Origin: Caldilineaceae bacterium
GTDB taxonomy: Bacteria > Chloroflexota > Anaerolineae > Caldilineales > Caldilineaceae
Assembly (NCBI GenBank): GCA_019637685.1
Contig: JAHBVF010000015.1
Coordinates: 7,875-71,874, forward strand
DNA length: 64,000 nucleotides
Direction of reading: 5' to 3'
The first letter of the stretch is position 1. The number at the start of each line of letters is the position of its first letter. A program made the position numbers and the translations under genes. A model generated the notes under the pieces. The model was not told the origin of the DNA, ran no database searches, and saw nothing but the letters and a program-made list of their open reading frames with translations. Of the stretch, positions 1 through 64,000 are shown in pieces.

Positions 1-294
1 ATTCTTCGTCGCTGAAACCCAAGGGACGGAACGCGCCGAAGCCCTGAAATTCATATACATCCCTGCCCCGATCGTAGCGGGGCCGATTTGCCGACAGCCC
101 CTTGTGTACAAATCCCAGGTCCTCTTCAAAGCGGCGCCGACCCGCATCTTTGGTGTCACTGTCATAGGGACCACCACCCACATCCACAAAGACCAGGTCG
201 AGGAGTAGCTCTCTGTTGGCAGGTGCTCGTTGCAGATGACGAAATATGCTCAGTGCGCGTGTAATGCGTTCGTCTATTGTAGCCATATATGCCT
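1..294 (-). CDS. hypothetical protein (5' part; ORF runs off window start)
   Basis: Open frame on minus strand starting with ATG at ~292-294 (MATIDERITRALSIFRHLQRAPANRELLLDLVFVDVGGGPYDSD...) with no stop before position 1. AT-richer promoter-like region upstream (300-430). No recognisable family. Confidence 0.3.
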
Positions 295-467
295 TATTTA
301 CATGTGGAATGAACTGCCAGTATGAATGCCATGTGGAGGGGTGTTAGATGAATACAGGATAAGCGATTTCGGGAGTTTACGCAATCAGACAGCAAACAGG
401 CTATGCGTCGGCTATCAGTTCTTCCATGCGGCCATATCACGCTGGTAGCGTGACCTACGACGCGTCA

Positions 468-491
468 GGTAGGGGCACGATATATCGTGCC
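468..491. promoter_or_regulatory. 24-bp perfect palindrome AGGGGCACGATATATCGTGCCCCT
   Basis: Exact reverse-complement symmetry read directly. Lies upstream of the minus-strand partial ORF. Could be a protein-binding site or hairpin. Confidence 0.4.
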
Positions 492-519
492 CCTAGGGTT
501 GTAACGCGCCTCGTCGTCA

Positions 520-760
520 GGTTGACGGGGTGGGTATTGGGTACACAGGGGTTGGTTGTAAGGCTGATGCGGTGGGTACTGGGGGTCGAAGGGGTTGGTT
601 GTCAGGTTGATGGGGTAGGGGATGGGGGGCGATTGGGTTGGTGGTAAAGTTGATGGGGTACTGTGTCCCCGCGATGGAGCAATGGAAGGGGGTCGAAGCG
701 GTTGGTTGTAAGGGATACATGGCTGATCAGGGGGACGATGGGGTAAATCGTAAAGTTCAT
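520..760. repeat. G-rich degenerate tandem repeat (~40-bp units, GGTTGGTTGTAAGG / GGGGT motifs), G-quadruplex-prone on plus strand
   Basis: Repeated units GGGTTGGTTGT(A/C)AGG(C/T)TGATG(C/G)GGTGGGTA... seen 5-6 times. All frames open (ORFs 465..767, 517..720, 602..913 on minus encode Pro/Gln-rich low-complexity peptide). Confidence 0.5.
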
Positions 761-940
761 GGGCCAAAGCAGCCGGTCGACGTGCCAGGTCAGCCGGCTG
801 ACCTGGCGCTGGTGGCGGCTCTGGGGTCTGTCCGTTCCCAGCAGGGGGGTGGGCAGCGGCATTTCAGGCTTTAGGTGCGACGCACTCGCCAGGAGAATAT
901 TCCTGTGCAACAATTGTGTGGCGAGTGCGTCACACCTGAA

Positions 941-1085
941 CAGACGTATTCTGCGCCGCTGGTTTCGACAAGCTCAACCGACGCTTTCTGGGTAGGTTGG
1001 GTCGCTGGTTTCGACCCTTCGACAGGCTCAGGCGATGTCCTGAGTTTATCCAAGGTACACCGCAAGCTCAACCGACGCTTTCAAA
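941..1085. repeat. copies/fragments of dispersed repeat family containing GGTTTCGAC and AAGCTCAACCGACGCTTTC motifs
   Basis: GCTGGTTTCGACAAGCTCAACCGACGCTTTC occurs near 963-993 and again as CGCAAGCTCAACCGACGCTTTC near 1057-1078. Same motifs at 31281-31345 and inside the MITE-like element at 45601-45762. Confidence 0.45.
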
Positions 1086-1149
1086 ATGGGTTGAAGAGTA
1101 GAGACGCACTTCCCAATCCCCAGTCTCCAATCCCCAACCCCCAACCCCT

Positions 1150-2253
1150 TCACGCCTCCATAGAACGCCAAATTTCCAGCTTGCGCTGGGTGCGGCTGAT
1201 GATCTCATCGGTAAATTCCGTGGTGGTGGCGCTGCCCATCAGGTCCGGCGTGCGGCAGCCGTCCAGCACGGCCTCCATCATCGACTCCCGGATGGCCCGG
1301 GCCGCCAGGTCAGATTCCACGCTTTCAATCTGTTTGAGCAGCGCGGCCGCGGCCAGAAACATGGCCATGGGGTTGGCAATATTCTTGCCCTGGAGCGAAG
1401 GGGCTGTGCCGTGGGGGGCCTCGGCCATAATCGTCCGCACATGGAAATCAGCGTCAAAGGCGAGCAGCAGGGATTCGGCCCCGGCAATCGAGCCGAACAT
1501 TTGCAGCACCAGATCGCTCATACAGTCCCCGTCCCGGTTCAGGGTGGGGATGACCAGGGGTTCGCCGGCTTTGGTCAGCAGCAGGGCATAGGTGGCGTCG
1601 ATGAGCTGGGGTTCGTAGGGCACGGTAGGATAGCGTCGGGCCGCGGCGTCCATCTCTTCCTTCAACATTCCTTCATAGACCGGGGAGACCGTATACTTGG
1701 GTCCGCCAAAGACCTTGGACTGGGAACGCAGGGCACGGTAGAAAGCATACTCGGCCACCGCATGGCAGGTGCTGCGGCTGATCTTCTCCACCCGATAGGC
1801 CCACTCGTCGCCGTCCGGCCCGATCTCCCGTCGCTCCTCCGCGCCATAGGCATCGTCCACAGCCATGCGTACCACTGTAATAGGGGCATAGACACCGCCC
1901 ACCGGAACCACGCCGGGGATACGTCGACCCGTGCGCACAATCACCTTCCCGTCCACCTCTTTGCGCAAGATCGCGTTGGGGCTGCCCACATCTCCCGGCG
2001 TCTCCGGGGTGATGGTGGCTGCTTTCAACCCAAAGCCGGTTCTTCGCATAGCCGTGGCCGCTTCCAGCACTACCTGGTTGTTGGTGGCCCGTCGGTTCGC
2101 CAGGCTCAGGTCAAAAGTCTCGAAAGCCAGGGGGGTGGCAATCACGTCCGGGTCCAGCAGGCGCAGGGTTTCATCCATCAGTTCCTGGCCGGTCTGGTCG
2201 CCCTGCATCACCACAATGGTGGGCACTGCGGGGGCGTGGGTGGTCTGGGTCAT
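1150..2253 (-). CDS. isocitrate/isopropylmalate dehydrogenase family protein (NAD(P)-dependent beta-decarboxylating dehydrogenase)
   Basis: 367 aa. C-terminal HGTAPSLQGKNIANPMAMFLAAAALL motif typical of IDH/IMDH/tartrate dehydrogenase family, plus NRDGDCMSDL and GSIAGAESLL blocks. Confidence 0.85.
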   Translation of the reverse strand: MTQTTHAPAVPTIVVMQGDQTGQELMDETLRLLDPDVIATPLAFETFDLSLANRRATNNQVVLEAATAMRRTGFGLKAATITPETPGDVGSPNAILRKEVDGKVIVRTGRRIPGVVPVGGVYAPITVVRMAVDDAYGAEERREIGPDGDEWAYRVEKISRSTCHAVAEYAFYRALRSQSKVFGGPKYTVSPVYEGMLKEEMDAAARRYPTVPYEPQLIDATYALLLTKAGEPLVIPTLNRDGDCMSDLVLQMFGSIAGAESLLLAFDADFHVRTIMAEAPHGTAPSLQGKNIANPMAMFLAAAALLKQIESVESDLAARAIRESMMEAVLDGCRTPDLMGSATTTEFTDEIISRTQRKLEIWRSMEA

Positions 2254-2397
2254 AGGGCTTCTTTCTCCTTCAAAATTACGGTTGATTGGATTCCCTGGCG
2301 CGCCTGGCTACCAGATGTGTGCAGTGGACCGCCGACCACGCTGCGTCTCTATCCGTTGCCGTCTGCCGTCCGCGGTCAGTGGTCAGTGGTCAGTGGT

Positions 2398-3444
2398 CTA
2401 CGAATACTTGCCCGGCACAAAATCAGCGTCACCCAGCAGGGCCTGGGCCGCGGCCTGACCCGAAAGCCAGGCCCCTTCGACCAGCGGGCCGTGGAAGGCA
2501 TCCCCGGCAAAATAGAGTGGGTGTGTGCCCGACGTGCGCAGGGTGCGCTGGCTGTGGGTGTGGCGGGGAAAAGCATACCGCCAGTGCTTCACCTGGCTCT
2601 CTACCACCCGGCTGCCCGGCGTGAGATAGGGGAGGAGCACGGCTTTCATAGTTTCCACAATCTCCACCTGGGGGGCATCCCAATAGCGCTGGGCATAGGT
2701 GGCGTTGCTGTTGATGGTGACAATCGTCTCGTTCTCTGGGCCGCCTTCTGTAACGCCCTTTTGCCGGTTGTCCGCGATCCAGGGCAGGGATTCCGCGGGG
2801 CGGTGGACAGCCCCTGGCGCGGGAATGGTGGTTCCCCCTTCAATACGAAAGATGCCGGTCAGGGTAGACGAATAGTCCAGCGCCTCCAGAATGCCCCGAT
2901 CCATAGCGGACAACCCCACCGCGCCCGCGTCCAACAGGGCCAGGGATTGGGGCGGCGGGGGGGTCAGGATCAGCCCGGCTGCCCGATAGCTATCGCCGTT
3001 CTCGGCTTCGGCCTGCCAGCCTCCTTCTGTCTGGCGCACAGCCACCAGGCGCGTGTCCGTGTCCACCGCAGAATCCCCGGTCAAATCTTCCGCCAAATAT
3101 TCCATCAGCCGGTCCATGCCCCCGCGCACGGCATAGCGGGTGTGGCCTTCGCCTTCGTTGCCGGCAAAGCTGCCCAGGCTCCAGCCGATGTCCCACAAGA
3201 AAGCCAGGCCCGCGGCCTCCCAGCCATCCACTTCCTGCCGGAATTCGGGCGAATCCACAGTGAAGAACTGGACGCCGTGATCGGCCGCGGCCTGGCCCAG
3301 GCGCAGGGTGGCCATGCGCCCGCCCACCCTGCGCCCTTTGTCCACCACTTGCACATCCACACCGGCCGCGTGCAACAGACGGCCCGCGGCCAGACCAGCC
3401 AGGCCCGCGCCCACAATCAATACATCGCTTTGTTTCTCAGTCAT
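2398..3444 (-). CDS. NAD(P)/FAD-dependent oxidoreductase (amine-oxidase/renalase-like)
   Basis: N-terminal Rossmann dinucleotide motif VLIVGAGLAGLAAGRLL...VVDKGRRVGGRMAT. 348 aa. Confidence 0.8.
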   Translation of the reverse strand: MTEKQSDVLIVGAGLAGLAAGRLLHAAGVDVQVVDKGRRVGGRMATLRLGQAAADHGVQFFTVDSPEFRQEVDGWEAAGLAFLWDIGWSLGSFAGNEGEGHTRYAVRGGMDRLMEYLAEDLTGDSAVDTDTRLVAVRQTEGGWQAEAENGDSYRAAGLILTPPPPQSLALLDAGAVGLSAMDRGILEALDYSSTLTGIFRIEGGTTIPAPGAVHRPAESLPWIADNRQKGVTEGGPENETIVTINSNATYAQRYWDAPQVEIVETMKAVLLPYLTPGSRVVESQVKHWRYAFPRHTHSQRTLRTSGTHPLYFAGDAFHGPLVEGAWLSGQAAAQALLGDADFVPGKYS

Positions 3445-3537
3445 TTCGTTTGTCAGCCATTGGTACGGCTCCTCTTGGAGACACGGGCATGGGTATCGAG
3501 GCGCAGATATTACAAATACGGGTCTGGATGTCCTGTC

Positions 3538-4338
3538 TCAGATTGTCTCTACATCTGTTTTGAACTCGTTCCAGACCTGTTGGTTGGCCGCGGCCAGGGT
3601 GGGCCGGGAGATGGCCGCATAGTCCTGGGCCTGGGCGGGCAAGGGAAAGAGGGCCGAGCCGTCCAGCCCGGTCACGTGCGCGCCGGCCTCCTGGGCCACC
3701 AGCACCGCGCCGGCCAGGTCCCACACTTTGGGCGTGCTCTCCACCGCCACCAGCGAGACGCCCCGGGCCAGGGCCAGCAGGTGATAGGCCGCGCTGCCCA
3801 ACATCCGCGCCTTCAGCGGCGAGCGGATGCGCAGTCTGCGCCGGGTGCGGGTGCATTGGGTAAACAGGTGCTGGTTGTCAATGGTGGCGGTCTGGTCGGT
3901 CAGCAGGGGTTCGTCGTTGCAGAATGCGCCCCCGCCGAGCCAGGCCGCATAGACTTCGCCCAGCAGGGGAAAGTCCACCACCGCGGCCACGGGCGCGCCG
4001 GCCCGCAGCAGGGCGATGCTTACCCCCCAGATGGGCAGCCCCCGGGCAAAGTTGGTGGTCCCGTCCAGGGGATCGATCACCCACGTGTATTCGGCCGCGG
4101 GATCGTAGCGGGTGCTGCCCTCTTCGCTGAGGACGGCGTGCCGGGGCCAGGTGGCCTGGATGGCCTGCACGATCAGGTCGTTGGCCTTTTCGTCGGCCTC
4201 TGTCACCAGCGTGCCATCGCTTTTGCGTCGGGCATGGGAGCGGCGGAAGTAGCCGGCCGCGGCCCGGCCCGCGCGGCCGGCCAGGTCCCGGGCGAAGTCC
4301 ACGTAGGCTATCAGGTCGCTGGATATTAACTCACTCAT
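3538..4338 (-). CDS. inositol monophosphatase family protein (SuhB/IMPase-like)
   Basis: Metal-binding block WVIDPLDGTTNFARGLP and LSEEGS. Start moved to MSELISS (AAGGA RBS 8 nt upstream) instead of the upstream in-frame Met of the track ORF. Confidence 0.8.
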   Translation of the reverse strand: MSELISSDLIAYVDFARDLAGRAGRAAAGYFRRSHARRKSDGTLVTEADEKANDLIVQAIQATWPRHAVLSEEGSTRYDPAAEYTWVIDPLDGTTNFARGLPIWGVSIALLRAGAPVAAVVDFPLLGEVYAAWLGGGAFCNDEPLLTDQTATIDNQHLFTQCTRTRRRLRIRSPLKARMLGSAAYHLLALARGVSLVAVESTPKVWDLAGAVLVAQEAGAHVTGLDGSALFPLPAQAQDYAAISRPTLAAANQQVWNEFKTDVETI

Positions 4339-5264
4339 TGTCCATTCCTTAGCAGGGGGAGAAGGGCCTGCACCCATTGATACAAGCGTGCGCGCACGGC
4401 CTGGATGCGGGCCTGGTTGGGGGGCTGAATGGGGGTGCGGGTGTGCTGATCCCCCACAAAGAGGCCCCGGTTGATCTCCACCATCAGCCCCCAATAGCTG
4501 CCACCGATGGCCTGCTGATAGGCCGGGTCGCAATAGTGGCGCAGGATGTAGCCGCCCGCAAATGGCTGGTTCAGGGCCACCACCGGCGCGGGCCGTCGGC
4601 TGTCCGGCTCCAGCAGGTCCAAGTCCGCGAAAATTTCCCCGGCAATCTCCCCGGCCTGGCGCACAAAGGCCCCGGGCGCGGTCAGCCGACGACCGGCGGT
4701 CAGTGGATCAGCGGCAGCCACGGCTTCTCCATCTGGCCCACCGAAGTTGCCAATGCAGATCAGCGGGCGCGCCTGGCCGGGATCGCCGTAGGCGCTGGGG
4801 CCGTGCTGGGCCATATTGTGGCAGTCCAGAAAGAGACGCACATCCCCCGCGTGTTGGCGCAGTGCCCCGTCCAGGGCCTGGTGAAAGGGACGCCAGGCCG
4901 TGTCCAGCAGGTCCTGCTGCTCGGCCCGGCCCAGGTGCGCAGTGTAGATAGGGTCGCCGTAGCTGGTCTGGCTTTTGACCGCGCCGTCGGGGTTGTCCAG
5001 GGAGTCGGGGGCGCGGTTGGCGTCGATGAGCACCCGGGCGGTGGGCATTGTCACCGCGGCCAGTGTCCCCTGTCTCCCGCCCAGCGTGGGATGGCTGAAG
5101 TCGAAAATCTGGTCGTTCCAGAGGTCGCACTCGTTATAGATGGTCACCTCGTCGATGGCGAGGCGCGCGGCCACGGATGGGGGCACAGACAGTCCCCCGT
5201 GGGGGATACTCTGGATAATGGGCAGGGCAGATGGCATGGGGTTTGTCTTCTGGATAATCGCCAT
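4335..5264 (-). CDS. N-formylglutamate amidohydrolase family protein
   Basis: PHGG.. block (IPHGGLSVPP) near N-terminus and overall FGase-like size. Start placed at MAIIQ, whose ATG overlaps the TrkH stop by 1 nt (TGATG). Confidence 0.55.
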   Translation of the reverse strand: MAIIQKTNPMPSALPIIQSIPHGGLSVPPSVAARLAIDEVTIYNECDLWNDQIFDFSHPTLGGRQGTLAAVTMPTARVLIDANRAPDSLDNPDGAVKSQTSYGDPIYTAHLGRAEQQDLLDTAWRPFHQALDGALRQHAGDVRLFLDCHNMAQHGPSAYGDPGQARPLICIGNFGGPDGEAVAAADPLTAGRRLTAPGAFVRQAGEIAGEIFADLDLLEPDSRRPAPVVALNQPFAGGYILRHYCDPAYQQAIGGSYWGLMVEINRGLFVGDQHTRTPIQPPNQARIQAVRARLYQWVQALLPLLRNGQ

Positions 5265-6757
5265 CAGCCCAGGATTACCGGCTCTTCGGGGTGATGGATC
5301 AGCGAGGGCTGTTCGCTCTGGGCCAGGGCCACCACAATTGTCAGTGGGCCAAGCCGCCCCCAGAACATTGTAAACGCAATCAGAAAGCGTCCCCAATTAT
5401 CCAGACTGGTAGTAAAGTTGAGGGAATAGCCCGCGTTGGCAAAGGCGCTGATCACCTCGAAGCCTTCGGTGAAAATCGTGCCCTGGCCCAGCAGAGAGAG
5501 GCTGAGGGTGACAATAGCGACCAGCAGAGTGCTGACGGTCATAATGGCCACGGCCTTGAAAATTGTCTCCGTGGGGACTGCGCGGTCAAAGGCCACGGCC
5601 GCGGTCCGGCCCTTGGCCGTGGCGATCACAGAGACGAGCAGCACACCGACCACACTGGTGGTGACACCGCCCGCCATACTGGCCGGCGCGCCCCCGATGA
5701 ACATCCAGATCATAATGATGGCCTGGGTTGCCTCGCTTAGCTGATCCAGGGGCAGGATTGTCAGGCCAGCCGTGCGCGCGCTGACAATTGTGAAGAGACT
5801 GACCCACAGTTTCTCCAGAAAGGGCAGGTGGCTGAGCACATCCGAATAGATGGCGCTGTCCAGCATCATCAGGATTGTGCCGGTCACAGTCAGCACCAGC
5901 GTCAGCACCAGCGTAATCCGGGTGTTGAGGGCCAGCATACGGTCCCGGCGAAAGGAGGCCAGATCATAGAGGACTGTGACGCCAAAGCCGCCCAGCAGGA
6001 TGAGTGTGCCCATGGTAGCCAGGGTGGCGAAATCTGATCCAAAGCCGAAGAGAATGCCCCGGTCTGTGCCGGAAAAGAGATCGAAGCCCGCGTTGCAATA
6101 GCTGCTGATGGCGTGGAAAATCGCCAGCCAGAGCGCTTCGCCGTCCGGGATGGTTGTGCGCCAGCGCAGCCAGAGCAGCAGCGCGCCCACGCCCTCCACT
6201 GAGAGGGTGACGCCCAGAACATAGAGGGCCAACCGTCCCACCCCAGAGGCTTTCTCCGCGCCCAGGGATTGCTGGATAATCATACGCTCGTTGAGCGTCA
6301 CCCGGCGGCCCACCAGACGCAGGAGCAGCACGCTAAAGGCAATAAAGCCCACGCCGCCCACCTGCAGGAGGACGAGGATAATCACCTGGCCGAAGCGGGT
6401 GAAATCTGTGGCCGTCGTCAGCACGGCCAGCCCGGTCACCGTAATGGCACTGGTCGCGGTAAAAAATGCATCCATCCAGCCGATAGAGTGGTTCGTGGCC
6501 GAGGCCGCGGGCAATTTCAGCAGAAGCGTGCCCACAAGAACCAACAGGCCAAACCCAATGATCAGCACCTGGGGTGTCTGTAGACGCTGGCCAGAACGCC
6601 TGTTCGGGGGCTGGGCCGGTGTCCAGTCTGCCACGTCCGAAGGCGGTATGGGGGGCGGAGGGGCCTCCAGGCGAATGCGGGTCAGATAGTCTGGCTGCCC
6701 AGGCTGGGACGCAGAGGCTGGGTCGGAAGATGGGTTGGTGGTTCCGGTACGTGACAT
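5264..6757 (-). CDS. trkH: TrkH/KtrB family potassium uptake transporter
   Basis: 497 aa polytopic membrane protein with repeated pore-loop-like segments (GFxxxG... SAxTxTGL). Typical TrkH length and architecture. Confidence 0.8.
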   Translation of the reverse strand: MSRTGTTNPSSDPASASQPGQPDYLTRIRLEAPPPPIPPSDVADWTPAQPPNRRSGQRLQTPQVLIIGFGLLVLVGTLLLKLPAASATNHSIGWMDAFFTATSAITVTGLAVLTTATDFTRFGQVIILVLLQVGGVGFIAFSVLLLRLVGRRVTLNERMIIQQSLGAEKASGVGRLALYVLGVTLSVEGVGALLLWLRWRTTIPDGEALWLAIFHAISSYCNAGFDLFSGTDRGILFGFGSDFATLATMGTLILLGGFGVTVLYDLASFRRDRMLALNTRITLVLTLVLTVTGTILMMLDSAIYSDVLSHLPFLEKLWVSLFTIVSARTAGLTILPLDQLSEATQAIIMIWMFIGGAPASMAGGVTTSVVGVLLVSVIATAKGRTAAVAFDRAVPTETIFKAVAIMTVSTLLVAIVTLSLSLLGQGTIFTEGFEVISAFANAGYSLNFTTSLDNWGRFLIAFTMFWGRLGPLTIVVALAQSEQPSLIHHPEEPVILG

Positions 6758-6971
6758 AGGCAGATGTTGGCGAATGAAAGGAAGCTCAGGAAAGAAGCGC
6801 GGAGCGAATAAGGAAATATCTGCCAGTGATTATGCTATGGGCTGACGCGCAGGTCAAACTGCCGGGGGAGCAGGGAGGGAAATGGCCCGTTTGCCGCAGG
6901 CTGTCGGTGTGGTGAAGGTGCTGTTTGAGACGGAATCTGGCAGCACGCGGGGTACGTTGTATATCTTCGCG

Positions 6972-7301
6972 CTATCCCAGATTCGGATTGGGTCTTCTTC
7001 TGAGCGGTCGGGTACTCACGACACTGTTGCACGAACCCAATCTGTTGGGCTGGAAGCCGTCGGCGTGACGGTCGGTGGACCACTGGCCGTCGATAAGGTA
7101 ACGGAACTCGTAGCGTTGGTACAGGGGCAGATCGACAACTGCTCGCCAAACGCCATCCCGGTCCTGGCGCAGAGGGGTTGCCGAGGGATCCCAATCATTG
7201 AAATCAGCGACCACTGAAATGTTTTCTGCCCACAGGGAGGCGGGGAGTTCGAAGGTAATGCGAATCTTGCCCGGTATAGGGGAGACACTTTTGCAGATCA
7301 C
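6972..7301 (-). CDS. CBM48/AMPK-beta glycogen-binding-module-like small protein
   Basis: 109 aa. Motif VVADFNDWDPSATPLRQDRDGVWRAVVDLPLYQRYEFRYLIDGQW resembles the CBM48 / isoamylase N-terminal domain. Confidence 0.55.
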   Translation of the reverse strand: MICKSVSPIPGKIRITFELPASLWAENISVVADFNDWDPSATPLRQDRDGVWRAVVDLPLYQRYEFRYLIDGQWSTDRHADGFQPNRLGSCNSVVSTRPLRRRPNPNLG

Positions 7302-7352
7302 CTTATCCTCCCTGTGGGTTCAGGTATAGACACAATTCTCGAAAGCCGTACC

Positions 7353-7775
7353 TTACATCCCTTTCAGGATACGGCGCAGCTCACGGGCGTGGCCCGCTTC
7401 ATCAGCGGCCATCTCCTCCAGTTTCAGCTTCAACTCAACAAAACCCAATTTGTCGGCCAACTCGGCGTGGGCTACATAGTTTTTTACGTCTTGCAACTCC
7501 ATCTGCTCGTCACGGACGAGCATTTCGCGCAAGCTCTCTGGTTTGTCGAAGGTGGCGGGTGTGGTTACTGGTTCGCCGCCCAGGTCAACGATCACATCGT
7601 TGAGGAAGGCCGCGTGTCCCAGCTCATCGGCGATTTCCCTGGCGAGCAGTGCGCGCAGTTCGCTGCCCATCAGCCCAAATGCTTTGCCGGATTGATAGGA
7701 ATAGCGGATGATCGTACCGTACTCGGCTGCCAGGTCTTCGTTCAGATATTGAATGAGCGTTTCTTTCGTTGACAT
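7353..7775 (-). CDS. ferritin-like domain protein
   Basis: 140 aa. Paired E..H segments (EYGTIIRY... ELGHAAFL ... EQMELQDV... EAGHAREL) as in the ferritin-like diiron four-helix bundle. Confidence 0.6.
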   Translation of the reverse strand: MSTKETLIQYLNEDLAAEYGTIIRYSYQSGKAFGLMGSELRALLAREIADELGHAAFLNDVIVDLGGEPVTTPATFDKPESLREMLVRDEQMELQDVKNYVAHAELADKLGFVELKLKLEEMAADEAGHARELRRILKGM

Positions 7776-7850
7776 TTTCTTCTCCTTTGCAAAAAATGAT
7801 CGTCACTGGTCTCCAGTGTACCAAGAGACATCTTGCCCGTCATCGGCGGG

Positions 7851-7913
7851 GTGTTGATTTTCGACTCAGCAAAAAAGACCACCCTGGGGTGGTCTTCTCA
7901 ACATTTGATGAGG
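7851..7913 (-). terminator. intrinsic terminator inside conserved ~80-nt dispersed element (copy A)
   Basis: Hairpin GACCACCC-TGG-GGTGGTC followed on minus strand by TTTTTTGCTGAG. Lies 25 nt downstream of the SDR gene stop. Flanks conserved with copies at 13782-13847 and 17856-17920. Confidence 0.6.
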
Positions 7914-7935
7914 AAACGTTTGGTGAGGATCGGTC

Positions 7936-8733
7936 TCAGGCAGACAAGAAGCCGCCATCCACCGGAATCACCGCGCCGTGGACATAGCTGGCCAGCTCGC
8001 TGGCCAAGACCAATACAATCCGCGCCACCTCATCTGGCTGACCAAAACGGCCGATTGGCAATCTTTGCTTAAAGTCATAGCCTGTTTTTAACAACCCCAG
8101 GCGCATGGGGAAAATATCCTTCGCCGCGCTCAACGTTCCCGGCGTCACAATCCCCCCTGGAAGCACCACATTGACACGGAAGCCGTGCCTGGCGTGTTCC
8201 TTGGCCAATGCCCGGGTGAGGGCAATTACCCCTGCCTTGCTCACACTGTAAAACGCCAAATCTTCCTTAAAAGGCAGGATCGCCTCAATGGAGGCGATAT
8301 TGATAATGGCCCCGCCTAGTTTGAACCGGCGTCGGATCATTTCCTGGCACAGCCAGATGACGGAATTCAAATTTGTATCAAAGATACGGGCAGCCAACGC
8401 CTCATCGACGTCCAAAAAATCCTTGAAGGGGTATATCCCCGCGTTGTTCACCAAAACATCCGGCTTGTCGCCCGCTATCTGTTGCCACATCTCTTGTCGG
8501 GCTTCGTGTTGGGAAATATCCACCTGATGAATTGTGATCTGTGTCCGGAAGGTTGCCAGTTCATCCCGTACAATTTCCAAGTTCTGCCGATGAATATCGA
8601 CCAAAATCAGGTCCGCGCCCGCTTCAGCCAGGCGGTAAGCAATGGCGCGACCAATGCCTGTGCCGGCCCCGGTGACCAGGGCTTGTTTGCCGTGCAGGGA
8701 GATGAGCTTGTCTAAGGGTGTGGTTGGTTCCAT
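7936..8733 (-). CDS. SDR family oxidoreductase
   Basis: GKQALVTGAGTGIGRAIAYRL Rossmann motif and YSVSKAG catalytic Tyr-x3-Lys. Start at MEPTT (GGAG RBS) rather than the track's upstream Met. Confidence 0.85.
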   Translation of the reverse strand: MEPTTPLDKLISLHGKQALVTGAGTGIGRAIAYRLAEAGADLILVDIHRQNLEIVRDELATFRTQITIHQVDISQHEARQEMWQQIAGDKPDVLVNNAGIYPFKDFLDVDEALAARIFDTNLNSVIWLCQEMIRRRFKLGGAIINIASIEAILPFKEDLAFYSVSKAGVIALTRALAKEHARHGFRVNVVLPGGIVTPGTLSAAKDIFPMRLGLLKTGYDFKQRLPIGRFGQPDEVARIVLVLASELASYVHGAVIPVDGGFLSA

Positions 8734-8746
8734 TGTACAGAGTCTC

Positions 8747-10045
8747 CTACGCCGTGTCGGCATCCAAAGACAACACAGCGCTGTCATCATCATAGGCCAA
8801 TAGCTCGGCGTACCGTCCCCAGTTGACAATCGTTTCCAACTGTCGTGCTGCTTCTGGCGGCGGGAACTCCGATGCCAGGGCTGCCTGAATGACATCCCAG
8901 TCAAGCGCTTGCGCGCGCGCCGCCTGGATCAGCCCCAGTGCCCATTGGAAGACAGGCAGGCGCTGGATGCGGCTGGCAAATATCTCCTTGCGGGCCAGAA
9001 TAGAGGCTTCGGCAAAGGTCTCCCCCAGCGCGGTCAACGTGATATCGCCCGCTTGCACCGTGGCAAAACCCAAAAGCTCGGCCGCTTCCACCAGATTCAG
9101 CAGATCGTCGGAGTCCGGCCCCAGCTCCTCTGCCAGCCGGTAGATGTCTGCCTGCATCCGCGGCGCTGTGGTCAACCGTTCCAGCAGCGCGGCCAGATCG
9201 CTGATGACCACACGGGGCAGGCGGCGGGTTGGTCCTGGCTCGCCAGGGGCCGTGCCGATTTCCACAGCTTCCGGCTGGGTCTGGCCGGCCAGGATGGCGT
9301 ACACCTGATCCACCAGGGCCTGAAATTCGGCTGCCTTGCGCTGGCGCGGGTGGGCCAGGGGAACGGGCAGATCGGCAATGATGCGCCCCGGATTCTTATC
9401 CATAATCACAATACGGTCGGCCATAAAGACCGCCTCTTCGATATTGTGGCTGACCATTAGGATCGCTTTGGTGGGGATAAGTTTACCCGTCCACAGTTCC
9501 AGCAGTTCACCGCGCAGGGCCTCGGCGCTGAGAATGTCCAGTGCAGAGAACGGTTCGTCCAGGCAGAGCAGCTCTGGCTCATTGACGATGGCGCGGGCAA
9601 AGCCCACCTTTTGCCGCATACCGCCCGACAGTTCCCGGGGGTATGCGCTTTCAAAGCCATCCAGCCCCACGCGATCGATCGCTTCTTCGGCACGGACGGC
9701 GCGCTCAGCGGCAGGGATGCCTTTGGCTTTTAAGGCCAGGGCGACGTTTTCCAGCACTGTGAACCAGGGAAAGAGGGCGAAAGTTTGGAAGACAATGGTG
9801 GCGTGGGGATTGACACCGCGCAACGGCTGTCCCCGGTACAGGACTTCGCCCGCGGTGGCTGTTTGCAGGCCGGCAATAATGCGCAACAGCGTGCTTTTGC
9901 CGCAGCCAGACGGCCCCAGCAATGCCATAAACTCCCCTTCCTGCAGGGAAAGAGTTACATCCTCAATAGCCACAAAGCGCCGCGCGCCGCTTCCGTAGGC
10001 CATGGACACTTGGTTCACGTGCAAAAGCATCTGCGCTTCACCCAT
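8747..10045 (-). CDS. ABC transporter ATP-binding protein (NitT/TauT-type) with C-terminal extra domain
   Basis: Walker A GPSGCGKST, signature LSGGMRQKV, Walker B LLCLDEPFSALD. 432 aa. Confidence 0.85.
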   Translation of the reverse strand: MGEAQMLLHVNQVSMAYGSGARRFVAIEDVTLSLQEGEFMALLGPSGCGKSTLLRIIAGLQTATAGEVLYRGQPLRGVNPHATIVFQTFALFPWFTVLENVALALKAKGIPAAERAVRAEEAIDRVGLDGFESAYPRELSGGMRQKVGFARAIVNEPELLCLDEPFSALDILSAEALRGELLELWTGKLIPTKAILMVSHNIEEAVFMADRIVIMDKNPGRIIADLPVPLAHPRQRKAAEFQALVDQVYAILAGQTQPEAVEIGTAPGEPGPTRRLPRVVISDLAALLERLTTAPRMQADIYRLAEELGPDSDDLLNLVEAAELLGFATVQAGDITLTALGETFAEASILARKEIFASRIQRLPVFQWALGLIQAARAQALDWDVIQAALASEFPPPEAARQLETIVNWGRYAELLAYDDDSAVLSLDADTA

Positions 10046-10049
10046 TCGC

Positions 10050-11765
10050 TTACTCCATACGGTATTTTTCTTCGGCCAGATCGTACAGCGGTCGCCACAG
10101 CAGCCGGTTAATCAGGACCACGGCCAGCACCATAGCCAGGGTTGCCGCCAGCAGCAGGGCAAAGTTTCCCTGGGCTGTCGCCTGGGCAATGATAGCACCC
10201 AGGCCAGTCACCTGGAGCGTCTCGTCGTTGAACTCCACGTATTCAGCCACGATGCTGGCATTCCAGGCACCGCCGCTGGCTGTGATGGCGCCCGTCACCA
10301 AATAGGGAAACAGCGCCGGCAGCACCAACGTGCGCCAGCGGTCATAGCGGCTCAATTGCAGCAGAGCAGCCGTATGTTTCAGATCTTCGGGGATGGTGCT
10401 GGCCCCGGCAATGACGTTAAACAAGATATACCATTGGGTGCCCATCAGCATCAGCAGCACGGCTGCCAGCTCCAGCCCCGAAGGCAGGGCCAGCATAAAC
10501 AGCAGCAACACCGGAAACAGCGCCGTTGCCGGAATTGAGGCGGCGATCTGGCTCGTCGGCTGCAGGATGGCTGCCAGCCGACGGTTGGTGCCAATGGCAA
10601 CACCCACGGGAATCGTCCAGGCCAAGGCAAGCAGCAGCACCGCCAGAACACGCAGCAGCGTCGCGCCCACGCCCCAGGCAATTGTCCCCCACTGCGCCAG
10701 CGACAGGGTGAGCAGCATCTCCCCGGCGCGAAAAGCACCGACGAGCAGACCGCCGCCCAATAACAGCCACAGAACGATTTGCCACCAGGGCAGCGCTTTG
10801 GACAGGGGCGCGGTCGTTTTCATGGGGAAGCGCCGCGCCCAATAGCTGTCTACCCGCTCCATCACCGGCGCGACCAGGCGCGTGCGCAGCCAATGCGCCA
10901 GACGGGCACCGCGCCACACATCGTAAAACCAGGAAGTGGGCGGCGTGCTATCTTCGATCATCTCCACTTTGAAACGGTCGGCCCAGGCCAGCAGTGGCCG
11001 CCAGACAAGCTGGTCCAGCAGCACGATGACCAGAATGAGGGTGCCCAGTCCCCAGAAAACAGCCCGGAAATCGCTCTGGATGGCTGCTTCCTGCAGATAG
11101 GAACCCAGCCCCGGCAGGCGGAAGTCACGCTGGCCCACGGTGAACATCTCCGCTGCCATCAGAAAAAACCAGCCGCCCGCCCAGCTCATAATGCTGTTCC
11201 ACACCAGGCTGATGGTAGCAAAGGGCAGTTCCAACGTCTTAAAGCGCAGCCAGCTATTTAAGCGAAAGATTCTGCCGACCTCATGCAGCTCCCGGGGAAT
11301 GGTGGTCAGAGATTGGAACCAGGCAAATGTGAGATTCCACACTTGGCTGGTGAAGATGAGCACGACGGCAGCCAGTTCGGCGGCGATGGTTTCCGGCAGA
11401 ATAGCGCTGAGGCTCAGCAGCACCACGGGCAAAAAGGAGAGGATGGGCACGCTTTGCAGCACATCCAGCAGGGGCATCATCACCTGTCCGGCGCGGGGGT
11501 TGTAGACGGCAATGCGGCCATAGATCAGCGTGAACAGCAGCGAGAGGATGTAGGCGGCCGTCATGCGTCCCAGGGACAGGGCCGCGTACCAGGGCAGAGC
11601 CTGGGTTGCCAGGCTAATGGTTGGCCCGGTAACCACATCCGGCGCATTAAACGCCAGCCGCGCGCCCACGTAAAGAATAACCAGCACAACCAGCAAGGCC
11701 AATAGATCGCCAAGCCCAAAAGCTCGGCGTGCGGGAGGCGTGGAACCAAAGATCGTTTGCCGCAT
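10050..11765 (-). CDS. ABC transporter permease, duplicated permease domains (NitT/TauT family)
   Basis: 571 aa polytopic protein directly upstream of the ATPase on the same strand. Two repeated transmembrane blocks. Confidence 0.75.
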   Translation of the reverse strand: MRQTIFGSTPPARRAFGLGDLLALLVVLVILYVGARLAFNAPDVVTGPTISLATQALPWYAALSLGRMTAAYILSLLFTLIYGRIAVYNPRAGQVMMPLLDVLQSVPILSFLPVVLLSLSAILPETIAAELAAVVLIFTSQVWNLTFAWFQSLTTIPRELHEVGRIFRLNSWLRFKTLELPFATISLVWNSIMSWAGGWFFLMAAEMFTVGQRDFRLPGLGSYLQEAAIQSDFRAVFWGLGTLILVIVLLDQLVWRPLLAWADRFKVEMIEDSTPPTSWFYDVWRGARLAHWLRTRLVAPVMERVDSYWARRFPMKTTAPLSKALPWWQIVLWLLLGGGLLVGAFRAGEMLLTLSLAQWGTIAWGVGATLLRVLAVLLLALAWTIPVGVAIGTNRRLAAILQPTSQIAASIPATALFPVLLLFMLALPSGLELAAVLLMLMGTQWYILFNVIAGASTIPEDLKHTAALLQLSRYDRWRTLVLPALFPYLVTGAITASGGAWNASIVAEYVEFNDETLQVTGLGAIIAQATAQGNFALLLAATLAMVLAVVLINRLLWRPLYDLAEEKYRME

Positions 11766-11843
11766 AGAAATCTCGAATAGAAGCGCCAGGCACAGGGCGA
11801 ACAGACTTGGTTGCTCTACCGTCTGCGCTCTGTGCCGGACACT

Positions 11844-12305
11844 TTAGGTGTCTTGGCGTACCAGCAGTACAGGGATAGACGCCCGCTGCACCATATAATC
11901 GGCGGTGCTGCCCAGCACCCAACGTACAGGCTGTTTCCGGTCACGGGTAGCCATCACCAGCACGTCAAACGAGTCCCGCTGAATCAACGCCAGCAGCGAC
12001 TCACCCACATCGCCAGCTATCACCAGGCGTCGGGGCTGCGCTGCCGCCACTTCTGGCCGGGCCGCCACCTCCGCCAGATACACTTGGGCATCCTCTTGCA
12101 TTTGGCCCTGGATGATAGACCATGTCTCGACATCGGTCATGCTGTACATGGCAGGCGGCACAATGGCTGACGGCGCGACACGGACCAGCGTGAGCGTACC
12201 ACCGGAGAGGCGGCACAGTTCCAGCGCGTAGGGAATGGCTTCCTCGGCCACCGACGATCCGTCTAAAGGAACGAGGATTCTTTGATACATACTTTCCTCT
12301 CCCAT
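11844..12305 (-). CDS. universal stress protein (UspA family)
   Basis: ILVPLDGS...A...YA N-terminus and C-terminal GSTADYMVQRASIPVLLV nucleotide-binding-like motif. Confidence 0.8.
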   Translation of the reverse strand: MGEESMYQRILVPLDGSSVAEEAIPYALELCRLSGGTLTLVRVAPSAIVPPAMYSMTDVETWSIIQGQMQEDAQVYLAEVAARPEVAAAQPRRLVIAGDVGESLLALIQRDSFDVLVMATRDRKQPVRWVLGSTADYMVQRASIPVLLVRQDT

Positions 12306-12330
12306 CTGGTGTCTTCTCGATAATCGGTGA

Positions 12331-12403
12331 TGAACACGAAACCTGTCAGGTGCGCCTGCCAGCTTCTCTGCTGGGTAATCTTCCCGACTGGCGCACCTGA
12401 CAG
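12331..12403. promoter_or_regulatory. long-range hairpin (15-bp stem CCTGTCAGGTGCGCC / GGCGCACCTGACAGG, ~37-nt loop) in USP leader / downstream of small membrane ORF
   Basis: Inverted repeat read directly. Confidence 0.4.
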
Positions 12404-12451
12404 GTCTTTCTTCCTGATATTGCGGAGATACTCTGTCTGTTCAAGACAATC

Positions 12452-12637
12452 CTAACTACGGAATTCTGGTCCGTTCGGCTTTATTTTAACCGGAACGGGT
12501 TGTAGTTTGGTCTTGGCCTGTTCTTCCTGATGCCGCTTCCACAGGATGGGGGCCAGGCACATTACCAAAAACAAGCTGCTGTTCAAGACAAGAGATACCC
12601 ATACCCAAAATGGCGCTTCAGCGATTGTCATTATCAA
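12452..12637 (-). CDS. small hydrophobic membrane protein
   Basis: 61 aa with two predicted TM segments (FWVWVSLVL..LFLVMCLAPIL). No homolog recognised. Confidence 0.35.
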   Translation of the reverse strand: MIMTIAEAPFWVWVSLVLNSSLFLVMCLAPILWKRHQEEQAKTKLQPVPVKIKPNGPEFRS

Positions 12638-12671
12638 ACTCCTTCTATAACTGCTTGCGTTTCAGGGCTGG

Positions 12672-12950
12672 TCAGCCCAATTCTAAGGAGCCGCTCGTTC
12701 CGTCATCACCATCAAACCACTTAAGCTCAATCTCAAGGCTGTGTTGTACACCCTTGGCCCGTTTATCTTCATCCTCCACCTGAACTTCAAGGACGAGATT
12801 GGCTGGAATAGTCAGTGTAAGCTCTTCCTGGCCCTGGCGCAAAATAACCTGCCCGTTTCCGATCTTATCGGCGATTTGATGCAAAAACTGGCTCACCTCG
12901 GAACGACTCCGCCGTTCTTCGCTTTTGAACAATCTGGTCTCTCTACTCAT
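12672..12950 (-). CDS. amphi-Trp-like domain protein
   Basis: Start at MSRETRLFKSEERRSRSEVSQFLHQIADKIGNG (AAAGGAG RBS 7 nt upstream). Pattern matches amphi-Trp family small proteins. Confidence 0.5.
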   Translation of the reverse strand: MSRETRLFKSEERRSRSEVSQFLHQIADKIGNGQVILRQGQEELTLTIPANLVLEVQVEDEDKRAKGVQHSLEIELKWFDGDDGTSGSLELG

Positions 12951-13002
12951 TTTATTGCTCCTTTCATACGCACCATTCCATCCAACGTGACGCGCCTTGG
13001 GC

Positions 13003-13347
13003 CTAGCCCGCGGCTTCAAACTGTTCCAATGCTTCCAGGGCCTGGCTGCCGTACACAACAGAAGGTCCGCCGCCCATCAGTATGGCTACGCCGATGGTTT
13101 CCACAATTTCTGCATGGCTGGCACCAGCGCCTATGGCGTCATGGACGTGGAAAGCGATACAGCCGTCACAGCGCACAGTAATGGCAATGCCCAATGCGAT
13201 CAACTCCTTTACCTTGGCGCTCAGGACGCCGTCGGCCACCGCGTTTTGGTGTAGCTGGCCGAATCCACCCATCGTGCCAGGAATCTCGCCGCCCAATTTG
13301 CCCATGGATTGTTTCAAATGTTCGTAATACTCAGGATACTGTTTCAT
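13003..13347 (-). CDS. carboxymuconolactone decarboxylase (AhpD-like) family protein
   Basis: ELIALGIAITVRCDGCIAFHVHDAIGAGAS: CxxC..H motif characteristic of the CMD/AhpD family. Confidence 0.8.
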   Translation of the reverse strand: MKQYPEYYEHLKQSMGKLGGEIPGTMGGFGQLHQNAVADGVLSAKVKELIALGIAITVRCDGCIAFHVHDAIGAGASHAEIVETIGVAILMGGGPSVVYGSQALEALEQFEAAG

Positions 13348-13739
13348 CTTTCCTGCTCCTTTGCCTGGGTTTGAAGAATAGTATTCGGCAACGACTCGGT
13401 TGTGCCGCCTTTCAACAGAAATGCATCTGCCCCGGCCGCCAATGCCTGTTGACGGTATTGGGGATGGATGGTCAGGATAATGACTTTGACTTCCGGCAGT
13501 TGGCTTTTGATACGCCGTGTGCCTTCCAGTCCATCCATTTTTGGCATCTGTATGTCCATCAAAACCACATCGGGAAGGTGAGTGGTCGCTAAATCCACTG
13601 CTTCTTGTCCATCGGCTGCCTCGCCCATGACTTCGATTCCGGGAATACGCGCCAGCAGTGCTTTGAGACCCTGCCGCGCTGCCCGCTTATCGTCTGCGAC
13701 CAGGACACGCACCTTGTGGTTACCAGTGTTGTTCATCAT
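13344..13739 (-). CDS. single-domain response regulator (CheY-like receiver)
   Basis: VLVADD...D...DVVLMDIQMPKMDG...K conserved receiver residues. 131 aa. 4-nt overlap with downstream gene. Confidence 0.85.
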   Translation of the reverse strand: MMNNTGNHKVRVLVADDKRAARQGLKALLARIPGIEVMGEAADGQEAVDLATTHLPDVVLMDIQMPKMDGLEGTRRIKSQLPEVKVIILTIHPQYRQQALAAGADAFLLKGGTTESLPNTILQTQAKEQER

Positions 13740-13781
13740 ACTTCAAGCATACTCGTATATGTAGTATCTGTCGTCGGCCAG

Positions 13782-13847
13782 GTGTTGATCTTGACCTCAA
13801 CAAAAAAGACCGCCGGCGGCGGTCTTTCTCCACAAGTGTTGATGAGG
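13782..13847 (-). terminator. intrinsic terminator inside conserved dispersed element (copy B)
   Basis: GACCGCCG-GCG-GCGGTC hairpin followed on minus strand by TTTTTTGTTGAGG. ~75 nt downstream of the LuxR-type response regulator stop. Confidence 0.6.
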
Positions 13848-13921
13848 CTCTTGTTGTGACAAGAATGTGCTCGCTCCAGCAGCGGGCGCTTTTGTTCGCA
13901 TAGCCAAATTATTGGAAGATA

Positions 13922-14605
13922 TCATCCGTCATGGGATTCAGCATCATCTTCCAGTGTAGTCAGCCCTGCGCGCAGGGCGTATAACGTGGCCTGCACCCGG
14001 TTGGCGAGGTGCAGTTTGCTCAAGATATTGCTGACGTGCGTGCGGATGGTCACTTCAGCCACGGTGAGCTGTTGGGCCATCTGTTGGTTGGTTAGCCCTT
14101 TGGCGACCAGCTGCAGTACCTCCAATTCGCGCTCAGTCAGTGGATCGGGGCCGGCTGCCGGGGGCGTGGCAGGGGGGCGGCTCAATTCTTGCAGAACTTT
14201 GCGGGCAATGCTGGGGTGCAGCGATGGCTCGCCCCGATATACCTGGCGAATGGCCCGGATCAGATCTTCCGGGTCCGCGTCCTTCAGCATATAACCCAAC
14301 GCACCCGCTTTAATCGCCGGGAACACTTTGTCATCGGCGGCAAAGCTGGTCAGGGCCAGGATGCGGCTGTCGGGCTGGCTGGCGGTGATCAGGCCGATGG
14401 CTTCAATGCCATCCATCTCCGGCATCATCAAATCCATCAAAATCACATCCGGCTGCAGGGCTGCCGCCTGCACGACCGCTTCTTTGCCATTGCTGGCCTC
14501 GCCCACAACTGCAAAATCGGGGATTCGCTCCAACAAAGCACGGGTTCCTTTGCGGACTATACCGTGGTCGTCTACGATCAAAACACGAATAGGGGTTTGT
14601 GTCAT
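13922..14605 (-). CDS. LuxR/NarL-family DNA-binding response regulator
   Basis: Receiver domain (VLIVDDH..D..DVILMDLMMPEMDG) plus C-terminal LuxR HTH (LTERELEVLQLVAKGLTNQQMAQQLTVAEVTIRTHVSNIL). Confidence 0.9.
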   Translation of the reverse strand: MTQTPIRVLIVDDHGIVRKGTRALLERIPDFAVVGEASNGKEAVVQAAALQPDVILMDLMMPEMDGIEAIGLITASQPDSRILALTSFAADDKVFPAIKAGALGYMLKDADPEDLIRAIRQVYRGEPSLHPSIARKVLQELSRPPATPPAAGPDPLTERELEVLQLVAKGLTNQQMAQQLTVAEVTIRTHVSNILSKLHLANRVQATLYALRAGLTTLEDDAESHDG

Positions 14606-14663
14606 TCAATCACCTGTTATACGGCTCTCTGAACGCTGCTCATTTTTAGAACACTGCTCATTT

Positions 14664-16472
14664 TTAACTGTCTATTGTGACACGCAGTCTTGTACCCTGC
14701 CCGGGCGTGCTTTGGACAAGCAGATGGCCGCGGATTTTCTCGACCCGTTCCTGGATACCGCGCAGGCCCATACCGCCGCTGTGGACAATGCCTGTGCTGA
14801 GCGAATCCGATGGGGCCATATCGAAGCCCACGCCATCATCCTCTATTTCCAGACAGACCTGGGCTTCATCAAAACGCAGGGAGACATTGACCTGTCTGGC
14901 GCGGGCGTGTTTGACCACATTCGTGAGAGCCTCCTGGGCAATGCGGTACAGTTCATTCTCCAGCGCCAGGGGCAAGCGTCTTTCGCCTGTTACCCGAAGC
15001 GTCGCACCAACCCCCGAACGTTCCTCAACAGCATCCAGGCGCGTTTGCAGGGCAGTCACCAACCCCTCTTCCTCCAAGACAGGCGGACGCAGCTCGAAAA
15101 TGAGCAGCCGCATATCGAGCATCGCTTCACGGGCCATCGCCCGCAGTTCACTCAGATTCTCGGCCACGATGTCTAATTCCCCGTCATTTAAGGCCAGGCG
15201 GGTGGCGTCGGCGTAGAGAGTGACGCTATAGATGGCCTGGGTGACGGAGTCGTGTAATTCACGGGCAATGCGGCTGCGCTCGTCGGCCACGGCTGTTATC
15301 TGCGCCTGTTGGTAAAGTTCAGCATTGTGCATGGCAATGGCAGCCTGGTCGGCAAAGGCTTGGGCCAATTGGGCGTCCTTTTTTGTATAATGTCCAATCT
15401 CGCTATGCGCCAGGCTCAACATGCCCACCACCCGGCCACGGACGACAAGGGGCACGCCCATCCAAGAGCAAATGTAGTCAAAAGCCATCTCTAAGGGAAC
15501 GCCGCTGGCTGATTCATAGGCTTCGACCAATGCTTTGTCTTGGCGCACATCTGACAAAAAAACCGGCTGTTGCGTCTCAAGCATATCTTGAATCGTGGCA
15601 ATACGTGCCGGTTGATAGTTGACCTTCATCTGTGCTGTCAGCGGGTCTGGGCGGCGGCTGGCTTGCATGACCAAAACATCCTTCTGCAACACCTGGATGG
15701 CCGCGCCGCTGTAATCGATCACTTTCTTTAATTGATCCAAAATCAACAGCAGGAGGGGTTCCAGATCGAGCGTGGAGATGATGCTGTGGGACACTTCGCG
15801 CAGGGCTGTCAGTTCATGGGTGCGCTCGGCCACACGTTGTTCCAGCGTGTGCTGCGCCATCACGCGATCCGTGATGTCTATGATGAATCCCTCGACCGCT
15901 TGTGCAGCCCCGTCTGCTGCATAGACACCTTGTCCCTGTTCCCAGACCCATTTTTCCTGGCCAACCGCCGTGATAATCCGATAGGTCAGGCGGAAAGAAT
16001 CGCCCATTTGCAAAGCGCGCTGTGTCTGTGTCCATATTTCATCCCGTTCGGCAGGATGGATTAGCTGCGTCCAGGCGATGGTTCTGTTGTCAAGCAGGTC
16101 TTCCGGCTGATAGCCGGTCAAGGCAGCACAGCCTTCGCTGACAAAAGTCATCGTCCAGTCGCGGTCGTTTCGGCTGCGGTAGGCCATACCGGGCAAATTA
16201 GCCATGAGCATGGACAAGCGTCGCTGGCTTTCCGCTAAGGCAGCTTCTATCTGTCGGTGGCGCAGCAGTTCCTGGCGTAGTAGATAATAGATGAGCAGCG
16301 TAGTAACGACGACAAAACTCAACCCTTTGAGCGTTTGCCAGGTCGTCAATAGAGCCAGTTTGGGGATGAGGGCTTCCAACACGCGATCAGAAAAAAAAAT
16401 CCAGAGGGCGGCAACAGCCGTATAGATCAGGCTTATCCGCAAAGCCGCTCTGTGTACTGTTGAATTTCTCAT
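14664..16472 (-). CDS. sensor histidine kinase with PAS and GAF domains (HisKA_3/NarX-type)
   Basis: N-terminal TM segments; PAS- and GAF-like segments; H-box ERSRIARELHDSVTQ; HATPase_c motifs (NVVKHA... DDGVGF... GMGLRGIQERV). Confidence 0.85.
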   Translation of the reverse strand: MRNSTVHRAALRISLIYTAVAALWIFFSDRVLEALIPKLALLTTWQTLKGLSFVVVTTLLIYYLLRQELLRHRQIEAALAESQRRLSMLMANLPGMAYRSRNDRDWTMTFVSEGCAALTGYQPEDLLDNRTIAWTQLIHPAERDEIWTQTQRALQMGDSFRLTYRIITAVGQEKWVWEQGQGVYAADGAAQAVEGFIIDITDRVMAQHTLEQRVAERTHELTALREVSHSIISTLDLEPLLLLILDQLKKVIDYSGAAIQVLQKDVLVMQASRRPDPLTAQMKVNYQPARIATIQDMLETQQPVFLSDVRQDKALVEAYESASGVPLEMAFDYICSWMGVPLVVRGRVVGMLSLAHSEIGHYTKKDAQLAQAFADQAAIAMHNAELYQQAQITAVADERSRIARELHDSVTQAIYSVTLYADATRLALNDGELDIVAENLSELRAMAREAMLDMRLLIFELRPPVLEEEGLVTALQTRLDAVEERSGVGATLRVTGERRLPLALENELYRIAQEALTNVVKHARARQVNVSLRFDEAQVCLEIEDDGVGFDMAPSDSLSTGIVHSGGMGLRGIQERVEKIRGHLLVQSTPGQGTRLRVTIDS

Positions 16473-16547
16473 GCTGATTAGCCGCGCATGGGTTGGTGGT
16501 GGCCAGGATTGTGGGGGCGGCTAATTGTGCCGCCCGCCAAAAATATG

Positions 16548-16589
16548 CAGACAGGGGGGCATAGCAATGCGGCTATGCCCCCCTGTCTG
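16548..16589 (-). terminator. intrinsic terminator: 18-bp perfect stem CAGACAGGGGGGCATAGC / GCTATGCCCCCCTGTCTG
   Basis: Perfect inverted repeat with 6-nt loop. On minus strand followed by ATATTTTT. Immediately downstream of the 16603..16833 minus-strand ORF. Confidence 0.6.
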
Positions 16590-16602
16590 TCATCTGTCAT
16601 TC

Positions 16603-16833
16603 TCAAGATCGCCAATAATTGTTTGCTGCAGCGATTGTTTGGAAGTTGATGGCCACGACTTGGGATGCGGCTGTCAGCGAATCTGCGGATTCAGCATAAT
16701 CGGGGCGCAGTTTCTTCAACACCTCAACATCTGGCTGCGTGTACTTGACACCACGGCGGCTGAGGGTGATGGCCAGCTCAAAACCTTCCTGTGGCGTTTC
16801 TGTCTGGAGGGTGGTTAACCATAGGTCACTCAT
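16603..16833 (-). CDS. hypothetical protein
   Basis: 76-aa ORF followed by a strong terminator. No recognisable family. Confidence 0.4.
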   Translation of the reverse strand: MSDLWLTTLQTETPQEGFELAITLSRRGVKYTQPDVEVLKKLRPDYAESADSLTAASQVVAINFQTIAAANNYWRS

Positions 16834-17001
16834 AAGAAATGCTCCTTTTGTAGACCATTAGATTCTGACTGCATTATTACCACCTGTTTATCCTACTTTA
16901 AGTGGCCTCAATTTGGCAACCCCATGCGCTCTCTGGATGCAGCAACACGCGGCCTGGGGTTTGCTGCCGATCAATACCGGTGGACCCATCCAAGGATATT
17001 C

Positions 17002-17109
17002 CTATCTTTTCAACCGTTTCCGCCATGTCATGGCAACGACCAGAAAGACGGCCATTGCGAACACAATGCCCAGAACAATCAATATCTCTAACACAGTGAA
17101 AACAGCCAT
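17002..17109 (-). CDS. small membrane protein (35 aa), not in ORF track
   Basis: MAVFTVLEILIVLGIVFAMAVFLVVAMTWRKRLKR. ATG preceded by AAGGAGGA 6 nt upstream. Single TM plus basic C-tail. Lies just downstream of the DUF2179 gene on the same strand. Confidence 0.45.
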   Translation of the reverse strand: MAVFTVLEILIVLGIVFAMAVFLVVAMTWRKRLKR

Positions 17110-17159
17110 TGCTATCCTCCTTGGCTTCCCAACTTCGTCAGTCATGTGATGTGTATAGG

Positions 17160-17699
17160 CTATTTAGCCAATCGGCCATAGCCCCGGTCCACCCGCCGCA
17201 TATCATCAACCGTCACAAATGCGTCCGGATCAACTTCAGTGATCAAGGTCAGGACCGCGGGCTTTTGCTTGCGTGTCACAACAATACCGATCAGCGATAC
17301 CGGACCGGATTGACCGAGCGCCGGCAGTTCAGTCGCGCCATAGCCCGCTTTGCGCACTTGTGACACAATCTCTGCCCCTTTCTGCAGCGAAACGACCCGT
17401 ATATCCACGCTGCCCATCGCCAGCCCATTCTCCAGATACATGCCAATATATGTGCCGGTGGCAAAGCCGCCACTGTAGGCCAGGATATTCCACAGGTTGT
17501 TCAGATTGGACATAACCTGGCTAATGGCAACGACCCAGATTGTCACCTCGACAAAACCGATGAGCACGGCCCATTTACGCATTCCACGCATGATCATTAG
17601 CATGCGTATTGTGCCCATAGAAACATCGACAATGCGTAGACAAAAGATGAGCAGCATGACTGCTAATACTTGCAGGTCGAGTGAAGGTATTTCAAACAT
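17160..17699 (-). CDS. DUF2179 / UPF0316 (YitT-like) membrane protein
   Basis: 179 aa: N-terminal TM helices and C-terminal DUF2179-like region (LIGIVVTRKQKPAVLTLITEVDPDAFVTVDDMRRV). Confidence 0.65.
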   Translation of the reverse strand: MFEIPSLDLQVLAVMLLIFCLRIVDVSMGTIRMLMIMRGMRKWAVLIGFVEVTIWVVAISQVMSNLNNLWNILAYSGGFATGTYIGMYLENGLAMGSVDIRVVSLQKGAEIVSQVRKAGYGATELPALGQSGPVSLIGIVVTRKQKPAVLTLITEVDPDAFVTVDDMRRVDRGYGRLAK

Positions 17700-17855
17700 A
17701 TTTATCGGTACATACCCCTGTGAGAGCCAATACCAACAGAGCAGCCCTGCTGGTTACAGGCACCTTAATTGGTTCATATTTGCCATCTTTTTATCTCCGT
17801 AACCTCTGGAGCAGCATCTTTACTGTACGAGAAATCATCTTACTTGTCGTCGGCA

Positions 17856-17920
17856 GGCTGATGATTTCTGTCTCAACAAAGGCGACCATCCAAAGGCGGC
17901 CTCCTCAACAATTGATGAGA
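17856..17920. repeat. degenerate copy C of the terminator-containing dispersed element
   Basis: Shares TGTCGTCGGCAGG...TGATGATTTCTGTCTCAACAAA...CTCCTCAACAATTGATGAG flanks with copies A and B, but the central hairpin is degraded. Confidence 0.45.
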
Positions 17921-18156
17921 GCCGTTATCAGACTGGCAAAAGCCGTCATCACCAATCGCAAACGGGGGAGGGGGCGAAGAGCTACAGGTTGGAAGGGTCT
18001 GGTGATTTGTTGAGGCTACTGAGAACAGAGAATGATCCACGAAGCCACACGAAGTTGCACGAAGAATTTCGCGGAGTGTCACGCATTCAGCGCCAGTATG
18101 TGTGTCCACCTACGGCAGGGCGGACTTCTCGCCATATCAAAGTTGTGGCTCCCTCT

Positions 18157-18210
18157 GGGGCATTATTTCACTCTGTATAATGTAAATTATACAGAGTGAA
18201 ATAATGCCCC
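18157..18210. other. 23-bp perfect-stem palindrome GGGGCATTATTTCACTCTGTATA-loop-TATACAGAGTGAAATAATGCCCC
   Basis: Read directly. Sits in an ~800-bp AT-richer intergenic region ~300 nt upstream of the histidine phosphatase gene. No flanking T-tract. Confidence 0.5.
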
Positions 18211-18506
18211 AGACCCCGGTCCTGGGAATGCAGCCCCAATCCCTGCCCCCTGCTGCGCGCTGACCGATTTTTCGGCTGTAACCGAAGCGTGCAGATCATT
18301 GGCGACCAGCACAAGGATTGTGTGGCGAAAATCCAAGCTGCACCGGCTGTGCCACGAAGAATCTGCTGCCCAGTCGCAGCCCCAGCACCAATCTCCCGGC
18401 TTTTCCAGGCAACTTACCACCTGTCCCATTTGGCCCTCTCCCCTGCTTTCGGGTAGTCTATACTCCGGTTGAATCATCCATCCACCAACCGCAAGGAGCC
18501 AATGAA

Positions 18507-19316
18507 ATGATCCTGTATCTCATACGCCACGGCCAATCGTTTAACAACCAGCTGGGCGAAACCGTTCTGACTACCAATGGCGAGCTTGATCAGGACGCCT
18601 ACACCCGCTATATGAACAGCCGTGTAGCTGACCCAGAACTTACGGATAATGGCAAGAAACAGGCCGAGAAACTGGCCGAGTTTCTGCGTGAGGCCCGCCC
18701 CAAGCACAGGGCCACCCACGACGATCCCCCGGAAAGTGAACTGCGGGGAACCGATGTGCCCAATCGGCTGGGCATCAGCCGTATCTATTCCAGCCCTATG
18801 CTGCGTACATTGCAGACCAGCCAGCCCACAGCCACTGCATTGGGCGTGCAGCCGGAAGTCTGGACGGATATCCACGAGCACGGCGGGGTCTTCGACAACA
18901 GCGGTCCCGATGGTGTGGTTGTCGGCAAGCCCGGCCTGAGCCGCTCGGAAATCAACACCCTCTTCCCCGGCTATACTATCCCGGAAGCGCGCATCGGCGA
19001 GAATGGCTGGTGGTCCGGCGGCGAAGAGGATCGCCCGGACTGCGACGCCAGGGCCATACGGGTGGCCGCCCGCCTGCGGGCGATGGCCCTGGAATTCGGC
19101 AATGAGCGCATCGCGGCGGTGATGCACGGCACATTTATGGACAGTCTGATCAAAGCGATTCTGGGCCGCCTGCCCGGCAGCGATCTCCACTTCAGCCACT
19201 ACAATACGGGCATCACCCGCATTGACTATACCGAATCCTGGCAGGACAAAACACCGCTGGTGCTCGTTCGCTATACGAACCGTGTCGATCATTTGACACC
19301 CGATCTCATCACCTAA
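18507..19316 (+). CDS. histidine phosphatase family protein (phosphoglycerate mutase-like)
   Basis: Start MILYLIRHGQSFNNQ (RHG catalytic motif) with AAGGAG RBS 8 nt upstream. Track ORF start at 18318 rejected. Confidence 0.8.
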   Translation: MILYLIRHGQSFNNQLGETVLTTNGELDQDAYTRYMNSRVADPELTDNGKKQAEKLAEFLREARPKHRATHDDPPESELRGTDVPNRLGISRIYSSPMLRTLQTSQPTATALGVQPEVWTDIHEHGGVFDNSGPDGVVVGKPGLSRSEINTLFPGYTIPEARIGENGWWSGGEEDRPDCDARAIRVAARLRAMALEFGNERIAAVMHGTFMDSLIKAILGRLPGSDLHFSHYNTGITRIDYTESWQDKTPLVLVRYTNRVDHLTPDLIT

Positions 19317-19338
19317 TTCAATGTTTACAGGAGAACCG

Positions 19339-19995
19339 ATGACCCACCCCAAACCACTGATTATTGCCAGCGATCTGGAAGGCGTGCTTGTGCCCGAAAT
19401 CTGGATTGCCTTTGCCGAGGCAACGGGCATCGAAGAGTTGCGCCTGACCACCCGGGAAATCTCGGACTACGACAAACTGATGAAGATGCGCATGGATATC
19501 CTGCGCCAGCACAAACTGGGCATTGTCGATATCCAAAAGGTAATCGCCACCCTGCGCCCCCTGCCCGGCGCGGCAGACTTTGTTGCTTGGGTGCGCTCGC
19601 ACAGCCAGTTCATTATCATCTCCGACACTTTCTACGAATTTGCCGCGCCGCTGATGGCCCAGATGGATTTTCCGACGATCTTCTGCCATTCGCTGGTCAT
19701 CGACGGCGACAGAATGATCGAGGGCTATCGCATGCGGCTGGAACATCCCAAACGGCGCACAGTGGCCGCGCTGCACGATATCGGCTTCCGGGTTTTTGCT
19801 ATGGGCGATTCCTACAACGACATCGCAATGTTGCAGCTCGCCGACTATTCCATGCTCTTTGCACCGCCGGAGAATGTGGTGGCCGACTATCCCGACTTCC
19901 CCATTGCCCGCGCCTACGCGGATGTGCGGGCTTTTCTGGAAGCAAATGTGCTCACCCCCCTGCCCGCGGCCACGGGCGAACTCAATCCCGCCTAA
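19339..19995 (+). CDS. thrH: ThrH-like HAD phosphatase (phosphoserine phosphatase / homoserine phosphotransferase family)
   Basis: Close collinear similarity, as I recall it, to Pseudomonas ThrH (DLEGVLVPEIWIAFAE...ISDTFYEF...GDSYND). AGGAGA RBS before the ATG at 19339. Confidence 0.75.
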   Translation: MTHPKPLIIASDLEGVLVPEIWIAFAEATGIEELRLTTREISDYDKLMKMRMDILRQHKLGIVDIQKVIATLRPLPGAADFVAWVRSHSQFIIISDTFYEFAAPLMAQMDFPTIFCHSLVIDGDRMIEGYRMRLEHPKRRTVAALHDIGFRVFAMGDSYNDIAMLQLADYSMLFAPPENVVADYPDFPIARAYADVRAFLEANVLTPLPAATGELNPA

Positions 19996-20008
19996 ACGAA
20001 TGTCAAGC

Positions 20009-20067
20009 ACTGGAATATAACGGACACAGCGAAGGAAAAGGTGGCGACGCTTCACCTTTTCCTTCGC
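20009..20067. terminator. 25-bp perfect-stem hairpin (AACGGACACAGCGAAGGAAAAGGTG / CACCTTTTCCTTCGCTGTGTCCGTT) after thrH
   Basis: Read directly. 9-nt loop. Begins 14 nt after the thrH stop. Confidence 0.55.
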
Positions 20068-20241
20068 TGTGTCCGTTGGAATGGCTATTTGCGCTAAAGC
20101 TGCTGTGCCAATTGTGTGCCGCCTATCTTGAAAGAAACCCTCCTTCTGTGCTACGGTATTGGAAGCTATTATGTTGGGGCTGGGAAGTTAAGCTGATTTT
20201 TATTTTGTAGAATACTCTTGCCTAAGGTGCAGTAAGGTGCA

Positions 20242-20700
20242 GTGATGTCTTCGTCCACAGAAAGAGTTGAGGAGGGCAAAGGGAATGCCTATCGTCAGGT
20301 TGTACTCATCTCCGGCACAATCCTGGCCATCTCATACCCCTTGCTTGCCCTGTCCACCGGCGTGCGCGCGCTCTACCAGAGCTTTTCCATCGGCGGCATC
20401 GGCCCCGCCCTGAGTGGCGTGGCCGCGCTGTGCTACCTGACGGCTACTGTCGGCTTTGCCAAGCGCCAGCGCTGGGCCTGGCGGCTCTCCCTGGCCGTGC
20501 TGATCTTTGAGACAGCCATGACACTGCTCATCGGAACCCTCAGCTATCTCTACCCGGAGCTGGTTGGCCGCACAGTCTGGCGTCATTTCGGCGCGGACTA
20601 CGGCTACTTTCCCCTCTTTCAACCGCTAATCGGCCTGGTCTGGCTGATCTGGCCCGAAACCCGCCGAGCCTACGGGCTGCTGGGTGACAAGGCCGGATAA
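20242..20700 (+). CDS. hypothetical membrane protein
   Basis: 152 aa, 4 predicted TM segments. No family recognised. Confidence 0.45.
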
Positions 20701-20720
20701 AGGTCAGCCGGGATTCGATT

Positions 20721-22277
20721 ATGCGCATTCCCCTTAAAGTATTCAGTATCAGTGTGGCCCTGGCAATGTTGCTGCCCTTGGGCTATCTGATCCTGCGCGC
20801 AGGCAATGTGGGCACAGAAAAGGCCCTGGCCCTGGTGCTGCGCGCCAGCACGCTCCAGGTGATGGGCAACAGCGCCCTCCTCGCCGTCTCAGTGACGGCT
20901 ATCTCCCTGGCCCTCTCCTTGCCCCTGGCCTGGCTGACTGTGCGCACTGACCTGCCCTGGCGTCGGGGTTGGACAGTGCTGGCCACAATGCCCCTGGTCA
21001 TCCCCTCCTATGTGGGCGGCTTTGCCCTGGTGGCGATGATGGGGCCACGGGGCATGGTGCAGGAGCTGCTCGCCCCCCTGGGCGTGGAACGGCTGCCCTC
21101 TATCTATGGCTTCCCCGGCGCGCTCTGGGCACTGACCCTCTTCACCTATCCCTATCTCTATCTGAGCATCCGCACCGGCCTGCACAACCTGGACCCCGCG
21201 CTGGAAGAGGCAGCCCGCTCGCTGGGCTACAGCGGATTGCGCACCTTTTGGCAGGTCACAATCCCCAACCTGCGCCCGGCCATCACCGCGGGCGCTCTGC
21301 TGGTGCTGCTCTACACCCTCAGCGATTTTGGCGCGGTCTCCCTCCTGCGCTTCAACAGCTTTACCCGGGCCATTTATATCCAATACCTGAGCAGCTTTGA
21401 CCGCAGCCTGGCTTCGATGCTCTCGTTGATTCTGGTGCTGATGACCGTGCTGATTCTCATCGCCGAGCGGCGTTCCCGGGGGCGCATCCGCTACTACCGC
21501 AGCAGCGCAGGGGTCATGCGGCGCAGACGCCCCATAACCCTGGGCCGCTGGCGTTGGCCCGCGCTGATCTTCTGCGGGCTGGTGGTGATCGCAGCCCTCC
21601 TGTCACCCACTGGGGTCATTGTCTTCTGGCTGTTGCGGGGGCTGGCCGCGGGCGACTCGCTGCAACCCGTGTGGGAGGCCGCCCGCAACAGTCTCTACGC
21701 CGCGGGGCTGGCCGCGGGGGCCGCGATTGTGCTGGCCGTGCCCGTGGCCTATTCCAGTGGCCGCTACCCGTCCCGCTGGACCAGTCTGATCACCCAGTCG
21801 GTCTATGTGGGCTATGGCCTGCCGGGGATTGTCATCGCCCTGAGTTTGGTCTTTTTCGGGGCCAATTACGCGCCCTGGATTTATCAGACCCTGGCCATGC
21901 TTGTCTTTGCCTATGTGGTGCGCTTTTTGCCCCAGGCCGTGGGCAGCGTGCAGAGCTGTCTGGAGCAGATCAGCCCCCGGCTGGAGGAGGCGGCACGCAG
22001 TTTAGGGCTGAACCGTCCGCGGGTTTTCCTGCGGGTCACCGCGCCCCTGCTCCGCCCCGGCATTCTGACAGGCACGGCACTGGTCTTTCTGACCACAATC
22101 AAAGAGCTGCCCGCCACGCTTCTGTTGGGGCCAACTGGCTTTTCCACCCTGGCCACCCAAATCTGGTCGGCCACCGACGAGGCCTTCTTTGCCCGCGCGG
22201 CCATGCCCGCGCTGCTGCTGTTGCTGATTTCCGCGCTGAGTATCTTTCTGATTCTCAGCCAGGATAGTATTGATTGA
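20721..22277 (+). CDS. iron(III)/thiamine-type ABC transporter permease (two fused permease domains, FbpB-like)
   Basis: 518 aa with two EAA-like permease repeats (EEAARSLGYSGLRTFWQVT.. and EEAARSLGLNRPRVFLRVT..). Confidence 0.8.
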   Translation: MRIPLKVFSISVALAMLLPLGYLILRAGNVGTEKALALVLRASTLQVMGNSALLAVSVTAISLALSLPLAWLTVRTDLPWRRGWTVLATMPLVIPSYVGGFALVAMMGPRGMVQELLAPLGVERLPSIYGFPGALWALTLFTYPYLYLSIRTGLHNLDPALEEAARSLGYSGLRTFWQVTIPNLRPAITAGALLVLLYTLSDFGAVSLLRFNSFTRAIYIQYLSSFDRSLASMLSLILVLMTVLILIAERRSRGRIRYYRSSAGVMRRRRPITLGRWRWPALIFCGLVVIAALLSPTGVIVFWLLRGLAAGDSLQPVWEAARNSLYAAGLAAGAAIVLAVPVAYSSGRYPSRWTSLITQSVYVGYGLPGIVIALSLVFFGANYAPWIYQTLAMLVFAYVVRFLPQAVGSVQSCLEQISPRLEEAARSLGLNRPRVFLRVTAPLLRPGILTGTALVFLTTIKELPATLLLGPTGFSTLATQIWSATDEAFFARAAMPALLLLLISALSIFLILSQDSID

Positions 22278-23344
22278 AAGAGGAATTGATGAACCAACAA
22301 CCCCGCGTCCCCAACGAAATCGGCGTCAAACTGGACAATGTAACCAAACGCTTTGGCGCGGTGGGTGCGGCCAACGGCGTCTCTTTTGGCCTGGAGCAAG
22401 GCCATCTGCTCGCCCTGCTCGGCCCCAGCGGCTGCGGCAAGACCACCACCCTGCGCCTGATCGCGGGGTTCGAGCGTGCGGACGAAGGCCGGATCGAAAT
22501 CGGGGGTCAACTGGTGGCCGGTCCCCGCCAGCACCGCCCGCCGGAGAAACGCCGGGTGGGAATGGTTTTCCAGGAATACGCGCTTTTCCCCCACGTCAAT
22601 GTGTGGCAAAATGTAGACTTCGGGCTGGAAAAATTTGAGAAAAGTCGCCGACGGCAGCGGGTGGGCGAAGTGCTGGACCTGGTGGGGCTGGCTGGCCTGG
22701 GTGAACGCATGCCCCACGAGCTGAGCGGCGGCCAACAGCAGCGGGTGGCTCTGGCCCGTGCCCTGGCCCCAGAGCCAGACCTGATTCTGCTGGATGAACC
22801 CTTCAGCAATCTGGACGCGGGGCTGCGGGTGCGGGTGCGGGCCGAGGTCCGCGCAATTTTGAAGCAGGCCGGTGCTACGGCCATCTTTGTCACCCACGAT
22901 CAGGAAGAGGCCCTGAGTCTGGTAGACGAAGTGGCTGTGATGCTCAATGGCCGGGTCTGCCAGATGGCCTCGCCCCAGAAGCTCTATCGCCAGCCAGTGA
23001 GCCGGGACGTGGCCACTTTTATCGGTGACGCCAACTTCCTTCCCGGCGAGAGCCGTGGCCGACAGATCGAAACGCTGCTGGGCACGCTGGAGAGCCAGGT
23101 CCCCGTGGATGGGCCGGTGGATGTGTTGGTGCGCCCGGAAAATATAGAGATCAGCCCGGCCCCGTCCGCCACCCACGTCCACCGGGTACGGCAGCAACTG
23201 TTCTTTGGTCACGATCAATTGATCACCGTCCAACTGGCGAGCGGTGAAGCCATCGATGTCCGTCTTGGACCCGCCTACACATTTGCCATCAATCAACCCG
23301 TCACCGTGCGCGTGCGCGGCCCCGTGATGGCCTATCCCAGATAG
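22274..23344 (+). CDS. ABC transporter ATP-binding protein (FbpC/PotA-like)
   Basis: GPSGCGKTT Walker [16 protein letters not shown] signature, [12 protein letters not shown] Walker B, C-terminal TOBE-like domain. Overlaps permease stop by 4 nt. Confidence 0.85.
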
Positions 23345-23361
23345 CGAGGAAACCAAACCTT

Positions 23362-24930
23362 ATGCTCAATTCTCCTGTTGTCGAAGCCGCGCCGGAAGAT
23401 CGCCCCCGCCCCCGCATATCGGACCCGGCCCTGATGGTCATCTTTGGGGCATCGGGCGATCTGGCCCAGCGCAAGTTGTTGCCCGCGCTCTACAATCTGG
23501 TGCAAAAGGGGCTGCTGCCCAAGGATTTCACGATTGTTGGGTATTCCCGCACTGGCTACAGCGACGAAGAATATCGGGAGTTTGCCAAAGTCGGCGTGAA
23601 AGAACACGCGGATGTGGAGTTCCGGGAAGATGACTGGCAGCAATTTTCCCAGGGCATCTTCTATGTCTCCGGCAACTACGACGATCCCGCGGGGTTTGCC
23701 CGGTTGAAGGAGTGTATTGCCGAACGGGAGCAAGGCCGCCACACGGGTCACAACCGGCTGTTCTACCTGGCCACCCCCCCGTCTGTCTACGAGCCGGTCT
23801 CCACCCAACTGGGCCAGGCCAATCTGGTGCATCCGGCGGACGAGGAATGCTGGACCCGACTGGTGGTGGAGAAGCCCTTTGGCCGGGATCGGGCCAGCGC
23901 CCACGCCCTCAACGAGCATCTGCTCAGCATCTTTGACGAAGAACAGGTCTACCGCATCGACCACTACCTGGGCAAGGAGACGGTGCAGAACATTCTCGTT
24001 TTTCGCTTTGCCAACGGCATTCTGGAGCCGATCTGGAACCGGAACTACGTGGATCACGTGCAGATTACCGTCGCCGAAAGTATCGGTCTGGAGCGACGGG
24101 GCGGATATTACGACAAATCCGGTGCGCTGCGGGATATGGTGCAGAACCACATGCTCCAGCTGGTCTCTCTGGTGGGGATGGAGCCGCCTGTGGCCTTCGA
24201 CGCCAAGGCCGTGCGCGACCAGAAGGTGAATCTGCTGCGCAGCATTCGCCCCCTGGCCCCGGAAGAGGTGGGCCAATATGTGGTGCGCGCTCAGTATGGC
24301 CCGGGGGAGGTGAACGGCGAACACCTGCCCTCCTACCGGGATGAGGAGGGGGTCGCGCCGGAATCGACGACCGAGACATTTGTGGCCTGGAAGTTGGAGA
24401 TCGACAACTGGCGCTGGAATGGGGTTCCCTTCTATCTGCGCACGGGCAAGGCCCTGCCCCAGAAGGTGTCGGAGATCGCCATCTATTTCCGCCGCGCCCC
24501 CCACCTGCTCTTTGCCTCTGCCGAAGACAGCAAGCAGATCAGCCGCAACGTCCTGCTCATTCGCATCCAGCCCGACGAAGGCATCAGCCTGAAGATCAGC
24601 GCCAAACTGCCGGGGCCATCGGTCAAATTGCAGCCGGTCAATATGGCCTTCCACTACGGCAGCAGCTTTGGATCCACCCCGCCCGACGCCTACCAGCGCC
24701 TGCTGCTGGATGTGGTGCTGGGGGACGGCACGCTCTTTACCCGCCGGGATGAGGTGGAAGTGGCCTGGGATCGGGTGACCCGGGTGTTGGAGGGCTGGCA
24801 GATGCAGGAGGAGCAAGCCCAGGCCCAGGGCGTTCCCCTTCGCCTGCCCACCTACGAAGCCGGCACGTGGGGGCCAGCCGCGGCCGAGGAACTGTTGGGG
24901 CAAGAAGATCAGAACTGGCGGAAACCGTAA
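23362..24930 (+). CDS. zwf: glucose-6-phosphate 1-dehydrogenase
   Basis: [15 protein letters not shown] motif, RIDHYLGKE active-site motif, 522 aa. Confidence 0.9.
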
Positions 24931-24944
24931 AAATACAGGTCCTT

Positions 24945-25090
24945 TGGGAATTCAGGGGGTCTGGTATCAACCGTCTAGATCAGCGCTGATTGAGTAGACT
25001 GGAGCCGTTACCAGCCATATCGAAATCAAGCGGGTTACCCCTGAATTCCTGTTGAGCCAAAACACAGAAATGTGAGTGGAAACTTCCGCA
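24945..25090. terminator. convergent-gene terminator region with long-range inverted repeat GGGAATTCAGGGGGT / ACCCCTGAATTCC
   Basis: Inverted repeat enclosing ~80 nt between zwf (+) and the 916-aa membrane protein gene (-). Confidence 0.35.
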
Positions 25091-25093
25091 CGC

Positions 25094-27844
25094 CTACGGC
25101 GCTGGCACGACAAAGGGGATAACCAGCGCATCGGGTGTAAACGCTGCCTCGACTCCCGGCGCGGGTGCAAAGGCCAACCGCGCGCCGCTGGCCGGGTCGT
25201 AGAGGCCGATTTGGATTGTATACGGCCCAGGCAGCAAGTCCTGGGGCAGGGTCAGCGTACGCCGATCGATATAGCGTTTGCCCGCCTGCCAGGTGGGGAT
25301 GGGCGCAATCCCGGCCAGCGGCGCACCGTCCCACTGGGCCAGCCGATTGCCTGCTGCGTCCAGCAAATGGATAAAGAACGAATAGTCTGTTCCGGCTGCG
25401 CCCGTTGTCGTCCAACCTGTGCTCGTCCAATAGGTGCGCAGGATGGGTCCCCCCGGCGCGGGCAGCAGATCGTATCCCTGCAAAGCCAGTCCATCGCCCA
25501 CAGTCGCCGGGGCTACAAATTGGGGCTGCGGCTGGCCGCGGCCCACCGGCAAGGGGGCAATTCCCACCTGCCCTATCGCCACCAGTCCGTCTGCCGCATT
25601 TTCGATGGGCAGCCGCGCCCCCGCCTCTGTCACCAGCCCCACAGCCAGCGAAAAATTGCCCGGCGGCTGATCCACTGGCACAGCCAGGCGCAGATCGTCC
25701 ACATAATAGAGCGCGGGCAGCCAGGCCGTGGTTGGGATATGCCCTGGGTTCTGGTTTTGCGTAATCGCCCAGGAAGTCTTGCGATCCACCGAGTAGAGGT
25801 GGAGGAAGCTGTGCAGGGGCTGGTCCAGCGGCGCTACCGGCTGCCAGTAGAGCCGCACGCCCACACTGTCCCCCGGCTGGGGCGTGCCCCGATAGAGCGG
25901 GTCCCAGCCCAGCAGACGCACCTGGCCGCTCCCCGCGCTGCCCACCAGCACAGCCAGGGAATGGACCGCCTCTCTCACCTGATCCGGCGGCGACAGGGGC
26001 TGAAACCAGCCGACGCCGCTCGTTGCAATCCCCCCGCGCGCCAGCCAGAACAGACAGAGCAGGACAGTCACAGCCCACCCCCCCGGGGGCACAGTGGTTT
26101 CCGGCAACGAGGATAGTTGACCCGCATCAGCCGCGGCCCCGCGACCGCGGCCCCCGGCCACGGCCAGCAGCAGCCAGATCACCAGCCCCAGCACAGACCC
26201 CATCTCCCCCCGGCGTTGCCAGGGGGTTCCCACCCATTGCAGCCGCAACGGGCCGTCCAGTTCTCCGACGTCCACCGCCAGCAGCCCCTGGGCTGTAGGC
26301 TCGGTCGGCAAAGGGCCGTTCTTGGCTGTGACCTGCCAGGCGGGGAAGTAATGCAGGGGCAGTATCAAGCGGGTTCTGGCCGGTTGGGAATTGGCAATCC
26401 CCTGGGGAAGGGCAATCTCGGCCCGATGGGGCGTCTGCCAGACAATAGCCACCGGGGAAGTGTGGGGCGGGGTTGCGCGGGTGGCCGTGGCCAGATCGGC
26501 CCAGCGGGGCAGGAATTCATTGCCGCTGGTCATCCCCCACAGATTGTTCTCTGCTTCCGCGGCCTGTGTGTCCGCGGGGGTCAGGACAGAAAAGGGCACA
26601 AAGGGGTGGCGGGGGAACAGCATAGGGCTGGTGGCCAATACAGTGACAGCCACAAACAACAGCCCGGCCCCACCCCGCCATCCAACAGGAAGCCCGGCCA
26701 CGGCGGCTGCACCGGCCAGGGCCGCGGCCAGACCAGCCAGGGGCAAGAGCCGGGAAGGAAACTGGAGTAGCTTCAGACCGGGCAGCCAGACCCACAGAGG
26801 ATCGGCGCTGGGCACGGTCAGGAACAGCAACCCCACGAAGAGAGACGCGCCCGTCAGCGCCCAAAAGCCCGCCCCATCCTTGCCCCTGCGGCGCGCGCGC
26901 ATTCGGCGAAAGCTGACAACCAATCCCACAATTGTGCCTGCCCCAACCGCGAGCCAGGCGGGCCAGCCCGGCGCGTGGGGAAAGGGGGGATTGGCCGCCC
27001 GCTGATCAAAGGCGCGGATGGGGGCCAGGAGTTCGGGCCAACTGAGAAAGTATTGGCTGTAGTGGAAGAAGTCCTGCTGCAAATTCTGCACCTGCACCAG
27101 CCCCACATCCCCCAGCGCGGGCAGCCAGAAGAGAGCGCTGAGCAGCGCGGCCACCACCGCGGCCAGCGCGCCGCGCACAAAGCCCCACCCATTGCCCGTG
27201 TGGAGCCAGAACAGCAGCCAGTAGACGAGCAGAAAAGCCGCGCCGATCATTGCCGTCAGGTTGTGGGCCAGGACGAGCAGGGCCAGGCAGAGAGGGGCCA
27301 ACAGCCAGTAGCCAGGCCGGTTCTCTTGGGCCAGCGCGGTGAAGGCCCACAGGGAAAGGGGCAGGATCAGAATGGCCAGGAGTTGGGGATAATCTCCCTG
27401 GAAGTAGAATTCCCGAAAAATGTGGGGCTGGGTGAGGAAGAGCAGCGCGCCGATCAGACCGGCCAGGGGGTGCAAGAGCCGACGCAGCCAGCCATAGACT
27501 GCCAGCCCGGAGAGCGCAAAGGCGGCGGTGATCACCAGCTTGGCGGCCACGTCCAGGGCCAGCCCCAGGCAGTGCAGACCGGCGCTGAGCAAGTAGAAGA
27601 GCGGGCTGTAATAGTGGAAGGTGGGTGCGCCCAGCCCCCCGTAGAGTTCGGGAAACCAACGGGGCCAGAACAGGCCAGCGCGCCAAGAACGGGTCACCGC
27701 GGCCACCCGGTGCATGTGCAGTGCCCCGTCCGCGCTGTTGGGCAGCCCCGGCGCTCCCCACAGCGGGGCGACGAGCAGGCCAGCCAGAAGGGCAATGGTG
27801 AGAGTGGGCCAGAATGGGCCAAGGCGTTTGGCCGCGCTACGCAT
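25094..27844 (-). CDS. large polytopic membrane protein, possible GT-C fold glycosyltransferase (PMT/ArnT-like)
   Basis: 916 aa. >12 predicted TM helices in the N-terminal two-thirds, with FxYYSPLFY motif after the first helix. C-terminal ~350-aa soluble domain. Family assignment tentative. Confidence 0.55.
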   Translation of the reverse strand: MRSAAKRLGPFWPTLTIALLAGLLVAPLWGAPGLPNSADGALHMHRVAAVTRSWRAGLFWPRWFPELYGGLGAPTFHYYSPLFYLLSAGLHCLGLALDVAAKLVITAAFALSGLAVYGWLRRLLHPLAGLIGALLFLTQPHIFREFYFQGDYPQLLAILILPLSLWAFTALAQENRPGYWLLAPLCLALLVLAHNLTAMIGAAFLLVYWLLFWLHTGNGWGFVRGALAAVVAALLSALFWLPALGDVGLVQVQNLQQDFFHYSQYFLSWPELLAPIRAFDQRAANPPFPHAPGWPAWLAVGAGTIVGLVVSFRRMRARRRGKDGAGFWALTGASLFVGLLFLTVPSADPLWVWLPGLKLLQFPSRLLPLAGLAAALAGAAAVAGLPVGWRGGAGLLFVAVTVLATSPMLFPRHPFVPFSVLTPADTQAAEAENNLWGMTSGNEFLPRWADLATATRATPPHTSPVAIVWQTPHRAEIALPQGIANSQPARTRLILPLHYFPAWQVTAKNGPLPTEPTAQGLLAVDVGELDGPLRLQWVGTPWQRRGEMGSVLGLVIWLLLAVAGGRGRGAAADAGQLSSLPETTVPPGGWAVTVLLCLFWLARGGIATSGVGWFQPLSPPDQVREAVHSLAVLVGSAGSGQVRLLGWDPLYRGTPQPGDSVGVRLYWQPVAPLDQPLHSFLHLYSVDRKTSWAITQNQNPGHIPTTAWLPALYYVDDLRLAVPVDQPPGNFSLAVGLVTEAGARLPIENAADGLVAIGQVGIAPLPVGRGQPQPQFVAPATVGDGLALQGYDLLPAPGGPILRTYWTSTGWTTTGAAGTDYSFFIHLLDAAGNRLAQWDGAPLAGIAPIPTWQAGKRYIDRRTLTLPQDLLPGPYTIQIGLYDPASGARLAFAPAPGVEAAFTPDALVIPFVVPAP

Positions 27845-28003
27845 GGGGTGCTCCGCATTCGGTGGTCAAATCGGTTGTGTCAAGTTGGTTGTGCCAAGTC
27901 GTATAGCTTACGTTAGCACAGCTACTGGTGGCTTCCAAACGGGCATTTGCGCGTGTTCACCCCGCCGTTTGCACCACAGTTTACATCGCCATTTACACCA
28001 CAG

Positions 28004-28116
28004 GCGACACGACCGGCTGACACCGATAGCAGTGAAAATCATCCACAGATAGCACAGATTTTCACAGGTTGAATCCGTGTTCCCTTTTATCCGTGTATAC
28101 AACCCTATTTTCAGAA
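28004..28116. repeat. ~105-nt conserved 5'-leader element, copy 1 (upstream of glgP)
   Basis: CGACACGACCGGCTGACACCGATAGCAGTGAAAATCATCCACAGAT...GAATCCGTGTTCCCTTTTATCCGTGTATACAACCCTATTTTCAGAACAG. >90% identical to 45803-45904. Confidence 0.65.
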
Positions 28117-28231
28117 CAGTTCACACCATCCAATACGGGAAAAGTTGGCGTGATCGTGCCTTGTCGAGTACAATCGACAAGAGATTGCCATGCAACCGGT
28201 TGCCCGAATGCGCCTACAGGGAGAAAACTTT

Positions 28232-30784
28232 ATGAATATTCTGGGACACATTGCTGTCTTTCCCAAATTGCCGGCCGCCATCGCCCGGCTGCACGATCTG
28301 GCCTTCAATCTTTGGTGGAGTTGGAACCCCGCGGCCCAGAGTCTCTTCTCGTCCCTGGACGAAGAACTGTGGCGGGCGGTCAACCAAAACCCGGTCAAAT
28401 TTCTGCGCAGCGCGTCCCAGGAACTGTTGGACCAGGCGGCTGAAGATCAGGCGTGGCTGACCCGCTTTGCCGCGGTGATGGATGATTTTGACGCGTATAT
28501 GCACCCCCAGGCCAACACCTGGTATCGACGCACCCACGGCGAAAGCGAGCCAGCCACCATCGCCTATTTCAGCGCGGAGTTTGGCCTGCACGAAGCCCTG
28601 CCCATCTACAGCGGTGGCCTGGGCATTCTGAGCGGCGATCACTGCAAAGAGGCCAGCGATTTGGGGCTGCCCTTTGTCGGCGTGGGCTTTCTCTATCCCC
28701 AGGGCTACTTCACCCAGCGCATTCCTGCCAACGGCCAGCAGGAAGCCATCTACGAAAAGATCGACTTTTCCGAAGTCCCTGCCACCCCGGCCCTGGACCC
28801 CAGTGGCAAACCGGTGTTGATCCACGTGGACCTGCCTGGGCGCACGGTCTATGCGAAAGTGTGGCGGATTCAGGTGGGGCGCGTTCCCCTCTATCTGATG
28901 GACACGGATGTGGAGCGCAACGCGCCCCAGGACCGGGAGCTGAGTGCCCGGCTCTATGGCGGCGACAACGAAATGCGCATCAGCCAGGAATTTATGCTGG
29001 GCATCGGCGGCGTGCGTCTCCTGCGCGCCCTGGGGCTGAACCCGTCGGTCTGGCATATGAACGAAGGCCACTCGGCCTTTCTCAACCTGGAGCGTATTCG
29101 GGAGCTGGTTGAACAGGGCATCCCCTTTGACACGGGCGTAGAAACCGTGCGCGCGGGCAGCATCTTCACCACCCACACACCTGTCCCCGCGGGCCACGAC
29201 GCTTTTGCCTTTGAGCTGATGGAGAAATTCTTCTGGCAATTCTGGGGGCGATTGGGCATCGACCGGGAGCGTTTTCTCGACTTGGCCCGGCACGAACAGA
29301 GCTGGGGTCCCCAGTTCAGTATGACAGTGCTGGCCTTCCGCCTGAGTGCCTATCACAACGGGGTGAGCGAACTCCACGGCCACGTGAGCCGGGAGATGTG
29401 GAAAGAGATGTGGCCGGGCACACCTGTGGAGCAGGTCCCCATCACCCACATCACCAACGGCGTACACACGGGCACGTGGCTGGCTGACGAACTGCGGGAC
29501 CTCTACAATCGCTATTTGCAGAGCGACTGGCTGGAAGAGGTGGACGACCCCGCCACCTGGGAGGGGTTGGCTTCGGTGCCGGATGCAGAACTGTGGGCTG
29601 TACACAACCAGCGCAAGGCCAAAATGGTGGACTTTGTGCGGGATCGGGTGTCCCGACAATTTGTGCGCCACGGCGAAGGCCCTCGACGGCTGGCCCAGGC
29701 CCACAGATTGCTGGACCCCAACGCGCTCACCCTGGGCTTTGCCCGGCGCTTTGCCACCTACAAACGGGCCACCCTCATCTTTCGGGATATGGAACGGCTC
29801 AAGCGTCTTCTCACCGACCCGGAACGGCCTGTGCAGATCGTCTTTGCCGGCAAGGCCCATCCCAAAGATGAGCCAGGCAAGGCCCTGATCCAGCGCATCT
29901 ATGAAGTGAGCCAGGACCCGGAACTGATCGGGAAGATCGTTTTCGTGGAAAATTACGATATGAATGTGGCCCGCCACCTGATCGCGGGGGTGGATGTCTG
30001 GCTCAACACGCCCCGCCGCCCCTACGAGGCCAGCGGAACCAGTGGGCAGAAGGCGGCCCTGAGCGGTGCGCCCAATTTCAGCATTCTGGACGGCTGGTGG
30101 CGGGAAGGCTACGACGGCACAAACGGCTGGGCCATTGGCGAGGAGCGGGAGTATAAGGACACGGAGACCCAGGACGAAGCCGACGCGCTGAGTTTCTATG
30201 CCACAATGGAGGATGTGATCGTTCCCCTCTTCTATGACAGGGGAGCGGATGGGATTCCCGGCGGCTGGCTCACGCCCATGCGCCGCTCGATTGTCACCTG
30301 CGGCCCCGGGTTTTCCATGCGCCGTATGGTGAAGGAATACACCGAGCGTCTCTATTTGCCCGCCCTGGGCACGGGCCGCGCGGCCTCTGCCAATGAATAC
30401 GCCGAGGCCCGCGCCCTGGCCGAATGGAAGCGCCACGTGCGGGACAGCTGGTTCAGCGTCAATTTGCAATCCGTGGAGGGTGTGCCATCCCAGGCCCAGG
30501 TGGGCGACGCGCTCACCCTCAGCGCCCGGCTCTGGCCGGGGCGTCTTTCCGCCGACGATCTGGCTGTAGAAATTGTGGTGGGGAGTGATGGGGGCAGCGA
30601 CTTTACGGATGCACCGACCGTTATCCCCATGCAGGCGGGCGAGCGCCACGGGGATGGCAGCCTTGACTTCGTGGGCGATCTTTCGCCCCGCGAAAGCGGA
30701 CGGCTGGCCGTGGGCATTCGCGTGCGCCCCCAGCACCCGGGAATGGTACACCCCCACGAGACGGGGCTGGCGCGCTGGGTGTAG
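28232..30784 (+). CDS. glgP: alpha-glucan (glycogen/maltodextrin) phosphorylase, GT35
   Basis: Start MNILGHIAVFPKLP with AGGGAG RBS. Motifs FSAEFGLHEALPIYSGGLG, MNEGHSAF, and a PLP-binding region. 850 aa. Opposite-strand 847-aa ORF is a shadow. Confidence 0.9.
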   Translation: MNILGHIAVFPKLPAAIARLHDLAFNLWWSWNPAAQSLFSSLDEELWRAVNQNPVKFLRSASQELLDQAAEDQAWLTRFAAVMDDFDAYMHPQANTWYRRTHGESEPATIAYFSAEFGLHEALPIYSGGLGILSGDHCKEASDLGLPFVGVGFLYPQGYFTQRIPANGQQEAIYEKIDFSEVPATPALDPSGKPVLIHVDLPGRTVYAKVWRIQVGRVPLYLMDTDVERNAPQDRELSARLYGGDNEMRISQEFMLGIGGVRLLRALGLNPSVWHMNEGHSAFLNLERIRELVEQGIPFDTGVETVRAGSIFTTHTPVPAGHDAFAFELMEKFFWQFWGRLGIDRERFLDLARHEQSWGPQFSMTVLAFRLSAYHNGVSELHGHVSREMWKEMWPGTPVEQVPITHITNGVHTGTWLADELRDLYNRYLQSDWLEEVDDPATWEGLASVPDAELWAVHNQRKAKMVDFVRDRVSRQFVRHGEGPRRLAQAHRLLDPNALTLGFARRFATYKRATLIFRDMERLKRLLTDPERPVQIVFAGKAHPKDEPGKALIQRIYEVSQDPELIGKIVFVENYDMNVARHLIAGVDVWLNTPRRPYEASGTSGQKAALSGAPNFSILDGWWREGYDGTNGWAIGEEREYKDTETQDEADALSFYATMEDVIVPLFYDRGADGIPGGWLTPMRRSIVTCGPGFSMRRMVKEYTERLYLPALGTGRAASANEYAEARALAEWKRHVRDSWFSVNLQSVEGVPSQAQVGDALTLSARLWPGRLSADDLAVEIVVGSDGGSDFTDAPTVIPMQAGERHGDGSLDFVGDLSPRESGRLAVGIRVRPQHPGMVHPHETGLARWV

Positions 30785-30944
30785 GGCGTCAGCACGCAGC
30801 GCGGGAATGGTTCCCGACGGTCCGTTGCTACCTGCCTGTTTCCGTCAGGTTATCTAGGAAAATTGAGCAATTGCGGCAAGGGCGAATTTGTGCTAGACTG
30901 GGAACAAATGTTCTTGCTTATTCAGCCGCCAGCAGTTCGACTAA

Positions 30945-31253
30945 TTGGAACGGTCGAACTGCTGGGTATTTATTTTGATGTGGGAGAAAACAATGACAAC
31001 CGACGTGCGCTCTGAACTGATTTCCAGGAATGATTTGGGCCAGATGCTTCTGAGCACCTGGCAGGTGAACGAAAATCTTGCTGCCCAACTCCCCCTGGAT
31101 GTTATCGACATCTATCGTTCCGGCTTTCGTTCCGCCATCAGTGCCATTGCCACGGCCTATCAGTTAGAATTGCCTAATCTGGAAAACACAGCGATCTCCC
31201 AGGCTCAGCCCTCGCGGGAACTCAACCGTACCCGCCACGATATGCGTCTGTAG
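30945..31253 (+). CDS. hypothetical protein
   Basis: 102-aa ORF. No family recognised. Start may be the internal MTTDV. Confidence 0.3.
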   Translation: MERSNCWVFILMWEKTMTTDVRSELISRNDLGQMLLSTWQVNENLAAQLPLDVIDIYRSGFRSAISAIATAYQLELPNLENTAISQAQPSRELNRTRHDMRL

Positions 31254-31280
31254 ACGGATTTCTTGGGAGGCTGGGTACGC

Positions 31281-31345
31281 CCTTTTCGGAACCAAAGAGC
31301 CGGTAGACCCACTTGGTTTCGACAAGCTCAACCGGCGCTGATCAG
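31281..31345. repeat. fragment of dispersed repeat family (GGTAGACCC...GGTTTCGACAAGCTCAACCGGCGCT)
   Basis: Matches the internal segment of the MITE-like element at 45601-45762 and the repeats at 941-1085. Confidence 0.45.
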
Positions 31346-31381
31346 GTGTCGGTTCGCAATCTTTCACTGGCGTGGCTGGCT

Positions 31382-32581
31382 TTAGGTAATGCCCACGGCC
31401 CGACGCAGATAATCGATCTCGCCGGCAATGTGTGAGCCGACCAGCGCGTTGAGACCCGGCTCCGAGGCAATCTTCTCCAGCGTTCGGCGCACAATCTCCC
31501 GCTGGATTGCGTCCTGGGGCATATTGTTTTCCTTGGCCACCCGATACCCCTCGGCCATAATCCGCACCGCGTCGGACCAGGCATAGGCACGGCTACGCTC
31601 GGCCTCGGCAAAGGATTGGCGGCGCAAACTTTCCACCCATTTTTCCTCCATACGGGCGGCCACTTCCGGGCGGGGTTGTATGGACTCCACAATTGCCCGG
31701 TCCACCCGCACACCCCATTTGTTGACCCGTTTGTTGCTGTTGCGAATCACATCCCTGGCCATGGCATCGTAATGGCCGGGGTCCAATATCGCGTCCAGCG
31801 TGCGGGCCGACACATAGCGGCGCACGTGGGAGATCACCTCCTGCTTGGCCGCTTCCACCCAATCCTGATGATAGCTGTAGATGTGTTGCAGTTTGCGCTG
31901 TTCGGATTCACTGATGGATTCGCTGCCCTGGCGCACAGCCGCGCGGATGTCGATGCGCAGCAGGAGGGAGACCTGTACGGTGACCTGCAGATGGTCTTTG
32001 GTGCGCACTTCAGCCACGCGCAGTCTCTCTGTCTTTGGCCGCAGATCGAAAACCTCTTTGATGTACTCGAAGGGGCGGCTCATGCAAATGCCCGGGCCCA
32101 GGGTTTGGGTGTGACGGGGGCCACTTTCCAAAATAGCGCCCGTGTTGGGCTTGACGATAATCAGTCGGGGGCCGAAGACGGAATCGCTGCCCGCGGGGAC
32201 AACGCTCTTGCCCTCACTCACAATGTGAAAGCCCCGATTGAGTCCGGTCAGAATCTTCAGATGGTGGACAAAAGCCTCCATCTCGCTGCCCGCGTAGAGA
32301 TCGCGCAGGACGGCAGCAGACAAGAAAAGGGTGATGCCCGTACATATCAGCGCAATGGCGAGACCGGAGAGGCCGGTCAGCTCCCAGGCCGCCAGGTAGC
32401 AGAGCAAGAGGGCCGCAATCGCCCACCAGCGCCGTTTGCGGGTTTGGATTGCCTGGCCCACAGACCAGCCGAGCAGCACACCACTCACCCCGCCCAGCAG
32501 CGCTTCATTCCACAGCGCGCCCACCCCAGCCCCCAGAACAGCGGCGAAAAGTATCCAGATCAACATTCGAAAATAGTTCAT
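31382..32581 (-). CDS. SPFH/band-7 (stomatin/flotillin-like) domain membrane protein
   Basis: N-terminal ~100 aa with 3-4 TM helices, then an SPFH-like core (LQVTVQVSLLLRIDIRAAV...) and a coiled-coil tail. Start chosen at MNYFRM. Confidence 0.65.
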   Translation of the reverse strand: MNYFRMLIWILFAAVLGAGVGALWNEALLGGVSGVLLGWSVGQAIQTRKRRWWAIAALLLCYLAAWELTGLSGLAIALICTGITLFLSAAVLRDLYAGSEMEAFVHHLKILTGLNRGFHIVSEGKSVVPAGSDSVFGPRLIIVKPNTGAILESGPRHTQTLGPGICMSRPFEYIKEVFDLRPKTERLRVAEVRTKDHLQVTVQVSLLLRIDIRAAVRQGSESISESEQRKLQHIYSYHQDWVEAAKQEVISHVRRYVSARTLDAILDPGHYDAMARDVIRNSNKRVNKWGVRVDRAIVESIQPRPEVAARMEEKWVESLRRQSFAEAERSRAYAWSDAVRIMAEGYRVAKENNMPQDAIQREIVRRTLEKIASEPGLNALVGSHIAGEIDYLRRAVGIT

Positions 32582-32924
32582 GCGGTGGACCCCTTTGAGA
32601 CTTGCGTAGGACAGGGCCATTGGTCGATGGGAGGAGAGCGATGGAGGCGGTGGCTGCCCGTAGGACGATATTCAATTCGCCACCACTTTACTATGGGAAG
32701 AAGGGAAAGTCAACGTGGAATGTAAGGAAGCAGAGAAGAAGCCTGCCGCATTGCTGGTACAGGCTGTAGAGGCGCGGTTCCACAACCGGCAATCCCCGCT
32801 ATACTCTTATCTGTGCGCCAAAACACTCAGTTGTCATATTGGCCCACACTGCCACCACTGGCGATTGCATGGATACTGAAGTCAAGTCCGGACAACGTGT
32901 CAACACAACCCAAGGAGGAACACA

Positions 32925-33197
32925 ATGCGATTCGTCAAACTCTCTCACTTCGTGATTCTGGCCGTGATGGTGGCTGCCATGTTCCTGATGCCTGCCAACA
33001 CCTCCGTCTCCCAGGCTTCCTCGGAACCAGGGAAAGTCTATCTGAAGCACTACAACCAGTTCGGCTCTTGGGCCGGGTTGCACCAGATAGATGAAGAACT
33101 TAAATGGGAACTCACCAAAGCAATCCTTGACAAAGGTGGGCTGCCTACGGAAGAAAACATTGACTGCCTTCTTCACTATCCACGACCGTGTCCGTAG
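32925..33197 (+). CDS. small secreted hypothetical protein
   Basis: 90 aa with N-terminal signal-peptide-like segment MRFVKLSHFVILAVMVAAMFLMPANTSVSQA. Confidence 0.4.
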   Translation: MRFVKLSHFVILAVMVAAMFLMPANTSVSQASSEPGKVYLKHYNQFGSWAGLHQIDEELKWELTKAILDKGGLPTEENIDCLLHYPRPCP

Positions 33198-33279
33198 ACG
33201 GACAGCAGGCACAACCTGCAGACAAACAAACACCCGGCACTCATTGGCCGGGTGTTTGTTTTTGTGAGGACAAAGAAAA

Positions 33280-33522
33280 TCACTCGCCCCGCCGGGCCTC
33301 CCGAAAGCTCAACTCGCCGCTGCCCGTGAATCCATTGACCTTCCAATCCGCTACGCGTTTCCGACTACACCGTGTGCATTGGTATGTAGCAGCTTCGCTT
33401 TCTGAGAAGGCATTCGTACTGCGCACTTTAAGGCAGACCATGCGCAGCGCTCCCCCGTGTGAATCCAGACAGGTTTCATTGTCGCAATAGAGATCCAAGG
33501 CATCCATTTTAGGCTTGTCCAT
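33280..33522 (-). CDS. small zinc-ribbon protein (CxxC...CxxC)
   Basis: 80 aa with CDNETC and CTRCSRK cysteine pairs. Sits immediately downstream of mod on the same strand. Confidence 0.4.
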   Translation of the reverse strand: MDKPKMDALDLYCDNETCLDSHGGALRMVCLKVRSTNAFSESEAATYQCTRCSRKRVADWKVNGFTGSGELSFREARRGE

Positions 33523-33594
33523 GAGCGAAACTTCTCCTTTTCTGAGTTACCGGATTTTATCATCCACCAATTACACACGTCCGAGCGACCCGTA

Positions 33595-33960
33595 TATACG
33601 GTTGAAACCGCACAATCACCCGGAAACCGGAGGCTGACGGCGTGCCCACCAATCGTGCGGCTGCAAGCCGCACCTACGCATTCCCCCTACCGCACCCCAA
33701 AGACCTTCATCACCTCATCCCCCAAATGATTGATCACCTTCACCGCGATGCGCCTAAAGGCAGGCATCTGTAGGTGCGGTTTCCAACCGCACAATCACCC
33801 GGAAACCGGAGGCTGACGGCGTGCCCACCAATCGTGCGGCTTGCAGCCGCACCTACGCATTCCCCCTACCGCACCCCAAAGACCTTCATCACCTCATCCC
33901 CCAGATGATTGATCACCTTCACCGCAATGCGCCCGGAAGTGGGCTTGTCGAAGGGCCGGG
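33595..33960. repeat. tandem ~180-bp duplication comprising a REP doublet plus the last ~25 codons of mod
   Basis: Unit TTCCAACCGCACAATCACCCGGAAACCGGAGGCTGACGGCGTGCCCACCAATCGTGCGGCTGCAAGCCGCACCTACGCATTCCCCCTACCGCACCCCAAAGACCTTCATCACCTCATCCCCCA(A/G)ATGATTGATCACCTTCACCGC present twice (33602-33770 and 33782-33950). The second copy is the real mod 3' end. Confidence 0.75.
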
Positions 33961-36586
33961 AAATCTCGCTGTGCAGACTCTCCCAGGCTTCCTCGTCGAT
34001 CTCCGCCTTCAGCGTCGTCTTGAGCGAGCTGTAGGGGTCATTCGCCCCCAGAAAATAGGCGTGGCGCACAAAGAAGCTCTCCTCGTTGTAGTCCGTGTCG
34101 ATGAACCAGACCGCGATGTCATCCGGACCGCCCGACTGCACCTGGCCCGACTGGGGATGAAAGACATCCACCCCGTGAATCTGCACCCGGATTTGCCCGT
34201 CGCCCGTCGCCTGAATCTCGATGTCCGGCTCGCCGAAGATGACGAAGAGATTGCCCGCACCCGTGTTCTTGAGCGCATCGGCCATGTGCAGGTCCGCGTT
34301 CATGCGCGCTTTCAGCACAGGAATGCGCCCCAGCTTCTCGAACTCGGCGGAGTGGGCGTCGTAGTTGAAGGCGCAGGCGATCAGCACATCGAAGCCCGCA
34401 TCCCCCGCCTCCCTCGCCGCGGCCACCAGATCGGCCCTGGGCACAGTGCCAAACTCCGGGCCGATGAAGATGCCCGCCCGCCGCTCTTTGCCGTTCTCCC
34501 CCTCCTGATAGCGCCCCTCGGCGCACAGGTAATGGCCCGGCCAGCCGGTGAGGGTGGTGAAGCTGATGCGGTCCTCCTTGTGCGCCTGCTGTACCCCAGC
34601 CGTGCGCAGATTCTCCAAAATCACCTGGGTAAAGTCGATTTCGCTGGCGTACTTCTCCTTCTCCTCGTCGATAAAGTTGCCTGCGATCGGCTGCAACTCG
34701 TCGTTCTCGTCCACGGCCAGCACCCGGTGGGGCGAGAGCGACTCCACAGTGAAAGGCCCCGCCACCCGCACGGTATTGCGCTCCTCATAGGGTTTGTCGT
34801 AGAGGAACTCCTGATCCGAGTTGGCCGCAATCGAGGCGTCCATCTCCTGCTGGCGGGCGATGCGCTCGGTCCACCACGCCCCGTGCAGCTCTTTGGCCTG
34901 GGCCGACCACCCCTTCTCCGCCTCGCGGGGAATCTCCCACTCCTCCCAGGACTGGCCCAGAGCGGCGTTGAGCTGGCCGCGCAGGGGTTCCATCACCGCC
35001 TGAAACTGCTCCCAGATCACATCGATCTCGGCGTTGTTGGCGATGTCTTTGAGCATAATGTGGGGAACCCGCTCGTAGACAAAGCCGTGGCGGATGTTGC
35101 CGAAGGTGGGCGCAGTGGAGGGGGCGCTGCGGCTGACCTCCGCCTCTTTCAATTGCCCCGCCGGGGAATCGGCCAGCAGATAGTAGGGGTAGCGCGCCCC
35201 CATAATGCGGGCACGGGCCAGGGCCAGGGCCACCCGGCTGGTGTCGATGGTGATCCAGCGCCGCCCCCACTGCTCGGCGATATAGGCTGTGGTGCCAGAG
35301 CCACAAGTTGCGTCCAGCACAAGATCGCCCGGATCAGTGGTCATGAGAATGCAGCGTTGAATAACCCGCGTTGAGGTCTGTACTACGTAAATTTTGTCTT
35401 TGGCAAATGCACCAAACTGAGTATCCAGCCACCTATTATTCAAATTGGATACCGATCTTTCCGAGTAAAATTTCTTCACGCGAATTTGGGTTTCACTGAC
35501 CCTGACAATTCGATCTGCCTTTGCTATTCGATACATACCAACTGTATGTTCGTTACTCCAATGGCGAGCGGCTGATGGACGAAATTCCTGTCCTTGAAAT
35601 ACAAATACTTGCTCTTGGCTCGCTGCTCCCTGAGAGGTCAAATCTCCTAACTCGAAGCCGTCTTCATCCTGATTTTCTTTCGGCAAGAAGAGTGATCGAT
35701 ACTTCGTCTTGTCAGTTGCTTTTGCATACCATAAAACATAGTCGTTAACATTAGGAACGAAGTTCGATGTCCGGCCAGTGGAAGTGGCAAAACTAATGAG
35801 GGAAATGCAATTCTCCTCCCCAAAGACCTCATCCATCAGCGCCCGCACCCGATGCACATTCTCATCCCCGATCTGCACAAAGATCGACCCGCTCTCGGTC
35901 AGCAAATCTCGCGCCACGGTCAGCCGGTCGCGCAGATAGGTCAGATAGGAGTGAATGCCGTCCCGCCAGGTGTCCCGGAAAGCCTTCACCTGCTCCGGTT
36001 CCCGGGTGATGTGGTCGGCCTTGCCGTCCCGCACATCCCGGCTGGTGGTGGACCACTGGAAGTTGGAATTGAATTTGATGCCGTAGGGCGGGTCAATGTA
36101 GATGCACTGCACTTTGCCTCGCAGCCCCTCCCGCTCGGCCAGGCTGGCCATCACCTGCAAGCTGTCCCCCAGAATCATCCGGTTGGTCCAGTTGGCGTCG
36201 TGTTGATAAAAGTCCGTGGCCGTCGCCCCCTTCGGGATGCCGTTGAAGTCGGCGAAGAGGTCCAACTGCGCGGCCAACTCTTCCTGCCCGGCCGCGGCCC
36301 GTTCTGCACTCTGGCGCAGCAGGTCGTCGATCAGCACCTTCGGGTGTACCTTCTCCTGGATGTACAAGGGCGGCGCGGCCACCACCAGGTCGGACCAATC
36401 CTGCTCATCCTTGCCCCGCCAGACCAATTGGGGGTCCAAATCCCGGTTGCGCCGTGCATAGGCGATGCGGATGGGGCTTTTCTCCTCCTCCGCCATCACC
36501 GACTCGTATTCCGCGGTGGGGATGTTCGTGCGCCGGGCCTCGTCGTGTTTCAGGGTTTCTACGGTTTTGGGGGTGCGTGTCGCCAT
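33866..36586 (-). CDS. mod: Type III-like restriction-modification methyltransferase (Mod), N6-adenine/N4-cytosine DPPY class, long form
   Basis: 906 aa. DPPY catalytic motif (VQCIYIDPPYGIKFNSNFQ), C-terminal SAM-binding block LVLDATCGSGTTAYIAEQWGRRWITID, conserved N-terminal RRTNIPTAEY / PLYIQEKVHP blocks seen in Mod-type methylases, and a ~300-aa C-terminal extension. Confidence 0.85.
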   Translation of the reverse strand: MATRTPKTVETLKHDEARRTNIPTAEYESVMAEEEKSPIRIAYARRNRDLDPQLVWRGKDEQDWSDLVVAAPPLYIQEKVHPKVLIDDLLRQSAERAAAGQEELAAQLDLFADFNGIPKGATATDFYQHDANWTNRMILGDSLQVMASLAEREGLRGKVQCIYIDPPYGIKFNSNFQWSTTSRDVRDGKADHITREPEQVKAFRDTWRDGIHSYLTYLRDRLTVARDLLTESGSIFVQIGDENVHRVRALMDEVFGEENCISLISFATSTGRTSNFVPNVNDYVLWYAKATDKTKYRSLFLPKENQDEDGFELGDLTSQGAASQEQVFVFQGQEFRPSAARHWSNEHTVGMYRIAKADRIVRVSETQIRVKKFYSERSVSNLNNRWLDTQFGAFAKDKIYVVQTSTRVIQRCILMTTDPGDLVLDATCGSGTTAYIAEQWGRRWITIDTSRVALALARARIMGARYPYYLLADSPAGQLKEAEVSRSAPSTAPTFGNIRHGFVYERVPHIMLKDIANNAEIDVIWEQFQAVMEPLRGQLNAALGQSWEEWEIPREAEKGWSAQAKELHGAWWTERIARQQEMDASIAANSDQEFLYDKPYEERNTVRVAGPFTVESLSPHRVLAVDENDELQPIAGNFIDEEKEKYASEIDFTQVILENLRTAGVQQAHKEDRISFTTLTGWPGHYLCAEGRYQEGENGKERRAGIFIGPEFGTVPRADLVAAAREAGDAGFDVLIACAFNYDAHSAEFEKLGRIPVLKARMNADLHMADALKNTGAGNLFVIFGEPDIEIQATGDGQIRVQIHGVDVFHPQSGQVQSGGPDDIAVWFIDTDYNEESFFVRHAYFLGANDPYSSLKTTLKAEIDEEAWESLHSEISRPFDKPTSGRIAVKVINHLGDEVMKVFGVR

Positions 36587-36597
36587 TTGGATTGCCT

Positions 36598-37236
36598 TTG
36601 GTAGGTGCGGTTTTCAACCGCACATTTTCGATTGCCCCGTCAATATACGGGAATCGATTATCGTAGGTGCGGTTTGCAACCGCACGTTTTCGGAATGTCC
36701 CACATTGTGCGGGTTACGGATGGTGTGTGTGCGATTTGTAACCACAGATTCTTCGTCGTTCCCGCATTGTGCGGCTGCAAGCCGCACCTACGAATTGGAC
36801 GGTTGCCTTTTGTAGGTGCGGTTTGCAAAACCGCACATTTTCGGAATGTCCCACATCGTGCGGGTTACGAATGTTGTGTGTGCGATTTGTAACCGCACAT
36901 TCTTCGTCGTCCCCGCATCGTGCGGCTGCAAGCCGCACCTACGGGTTGGACGGTTGCCTTTGGTAGGTGCGGTTTGCAACCGCACATTTTCGGAATGTCC
37001 CACATCGGGCGGGTTACGGATGGTGTGTGTGCGATTTGTAACCGCACATTCTTCGCCATCCCCACATTGTGCGGCTGCAAGCCGCACCTACGGATTGGAC
37101 GGTTGCCTTTGGTAGGTGCGGTTTGCAACCGCACATTTTCGGAATGCCCCACATCGTGCGGGTTACGGATGATGTGTGTGCGATTTGTAACCGCACATTC
37201 TTCGTCATCCCCACATTGTGCGGCTGCAAGCCGCGC
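36598..37236. repeat. REP array L: ~4 tandem copies of a ~153-bp composite unit containing GTAG-type REP palindromes
   Basis: Unit GGTTGCCTTTGGTAGGTGCGGTTTGCAACCGCACATTTTCGGAATGTCCCACATCGTGCGGGTTACGGATGGTGTGTGTGCGATTTGTAACCGCACATTCTTCGTCGTCCCCGCATTGTGCGGCTGCAAGCCGCACCTACGGGTTGGAC repeated with few substitutions. Each unit has three hairpins. Ends at the RAYT stop. Confidence 0.85.
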
Positions 37237-37770
37237 CTACGGGTTGTCATCTTCGCTTTCTTGCCAATCGTATTCTGTGATGGATTCCGGCAATGCCCAT
37301 CCCCAGCCGTCGGGGTAGGCATTACGTTCCCGCCAGTGGTGGTAGCTGGAATGGGGCCAATCTTCCGGTCTGGCAACCAACCCGTGGTGCACCGGATTGT
37401 AATGGATGTAGTCCAGGTGGCGCTGAAAGTCGATTTCGTCCCGGATGATGTGGTCCCAGAATCCCTTTTGCCAGAAGTGCATTGGCCCAGAAGTTCCGAT
37501 TCGTTTTTTATACTCTTTGGTGAAATTCGGCTTGAGCGAATGCATAATATCGCTAAAATTGCTATCACCGGTGGGACGGATTAGCAGATGAAAGTGTTCG
37601 TGCAGAAAGACGTATCCCTGGGTGACAAAGGGGTGAAGCTCCTTCACATTGCCCAATATCTCACGCAAGAGGTCAAGATGCGTCTCTTCCCGAAAGACCG
37701 GGACACGGCGATCGACCACCTGCGTGATGAAGATGATTGCGTTGGGTACGTAATAACGTCGGATGTTCAT
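37237..37770 (-). CDS. REP-associated tyrosine transposase (RAYT; IS200/IS605-like Y1 HUH transposase)
   Basis: 177 aa. HUH motif HEHFHLLI and catalytic Tyr region FQRHLDYIHYNPVHHGLV. Flanked on both sides by REP arrays. Confidence 0.85.
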   Translation of the reverse strand: MNIRRYYVPNAIIFITQVVDRRVPVFREETHLDLLREILGNVKELHPFVTQGYVFLHEHFHLLIRPTGDSNFSDIMHSLKPNFTKEYKKRIGTSGPMHFWQKGFWDHIIRDEIDFQRHLDYIHYNPVHHGLVARPEDWPHSSYHHWRERNAYPDGWGWALPESITEYDWQESEDDNP

Positions 37771-37774
37771 ATTT

Positions 37775-38188
37775 TCCCGTGGGTGCGGTTTTCAACCGCA
37801 TAATTGTTGGCGTATCCATCATTTCCCAGGATTCGATACCTGTGCGGCTGCAAACCGCATCTACAATTTGAGATGTTGTGGGTACGGTTTTCAACCGCAC
37901 AATCGTCGGCGTTTCCTTCATTTGCCAGGACTCGGTACCGTTTTGTAGGTGCGGTTTTCAACCGCACAATCGTCGGCGTTTCCTTCATTTGCCGGGATTC
38001 GATACCTGTGCGGCTGCAAGCCGCACCTACAATTTGAGATGTTGTGGGTGCGGTTTTCAACCGCACAATCGTCGGCGTTTCCTTCATTTTCCGGGATTCG
38101 ATGCCTGTGCGGCTTGCAGCCGCACAATTGTCGGCCTTCCCGCCACCTACCGGAATTCGATACCTGTGCGGCTGCAAGCCGCACCTAC
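37775..38188. repeat. REP array R: ~3.5 tandem copies of a ~117-bp unit with REP doublets; last REP overlaps the res stop codon
   Basis: Unit TGTGGGTGCGGTTTTCAACCGCACAATCGTCGGCGTTTCCTTCATTTGCCGGGATTCGATACCTGTGCGGCTGCAAGCCGCACCTACAATTTGAGATGT. The final GCACCTAC provides the TAG stop of res. Confidence 0.85.
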
Positions 38189-41100
38189 AAAATGGCCGCT
38201 TCAATCAACTTGTTGAAATCCGCCTCAATCTCAAAGACGGCTTTGAACTCGGCAAACTGCCAGCGGCCCAGTGTGCCCAAATTGTTCACCCCCGGTACCC
38301 AATAGCTCTTCATCGTGTTGGACTTGTCCTTCACATCCTCGCCCCGAAAGCCCTTGATTTCCACCACCAGATTGAGCAGGTCAGCCCGCCCGTCGTCGAT
38401 CTGCACGATAAAGTCCGGGATATATGTGCGTTTGGTCGAGCCGTAGAGGTAGGGCACTTCCAGCCCCAAGCCCTGGTTCTTCACATAGGCCCGCACACGG
38501 GGATGGGCCTCGGCCACCCGGCAGAACTCGGATTCCCAGTCGCTGTCACAGACCACCCAGTTGATGTGGCAGTGCTGGGGAGATGTCTTCCAGCGGGTCT
38601 CTTTGGAGGTGTTGAAGTTGACGTGGATGGTGGAGCCGGTGGGGTTATAGGCGTCCAGAATCGCTTTGATGGGCCGGTCGTCGGCCATGGATTCGGTGAT
38701 GGCGGCGGCGATACGCTCACAGGCCATATCCCCTATCTCTCGGTAGATCAGTTGGGCCGGATACGTGCCACCGGTACAGCGCAGATAGCCCCCTTCCAAC
38801 CACTGCTGGGCAATGCGCTTCAACTGGCCGAAGAGATGCAGCTTGGGTTCTTCGCCCGGATCACGGAATTTGCTGTAGAGCAGATGCTTGGCCAGATGGT
38901 AGAGCAGCGTGGACTGGCGCATCCCTTCCAGATGCTTCACATTCAGGTCGATCCCTTCGCCGATAATGCCCTCGTTGCGGGTCACCGAAGGGCCGACCAG
39001 CAGCGGCGTCAACTCCAGCACAGAATCTGGGCCAAAGGTGGCCGTGAGCTTCTCTGCCGGCAGCTCCACCCGATAGCCCTCCACCCGGGGAAATTGAATC
39101 TCCAAAGCGTCCCGCTCTGGTCGCACAGCCATCACCTGCACGGTCTGTTTGGGTGGTTTGGGGGCCACCACCACTGGCTTGGCCGTGAAGTCAAAGGGGA
39201 TGCCGAAGACATCCGCATACTCCACATTGAACAGCCCCTCCTCGTTCAATTCGTAGGATTGGCGGCGCAGGGCGCGGCCCACCACCTGCTCGCACAGCAG
39301 TTGTGTACCAAAGGCCCGCACCCCCAGCACGTGGGTCACGGTGTTGCAGTCCCAGCCCTCGGTCAGCATGGAAACCGAGACCACACAGCGCACAGATTCG
39401 CCCAGCCGCCCTTCCTTGCCTACGGTATTCATCACCTCCCGCAGCAACTCCTGGTCGCTAATGTTCTGGCCGTCGGCCTGGTTGCCGCTGCGCTCCACAA
39501 TCTCCCGGCGAAAGCGTTCGATTTCGTCCGCCGCCATCTCCCGAAAATCGTTGTCCAGAGCGTCGCCGGACTCAAGCTGTTCGCTGTCGATGAGCAGGGT
39601 ATTGGGCCGGGCCAGCCGGTTGCCCCCTTCGTCGTAGTTGCGGAAGAGGGGCAGCCGTCCTGCATTGTAGGCTTCCGTCTCCCCATCTTCCCCCAGCCGT
39701 TGAAAGCCGGAGATATAGTCGTAGACCAGCTTGGAGGTGGAGGTGTTGTTGCAGACCACAATAAAGACCGGCGGCGTCCCAATCCCAGCCCCCTGCCAGA
39801 GATCGAATATCTTCTCGTAGTGGCCGTAGAGGGCATCCAGCGCGGTCTGAAGCTCGGCGGGCAAAGCCAGCGGGTCCAGATTCTTGCTGGCCTTGCCCCG
39901 CCCCTTCTTGGGCATCTTCTTGCCGATATGCTCCCATAGGTTGCGGAATTTGGGCATATCCCCGCCGGGGATATTGTCGGCCACAGGCACACGGGGCAGC
40001 TTGACAATCCCACACTCGATGGCGTCCATCAGGGAGAAGTCGCTGGCTGCCCAGGGAAAGAGGGTGCCTTCGGCATAGCCGGAGCCGCGCAGGAAGAAAG
40101 GCGTGGCCGAGAGGTCATAGACCTTCTGCACCCCCAGCTTGCGCTTGACCACTTCCAGCCCGGAAATCCACAACCGGGCGGCCTCGTTGGCCTTCTGGGC
40201 CTCCTTGCGGTCGTCCCCCTTCAAATCCTCAAAATCTTCGTTGTCCGGTTTCTCCCGGTAGCAGTGGTGGGCTTCGTCGTTGAGCACCAGCACATTCTTC
40301 ATGCCCATCAGTTCCGGCATCACCCGCTGGATCATTTGGCCTTCGCTCTCCAATGTCTGCAACTCCGGCCCTCGCCCTTGCAGAAATTCCCGGCTGGTCT
40401 TGGAGAGGCTCAGACGTTCGCGCAGTTTGAAGGAATGGTAGTTGGTGATGACGATTTTGGCCCGGTCCAGATCGCCCAGCATATCGCCGGGCACCAGCTC
40501 CCGGCTGCGGTAGTAGCTGTCCGGGTCGTTGGGGTGCAGCACCCGCAGGCGGTCCCGAATGGTGATACCCGGCGTCACAATCAGAAAGCCCCGGGTAAAG
40601 GCGCGGCTGCGGGGATGGCGCACCGCGTTGATGGTCTGCCAGGCAATCAGCATGGCCATCACTGTCGTCTTGCCTGCACCCGTAGCCAGCTTCAGCGCAA
40701 TCCGCAACAACTCCGGGTTGGCCTGTTCGCTGGCCCCCTGGAGCAGGTCCAGAGTTTCCTTGCCCTGGGCCGAATTGGGTGCGACCTCCGCCAGCCAGAT
40801 GGCCGTCTCCACCGCCTCCACCTGGCAGAAGAAGGGGCGAATGCCCTGAAAGGGATAGCTGCGCCAGTGTTGCAGCAGTCGCTGGGTCTCCGGCGTCACC
40901 CCCCACTTGCCGGGGTCGGGAATCTGCCGCCAGCGGTCCACCTGGGCGCGGATGGCGTTGATGTTGCCGGTGGTGTCGTATTGCTGCTCGTCCGTGGAGA
41001 TGCCCTCTTCTTCCCCCAGCACCAGGGCCAACTGTTGATCCTTCGACTTGCGCCGCTTCTTGGGCTTGGGCACAGGGGTCACAAACTTGGCCGTGCGCCG

Positions 41101-41238
41101 AAAGTCGAGAATCTGATTGGTGGGTTGGCCGTCTGCGTCCAGTTCCCAATGGCGGGCTGGGTAGGTGTAAGGGGAGTTAAGGATGGGTTTCTCGAAGAAT
41201 TGTTCTGTCATCGTGTTCCTATATTTACGCGGTTGCAC
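38185..41238 (-). CDS. res: Type III restriction enzyme Res subunit (SF2 helicase + endonuclease)
   Basis: 1017 aa. N-terminal FFEKPILNSPYTYP...TPETQRLLQHWRS block; Walker A LATGAGKT; DEAH box LVLNDEAHHCY; helicase motif VI region QVVGRALRR; C-terminal endonuclease-like domain. Confidence 0.85.
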   Translation of the reverse strand: MQPRKYRNTMTEQFFEKPILNSPYTYPARHWELDADGQPTNQILDFRRTAKFVTPVPKPKKRRKSKDQQLALVLGEEEGISTDEQQYDTTGNINAIRAQVDRWRQIPDPGKWGVTPETQRLLQHWRSYPFQGIRPFFCQVEAVETAIWLAEVAPNSAQGKETLDLLQGASEQANPELLRIALKLATGAGKTTVMAMLIAWQTINAVRHPRSRAFTRGFLIVTPGITIRDRLRVLHPNDPDSYYRSRELVPGDMLGDLDRAKIVITNYHSFKLRERLSLSKTSREFLQGRGPELQTLESEGQMIQRVMPELMGMKNVLVLNDEAHHCYREKPDNEDFEDLKGDDRKEAQKANEAARLWISGLEVVKRKLGVQKVYDLSATPFFLRGSGYAEGTLFPWAASDFSLMDAIECGIVKLPRVPVADNIPGGDMPKFRNLWEHIGKKMPKKGRGKASKNLDPLALPAELQTALDALYGHYEKIFDLWQGAGIGTPPVFIVVCNNTSTSKLVYDYISGFQRLGEDGETEAYNAGRLPLFRNYDEGGNRLARPNTLLIDSEQLESGDALDNDFREMAADEIERFRREIVERSGNQADGQNISDQELLREVMNTVGKEGRLGESVRCVVSVSMLTEGWDCNTVTHVLGVRAFGTQLLCEQVVGRALRRQSYELNEEGLFNVEYADVFGIPFDFTAKPVVVAPKPPKQTVQVMAVRPERDALEIQFPRVEGYRVELPAEKLTATFGPDSVLELTPLLVGPSVTRNEGIIGEGIDLNVKHLEGMRQSTLLYHLAKHLLYSKFRDPGEEPKLHLFGQLKRIAQQWLEGGYLRCTGGTYPAQLIYREIGDMACERIAAAITESMADDRPIKAILDAYNPTGSTIHVNFNTSKETRWKTSPQHCHINWVVCDSDWESEFCRVAEAHPRVRAYVKNQGLGLEVPYLYGSTKRTYIPDFIVQIDDGRADLLNLVVEIKGFRGEDVKDKSNTMKSYWVPGVNNLGTLGRWQFAEFKAVFEIEADFNKLIEAAIL

Positions 41239-41464
41239 CGATTTGGGCAGCCAGCGAACTGGTGATTATGTGTTCCTATCCTCGTCTTTGACTTCTAAGG
41301 TATCGATCCAACTCGGTTCTGTTTCCATTTCGTTATGTCACTTGGGGGGGCTCAAGCGCTGATTGCAGACCGAGCAGCGTTAGCCACGCTTTCGATTTAT
41401 CCCTGCGTAAGTCTAGCATAGAGTACTTGCCTGGACAATTGATTGCATGCAGCGTCGGAACCCC

Positions 41465-41762
41465 TGCACAAGCACCAGTCATCGCTGCACAACTACTCGT
41501 CATCATTGCACAAGCACCGGTCATCGCTGCACAAACACTCATCACCCCTGCACAGCCATCCACCATCACCGCGCAACTACTCGTCATCACTGCACAGCCA
41601 CCCATCATCGCCGCGCAAGCACTCATCATTGCCGCGCAAGCAGCAGTCACCAGCGCACAAACACTCGTCATCACTGCACAGCCACCCATCATCGCCGCGC
41701 AAGCACTCATCATTGCCGCGCAAGCAGCAGTCACCAGCGCACAAACACTCGTCATCACCACA
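41465..41762. repeat. 14-copy tandem repeat with 21-nt period (GCACAAnCACTCGTCATCnnn); all frames open
   Basis: Minus-strand frame gives heptads xxMxxCA (VMTSVCA LVTAACA AMMSACA AMMGGCA ...). Plus-strand frames give His/Cys-rich (CTSTSHR CTTTRHH ...) or xxIxAQx heptads. Units are not identical (substitutions between copies). Confidence 0.8.
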
Positions 41763-41821
41763 CAGACCCCGATTCCTAACCAGCCCTTTTCTTGGAGATT
41801 AAAGAATTGATCGGGCAATAG

Positions 41822-41891
41822 CGTAGGTGTGGCTTGTAGCCACACGTCTCTGGGCATCCCTTATCTGTGCGGCTTCAAGCCGCGCCTACCC
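41822..41891. repeat. REP doublet (GTAGGTGTGGCTTGTAGCCACAC ... GTGCGGCTTCAAGCCGCGCCTAC)
   Basis: Same GTAG-type palindromes as the RAYT-flanking arrays, ~580 nt upstream of res. Confidence 0.7.
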
Positions 41892-42129
41892 GTCCCCAAT
41901 TTTTTCTTGATCCACAACCAAAGGTGGTCACTGAGGCATTTCTGCAAATACCAAGTTAATATTTTGCAACATTACGCAAAATCTACTATAGTCCGCTCTC
42001 TTTTCGTGTGATAATTTGTGGCCAATCGTAATTGCAATTGCCGATTCCTAACGTTGTTCGATTTGATTTCATGCGGGCCAGGGCTGAATGCCACAGCAGG
42101 GCCTGCCACTATCCAGAAAGGAAATTCAT

Positions 42130-42777
42130 ATGTCTTCCCGTTCGATTGCCAACCGCCTGGAGTCTGTGCGTCTGGCCGTGACCAACGCCTTGGCCGAAAG
42201 TGAACTCCTGGCCGCGCTGGCACCCTTTGGCTATGACGAGGCCCGCCTGCAAGAGGGCAAAGGGTTGTATGAGAATGCACTGGCTGTCTGGCAGAGCCAA
42301 CAGCAAAAACAGAGCCGGCGGCGGGCTGCCACCGCGGCCTATTATCAAGCCGATGGCGTGGCCACCCGTGCCTATATGCGGACCGTCAAGCTCTGCCGCA
42401 CCCTCTACCGGGACGATCCCGTCACCTATCAGGCCCTGGGCCTGGTTGGAACCCGACGTAAAACATTCGCGGCCAAAGTAGCCCAGATGCGCCACTTCTA
42501 CACCACCGCCCTGGGCAGCCCACAGATTCTGTCCACCCTGGCCAGTTACGGCTTTCCAGAGAGCCAGTTGCAGGCCGACTTTGCCCTGGTGGCCGCGCTG
42601 CAAACAGCCCGCTCCCAACGGGAGGTGGAAAACGGCGCGGTGCAGGACGCCACCCAAAGCCGGTCACAGGCTTTCGCGGTGCTGGAAGGCTGGATGCGGG
42701 AATTTATCACTGTTTCCCGCCTGGCCCTGGAAGAGACCCCCCAACGGCTGGAGATGCTGGGACTGGCCGACAGTTGA
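42130..42777 (+). CDS. hypothetical protein
   Basis: Start MSSRSIANR with AGAAAGGAAA RBS. 215 aa, alpha-helical. No family recognised. Terminator-like hairpin AGTAGGAGGGG...CCCCTCCTACT follows at ~42800-42855. Confidence 0.5.
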   Translation: MSSRSIANRLESVRLAVTNALAESELLAALAPFGYDEARLQEGKGLYENALAVWQSQQQKQSRRRAATAAYYQADGVATRAYMRTVKLCRTLYRDDPVTYQALGLVGTRRKTFAAKVAQMRHFYTTALGSPQILSTLASYGFPESQLQADFALVAALQTARSQREVENGAVQDATQSRSQAFAVLEGWMREFITVSRLALEETPQRLEMLGLADS

Positions 42778-42961
42778 GCCAATGCCCAATGGATTTGAGT
42801 GCAGTAGGAGGGGTGTGCGTGCCAACCGGCCGCAGACCCCTCCTACTGTATCTGCCACCTGCTGTATCTGCCTCTGGCGCTATTGGCGCCGCCCCGTCTC
42901 GCCCCCACTGCCTGTTCTCCCCCTTCATTTGCATTTACCATTGAATTATCTGTACAAAAAT

Positions 42962-42990
42962 TTGACAATCGTGCATGTGTGCGCTATTCT
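42962..42990 (+). promoter_or_regulatory. sigma70-like promoter TTGACA-17-TATTCT upstream of 43078 gene
   Basis: TTGACAATCGTGCATGTGTGCGCTATTCT: consensus -35, 17-nt spacer, TAttcT -10. Confidence 0.45.
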
Positions 42991-43077
42991 ATGGACAATA
43001 GGTTGGACAAGACATCGATACCAGCCGTGTCGATATATGCTCGCCAAGACGAGCGATAGCCAAGGAGAACAGCACCC

Positions 43078-43998
43078 ATGCACACCCTCATCACCGGCGG
43101 AACCGGCCTCATCGGCCGTGCCCTCATCGACAGTCTGGTGGCCGACGGCCACACAGCCACTGTGCTCACCCGCTCGCCCCAGAAACACCAGAGCAGCCTG
43201 CCCGCGGGCGTAACAGCCGTCAAGTGGGATGGCAAGACCACCACAGGCTGGGGGCATCTGATCCAGGGCGTGGACGCGGTTGTCAATCTGGCCGGGGAAG
43301 GGATCGCCGACGGGCGCTGGAGCGAAGAGCGCAAACAGCGCATTTTGCAGAGCCGGGTGGACGCGGGCCAGGCGCTGGTGGCTGCCATCGCCCAGGCCGA
43401 GACCAAACCCAACGTGCTGGTGCAGGCCTCGGCAGTTGGCTATTACGGCGTGGGCGACGACAACCCTCTGCCCGAAAGCAGCCCGCCCGGCCACGACTTT
43501 TTGGGCCGGGTCTGCGCTGAATGGGAGGCATCCAGCGCGGGGGTGGAGGAGATGGGCGTGCGTCGGGTCGTCATCCGCACAGGGGTTGTGCTGAGCACCA
43601 AAGGGGGCGCGTTCCCCAAACTGGTGCTGCCCTTCCGCCTCTTTGCCGGTGGGCCTATCGGCAATGGCCGCCAATACTTCCCCTGGATTCACATTGACGA
43701 TCAGGTGCGGGCCATCCGGTTTTTGATGGCCAACGAAGAGGCCAGGGGAGCCTATAACCTGGCCGCGCCCCAGCCCCCCACCAACAAAGAATTTGCGCAA
43801 AAGCTGGGCAAAGCAATGGGGCGGCCCGCGCTGCTGCCCGTCCCCGCCTTTGTCTTCAAAATACTCTTCGGCGAAATGTCCACTGTTCTGCTGGACGGGC
43901 AGCGGGCTGTGCCCCAGGCTTTGGACGCGGCCGGCTTTGGCTTCTCCTATCCCGAAGCCACCGCAGCCACCCGCGACATCCTCCAACACAAGAAGTAG
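43078..43998 (+). CDS. TIGR01777-family NAD-dependent epimerase/dehydratase-like protein (YfcH-like)
   Basis: [12 protein letters not shown] Rossmann motif, 306 aa, and a C-terminal DUF1731-like tail. Confidence 0.75.
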
Positions 43999-44053
43999 GG
44001 TCTTTCGCTCCATTCACTCGCATCTTTGCGTGGGGGAGTTGCAGGGGATTGCT

Positions 44054-45535
44054 ATGACAGCCATCTGGTGGATTCGCCGGGACTTGCGCCTGGCTGATAA
44101 CAGGGCGCTGACCGAAGCTGTGCGGCAGGCGGACGCGGCAAAGGCCGGGGTGATTCCTCTCTTTGTCCTCGATCCGGTCCTGTTGGACTCGGTTTATGTG
44201 GGCCAAAAGCGGATCGATTTTCTGGTGGGTGGTCTGGCTTCACTACACGAAAGTTTGTTGCAGCGAGGCAGCCGCCTGGTTGTGCGCCGGGGCGACCCCT
44301 TGGCCGTGCTCCAGCAGGTGATGGCCGAGAGCGGCGCCACCGCCATCTATGCCCAGGCCGACCACTCGCCCTATGCCGTCCAGCGCGACGCCCGGATCAG
44401 CGCGGCTTTGCCCCTGCACCTGGTGGCCGGTGTGACCGCGCTGCTGCCGGGCACGGTTGCAAAAGCGGATGGCACGCCCTATACAGTCTTCACCCCATTC
44501 AAAAAGCGCTGGCTGCCCCTGTCCCCGGCAAGCCGGGAGCCGCTCTTGCCCAGCCCGGCGCGCCTCTCCACACCCGAATCCATTGCCAGCGAAGTTCTGC
44601 CTTCGCTGGCTGACACCCCGTCCTTCCCCCCTGGCGAAGAGGCGGCCTGGGCGCGCTTGACGGCTTTTACCCAGGGGGCGGACGTGTCTATCTTTGACTA
44701 CGCGAATACCAGGAATCGGCCCGATTGGGACGACACCTCCCGGCTCTCTCCCTATCTGCGCCTGGGGATGCTCTCCCCCCGCCAGGCATTGGTGGCCGCG
44801 CAGGCAGCCGGACAGCGGGCCGAGACACCGGCCCAGCGCGCCGGGGTGGAGATGTGGATTTCCGAGCTGATCTGGCGGGAGTTTTTTGTCTCGATTCTGC
44901 ATCATTTTCCCGGTGTGCGGCGGGCCAGCTTTCGCCCGGACTATGCGGAGATTGACTGGCGCAACGACCGGGACGAATTTGCGGCCTGGTGTACGGGGCG
45001 CACGGGCTATCCTTTTGTGGACGCGGCCCTGCGCCAGTTGACCACCACCGGCTGGATGCACAATCGGGCGCGGATGGTGGTAGCCTCCTTTCTGGTCAAG
45101 CACCTGCTCATCGACTGGCGCTGGGGCGAGCGCTTCTTTATGCAGCATCTGCTGGACGGGGACCCCGCGGCCAATAACGGGGGCTGGCAGTGGGTGGCGG
45201 GCACTGGCACCGACGCCGCTCCATATTTTCGGGTCTTCAACCCAATCACCCAGAGCCGCAAGTTCGATCCCGACGGCGTCTACATCCGGCGCTGGGTTCC
45301 CGAACTGGCGGACGTGCCCACACCCGCCATCCACACGCCCTGGAAGATGTCGGCCAGCGAGCAGGCACGGGCGGACTGTCATACCGGCACAGATTATCCC
45401 AACCCGCTTGTGGAGCACGCCTTCGCCCGCCAGCGGGCCTTGGAAACGTATAAGGCCGCACTGAACAGAACCAGAGCAACGCAGAGTCACAGGGGCGCGG
45501 ATTTACGCAGAGAAACGCAGATGAAATCCGTGTGA
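44054..45535 (+). CDS. phrB: deoxyribodipyrimidine photolyase (cryptochrome/photolyase family)
   Basis: N-terminal [20 protein letters not shown]-terminal FAD-binding region [33 protein letters not shown]...[16 protein letters not shown]. Confidence 0.9.
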
Positions 45536-45600
45536 ATCCGTCCCATCCGCGTTTATCCGTGTTCATCAGTGGCTTAAAAGGCTTTTTGTAGTAAAGTCAT

Positions 45601-45762
45601 CGTGACTATTCAGGCCAGCGCCGGTTGAGTAGGCCACGGTAGTATGTGGCCGTATCGAAACCAAAGCGGGTAGACCCGCAAACTGGTTTCGTTACGCCTG
45701 GAAACAGCCCCAGGCTACTCAACCGACGTTTGCTAACCGGCTGGCTTATGGCTGAATAGTCA
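45601..45762. mobile_element. MITE-like element: ~162 bp, imperfect ~40-bp terminal inverted repeats (GTGACTATTCAGG... / ...CTGAATAGTCAC) flanked by direct AAGTCATC
   Basis: Left end TAAAGTCATC|GTGACTATTCAGGCCAGCGCCGGTTGAGTAGGCC. Right end GGCTACTCAACCG...CCGGCTGGCTTATGGCTGAATAGTCAC|AAGTCATCC. Internal nested hairpins CGAAACCAAAGCGGGTAGACCCGCAAACTGGTTTCG and GCCTGGAAACAGCCCCAGGC. Confidence 0.6.
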
Positions 45763-45802
45763 CAAGTCATCCATGCATATCAGTATCTATTTATACATCA
45801 GT

Positions 45803-45904
45803 CGACACGACCGACTGACACCGATAGCAGTGAAAATCATCCACAGATTCTCACAGATTGAATCCGTGTTCCCTTTTATCCGTGTATACAACCCTATTTT
45901 CAGA
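45803..45904. repeat. ~105-nt conserved 5'-leader element, copy 2 (ends 15 nt before membrane-protein start codon)
   Basis: >90% identical to 28004-28116. A degenerate third relative (GAAATCCGTGTGAATCCGTCCCATCCGCGTTTATCCGTGTT) overlaps the photolyase stop at 45505-45560. Confidence 0.65.
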
Positions 45905-45919
45905 GCAGGAGTCCATTCC

Positions 45920-46969
45920 ATGAGCGTCACAAGTGCAAGTGAGTCCAGCCTGCCCAGCACCCGCGCAGAGGGCAAACTGCCGCGCAAAGATGTGCTGGCC
46001 CTGTGGGGTGGCATTATCTTCAGCACCCTTTTTACCGGCCTGATCTGGCTGGTGGGTGGACGGCTGGACGCGGTTCAACTGTTGCCCGATGCAGGGGCCA
46101 GTTGGTATTTGTGGAAGTTGCCCGAACCCACCTTCTGGAGTCGGGCCACAGCCTGGGGCTTCTATCTGGCCCATCAGGTTACCCTCTGGGGGCTTATTTA
46201 CTACGCGCAGAAGAACAAGACAAAATACACCACCGGTCTGCACCGGGTGAACCTGTGGGCGCTGGCCGCCAACGCCTCCTTCATCACCCTCCGTCTGGTC
46301 CAAACCCACGTCTGGTACGACGGTCTGGCCCAGGATGTCTCCATTTGGAGCAGCCAGGTGTCGGTGATTATTCTGCTGGTCTGGGTGCTGGTGATGGAGA
46401 ATCAGCGCCGCGGGCTTTTCTTTGGCAAGCCAGCCCCCTTCTCCAAAGAAGTGGTGCGCTTTGCCCGCACCTATCACGGCTACTATTTCGCCTGGGCGAC
46501 TATCTACACCTTTTGGTATCACCCCACCATCGCCACAAGCGGGCATCTCATCGGCTTCTTTTATATGTTCCTGCTGATGTTACAGGGCAGCCTCTTCTTC
46601 ACTCGCATCCACACCAACCGCTGGTGGACACTGGTGCAGGAATTCACTGTGCTGATCCACGGCACACTGGTGGCGGTGATGCAGGGCAACGGCATCTGGC
46701 CGATGTTTGCGTTTGGCTTTGCCGGTCTCTTTATCATCACCCAAATGCACGGGATCGGGCTTTCCCTGCGCAGCCGCATCGGATTGATCGGGGTCTTTGC
46801 GGCCAGTGTGATTTGGGTATACAGCGAGCGGGGCTGGGCACAGATCAATGAGATTATCCGTATTCCCGCCATCGATTACCTGGCCGTCTTTGCCCTGGCG
46901 GGTATCTTCTGGCTGGGGCTGGCCGTGGCCCGGCGTTTTCAGCCCGCCCCGGTGAGCGGGTCTCAGTGA
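45920..46969 (+). CDS. hypothetical polytopic membrane protein
   Basis: Start MSVTSASE after AGGAG RBS. ~8 TM helices; Trp/Tyr-rich. The track ORF start at 45773 lies inside the repeat and is rejected. Confidence 0.55.
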   Translation: MSVTSASESSLPSTRAEGKLPRKDVLALWGGIIFSTLFTGLIWLVGGRLDAVQLLPDAGASWYLWKLPEPTFWSRATAWGFYLAHQVTLWGLIYYAQKNKTKYTTGLHRVNLWALAANASFITLRLVQTHVWYDGLAQDVSIWSSQVSVIILLVWVLVMENQRRGLFFGKPAPFSKEVVRFARTYHGYYFAWATIYTFWYHPTIATSGHLIGFFYMFLLMLQGSLFFTRIHTNRWWTLVQEFTVLIHGTLVAVMQGNGIWPMFAFGFAGLFIITQMHGIGLSLRSRIGLIGVFAASVIWVYSERGWAQINEIIRIPAIDYLAVFALAGIFWLGLAVARRFQPAPVSGSQ

Positions 46970-47199
46970 GCAAGCCCGGTAAGTAACTGCCAAGAAATAC
47001 GTCGCGGGTTGGATTCCGGGAATCTCGTCTGCGAAACCCCTGCATCAATCCTCAACGCTCACTAAACACACGTCGATAAGCAGGCATCAGCCAGCAGGCA
47101 ATCCATCGCAGTTGGTCACTGGCCGCGTTATGGGTATACTGTCACAATCGATCCACCCTGCAACCGAACCAATTTTCAATCGACTGGAAACGACCCCTC

Positions 47200-48117
47200 A
47201 TGTCATCTCATCCTGGCCGGGGGAACCCGCCCGCCATTTCACCTGCCCGCGCCTGGCTGCTGGCCGCCCGCCCCAAGACCCTCCCCGCCGCGGTAGCGCC
47301 CGTGCTGGTGGGGACTGCCCTGGCCTTCCACGACAGCGCCTTCGTTCTGTGGCCCGCCCTGGCCGCGCTGTTGGGTGCGCTGTTGCTGCAAATCGGCTCG
47401 AACTTTGCCAACGACTATTTCGACTTTTTCAAGGGGGCAGACACCCACGAGCGGCTCGGCCCGGTGCGGGTGACGGCCAGCGGCCTGATCACGCCCGGCC
47501 AACTGCGCTGGGGAATGGTGGTGGTTTTTGGGCTGGCCGCGCTGGACGGTCTGTATCTGATTCAGGTGGCTGGCTGGCCGATTCTGGCCGTGGGCGTGGC
47601 TTCGATTCTGGCCGCCCTGCTCTACACCGGCGGCCCCTTTCCCTTCGGCTACTACGGCCTGGGCGATCTCTTTGTCTTCGTCTTCTTTGGGCTGGTGGCT
47701 GTCTGCGGGACCTATTACGTGCAAGCGCTGATGTTGACCTGGCCGGTTGTGGTGGCGGCCGCGCCCCCCGGTCTGCTGATTACCGCGATTCTAGTTGTGA
47801 ACAATCTGCGCGACATCGAGACCGACGCCCGGGCCGGCAAGCGCACCCTGGCGGTGATGCTGGGCAGAGCGGGCACACGCAACGAATACCGGCTTCTGCT
47901 CACCCTGGCCTATATCCTGCCCGTGGCCCTCTGGCTCCGCCATGACTATTCCATACTTGTGCTGTTGCCCTGGCTGACAATGCCTTTGGTCTTGGAATTG
48001 CTACGCGAAATTACCCAAAAAGTAGATGGACCCGCGCTCAATACAGCCCTCGCGGGCACGGCCCGCCTGAGTCTGCTCTTTTCGCTTCTGCTCGCGATCG
48101 GTCTCGCTTTGCCATAA
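47200..48117 (+). CDS. menA: 1,4-dihydroxy-2-naphthoate octaprenyltransferase (UbiA superfamily)
   Basis: [31 protein letters not shown] Asp-rich motif, second motif around [15 protein letters not shown]. 305 aa. Confidence 0.8.
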
Positions 48118-48355
48118 ATCCAGGACAAACTGTAGTGATCAGGCTGATAGTGAAAGAAGCTGGACGCTGATTCACACGGAAGGACGCAGATTTTTTCTCC
48201 GGATCAGCGTCTATCTGCGTGAATCAGCGTCCCATTTTTTGTTCCACAGCCTTCGCGCAGGCCGATCGACCAATCCATTGGCTGGCCGGGCAACGTTACT
48301 TTGGATATACCCTGCTGCCGTGCACACCGTTCAGCCCAGCCCCCCTCAAAAGGAG

Positions 48356-49306
48356 ATGGTTATGGATCGAGTCTATGTGATGAATTTGGTGGCCAGTTTC
48401 CAGTTGGGCCATATCAGCCGTCGTCAATTTTTCAAGCGCTCCACCGCTGCCCTGGGCAGTGTGGCACTGGCCAACAGTCTGCTGGCAGCCTGCGCGGCCG
48501 TACCGCCCAACGCGCCCGCGCCCGCGGCGATCGTGCCCACAGCAGCGTCGGCAACCGCAGCGCCGACGCTGCCCGCTGCCTTGCCCACCCCAGAAGCAGC
48601 CCCAGAGAGCGACGCCGAAGTGATGGGCGAGGATGTGATCTATCCAGACAGGGATGGGGAGGAGTTGACCGGCTATATGGCCTGGCCTGCCTCCGCGGCA
48701 GCCAGCCCGGTGCCCGGCCTGATCGTCATTCAGGAATGGTGGGGGCTGAACGAACACATCAAAGATGTCACCCGCCGCTTTGCCGCCCAGGGCTATGTGG
48801 CCTTGTCCCCGGACCTCTATCACGGCGCGGTTGCCACCGAGCCGGATGAAGCACGCAAGCTGGTGATGGCCCTGGACATGCCCGAAGCTGTGGCGGAGAT
48901 CGGCCAGGCCATCGACTTTCTGCTTTCCCAGGAAAATGTGACAGGGGAGAAGGCCGGAATCGTCGGCTTTTGCATGGGCGGGCGGCTGGTGTTGGCCAGC
49001 GCCACGACGCTGGAGACGATTGCCGCGGCAGTTCCCTTCTATGGCTCCCCCCTCACCCCGGAGGAATCGGCCACAGTCAAAGCGCCGGTGCAGGGCCACT
49101 ACGGCGCGGCGGATGGGGGCATTTCGGTGGAGAGCGTGAAGGCCATGCAGGACGCAATGGAAGCCGCGGGCATTGTCAACGAGTTCTACATCTACGACGC
49201 CGCGCCCCACGCCTTCTTCAACGACACCGCGGCCAGCTATCGCCCGGAAGCCGCCGCCGCCGCCTGGACGCGCACGCTGGCCTGGTTCGCGGCCCATCTA
49301 AGCTGA
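48356..49306 (+). CDS. dienelactone hydrolase family protein with Tat signal
   Basis: SRRQFFKRSTAALGSVALA twin-arginine signal; GFCMGG nucleophile elbow; start ATG 5 nt after AAAGGAG. Confidence 0.8.
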   Translation: MVMDRVYVMNLVASFQLGHISRRQFFKRSTAALGSVALANSLLAACAAVPPNAPAPAAIVPTAASATAAPTLPAALPTPEAAPESDAEVMGEDVIYPDRDGEELTGYMAWPASAAASPVPGLIVIQEWWGLNEHIKDVTRRFAAQGYVALSPDLYHGAVATEPDEARKLVMALDMPEAVAEIGQAIDFLLSQENVTGEKAGIVGFCMGGRLVLASATTLETIAAAVPFYGSPLTPEESATVKAPVQGHYGAADGGISVESVKAMQDAMEAAGIVNEFYIYDAAPHAFFNDTAASYRPEAAAAAWTRTLAWFAAHLS

Positions 49307-49346
49307 ACACAGAGCGCAGGCGAATGATTGAGGAATAGTTCAATCC

Positions 49347-49392
49347 GAATCACCGGCCATTGTTCTCCGTGGGGAAGAATGGCCGGTGATTC
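49347..49392. terminator. ~20-bp stem hairpin GAATCACCGGCCATTGTTCTCC / GGGGAAGAATGGCCGGTGATTC
   Basis: Near-perfect inverted repeat 40 nt after the dienelactone hydrolase stop. Confidence 0.5.
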
Positions 49393-49487
49393 GTTATGCC
49401 TGCCCTTGGCTGTGAAGTGACGCCTACATATCTTTTGCCCGTTCACTTCTATCATTGCATCTACCCAACAGCTACGGATTGCACATA

Positions 49488-49563
49488 TATTGCACAAAAA
49501 ATGATTTCAAAAATTTGACAGGTAGAACAAAACACCGCACAATATATGTGCAACCGAAGCGAA
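49488..49563 (+). promoter_or_regulatory. fol-operon leader: 14-bp inverted repeat TTGCACATATATTG ... CAATATATGTGCAA bracketing a TTGACA -35
   Basis: Half-sites at 49489-49506 and 49548-49563. TTGACA at 49525-49530. TGTGCAA repeated again at the folB GTG start. Confidence 0.45.
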
Positions 49564-49581
49564 GAGCAAGGAAAAGAGATT

Positions 49582-49971
49582 GTGCAACAGCCCCATTTGG
49601 ACAAAATCAGAATCAAAGACCTGCTGGTGCGGGGTATTCTGGGCATCAACCCGGATGAACGCAAGAATCGCCAGGACATTCTCATCAATGTGACAATCTG
49701 GGCGGACACCCGGGCCGCGGCCGCCAGCGACGCCATTGAGGACGCGGTCAATTACAAAACCATCACCAAAGCCATTCTGGCCCACACCGAAAACGGCGCG
49801 CCCATGCTGGTGGAACGGCTGGTGGCCGAAGTGGCCCGAATCGCTGTTCTGGGCGATGAACGGGTGCAAGCCGTGGAAGTGAGCGTGGAAAAGCCCACCG
49901 CTTTGCGTTTTGCCGGTTCCGTGGGCATCACCATTTATCGGACGCGGGCGGAGCTGTTGGGGACAGAGTAA
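49582..49971 (+). CDS. folB: dihydroneopterin aldolase
   Basis: GTG start after AAGGAAAAGAG. IRIKDLLVRGILGINPDERKNRQDILINVTI... typical FolB beta-alpha fold sequence, ~129 aa. Confidence 0.7.
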   Translation: MQQPHLDKIRIKDLLVRGILGINPDERKNRQDILINVTIWADTRAAAASDAIEDAVNYKTITKAILAHTENGAPMLVERLVAEVARIAVLGDERVQAVEVSVEKPTALRFAGSVGITIYRTRAELLGTE

Positions 49972-50483
49972 TGGCACAGAAACCCTACCGGGCGCTGATT
50001 CTGCTGGGCAGCAACATCCAGAGGGAGCGCAATATACCCCAGGCGGTGCAGATGTTGTCCAAGCACCCGGAACTGCGAGTGGTGGCAATCAGCGCTGTCT
50101 ATGAATCCGCGGCGGTGGGGGGCAGCCGGCCTCAGCCCACATTCTCCAACGCGGCAGCTCTGGTGGAAACATCCCTCCAGCCGTCGGGCTTGCGGGCTTT
50201 GTTGCGGCAGATGGAGACGGAGATGGGGCGTGTGCGCAGCAGCGACAAGTTCGCGGCCCGGCCCATAGACCTGGACATTGTGCTCTACGACGATTTTGTG
50301 GGAGACGTGGACGGCAGCCGTGTGCCCGACCCGGACCTCCTTCGCTACGCCCACGTAGCTGTTCCCTGCGGGGAAATTGCCCCGGACTGGGTACACCCCA
50401 GCACCGGGCAGACACTGAAACAGATCAGCGAAGGCGTGGATCAGCGCGCACTTCGCTGCATTCCAGAGCCGCCACTGAAATAG
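49971..50483 (+). CDS. folK: 2-amino-4-hydroxy-6-hydroxymethyldihydropteridine diphosphokinase (HPPK)
   Basis: ALILLGSN...[12 protein letters not shown]...HPEL. 170 aa. Start overlaps the folB stop. Confidence 0.8.
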
Positions 50484-50533
50484 AAGAGAAAGTGTGGCCC
50501 TGCCCTTATTATGACTACACGCAATCACCAGAA

Positions 50534-51259
50534 ATGGAGACAAAAATGGGTTCGAAAACACCAATTACAACAATCAACGCCCACCGCGCCGCCGGTTTGA
50601 ACAAAAGTGGTCCGCAGGCCAACGGGCATCACATAAATGGACACAAATCCATGGACACGGAAGTGGATAACCCCTATGCCACCCCGCCAGAAGAATCCTA
50701 CGACCCGGAATTTGAATCCTTGGTGGCGCAGATACTTCGCCGCCTGGGGGAGGACCCGGAACGGACTGGCCTGAAACGCACACCTCTGCGGGTGGCAAAA
50801 GCAATGGATTTCTTGACCAGCGGCTACACCCAGTCCTTGACCGAGGTGGTCAACGGCGCGCTCTTTGAAGCTGAAGGCCAGGAAATGGTGATTGTGCGGG
50901 ATATTGAATTCTATTCCCAGTGCGAACACCACATGCTGCCTTTCTTTGGCAAGGCCCACATCGGCTATATTCCCAACGCCAGCATTATTGGCCTGAGCAA
51001 AATTGCCCGCATCGTCGATGTCTTTGCCCGGCGTTTGCAGGTGCAGGAACGGTTGACCAGCCAGGTGGCCGACGCGCTGATAGAAATTTTGCAGCCCCAG
51101 GGCGTGGCTGTCGTCACCGAGGCCAGCCACTTCTGCATGATGATGCGCGGGGTGCAGAAGCAGAACAGCTTCACCATTTCCAGCGCCATGCGCGGCAGTT
51201 TTAAGGAAAATGCCCAGACCCGCGCCGAATTTATGGAATTGGTGACACAAAAACGATAG
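50534..51259 (+). CDS. folE: GTP cyclohydrolase I
   Basis: Core [20 protein letters not shown]...[33 protein letters not shown]-terminal ~50-aa extension; start uncertain. Confidence 0.85.
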
Positions 51260-51261
51260 CA

Positions 51262-51368
51262 GGGGCCAATGGCCCCGTGCGGCCGGTCATTCGCGGACAA
51301 AAGTGAAGCGTGAATCGCAAAGGGCGGAACATCCCCATGCGGTTCGCGCTTCACTTTTCGATCTGTGG
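51262..51368. other. structured intergenic element: terminator-like GGGGCCAATGGCCCC plus 12-bp inverted repeat AAAAGTGAAGCG...CGCTTCACTTTT enclosing ~40 nt
   Basis: Read directly. Lies between folE and the next plus-strand gene. Confidence 0.4.
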
Positions 51369-51380
51369 TAAAATAGGCCT

Positions 51381-51797
51381 ATGACAACAGACACTGAACG
51401 CACAGAAATTTACCGGCGACGCAACAGCGGCGATGAGAAAGTTGGATTTATCGATAGCGCGGGTGTCATCCAGCGCTTGCGTTGGGATGAGGGCATCCCC
51501 ATCGGTCGTGTTGAGCTGCGCAATGGCCTGCACTACATCTGGCGCAAAACCCGCCATGACGAAAAAGAGGTGGGCACAGCCACCGCCGACGGAGCCATCC
51601 GCAGCCACGGCCTCTTTGAAGGGGGCGAGCTGGGCTGGCTGGAGCCAGACGGCGTTGTGATGCAGGGCGGCCTGATCCTGGCAGAGGAAGAAGTGGGCCG
51701 GGTGGAAGGTCCTCAATCGGCCGCGGCCGCGGCCGCGCTGCTCCTCATCTTTCTGCCCGAGGAAGAAGAAGCAGGGCGGGAGATGAAGCGAAGGTAA
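51381..51797 (+). CDS. hypothetical protein
   Basis: 138 aa. Acidic C-terminus. No family recognised. Confidence 0.4.
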
Positions 51798-51946
51798 GGC
51801 GAAAACAAAACGAAAGTGACCGGATGACCGGATGATAGAACATCAAAACGCGTCATTGATACGTTTTCGCATTTCACGGCTCACAACAGCTATCCCCCGC
51901 CAAACAATCAACACCCGATACCCAATACCCAGCGCCGAACAGCAAA

Positions 51947-52813
51947 ATGCCTACAATCACCACCCCCCGACTACGTTTTCACTACCGCACCCACGGCGAC
52001 CCGGATGGGCTGCCTATGCTGCTGCTGCACGGGAGCTTTGCCAGCAGCCGTTGGTGGGAACCCTTCTTCGCCATCCTGCCCGACGAAATCTATGCCATTG
52101 CCCCGGACCTGCGCGGGTGCGGGGGCAGCGGTCACAGCGCGGATGGCTACGAAATTCAAGAGCAGGCCGCGGATGTGGCCGCTTTTGCCGACGCGTTGGG
52201 CCTGGAGGATTTCGATCTGGTGGGCCATTCCAGCGGCGGGGCCATTGCTATCGAATATGCCCTGGCCCACCCGGCGCGTTTACACAGCCTGATTCTGGTG
52301 GACAGCGCGCCCATCGAGGGCGTCTTTACGCCCCTGGAAGGCTATCAACTGTTGGAGCAGATGCGGACAGACCGCGGCCTGCTCGGCCAGGCCCTGGCCA
52401 GCCTGATGCCGGCTACACCGCCGCCCACAATGACCCCTGGCGACTTCCAGGCATTTTTTGAAGGATTGGTGGATGACGCGGCGGGCATGGCTCCCCCTGC
52501 TTTCACCGCGGTGGCCCGGGCGCTGGATCACTGGAACCGCTTTGAGGAGGCCCGCCACCTCTCCCTGCCCACGCTTCTGCTTTGGGGCGAAAAGGATACA
52601 CTGGTGGACCGGGACAGCACAACCCGCATGCTGATCGCCATCCCCGGCGCGGCCAATCTGGAGGTATTGCGCGGGGTAGGCCACAGTTCGATGATCGAAT
52701 CACCTGTCCAACTGGCCGAGCGGATCATCGACTTTATCACCGACGACTTCGCCAGCTTTGAAGAGGCCAGAGAGTTTGCCGCAGGAGAATCAGCCACTGA
52801 TGAACAGAAATGA
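51947..52813 (+). CDS. alpha/beta hydrolase
   Basis: HG-xF oxyanion (LLLHGSFAS), GHSSGG nucleophile elbow, C-terminal GHSSMIE His region. Confidence 0.8.
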   Translation: MPTITTPRLRFHYRTHGDPDGLPMLLLHGSFASSRWWEPFFAILPDEIYAIAPDLRGCGGSGHSADGYEIQEQAADVAAFADALGLEDFDLVGHSSGGAIAIEYALAHPARLHSLILVDSAPIEGVFTPLEGYQLLEQMRTDRGLLGQALASLMPATPPPTMTPGDFQAFFEGLVDDAAGMAPPAFTAVARALDHWNRFEEARHLSLPTLLLWGEKDTLVDRDSTTRMLIAIPGAANLEVLRGVGHSSMIESPVQLAERIIDFITDDFASFEEAREFAAGESATDEQK

Positions 52814-53408
52814 ACGTCGGGCCGAGTGGGAAGCCCGCTATCGCGATGGCCCCCGCCCCTGGGATACGGGCATCACCCCCCCGGAGGTCGTGGCCTTTTG
52901 GCAGGAACAGCCGCCGCGGCCCCAGGGACTTTGCATCGACATTGGCTGCGGCACGGGCACAAACGCGGCCTATCTGGCCGGGCTGGGGCTGACCGCGGTG
53001 GGCGTGGACCTTTCTCTCAATGCCCTGGCTTTGAGCCAACAGCGGCGGGAAACCCTGCCCCCTGCTGTTCGACAACGGCTGAATTTTGCCCAGGCCGATG
53101 TGAGCCGCCTGCCCTTTCAGAAGGCCAACGCGGTATATATGCTGGACATCGGCTGCTTTCACGCAATCCCCGGCGACGCTCGTCGTGACTATGCGAATGG
53201 TGTTGTTCAAAATCTGGCCGCGGGCGGCCACTTCCATCTCTACGCCTTTGACAAACTGCCCGAAGAAAAGGCCGACCCGGACGCGCGCGGGCTGGGCGAG
53301 ACGGAAGTGATCGACCTTTTTACCCCAGCCCTGTCTGTGGTGGATATCGTGCGCGCCCGCCCGGATCGCCGGCCCTGCCGCTGGTATCTGCTGCGCAAGG
53401 ATGGATGA
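52800..53408 (+). CDS. class I SAM-dependent methyltransferase
   Basis: LCIDIGCGTGTNAAYLAGLG motif I. Overlaps the upstream hydrolase by 14 nt. Confidence 0.75.
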   Translation: MNRNERRAEWEARYRDGPRPWDTGITPPEVVAFWQEQPPRPQGLCIDIGCGTGTNAAYLAGLGLTAVGVDLSLNALALSQQRRETLPPAVRQRLNFAQADVSRLPFQKANAVYMLDIGCFHAIPGDARRDYANGVVQNLAAGGHFHLYAFDKLPEEKADPDARGLGETEVIDLFTPALSVVDIVRARPDRRPCRWYLLRKDG

Positions 53409-53456
53409 GGCAAGGACTGGCGCGGCAACGGCCCATCGGCCACACCCCAAGGAGAA

Positions 53457-54689
53457 ATGACAATGCAAAGCGAAAAAATCACCTTCCCCAGTGCCGCTGG
53501 AGACAAATTGGCCGCGCGTCTCGACCTGCCCGTAGATGGCAAGCCCATTGCCTATGCCCTCTTTGCCCATTGCTTTACGTGCAGCAAAAATCTGCACGCC
53601 GTGAGCAATATCAGCCGGGCGCTGACCGGCCAACGCATTGGGGTGCTGCGTTTCGATTTCACCGGACTGGGGGAGAGCGAAGGCGATTTTGCCGACACCA
53701 ACTTTTCATCGAGTGTGGCGGATCTGGTGGCGGCAGCCCACTTTTTGGAGACCGAGCACAGCGCGCCGGCCATTCTGATCGGCCACTCTCTGGGCGGCGC
53801 GGCTGTGCTGCAGGCCGCGGGCAATCTGCCCAGTGTGAAGGCGGTGGTGACGATCAACGCGCCTGCCGATCCCCGGCACGTGGCCCATCTGCTGGTGGAT
53901 GCGAAAGAAGAGATTGCTGCCCAGGGCAAAGCCCAGGTGAAGTTGGCCGGACGGACTTTCACTGTAAAGCAGCAGTTTCTGGACGATCTGGAAAAGACGA
54001 AGATGGAGAAGAGCATCCGCAACCTGCAAAAAGCCCTGCTCGTCTGCCACGCGCCCCTGGACAACTCAGTCAGTGTGGACAATGCCGCGATCATCTTCCA
54101 GGCGGCCCGCCACCCCAAAAGCTATCTCAGCCTGGACAAAGCCGATCACCTGCTCAGCAACGAAGAGGATTCCCTGTATGTGGGCACAGTGGCCGCGGCC
54201 TGGGCGCGCAAATATGTGGGGGGGCTGCTGCCCGACGCGGACAAACCCGCGCTGTCGGCGGATGCCCAGGTGGTGGTGCGCACGGACCGGGCGCATTACC
54301 AGACAGCTATTCTCGCCAACGGCCACAGCCTGACCGCGGACGAGCCTGTCTCGGTGGGGGGCACAGACACAGGACCGACTCCCTACGATCTGCTCCTAGC
54401 CGGACTGGGGGCTTGCACATCCATCACCCTACGAATGTACGCGGATCGCAAAAACTGGCCGGTGGAGTCGATTGTCGTCTATTTGGACCACAGCAAAATC
54501 CACGCGGAGGACTGCGAAGAGTGCGAAAGCACCGGGGGCAGGATTGACCGCATCGAGCGGGAAGTGGAGCTGATCGGCGATTTGGACGAAGAGCAGCGGC
54601 AACGGATGTTGGAAATCGCAGACAGATGCCCCGTCCACCGCACCCTCCACTCGGAAATTTCCGTGAAAACCCGGCTGCGGGAAAGCTAG
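53457..54689 (+). CDS. bifunctional alpha/beta hydrolase / OsmC-family protein
   Basis: N-terminal hydrolase (FAHCFTCSK, GHSLGG) and C-terminal OsmC/Ohr-like domain (GPTPYDLLLAGLGACTSITLRMYA). Confidence 0.8.
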   Translation: MTMQSEKITFPSAAGDKLAARLDLPVDGKPIAYALFAHCFTCSKNLHAVSNISRALTGQRIGVLRFDFTGLGESEGDFADTNFSSSVADLVAAAHFLETEHSAPAILIGHSLGGAAVLQAAGNLPSVKAVVTINAPADPRHVAHLLVDAKEEIAAQGKAQVKLAGRTFTVKQQFLDDLEKTKMEKSIRNLQKALLVCHAPLDNSVSVDNAAIIFQAARHPKSYLSLDKADHLLSNEEDSLYVGTVAAAWARKYVGGLLPDADKPALSADAQVVVRTDRAHYQTAILANGHSLTADEPVSVGGTDTGPTPYDLLLAGLGACTSITLRMYADRKNWPVESIVVYLDHSKIHAEDCEECESTGGRIDRIEREVELIGDLDEEQRQRMLEIADRCPVHRTLHSEISVKTRLRES

Positions 54690-54715
54690 TCCACCAGATA
54701 CCGAGGCTCAACAGA

Positions 54716-55453
54716 ATGGGTGATCCCCTGCGCCAGGTGGCGCTGATTTCGGATATTCACGGCAATTTTATCAGCTTGCAGGCAGTGTTGGCGGATATCG
54801 CCCGGCACAGTATTGACGAAATCGTCTGCCTGGGCGACACAGCCGCCAACGGTCCCCAGCCCGCGGAATGTCTCGCTCTGCTGGAAGAGATCGGGCCACG
54901 GGTGGTGATGGGCAATGCGGACGAATGGCTGCTGCACCCAACCCTCGCCCCGGACCTGGACGACTTTCACCGCAAAGTGGAGGAGAGCGATCTGTGGACC
55001 ATCGACCAGCTCTCCCCGGCCAACCTGCGCTATCTCCGCACGTTCCAGCCCTCCCACCTGCTCGATACCCCCACGCCTCTCCTGGCCTTTCACGCCACGC
55101 CCCGCAACAACCGGGAGATCGTTCTGCCGACCACGCCGGTGGAGGAAGCAGCCGCAATTTTTGCTGATTTTCCTGCCCCCCTCCTCGCGGGCAGTCACAC
55201 CCACCAGCCCTTTGTGCGCCGCATCCACCACCAGACATTTATCAATCCCGGCAGCGTGGGACTCCCCTATTTCATCGACAGGGAAGACACGGCCCACAAT
55301 CCGCCCTGGGCTGAATATGCCCTGCTGCGTTGGGGAGATGACGACAGCGTGGGGATAGAACTGCGCCGGGTTCCTGTGGACACGCGGGCAATCCGCCGGG
55401 CCTATGCCCAGAGCGGAATGCCCCACGCCGACTTCTGGGCTGCCGGCTGGTGA
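54716..55453 (+). CDS. metallophosphoesterase
   Basis: ISDIHGN...GD...GNAD (MGNADEW) signature motifs. Confidence 0.8.
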   Translation: MGDPLRQVALISDIHGNFISLQAVLADIARHSIDEIVCLGDTAANGPQPAECLALLEEIGPRVVMGNADEWLLHPTLAPDLDDFHRKVEESDLWTIDQLSPANLRYLRTFQPSHLLDTPTPLLAFHATPRNNREIVLPTTPVEEAAAIFADFPAPLLAGSHTHQPFVRRIHHQTFINPGSVGLPYFIDREDTAHNPPWAEYALLRWGDDDSVGIELRRVPVDTRAIRRAYAQSGMPHADFWAAGW

Positions 55454-55591
55454 TATCCCCGTTGAATCGCTGCTGAACTGCCGCTGAATCGGCTGGTTGT
55501 GACTTTTCCCCTTCTGCTATAAATTCTGCTATAAAGTAGTGTATAACCGGAACAGTTCGCCGGATTCCATTGCCACGGTACAGGCTTAATT

Positions 55592-56521
55592 TTGACTACA
55601 CGAATAAATTATTCCCAGGCGAAGACCAGCCAGGGCGTCGCGCTGCTGGTCTCGCTTTTGCTCATAGACAGCCTGCACTTTGTCTTTGCCAGGCTGATGC
55701 TCCCCCACGCCAACCCCTTTCTCTCCGCCCTCTTTGTCATGTTCATCGGCACTATCGAAGTGGGCATCTTTGGGGTAGTCACAGGCCGCCTGGGCGTCTC
55801 TATCCTGAAGCGCCACTGGCCCTTCTTCGTAGCCATTGGCTTCTGCATTGGCGTCAGCACGGCCATCAGCTATTCGGCCATCGCGCTCATCGATCCGGGC
55901 ACAGCCGCCATCCTGGGCAAAACATCCATTGTCTATGGCCTGGCCTTTGGCATCTTCTGGCTGGGCGACCGGTTTTCGCCGGTGCAGGCCGGGGGCGCGC
56001 TGGTGGCTATTATCGGAATGGTCATCGTCACCTTTCAGCCCGGCGATTATCTGCGCGCGGGCAGTCTGCTCATCATCTTTTCCACGCTGCTCTATTCCAC
56101 CCACACCGCGCTGACCAAACGCTACGGCGACGGGATGGATATGCTCAACTTTTTCTTCTATCGGCTGCTGTTCACCAGCGCGTTCCTCTTTGCCATTGCC
56201 GGGATACAGGGCCAGTTGGCTCTGCCGGCAACACCCGCGGCCTGGGGACTGCTGGTGCTGGCCGGCACTGTGGATGTGGTCATCAGCCGCACCCTCTACT
56301 ACACCGCCCTGCGCCGTCTGGATATGAGTATTTTTTCGATTGTACTCACAGCCGGTCCCGTCGCGGCGATTCTTTGGTCATTCCTGCTCTTTGGTGTCTT
56401 CCCCAATCCGCGCCAACTGCTGGGCGGCGCGGTGGTTCTGGTTGGCGTGTTGGTGGTCACAGCCGCGCCTATTCTGGCGCGCAAACGCAGGCAACGCAAG
56501 ACACCCGTGTCGGCCAACTGA
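55592..56521 (+). CDS. DMT-superfamily (EamA-like) transporter
   Basis: 10 TM helices in two 5-helix repeats. 309 aa. Confidence 0.7.
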   Translation: MTTRINYSQAKTSQGVALLVSLLLIDSLHFVFARLMLPHANPFLSALFVMFIGTIEVGIFGVVTGRLGVSILKRHWPFFVAIGFCIGVSTAISYSAIALIDPGTAAILGKTSIVYGLAFGIFWLGDRFSPVQAGGALVAIIGMVIVTFQPGDYLRAGSLLIIFSTLLYSTHTALTKRYGDGMDMLNFFFYRLLFTSAFLFAIAGIQGQLALPATPAAWGLLVLAGTVDVVISRTLYYTALRRLDMSIFSIVLTAGPVAAILWSFLLFGVFPNPRQLLGGAVVLVGVLVVTAAPILARKRRQRKTPVSAN

Positions 56522-56713
56522 GCGAGCAACTGGAATCATTTGCTTGACAGACTTACACCCAATGGGATAGAGTCAGGCCATAGGGCGCAACACCCTCTGC
56601 CGCCCAGCGGCCCTGCGCCAGAGGGTCGGTTCGACAACCAAAGTGGAGCGCAGATGTGTCCACATTCGTCAATGGCTACTTCGGGATTCGTCGCAGGATT
56701 TTAGGAACCGTCA

Positions 56714-57799
56714 ATGAGTCAAAAAAAACTTGGTTTGGTGGAATTAGAATGGGTATGCCCCAACTGTGGCAGCCGCAATCCTGGCCCGGAAAAAAAGTGC
56801 AGCGGGTGCGGCAAGCCTCAGCCGGAAGACGTGGCTTTTGTTCAGCCGGTGGACCGGGCGATTCTGACCGACGCCCAGGCAATCAGCGACGCGACCCGCG
56901 CTCCGGACATCCATTGCCCCTATTGCAATGCCCGCAACCGCGCGGACGCAAAAAATTGTCGGAACTGTGGCGCGCCCCTGGCCGGGGGCGTCCAGCGCAA
57001 AGCGGGCGCGGTGGTCGGGGCCTATGGGGATACGCCGCTGACACCCATCAAATGCCCGGCCTGTGGCACAGAGAATCCCGGCGACGCGGTGCGTTGTGTG
57101 CGCTGCGGCGCGGGGCTAGTCCCCGGAGCGCAGCTCGAAGAACGGGCGCGTACAGCCCCCGCGGCCGCGGCCAAGCCGGGGTGCAGCCGCACAATACTGC
57201 TCATCGGTGCTGGCCTCTTCCTGCTCATCCTGTTTTTCTTCTACCTGTCAACCCGCACCACCGCCACCATAGGGGTCGTCAAGGACATTGCCTGGGAGCG
57301 CTCGGTGGTCGTGGAGGCGCTGGTCCCTGTGCGCCGGGAAGCCTGGCTGACAGAGATACCCGCGGGTGTGCCTGTGGGCCAGTGCCGCAGCGAAGTCGTG
57401 CGCACCCAGGACGAACCCACAGACAATTCGGTGGAGGTCTGTGGCACGCCCTATACCGTCGATCAGGGCACGGGCTTTGGAGAAGTGGTGCAGGACTGCC
57501 AGTATCAGGTCTATGCGGATTTTTGCCAATACACAGTGGAAGAGTGGAAGGCCACAGATACACTGGTGACCAGTGGCGAAGGGATCGCGGCGGGGGCCTG
57601 GCCCAGCCTGGCCACAACCGGGCAGCAGCGGCCGGGCGGGCGCAGCGAGCGGTATGTAATTCAGTTTGAAACGGACGGAGCTGTATATGAGTATGTGGTC
57701 AAACAACCGGAAGAGGCTGCCGCGTTCAGCATTGGCAGCCGCTGGTCACTGGAAATCAACACATTTGGTGTTTTGACGGACGTGGAGCCGCCCCGTTGA
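56714..57799 (+). CDS. multi-zinc-ribbon membrane-anchored protein
   Basis: Four CxxC-x(n)-CxxC ribbons in first 140 aa (CPNCG..CSGCG; CPYCN..CRNCG; CPACG..CVRCG), one TM helix (ILLIGAGLFLLILFFFYL), then a ~190-aa Cys-containing domain. Confidence 0.6.
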   Translation: MSQKKLGLVELEWVCPNCGSRNPGPEKKCSGCGKPQPEDVAFVQPVDRAILTDAQAISDATRAPDIHCPYCNARNRADAKNCRNCGAPLAGGVQRKAGAVVGAYGDTPLTPIKCPACGTENPGDAVRCVRCGAGLVPGAQLEERARTAPAAAAKPGCSRTILLIGAGLFLLILFFFYLSTRTTATIGVVKDIAWERSVVVEALVPVRREAWLTEIPAGVPVGQCRSEVVRTQDEPTDNSVEVCGTPYTVDQGTGFGEVVQDCQYQVYADFCQYTVEEWKATDTLVTSGEGIAAGAWPSLATTGQQRPGGRSERYVIQFETDGAVYEYVVKQPEEAAAFSIGSRWSLEINTFGVLTDVEPPR

Positions 57800-57938
57800 C
57801 CCCCATACCGGGCAGCAAAGCACTCCATTCTCATTGTATTGTTATCTGCGTCTATTGGTTGGGTATTGTACTGGTTGGGTATTGTGCAGCAACAGTCTGA
57901 TAATCGGCCCCACAGAAGCGGCCAGGAAAGGTGGATGG

Positions 57939-58610
57939 ATGATCCCATTAAGCGATGGCATTCGTACACACCGAACACCTTGGGTAACTTATGCCATTCT
58001 GGTAATCAATGTCGGCGTCTTCTCCTATACCAGTTTTCTCAGCCCAGAGAATTACAACATCTTTCTGCGCACCTATGGGCTGATTCCCTTCCGGGTCATG
58101 CGCAGCTTTGATGCCGAGGCGATCTCCGACCTTTTCACCAGTATGTTTCTGCACGGCTCCCTGCTCCACCTGGGGAGCAATATGCTCTATTTGTGGATAT
58201 TTGGCGACAATGTGGAAGACGCGTTGGGGCCAATAGGGTATGCGGTATTCTATCTAATCGGCGGGCTGCTGGCATCCTTCAGCCATATCTTCACCAATGC
58301 CACCTCGACCATACCGACGGTAGGGGCCAGCGGCGCGATTGCGGCTATTTTAGGGGCCTATCTGGTCCTCTATCCTGGCAGCCGTGTGCGCACACTCATA
58401 CCGCTTGGCTTTTACATGCGCATTGCCCTGCTCCCGGCCTCTCTGGTGTTAGGTCTGTGGTTTGTGATTCAGGTTATCCAGGGATTTCTGGCAGTGGGGA
58501 CAACGACCGACGCTGGCGGAGTGGCGGTGTGGGCACATGTGGGCGGCTTTGTGGTTGGGGCGATTCTGGGGCGCATCTTTATGCAACGCGACGCCAAAAA
58601 AAGCTGGTAG
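57939..58610 (+). CDS. rhomboid family intramembrane serine protease
   Basis: HxxxN motif (HLGSNMLYLWIFG) and catalytic GASGAIAAILGAY. Start at MIPLSDG after AGGAAAGGTGG. Confidence 0.85.
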   Translation: MIPLSDGIRTHRTPWVTYAILVINVGVFSYTSFLSPENYNIFLRTYGLIPFRVMRSFDAEAISDLFTSMFLHGSLLHLGSNMLYLWIFGDNVEDALGPIGYAVFYLIGGLLASFSHIFTNATSTIPTVGASGAIAAILGAYLVLYPGSRVRTLIPLGFYMRIALLPASLVLGLWFVIQVIQGFLAVGTTTDAGGVAVWAHVGGFVVGAILGRIFMQRDAKKSW

Positions 58611-58647
58611 CACTTTCGATTCAATCCAAACAAAAGGCGGTACACCA

Positions 58648-59250
58648 ATGAGCAGCAAACTGAGTACAACTGTAGCAGCCACCCCCGCGGAGGACATGGC
58701 CGTCGTGCGCGAGATGGCCAATGAGATGCAGGATTACCTGATGGGGGAGGAAGTCTACCGCACACTGATTGTGGTCACAGCCCAGGGCGAAGAACGCATC
58801 CAGAGCAGTTGCGGCGATCTGCTGGCCCGGCTGCACAAACTGGAGGGGCTGAACAAACTCCTGACCGCTGCCCAGCGGGATGAACTGGTATCCATTCGTC
58901 GTCGGCTGGACGCCACCACCCAGAGTTTGCAGGCACGCTATCAGGGGCTGATCGTGCGCGAGATTCGCGCCCGGCTCAACAGCCTGCAATGGTATCTGGA
59001 CGATTGCGACGAGGACCCAAAGGCGTGTCGGGTCCAATACCCCTTTGAAATACGCAACCGGCAACGCATTGCCGAAATGCTCAAAGCACTGGGCGATCGG
59101 AAACCGGCTGATCTTCAGGGCGAAGTGGATGCCATCGACCGCCGCCTGCGGGATATGACCACAGGGGCAGACTTTGTGTGGGACAAACGGGTGCAGACTG
59201 TCTATCCCCAGGACGAGTACTGGTATCTCTACGCCTTGCCCAATGGCTGA
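58648..59250 (+). CDS. hypothetical protein
   Basis: 200 aa, helical. No family recognised. Confidence 0.45.
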   Translation: MSSKLSTTVAATPAEDMAVVREMANEMQDYLMGEEVYRTLIVVTAQGEERIQSSCGDLLARLHKLEGLNKLLTAAQRDELVSIRRRLDATTQSLQARYQGLIVREIRARLNSLQWYLDDCDEDPKACRVQYPFEIRNRQRIAEMLKALGDRKPADLQGEVDAIDRRLRDMTTGADFVWDKRVQTVYPQDEYWYLYALPNG

Positions 59251-60296
59251 TTGGGCAGTGGCTGATCTGATTGTTCAGCCTCAAACCGATGGCTGCCCGC
59301 GGTAGCCAGCCGGATCAGCAATTGGCGGGCTGGTCCGGTCTGCACCTGCCAGGGGTGAATGTACGCTTGTAGATGGGGGTGCTCGTCCATGGCCGCGGCA
59401 TAGCGGGCGTGCCAGGCGTCAAAAACCCCGTGCAAGCTCTCCGCCACAGATGGCAACTGCTCGTATTGGGCCGCGCCGCGCAAAAGGGTTTCCAGCATTT
59501 GCGCTTTTGTCCCAAAGCCCCTGGGCAACCGGTGGGCGCGGCCCACCCGCCCGATCGCCCCCCGACTCAAATAGATTCCACTCAGCGGCGGCGCGGTCAG
59601 ATAGGCAGCAATCTCCCGCAGGCCGGCCGCCTCGTCGTTCAGCAGATCGGGCGCTTCGGGCAGGGCGACGGGGGGCTGTCCTCTTCCCGCGGGATGGATG
59701 GCTGTTGCCTGCTCGGCCACCATTTCCACCAGCAGCCCGGCCAGGGCCGCATAAAAAGGCGACTCTTCGGCCTGGACTGCCAGGGCAAAAGGATGGAGCC
59801 AGGCCAGCAGATGTTCGGCCAGGAACTCCCCTTGCAGATCAGCCATACGCTGTGCCACCCCGGCCTTGCCATCCTCCCACGCATCGGCCTCTGCCCCGGA
59901 CAGAAAGGCCAGCAGCCCCAGCTCTTCGCTAATCGCATCCGCGCCAGACGCATTGGGGTCTGGCCGAAAACCGCAGCGGCGGTAGTCCGCCAACACCCGC
60001 TCGGCCACGGGGCCGCCGAGCAGCCCGTCCGCATCCAGAAACAAACTCTCGTGGGGGGGGATTTCCCGGCCCAGGAGACGGAAATGCTCAGCAGCGCTCT
60101 CGTCTTCGTCATAGGGATCGGGGAGATGTTCCGCCAAACCGGGCAAACTGGCGACCAGCCGCGCCAGCTCAGGCGTGGGGCCGTGGCGGAAGAGACGGGC
60201 AAACAGGCCATAGAGACGGTGGCGGGCCACAGCCAGTTGGGAGGGGGATAGGGATTTCTCTGGGATCATTCGACTCTCCGGGGCAAGGGTTCTCAT
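59229..60296 (-). CDS. TorD/DmsD-like redox-enzyme maturation chaperone (putative)
   Basis: Acidic helical protein with RLYGLFARLF and EFLAEHLLAWL blocks resembling TorD family. Confidence moderate; true start may be internal. Confidence 0.45.
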   Translation of the reverse strand: MRTLAPESRMIPEKSLSPSQLAVARHRLYGLFARLFRHGPTPELARLVASLPGLAEHLPDPYDEDESAAEHFRLLGREIPPHESLFLDADGLLGGPVAERVLADYRRCGFRPDPNASGADAISEELGLLAFLSGAEADAWEDGKAGVAQRMADLQGEFLAEHLLAWLHPFALAVQAEESPFYAALAGLLVEMVAEQATAIHPAGRGQPPVALPEAPDLLNDEAAGLREIAAYLTAPPLSGIYLSRGAIGRVGRAHRLPRGFGTKAQMLETLLRGAAQYEQLPSVAESLHGVFDAWHARYAAAMDEHPHLQAYIHPWQVQTGPARQLLIRLATAGSHRFEAEQSDQPLPNQPLGKA

Positions 60297-60447
60297 TCAG
60301 CCTACCCCAAGCCGTTGCTTTGCGCAACAAATCGGGCGGCTTTGGGTCGACTGCTGGATCGTACAATCGTTCGCCTTTCAGGTATCCTTTCACCTTTAGT
60401 ATAATTGGAAAATCCACCTACACACTCTGCTGCGTAAGGAGATAACC

Positions 60448-62292
60448 GTGAAAGGCTTCAAAGTGTTATTTATCAGTGGAATACTGGCCTTGTGTCTTGC
60501 CGGTCTGCCGCTGTGGACAATTGGCAGGCTGGCAGCAGCCCCGCCAGCTATTGCCCAGCCGTCCAGCACACAAGCGCGTGTGCGCAATGGCGATTTTGAG
60601 CAGGGGGAGACAGCCTGGGCGAAGGTCGGCTCCCACGGCGGTGTGGTGGCCGCGGGCAATCCCGGCAACGGAATGCGCATTTGGCCCTCTGTGCTGGACA
60701 CCAACAATCTGGCCTACATCGCGCAGCAGATTCATCTGCCTTCCACAACCAACGGAGCCACCTTCCGCTACGACTATCGCTTTACAACCGAAGGGGGATC
60801 GCTCGTCTTTGCCACCTTTGGGGCGGCCATCTACACCGACCTGAACCAAAACCCCCTTGTGACTCTCCACGAAATTACCGACAGCAGCCAGCTTTCCAGC
60901 GAATGGCAGACAACCCCCAAGACCCTTTCCACGGCAGAGGTGGCGGCCCTGCAGGATGCACACAGCGCGGGGCTGCCGCTGCTGCTGGTCGTCCTTCTCC
61001 AGGCCGCGGACCTATCTGTCACAGTGGACAACATCAGTCTGACCGTGGATGGCGCGATGAGCTATCCCGTTGTGGCTGGTGAGATCGTCTTTTTGGGGCA
61101 GAACGCGAGCAATTACAATACGACCGTCAACCGTATCAAGATTGATGGCAGCGGGCGGCAAACCCTGTGGAGTCACCCCGACGACACCAGCCCCAATATA
61201 TACGATGTGGCCTGGAAACCAGACGCCAGCGAAATCGCCTTTAGCAGCGATCACGAATTTGCCTATTCGGCCTATCACGCGGACATCTATGGGATGGATG
61301 CGGCTGGGGGGCATCTGCGCCGCATCACCAATCCACCGGCCAAGACGAGCTGGCCCAACGGTCACGCCACAGGGACCGTCACCGGCAGGATACACAACAG
61401 CGGCATCAGTTTTCCCGCGCCCTTTCTGATCTACATTCAGGGAGCCAAGGAGCCAGTCAGCGTTTCCATGCCCGCGTTTGACGAGGAGGTCTCTTTCACT
61501 GTGCCCGATGTGGAGGACCTGGGCACGGGGATCAACCAGTTTGCCGTCTTTTCCTGGAGCGGCGGCCAGTGTGCCAACGGCAGAGAGTATAAGCCAGCCG
61601 TGGGTGATGTACAGGCCGGGACAACCGTCGACGTGGGCACACTCAGTTTTAATGGCCTGTGCAATCACTACAACGCCAACCACATCAGTTGGAAAAAGGA
61701 CGGCAGCCAGGTTGGCTTTCTTGTGGGTGGGGTCCCCCAACGGGTGAAAAGCAGCGGTGAAACTGGGGGCACGGAACTCTTCGCGGGCGCGGACTTTTCC
61801 AATCTGGACCTGGCCTGGTCACCCCTGGATGACCGCATTCTGTACACCCGGCGGCGTGACCCCGGCACAGGCAACACAATTTTTCTGACCAGCGCGGGCG
61901 GCGCAACCGGCACACAGCTTGCCCTGGACAATCAGAACGACCACGAGAATCCGGTCTGGTTGCCCGACGGCACGGGTTTTCTCTTCACCTACAACGGCGG
62001 CCAGGCCATTGGCCGCTATACGTTCCAGAGCGGGCAAAGCCAGGTACTCGTCACCTTCTATGGCGAACGGGTGGAGAATCTGAGTATTGCGCCGGATGGG
62101 CAGTATTTGGCCTTCGAAAGGCAAAATGTGGACAATAGCCGTCGGGACCTGTGGGTTTTGGCGGTGGACAAGCCCAACCAGCAGTGGCAGGTGACGGACG
62201 ACGGTCGCAGCGGCAACCCGGACTGGAGTCGGCAAGCCCCCGGCAGTCCCAGCCAGCCCAAAAGCATTTTTCTGCCCACACTGATGCGATAG
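60448..62292 (+). CDS. secreted beta-propeller (TolB/PD40-like) repeat protein
   Basis: Signal peptide MKGFKVLFISGILALCLAGLPLW. C-terminal repeats of DxSPDG/WSPDG type (WKPDASEIAF, WSPLDDRILY, WLPDGTGFLF, IAPDGQYLAF). Confidence 0.6.
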   Translation: MKGFKVLFISGILALCLAGLPLWTIGRLAAAPPAIAQPSSTQARVRNGDFEQGETAWAKVGSHGGVVAAGNPGNGMRIWPSVLDTNNLAYIAQQIHLPSTTNGATFRYDYRFTTEGGSLVFATFGAAIYTDLNQNPLVTLHEITDSSQLSSEWQTTPKTLSTAEVAALQDAHSAGLPLLLVVLLQAADLSVTVDNISLTVDGAMSYPVVAGEIVFLGQNASNYNTTVNRIKIDGSGRQTLWSHPDDTSPNIYDVAWKPDASEIAFSSDHEFAYSAYHADIYGMDAAGGHLRRITNPPAKTSWPNGHATGTVTGRIHNSGISFPAPFLIYIQGAKEPVSVSMPAFDEEVSFTVPDVEDLGTGINQFAVFSWSGGQCANGREYKPAVGDVQAGTTVDVGTLSFNGLCNHYNANHISWKKDGSQVGFLVGGVPQRVKSSGETGGTELFAGADFSNLDLAWSPLDDRILYTRRRDPGTGNTIFLTSAGGATGTQLALDNQNDHENPVWLPDGTGFLFTYNGGQAIGRYTFQSGQSQVLVTFYGERVENLSIAPDGQYLAFERQNVDNSRRDLWVLAVDKPNQQWQVTDDGRSGNPDWSRQAPGSPSQPKSIFLPTLMR

Positions 62293-62539
62293 ATGATCAG
62301 CCCAAAAGCGGGAGCCAGCGCCTGCCCGATGGACAAAACTGACGGCCAGCCGCGACCGGGTGAAAACCCTCACCATCTGGTCAGGAGGGAAACCGACCTA
62401 TCGTCCAGTTCCGCTTTTTTGGCAAACGTAGTAATCTGCAATAGACTGTCCACCGATGGGCAATCGGCGTGCTGATTGAGGAGTCGGCGCGTATTTCAGT
62501 CTGTGAAAACATATCACTTAGTGCGAGGAGAAAGCTGTA

Positions 62540-63682
62540 ATGAATCGTTCCCCAGTTTCCCGGCGAAACTTTCTAAAAGCTGCCGGTGTTGCAGGCGCGG
62601 GCCTGACGGTCGGTGCCTGTCGCAATGCCAGCGCGCTGCCCGCCGAGGCCACCCGCGCGGCTATGCCACCCACCCCCACGCCGGAACCCACACCGGAACC
62701 CACCCTGGAACCCACCCCCACATTGGAACCCACGGCCGAGCCGGTGGCCATGGCCGAGAGCGAGGCCGTGCCCACGGCGACACCCGCGCCCGCGCCCCAG
62801 GGCAATGCCTGGGAGGAGATGGATCGGATGCACGAGGAGGGTGTAAATATCTTCCTGGATGGCATCGATCCCACCAATGGCTTTTGGGGCACACCTCTGG
62901 AATACAGAGAAGAAGATGGCGTCAAAATCTTTGAAGTGACCTGCCAGGAGGTGGATTGGGAAGTGGAGCCGGGCAACACAGTGGCAGCCATGGCCTATAA
63001 CGGCATTGTCCCTGGCCCGGAGATCCGTGTGACCGAAGGCGATACAGTACGAATTCTTGTCCACAACGAAATGAGCCAGAGCACCGGTGTCCATTGGCAC
63101 GGCGTGATTGTGCCCAACAATATGGACGGCGTGCCCTATTTCACCCAGCCGCCCATCCGCCCCGGCGAGACATTTGTGTACGAGTTTACTACGCGCAATG
63201 CTGGCTCCCACATGTATCACTCCCACCACAACGCGCTGGAGCAGGTGTCCAGAGGACTGCTTGGGGCCTTTATCATTGAGCCAGCAGACAAGACCAACGA
63301 GCCGGTGGTTGACGCTGACTACGTACTCATTATGAACGATGTGGGCATCGGTCTGACCCTCAATGGCAAGTCATTCCCCTACACCCAGCCGATTATGGCA
63401 AAGTTGGGGGAAAAGTTCCGCATCCGCTATATGAACGAGGGTGTGATGATCCACCCTATGCATCTGCACGGCCTGGAACAATTGGTGATTACCAAAGACG
63501 GCTGGCCTTTGCCCCAGCCCTACTACTGCGACACAGTGAATGTGGCCCCTGGCGAGCGCTTCGATGTAATTGTTGAGGCCCATACGCCCGGCGCCTGGGC
63601 CTTCCACTGCCACATCCTCTCCCATGCCGAGTCGGCCCACGGGATGTTTGGAATGGTGACCGCGGTGATAGTGGAGGAGTAG
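62540..63682 (+). CDS. two-domain multicopper oxidase with Tat signal and Pro/Thr/Glu-rich linker
   Basis: SRRNFLKAAGVAGAG Tat motif; copper ligand motifs HWHG, HSHH, HCHILSHAESAHGM; PTPTPEPTPEPTLEPTPTLEPTAEP linker. Confidence 0.85.
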   Translation: MNRSPVSRRNFLKAAGVAGAGLTVGACRNASALPAEATRAAMPPTPTPEPTPEPTLEPTPTLEPTAEPVAMAESEAVPTATPAPAPQGNAWEEMDRMHEEGVNIFLDGIDPTNGFWGTPLEYREEDGVKIFEVTCQEVDWEVEPGNTVAAMAYNGIVPGPEIRVTEGDTVRILVHNEMSQSTGVHWHGVIVPNNMDGVPYFTQPPIRPGETFVYEFTTRNAGSHMYHSHHNALEQVSRGLLGAFIIEPADKTNEPVVDADYVLIMNDVGIGLTLNGKSFPYTQPIMAKLGEKFRIRYMNEGVMIHPMHLHGLEQLVITKDGWPLPQPYYCDTVNVAPGERFDVIVEAHTPGAWAFHCHILSHAESAHGMFGMVTAVIVEE

Positions 63683-63920
63683 GCGACCGCTGGCCGCGGG
63701 GTGCAGACCGTAAAAGGAGCGTGCCAGTTAAAGAGGAGGCTGGCAAGTGGGCAGGGATTTGTTCACTTGTCAGCCTCCTCTGGTGGAAGAGCCATCTGCC
63801 GTTCGGGGCAGGCTGTCGAGACCTGCGGCACGCGGTCTTCTCCCCGGTTTGCACGGAAATCTCCATTCAGCGACAATGGGAACAGGGCGCATCTGGCCCC
63901 GCCAATCCACCGGACCTGTC

Positions 63921-64000
63921 TATGCAATCCAGCGCACCCGCACCAGCCGCACCCACTACTCTGTCGCCCACCCCATCACCCGCCAGGGCCATCTGGCTCT
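63921..64000 (+). CDS. hypothetical protein (5' fragment, runs off window)
   Basis: ATG at 63921 followed by open Pro/Ala-rich frame to window end. Terminator-like hairpin of the multicopper oxidase gene lies upstream at ~63745-63800. Confidence 0.2.

Follow-up and report, generated by a model that had tools for sequence, protein, structure and literature searches.

The spacer between a photolyase gene and a gene for a membrane protein without a Pfam match contains a compact palindromic sequence, and the question raised by this locus is whether it is a mobile element and, if so, of what kind. In the 64-kb stretch of DNA analyzed here (referred to throughout as the window), the sequence is intergenic and occupies 162 nt. 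The reading we rank first, with a probability of about 0.5, is that it is a non-autonomous, MITE-like foldback element, because its perfect ends and the 8-bp repeat abutting them form the signature of a staggered (DDE-type) cut. The coordinates of the features discussed are given in Table 1.

An earlier note on this DNA had reported an octamer flanking the element on both sides, and AAGTCATC is indeed found directly abutting each end. The sequence given for the element was also correct, while the coordinates (45601-45762) were one base too low. The flanking repeat is exactly 8 nt long, because the next bases differ both outward and inward. Terminal inverted repeats of ~40 bp had been proposed, of which the 12 terminal bases are perfectly complementary and a second block, C(C/T)GGTTGAGTAG and its neighbors, is ~85% complementary, but an insertion of ~18 nt in the right arm interrupts the two. 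Perfect 12-mer inverted pairs with a spacing of 60-400 nt are in themselves not unusual, shuffled windows containing 2.6 of them; for an exact 8-mer direct repeat to fall at both abutting positions, the chance is 4^-8, or ~1.5e-5. The only ORF in the 162 bp is a 54-aa frame, and it has no relatives among 5.8 billion proteins. As stated earlier, no transposase is associated with the element, its neighbors being the photolyase and the membrane protein, and no autonomous IS or transposase with matching ends was detected in the window or the fetched loci. A BLAST search of the element against plasmid and phage records gave no match. The element thus has the size of a MITE (162 bp, under ~500 bp), the lack of coding capacity and the terminal repeats (12/12 at the very ends), with no cognate transposase in the window or among plasmid and phage records.

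A scan of genome and metagenome contigs with a pattern consisting of the terminus, 5-30 nt and GGTTGAGTAG gave only two true relatives, L001 and L002, and the remaining hits (L003-L006) were rejected as chance matches in coding sequence. Both are uninformative on conservation of the terminus, since the search pattern demanded it. L001 is a 1.9-kb contig, binned as Nitrospirales, that carries hsdS and hsdM (type I restriction-modification). It matches the left arm of the element at 84 of 85 nt up to the terminus, diverges beyond it, and stops 43 nt past the center of the element. The terminus sits exactly at nt 127 of this MEGAHIT k=127 contig, which we infer to be what a repeat boundary branching the assembly graph would give. 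The contig may be mis-binned, because its repeats are typical of the Chloroflexota-like genome of the window. It also contains a heptamer tandem, (CGCAACT)n, at 236-290, between a promoter-like repeat (see below) and the 3' end of the S-subunit gene. The L002 arm has the same terminus and core with a different linker and P2 hairpin, and its similarity stops at the terminus, 1 base from the stop codon of a 921-aa gene. The flanks outside the termini read GATGACTT (the reverse complement of the left duplication) and AAGTCATC at the element, and ACAGATTT and GTTATGGC at the L001 and L002 arms, each of which has only one end visible. Since similarity halts at the terminus in both contigs and the outside flanks differ, AAGTCATC is flank and not part of the element.

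The nested hairpins described in the earlier note are borne out by the predicted folds. As RNA, the element has a minimum free energy (MFE) of -88.9 kcal/mol on the plus strand (z -7.8 relative to shuffles) and -94.5 kcal/mol on the minus strand (z -10.5), and as DNA of -50.3 kcal/mol (z -8.6). In the predicted shape, an outer stem and a second stem (CCGGTTGAGTAG with CTACTCAACCG) lead to a four-way junction that carries three hairpins. The arms are two inverted copies of a conserved hairpin module of ~55 nt, placed around a central palindromic hairpin, and the 162-bp element is an inverted dimer of this module rather than a generic IS remnant. A covariance model of the module (R1) was run over the window and the fetched loci, and its scores are included in Table 1.

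Table 1. Features of the element, its flanking genes, related module copies and the REPtron in the window
Feature	Position	Strand	Evidence or remark
Photolyase gene	44054-45535		upstream neighbor of the element
Left 8-bp direct repeat AAGTCATC	45594-45601	.	putative target-site duplication; abuts left terminus exactly
Element	45602-45763		162 nt
Left terminal inverted repeat GTGACTATTCAG	45602-45613	+	12/12 complementary to right end
Hairpin module copy 1	45615-45670	+	cmsearch R1: 56 bits, E 3e-13; folds alone as P1/P2
Copy 1, P1: GGTT with AACC	45623-45626 with 45659-45662	+
Copy 1, core GAGTAG	45627-45632	+
Copy 1, P2 hairpin GCCACGGTAGTATGTGGC	45633-45650	+
Copy 1, C-GTATCGA	45651-45658	+
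Central hairpin CGAAACCAAAGCGGGTAGACCCGCAAACTGGTTTCG	45655-45690	.	axis of the dimer; RNA and DNA folds
Near-palindrome GCGGGTAGACCCGC	45666-45679		within central hairpin
Hairpin module copy 2, inverted	45677-45732	-	cmsearch R1: 55.5 bits, E 4e-13; folds alone
Copy 2, 3' core variant GTAACGA	45689-45695		reverse complement of these positions
Copy 2, P2	45697-45714
Copy 2, GAGTAG	45715-45720		reverse complement of these positions
Right terminal inverted repeat CTGAATAGTCAC	45752-45763	-	12/12 complementary to left end
Right 8-bp direct repeat AAGTCATC	45764-45771	.	abuts right terminus exactly
Membrane-protein gene	45920-46969		no Pfam match; downstream neighbor of the element
Copy B, diverged single-module relative	24946-25050	+	bounded by perfect 12-bp inverted repeat GGAATTCAGGGG/CCCCTGAATTCC
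Copy B module	24980-25035	+	cmsearch R1: 44 bits, E 6e-10; compensatory P1 GATT/AATC
P2-less mini form GGTTGAG-CTTG-TCGAAACC	31307-31341	-	R1: 24.5 bits, E 4e-4
P2-less mini form	953-987	-	R1: 23.3 bits, E 1e-3
Related mini core CCTGAGCCTGTCGAAGG	1016-1032
Partial repeat near mini form	1067-1080		near 953-987
REPtron parts	33600-33950, 36590-37250, 37237-37770, 37780-38200		37237-37770 (minus strand), RAYT-type gene

The module has the layout P1(..GGTT)-GAGTAG-(variable hairpin P2)-C-N-TATCGA-(AACC..)P1'. In an alignment of five arms, ATTCAG is followed by a variable linker, then by C(C/T)G(G/A)TTGAGTAG, a hairpin whose sequence varies, and C-N-TATCGAAA(C/T)C. A scan of IMG/VR with GTTGAGTAG-N14-34-TATCGAAA retrieved 76 loci, about half of them chance matches in AT-rich coding sequence, and the remaining loci share an obvious common structure, often with several copies per contig. 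In the resulting alignment (A2, 33 distinct copies), the consensus is P1 (variable, ending GGTT), GAGTA, G(P2)C, N-TATCGA, and AACC with the rest of P1'. Standard pairs are formed by 87% of the A2 cells, compared to 72% in shuffles, and the covariation score is 0.357, against 0.083 in shuffles (0/500 reach 0.357) and 0.06-0.10 with a slid partner. Each of the four P2 pairs occurs as four pair types, essentially without mismatches, and compensatory changes in P1 include GGTC/GACC in three independent copies, AATT/AATT once, and the GATT/AATC of copy B. GAGTAG and P2 are present in all arms and in the 33 aligned copies; the invariance of TTGAGTAG and TATCGAAA was largely imposed by the search pattern, which did not dictate the flanking GG/CC, the G-C pair that closes P2 or the U-rich loop of P2.

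Locally, the core could contain tandem G.A pairs; the alternative, predicted by ViennaRNA, is a GA bulge together with G-C and A-U pairs. Likenesses of the core to tRNA, a k-turn or loop E are guesses. A hammerhead ribozyme was considered and rejected: UUGAGUAG..CGAAAC is superficially like CUGAUGAG..CGAAAC, but there is no third stem and no Rfam match, C3 and G8 are not kept, and five additional nucleotides precede GAAA. An integron attC site, for which GTTGAGT fits GTTRRRY, was rejected because the box order is reversed and a cassette context is absent. In searches of Rfam 15, neither the window nor 16 module-bearing loci reached the gathering score of any family, and with E up to 5-10 the window and module loci gave only unrelated, snoRNA-like chance matches.

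Besides the full-length element, the window holds one diverged monomer and several mini forms. The monomer, copy B, lies between a convergent G6PD gene and a gene for a 916-aa membrane protein; its inverted repeat has ATTCAGG in common with the termini of the main element, and no flanking duplication was found. This suggests that the genome has a family of elements with one or two modules inside ATTCAGG-type inverted ends, in which the 162-bp dimer would have arisen recently and copy B earlier. That copy B and L002 derive from an orthologous insertion was rejected, as the adjacent proteins of ~920 aa are 26% identical, a paralogue-level value. The mini forms read GGTTGAG-CYTG-TCGAAACC, the reverse complement being the GGTTTCGACAAGCTCAACC of the earlier note, and the one at 31307-31341 also has the extended flanks of the element arms (CAGCGCC..AACCAAGTGGGT). 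The string GGTTTCGACAAGCTCAACCG(A/G)CGCT occurs at 961-985 and 31315-39, with 0 expected by chance. It had been proposed that segments at 31281-31345 and 941-1085 are deletion variants of the element. They do recur, but their R1 matches are P2-less minis, and therefore they belong to the module family and are not deletion derivatives of the 162-bp unit. A multi-copy family was also proposed; one with the same termini is not established within the window, because the 12-mer terminus occurs nowhere else in the 64 kb. R1 found no relatives of the module in ~120 kb of related Anaerolineae loci (L007-L017).

The module is more widespread in viruses. R1 located ~50 copies in tailed-phage contigs, together with additional variant copies, in short gaps between head and packaging genes and in either orientation. 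The sites include the terminase/portal gap (L066, L024), the protease/major capsid gap (L031), the position after the capsid gene (L023) and the vicinity of head-morphogenesis genes (L088). Copies lie 20-50 nt upstream of start codons in late operons, with ~6 independent cases antisense and 3 sense relative to the flanking genes. Four related contigs (L060, L069, L079 and L091) carry an identical module in diverged flanking coding sequence, the homologous loci L062 and L082 retain the core with an exchanged P2, and three 55-nt copies stand in tandem in L038, compared to one in its relative L021. The latter pair was considered as a case of a clean empty site and rejected, the spacers being non-homologous. 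No flanking duplications were found at dispersed phage copies (L038, L020), nor terminal inverted repeats of the element's kind at the phage copies, and searches of the phage contigs for inverted dimers like the element gave only chance matches. No mobilizing enzyme was found near the phage copies, the shared genes being structural (terminase, portal, protease, capsid, tape measure), and a Y1 homologue is absent from all module-bearing phage loci. Extended flanks (..AGCGCCGGTT ... AACCAAGCGG..) are common to the copies of the window and those of L036, L042, L062 and L082, a hint that these phages are connected with this host lineage.

A smaller hairpin, CCTGAGCTTGTCGAAGG, typically in the context ccgttcgcCCTGAGCTTGTCGAAGGgcgaacgg, is far more numerous, and at least 120 phage contigs in IMG/VR carry the exact 17-mer, with a GGTT/AACC version in 11 phage contigs. 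It usually lies inside ccgttcgc...gcgaacgg, often with a GGTTCGACAGGCTCACC partner (L098-L216, e.g., L145, L133, L105), and is also present at 1016-1032 of the window. The mini hairpins and the module have a common core, N4-GAG-CYTG-TCGA-N4', with a covarying outer stem, and the GGTTGAGCTTGTCGAAACC copies of the window are the mini-hairpin form with GGTT/AACC as P1; mini hairpins differ from the module in lacking the GTAG-P2 expansion. In L002 (100-147), the P2 hairpin is itself a mini hairpin of the same superfamily, nested in the opposite orientation (GCTGCCC-TGAGCCTGTCGAA-GGGCAGC). The mini hairpins have no Rfam match, and searches by sequence and by translated repeat peptides found no published name or description.

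Two classes of bacterial repeats are relevant to the nature of the element. Hairpin MITEs such as Correia/NEMIS of Neisseria, ERIC/IRU and YPAL of enterobacteria, RUP of S. pneumoniae and Nezha of cyanobacteria are near-palindromic, non-coding, intergenic sequences of 70-300 bp that end in inverted repeats and duplicate their target, and their co-transcription is expected to yield strong RNA stem-loops (PMC3733652). The element resembles them in being small, non-coding, intergenic and near-palindromic, with inverted termini and an 8-bp flanking repeat. It differs in that its perfect termini are just 12 bp, no parent IS is known, and its interior consists of two copies of a covarying module that is also found alone and in phages. 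The target duplication of Correia elements is TA, and the putative one of the element is 8 bp. Against the MITE-like reading, a single full-length copy is known, so the 8-bp duplication is one observation. Covariation of internal hairpins, a GTAG tag and free-standing single arms are more typical of repeats of the REP/RAYT or IS200/IS605 type than of IS-derived MITEs.

The second class comprises the GTAG-tagged REP, REPIN and BIME repeats mobilized by RAYT (Di Nocera et al. 2013, PMC3733652; Nunvar et al. 2010, PMC2817692). The module is like REPs in its GTAG tag 5' of a GC-rich stem-loop, its covarying stems, and its occurrence as singlets, as head-to-head heterodimers 20-100 bp apart and in tandem clusters, and REPs occur in Chloroflexi. 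It is unlike them in that its conserved core extends further to either side of the hairpin (GGTTGAGTAG ... C-N-TATCGAAACC), in having an outer stem P1, and in having copies in tailed-phage structural operons. The element could be a REPIN-like head-to-head heterodimer of GTAG-tagged REP-type hairpins, moved as folded ssDNA by an HUH/Y1 (RAYT-like) enzyme, in which case the 8-bp flanking repeat would be incidental. We regard this as unlikely, though it survives best among the alternatives. Each arm has GAGTAG directly 5' of a GC-rich hairpin with a covarying stem; singlets, inverted dimers and tandem arrays (three copies in L038 against one in L021) are all seen; dispersed phage copies lack duplications; and the window itself contains a Y1_Tnp gene. 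REPs with a GTAG tag, heterodimers in head-to-head arrangement and the occurrence of REPs in Chloroflexi have been described (PMC3733652). However, the RAYT of the window is flanked by a different REP (GTAGGTGCGGTTTGCAACCGCAC) and not, as in a REPtron for the module, by the module itself; the GTAGGTGCGG..CCGCAC repeats on its flanks have no similarity to the module, and module-bearing phage loci are without a Y1 homologue. In addition, Y1 transposition leaves no duplication, against which stands the exact abutting octamer with its chance probability of ~1.5e-5, and the perfect 12-bp ends, which REPINs do not have, lie outside the REP-like part of the element.

Somewhat less probable again is that the ~55-nt module functions as an RNA, for example in protein binding, processing or stability or as a ribozyme-like motif missing from catalogues, with mobility secondary and the dimer presenting one sense copy whichever strand is transcribed. 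The covarying stems, the conserved unpaired core and U-rich P2 loop (UGYUNUU-like), the identical modules in diverged coding sequence, the exchange of P2 with retention of the core in L062 and L082, and the position of the module upstream of late-operon start codons are all consistent with this, and since Rfam has no match, such an RNA would be new. The mixed orientation (~6 antisense, 3 sense) is hard to square with a strand-specific RNA core, however, and TTGAGTAG and TATCGAAA look invariant largely because the search demanded exact matches to its pattern. The P2-less minis and nested copies (as in the P2 of L002) resemble the behavior of repeat elements, and no consistent gene association was found. 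A broader proposal, which we make only tentatively and regard as unlikely, is that the module and its P2-less mini form are an uncatalogued functional nucleic-acid element of Chloroflexota-like chromosomes and tailed phages, which could be the recognition hairpin of a single-strand-specific mobilizing or processing enzyme, or a new structured RNA. An immobile palindrome formed by chance or locally (slippage, template switching), with coincidental octamers, would agree with the single full copy and the frequency of 12-mer inverted pairs within 400 nt in shuffled windows (~2.6), but is very improbable given the fold z-scores of -8 to -10, the exact abutting repeat (~1.5e-5), a near-identical arm in an unrelated contig beside type I restriction-modification genes, and the match of both arms to the family model at E ~1e-13.

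Under the MITE-like foldback reading, the 162-bp unit would have been inserted whole by a transposase encoded elsewhere in the genome, which would have recognized GTGACTATTCAG at the ends and cut AAGTCATC with a stagger of 8 bp. Duplications of 8 bp are given by the IS1595, ISL3, IS6, IS66 and IS256 families. Before insertion, the site would read ..GTAGTAAAGTCATCCATGC.., and an empty allele at the photolyase locus ..GGCTTTTTGTAGTAAAGTCATCCATGCATATC... The module inside (GGTT-GAGTAG-hairpin-C-N-TATCGA-AACC) may be a REP-like unit that selection maintains for its fold. Because the module is found in both orientations relative to genes, its level of action is probably DNA or single-stranded DNA, or it is simply a hairpin whose orientation does not matter. 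Transcription from the photolyase side would yield a very stable four-way-junction RNA (~-89 kcal/mol), which could separate the photolyase gene from the promoter-like repeat of the next gene as a 3' barrier or insulator.

On its own, the element is a further example of a small palindromic mobile repeat, in an Anaerolineae-like genome that is poorly sampled. Of more use is the module within it, a conserved, covarying hairpin missing from Rfam, which ties the chromosomal repeats of this lineage to the intergenic hairpins of tailed-phage head and packaging operons, and also to the very abundant class of mini hairpins. If the phage link is true, the module could serve as a marker for phage-host assignment in Chloroflexota and as a tractable family for studying how REP-like hairpins spread and what recognizes them, and the element would be an example of such hairpins riding within a transposon-like shell. 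If the module is indeed an uncatalogued functional element, the 162-bp sequence would show that it can take the form of a foldback transposon having ends of its own and a duplication of 8 bp.

The element has enlarged the spacer between the photolyase gene and its neighbor. The spacer is 384 bp, compared to 65 bp in L008 and 61 bp in L007, where the gene order is the same; the proteins of these two loci are ~80% identical to those of the window, too diverged for a clean empty site. The closest relatives of the downstream membrane protein are at most 83% identical and come from Anaerolineales- and Ardenticatenaceae-type metagenome bins, which points to a host of the Chloroflexota/Anaerolineae kind. 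The ~320 bp by which the spacer exceeds those of related genomes are a three-part patchwork of palindromic repeats, the 162-bp element with its duplication, and a promoter-like repeat of ~120 bp. The ATCCGTGT/ACGCAGA-type palindromic repeats overlap the stop codon of the photolyase gene. Repeats of the ACGCAGAT / ATCCGCGT-ATCCGTGT type occur at 45472-45570 and 48162-48232, and the former appears to make the photolyase ORF ~20 codons longer than its L007 and L008 orthologues. The ~120-bp repeat (45789-45908, ending ..AATCCGTGTTCCCTTTTATCCGTGTATACAACCCTATTTTCAGAGCAGGAG) recurs at 27991-28119 with 87% identity, and is also found in L001 (127-189), where it directly adjoins the terminus of the element's arm, and in L009 (1-47), before the orthologous gene. 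It sits 12-70 nt upstream of the start codons of unrelated genes, and looks like a common promoter or 5'-leader cassette.

Several other repeats are present in the window. The Y1_Tnp gene specifies a 177-aa protein (IS200-like, RAYT-type) and forms a REPtron with BIME-like arrays on both sides, in which the GTAG-tagged REP GTAGGTGCGGTTTGCAACCGCAC alternates in orientation with periods of 149 and 166 nt. An additional pair of GTAGGTGCGGTTTGCAACCGCAC-type REPs lies at 33606-33933, and the arrays bracket a DNA methylase gene (33866-36586) and a ResIII/endonuclease gene (38185-41238). Other long intergenic palindromes, unrelated in sequence to the element, occur at 18154-18213, 20019-20077, 49346-49393 and 51299-51358; these are perfect or near-perfect, with perfect arms of 28 nt and 25 nt. 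A tandem array at 41460-41773 (21/42/84-nt period, ~14 copies of a 21-mer) lies in a minus-strand ORF of 174 aa without a Pfam match, and a G-rich tandem array with a 43-nt unit is found at 519-660, upstream of the first mini-hairpin cluster.
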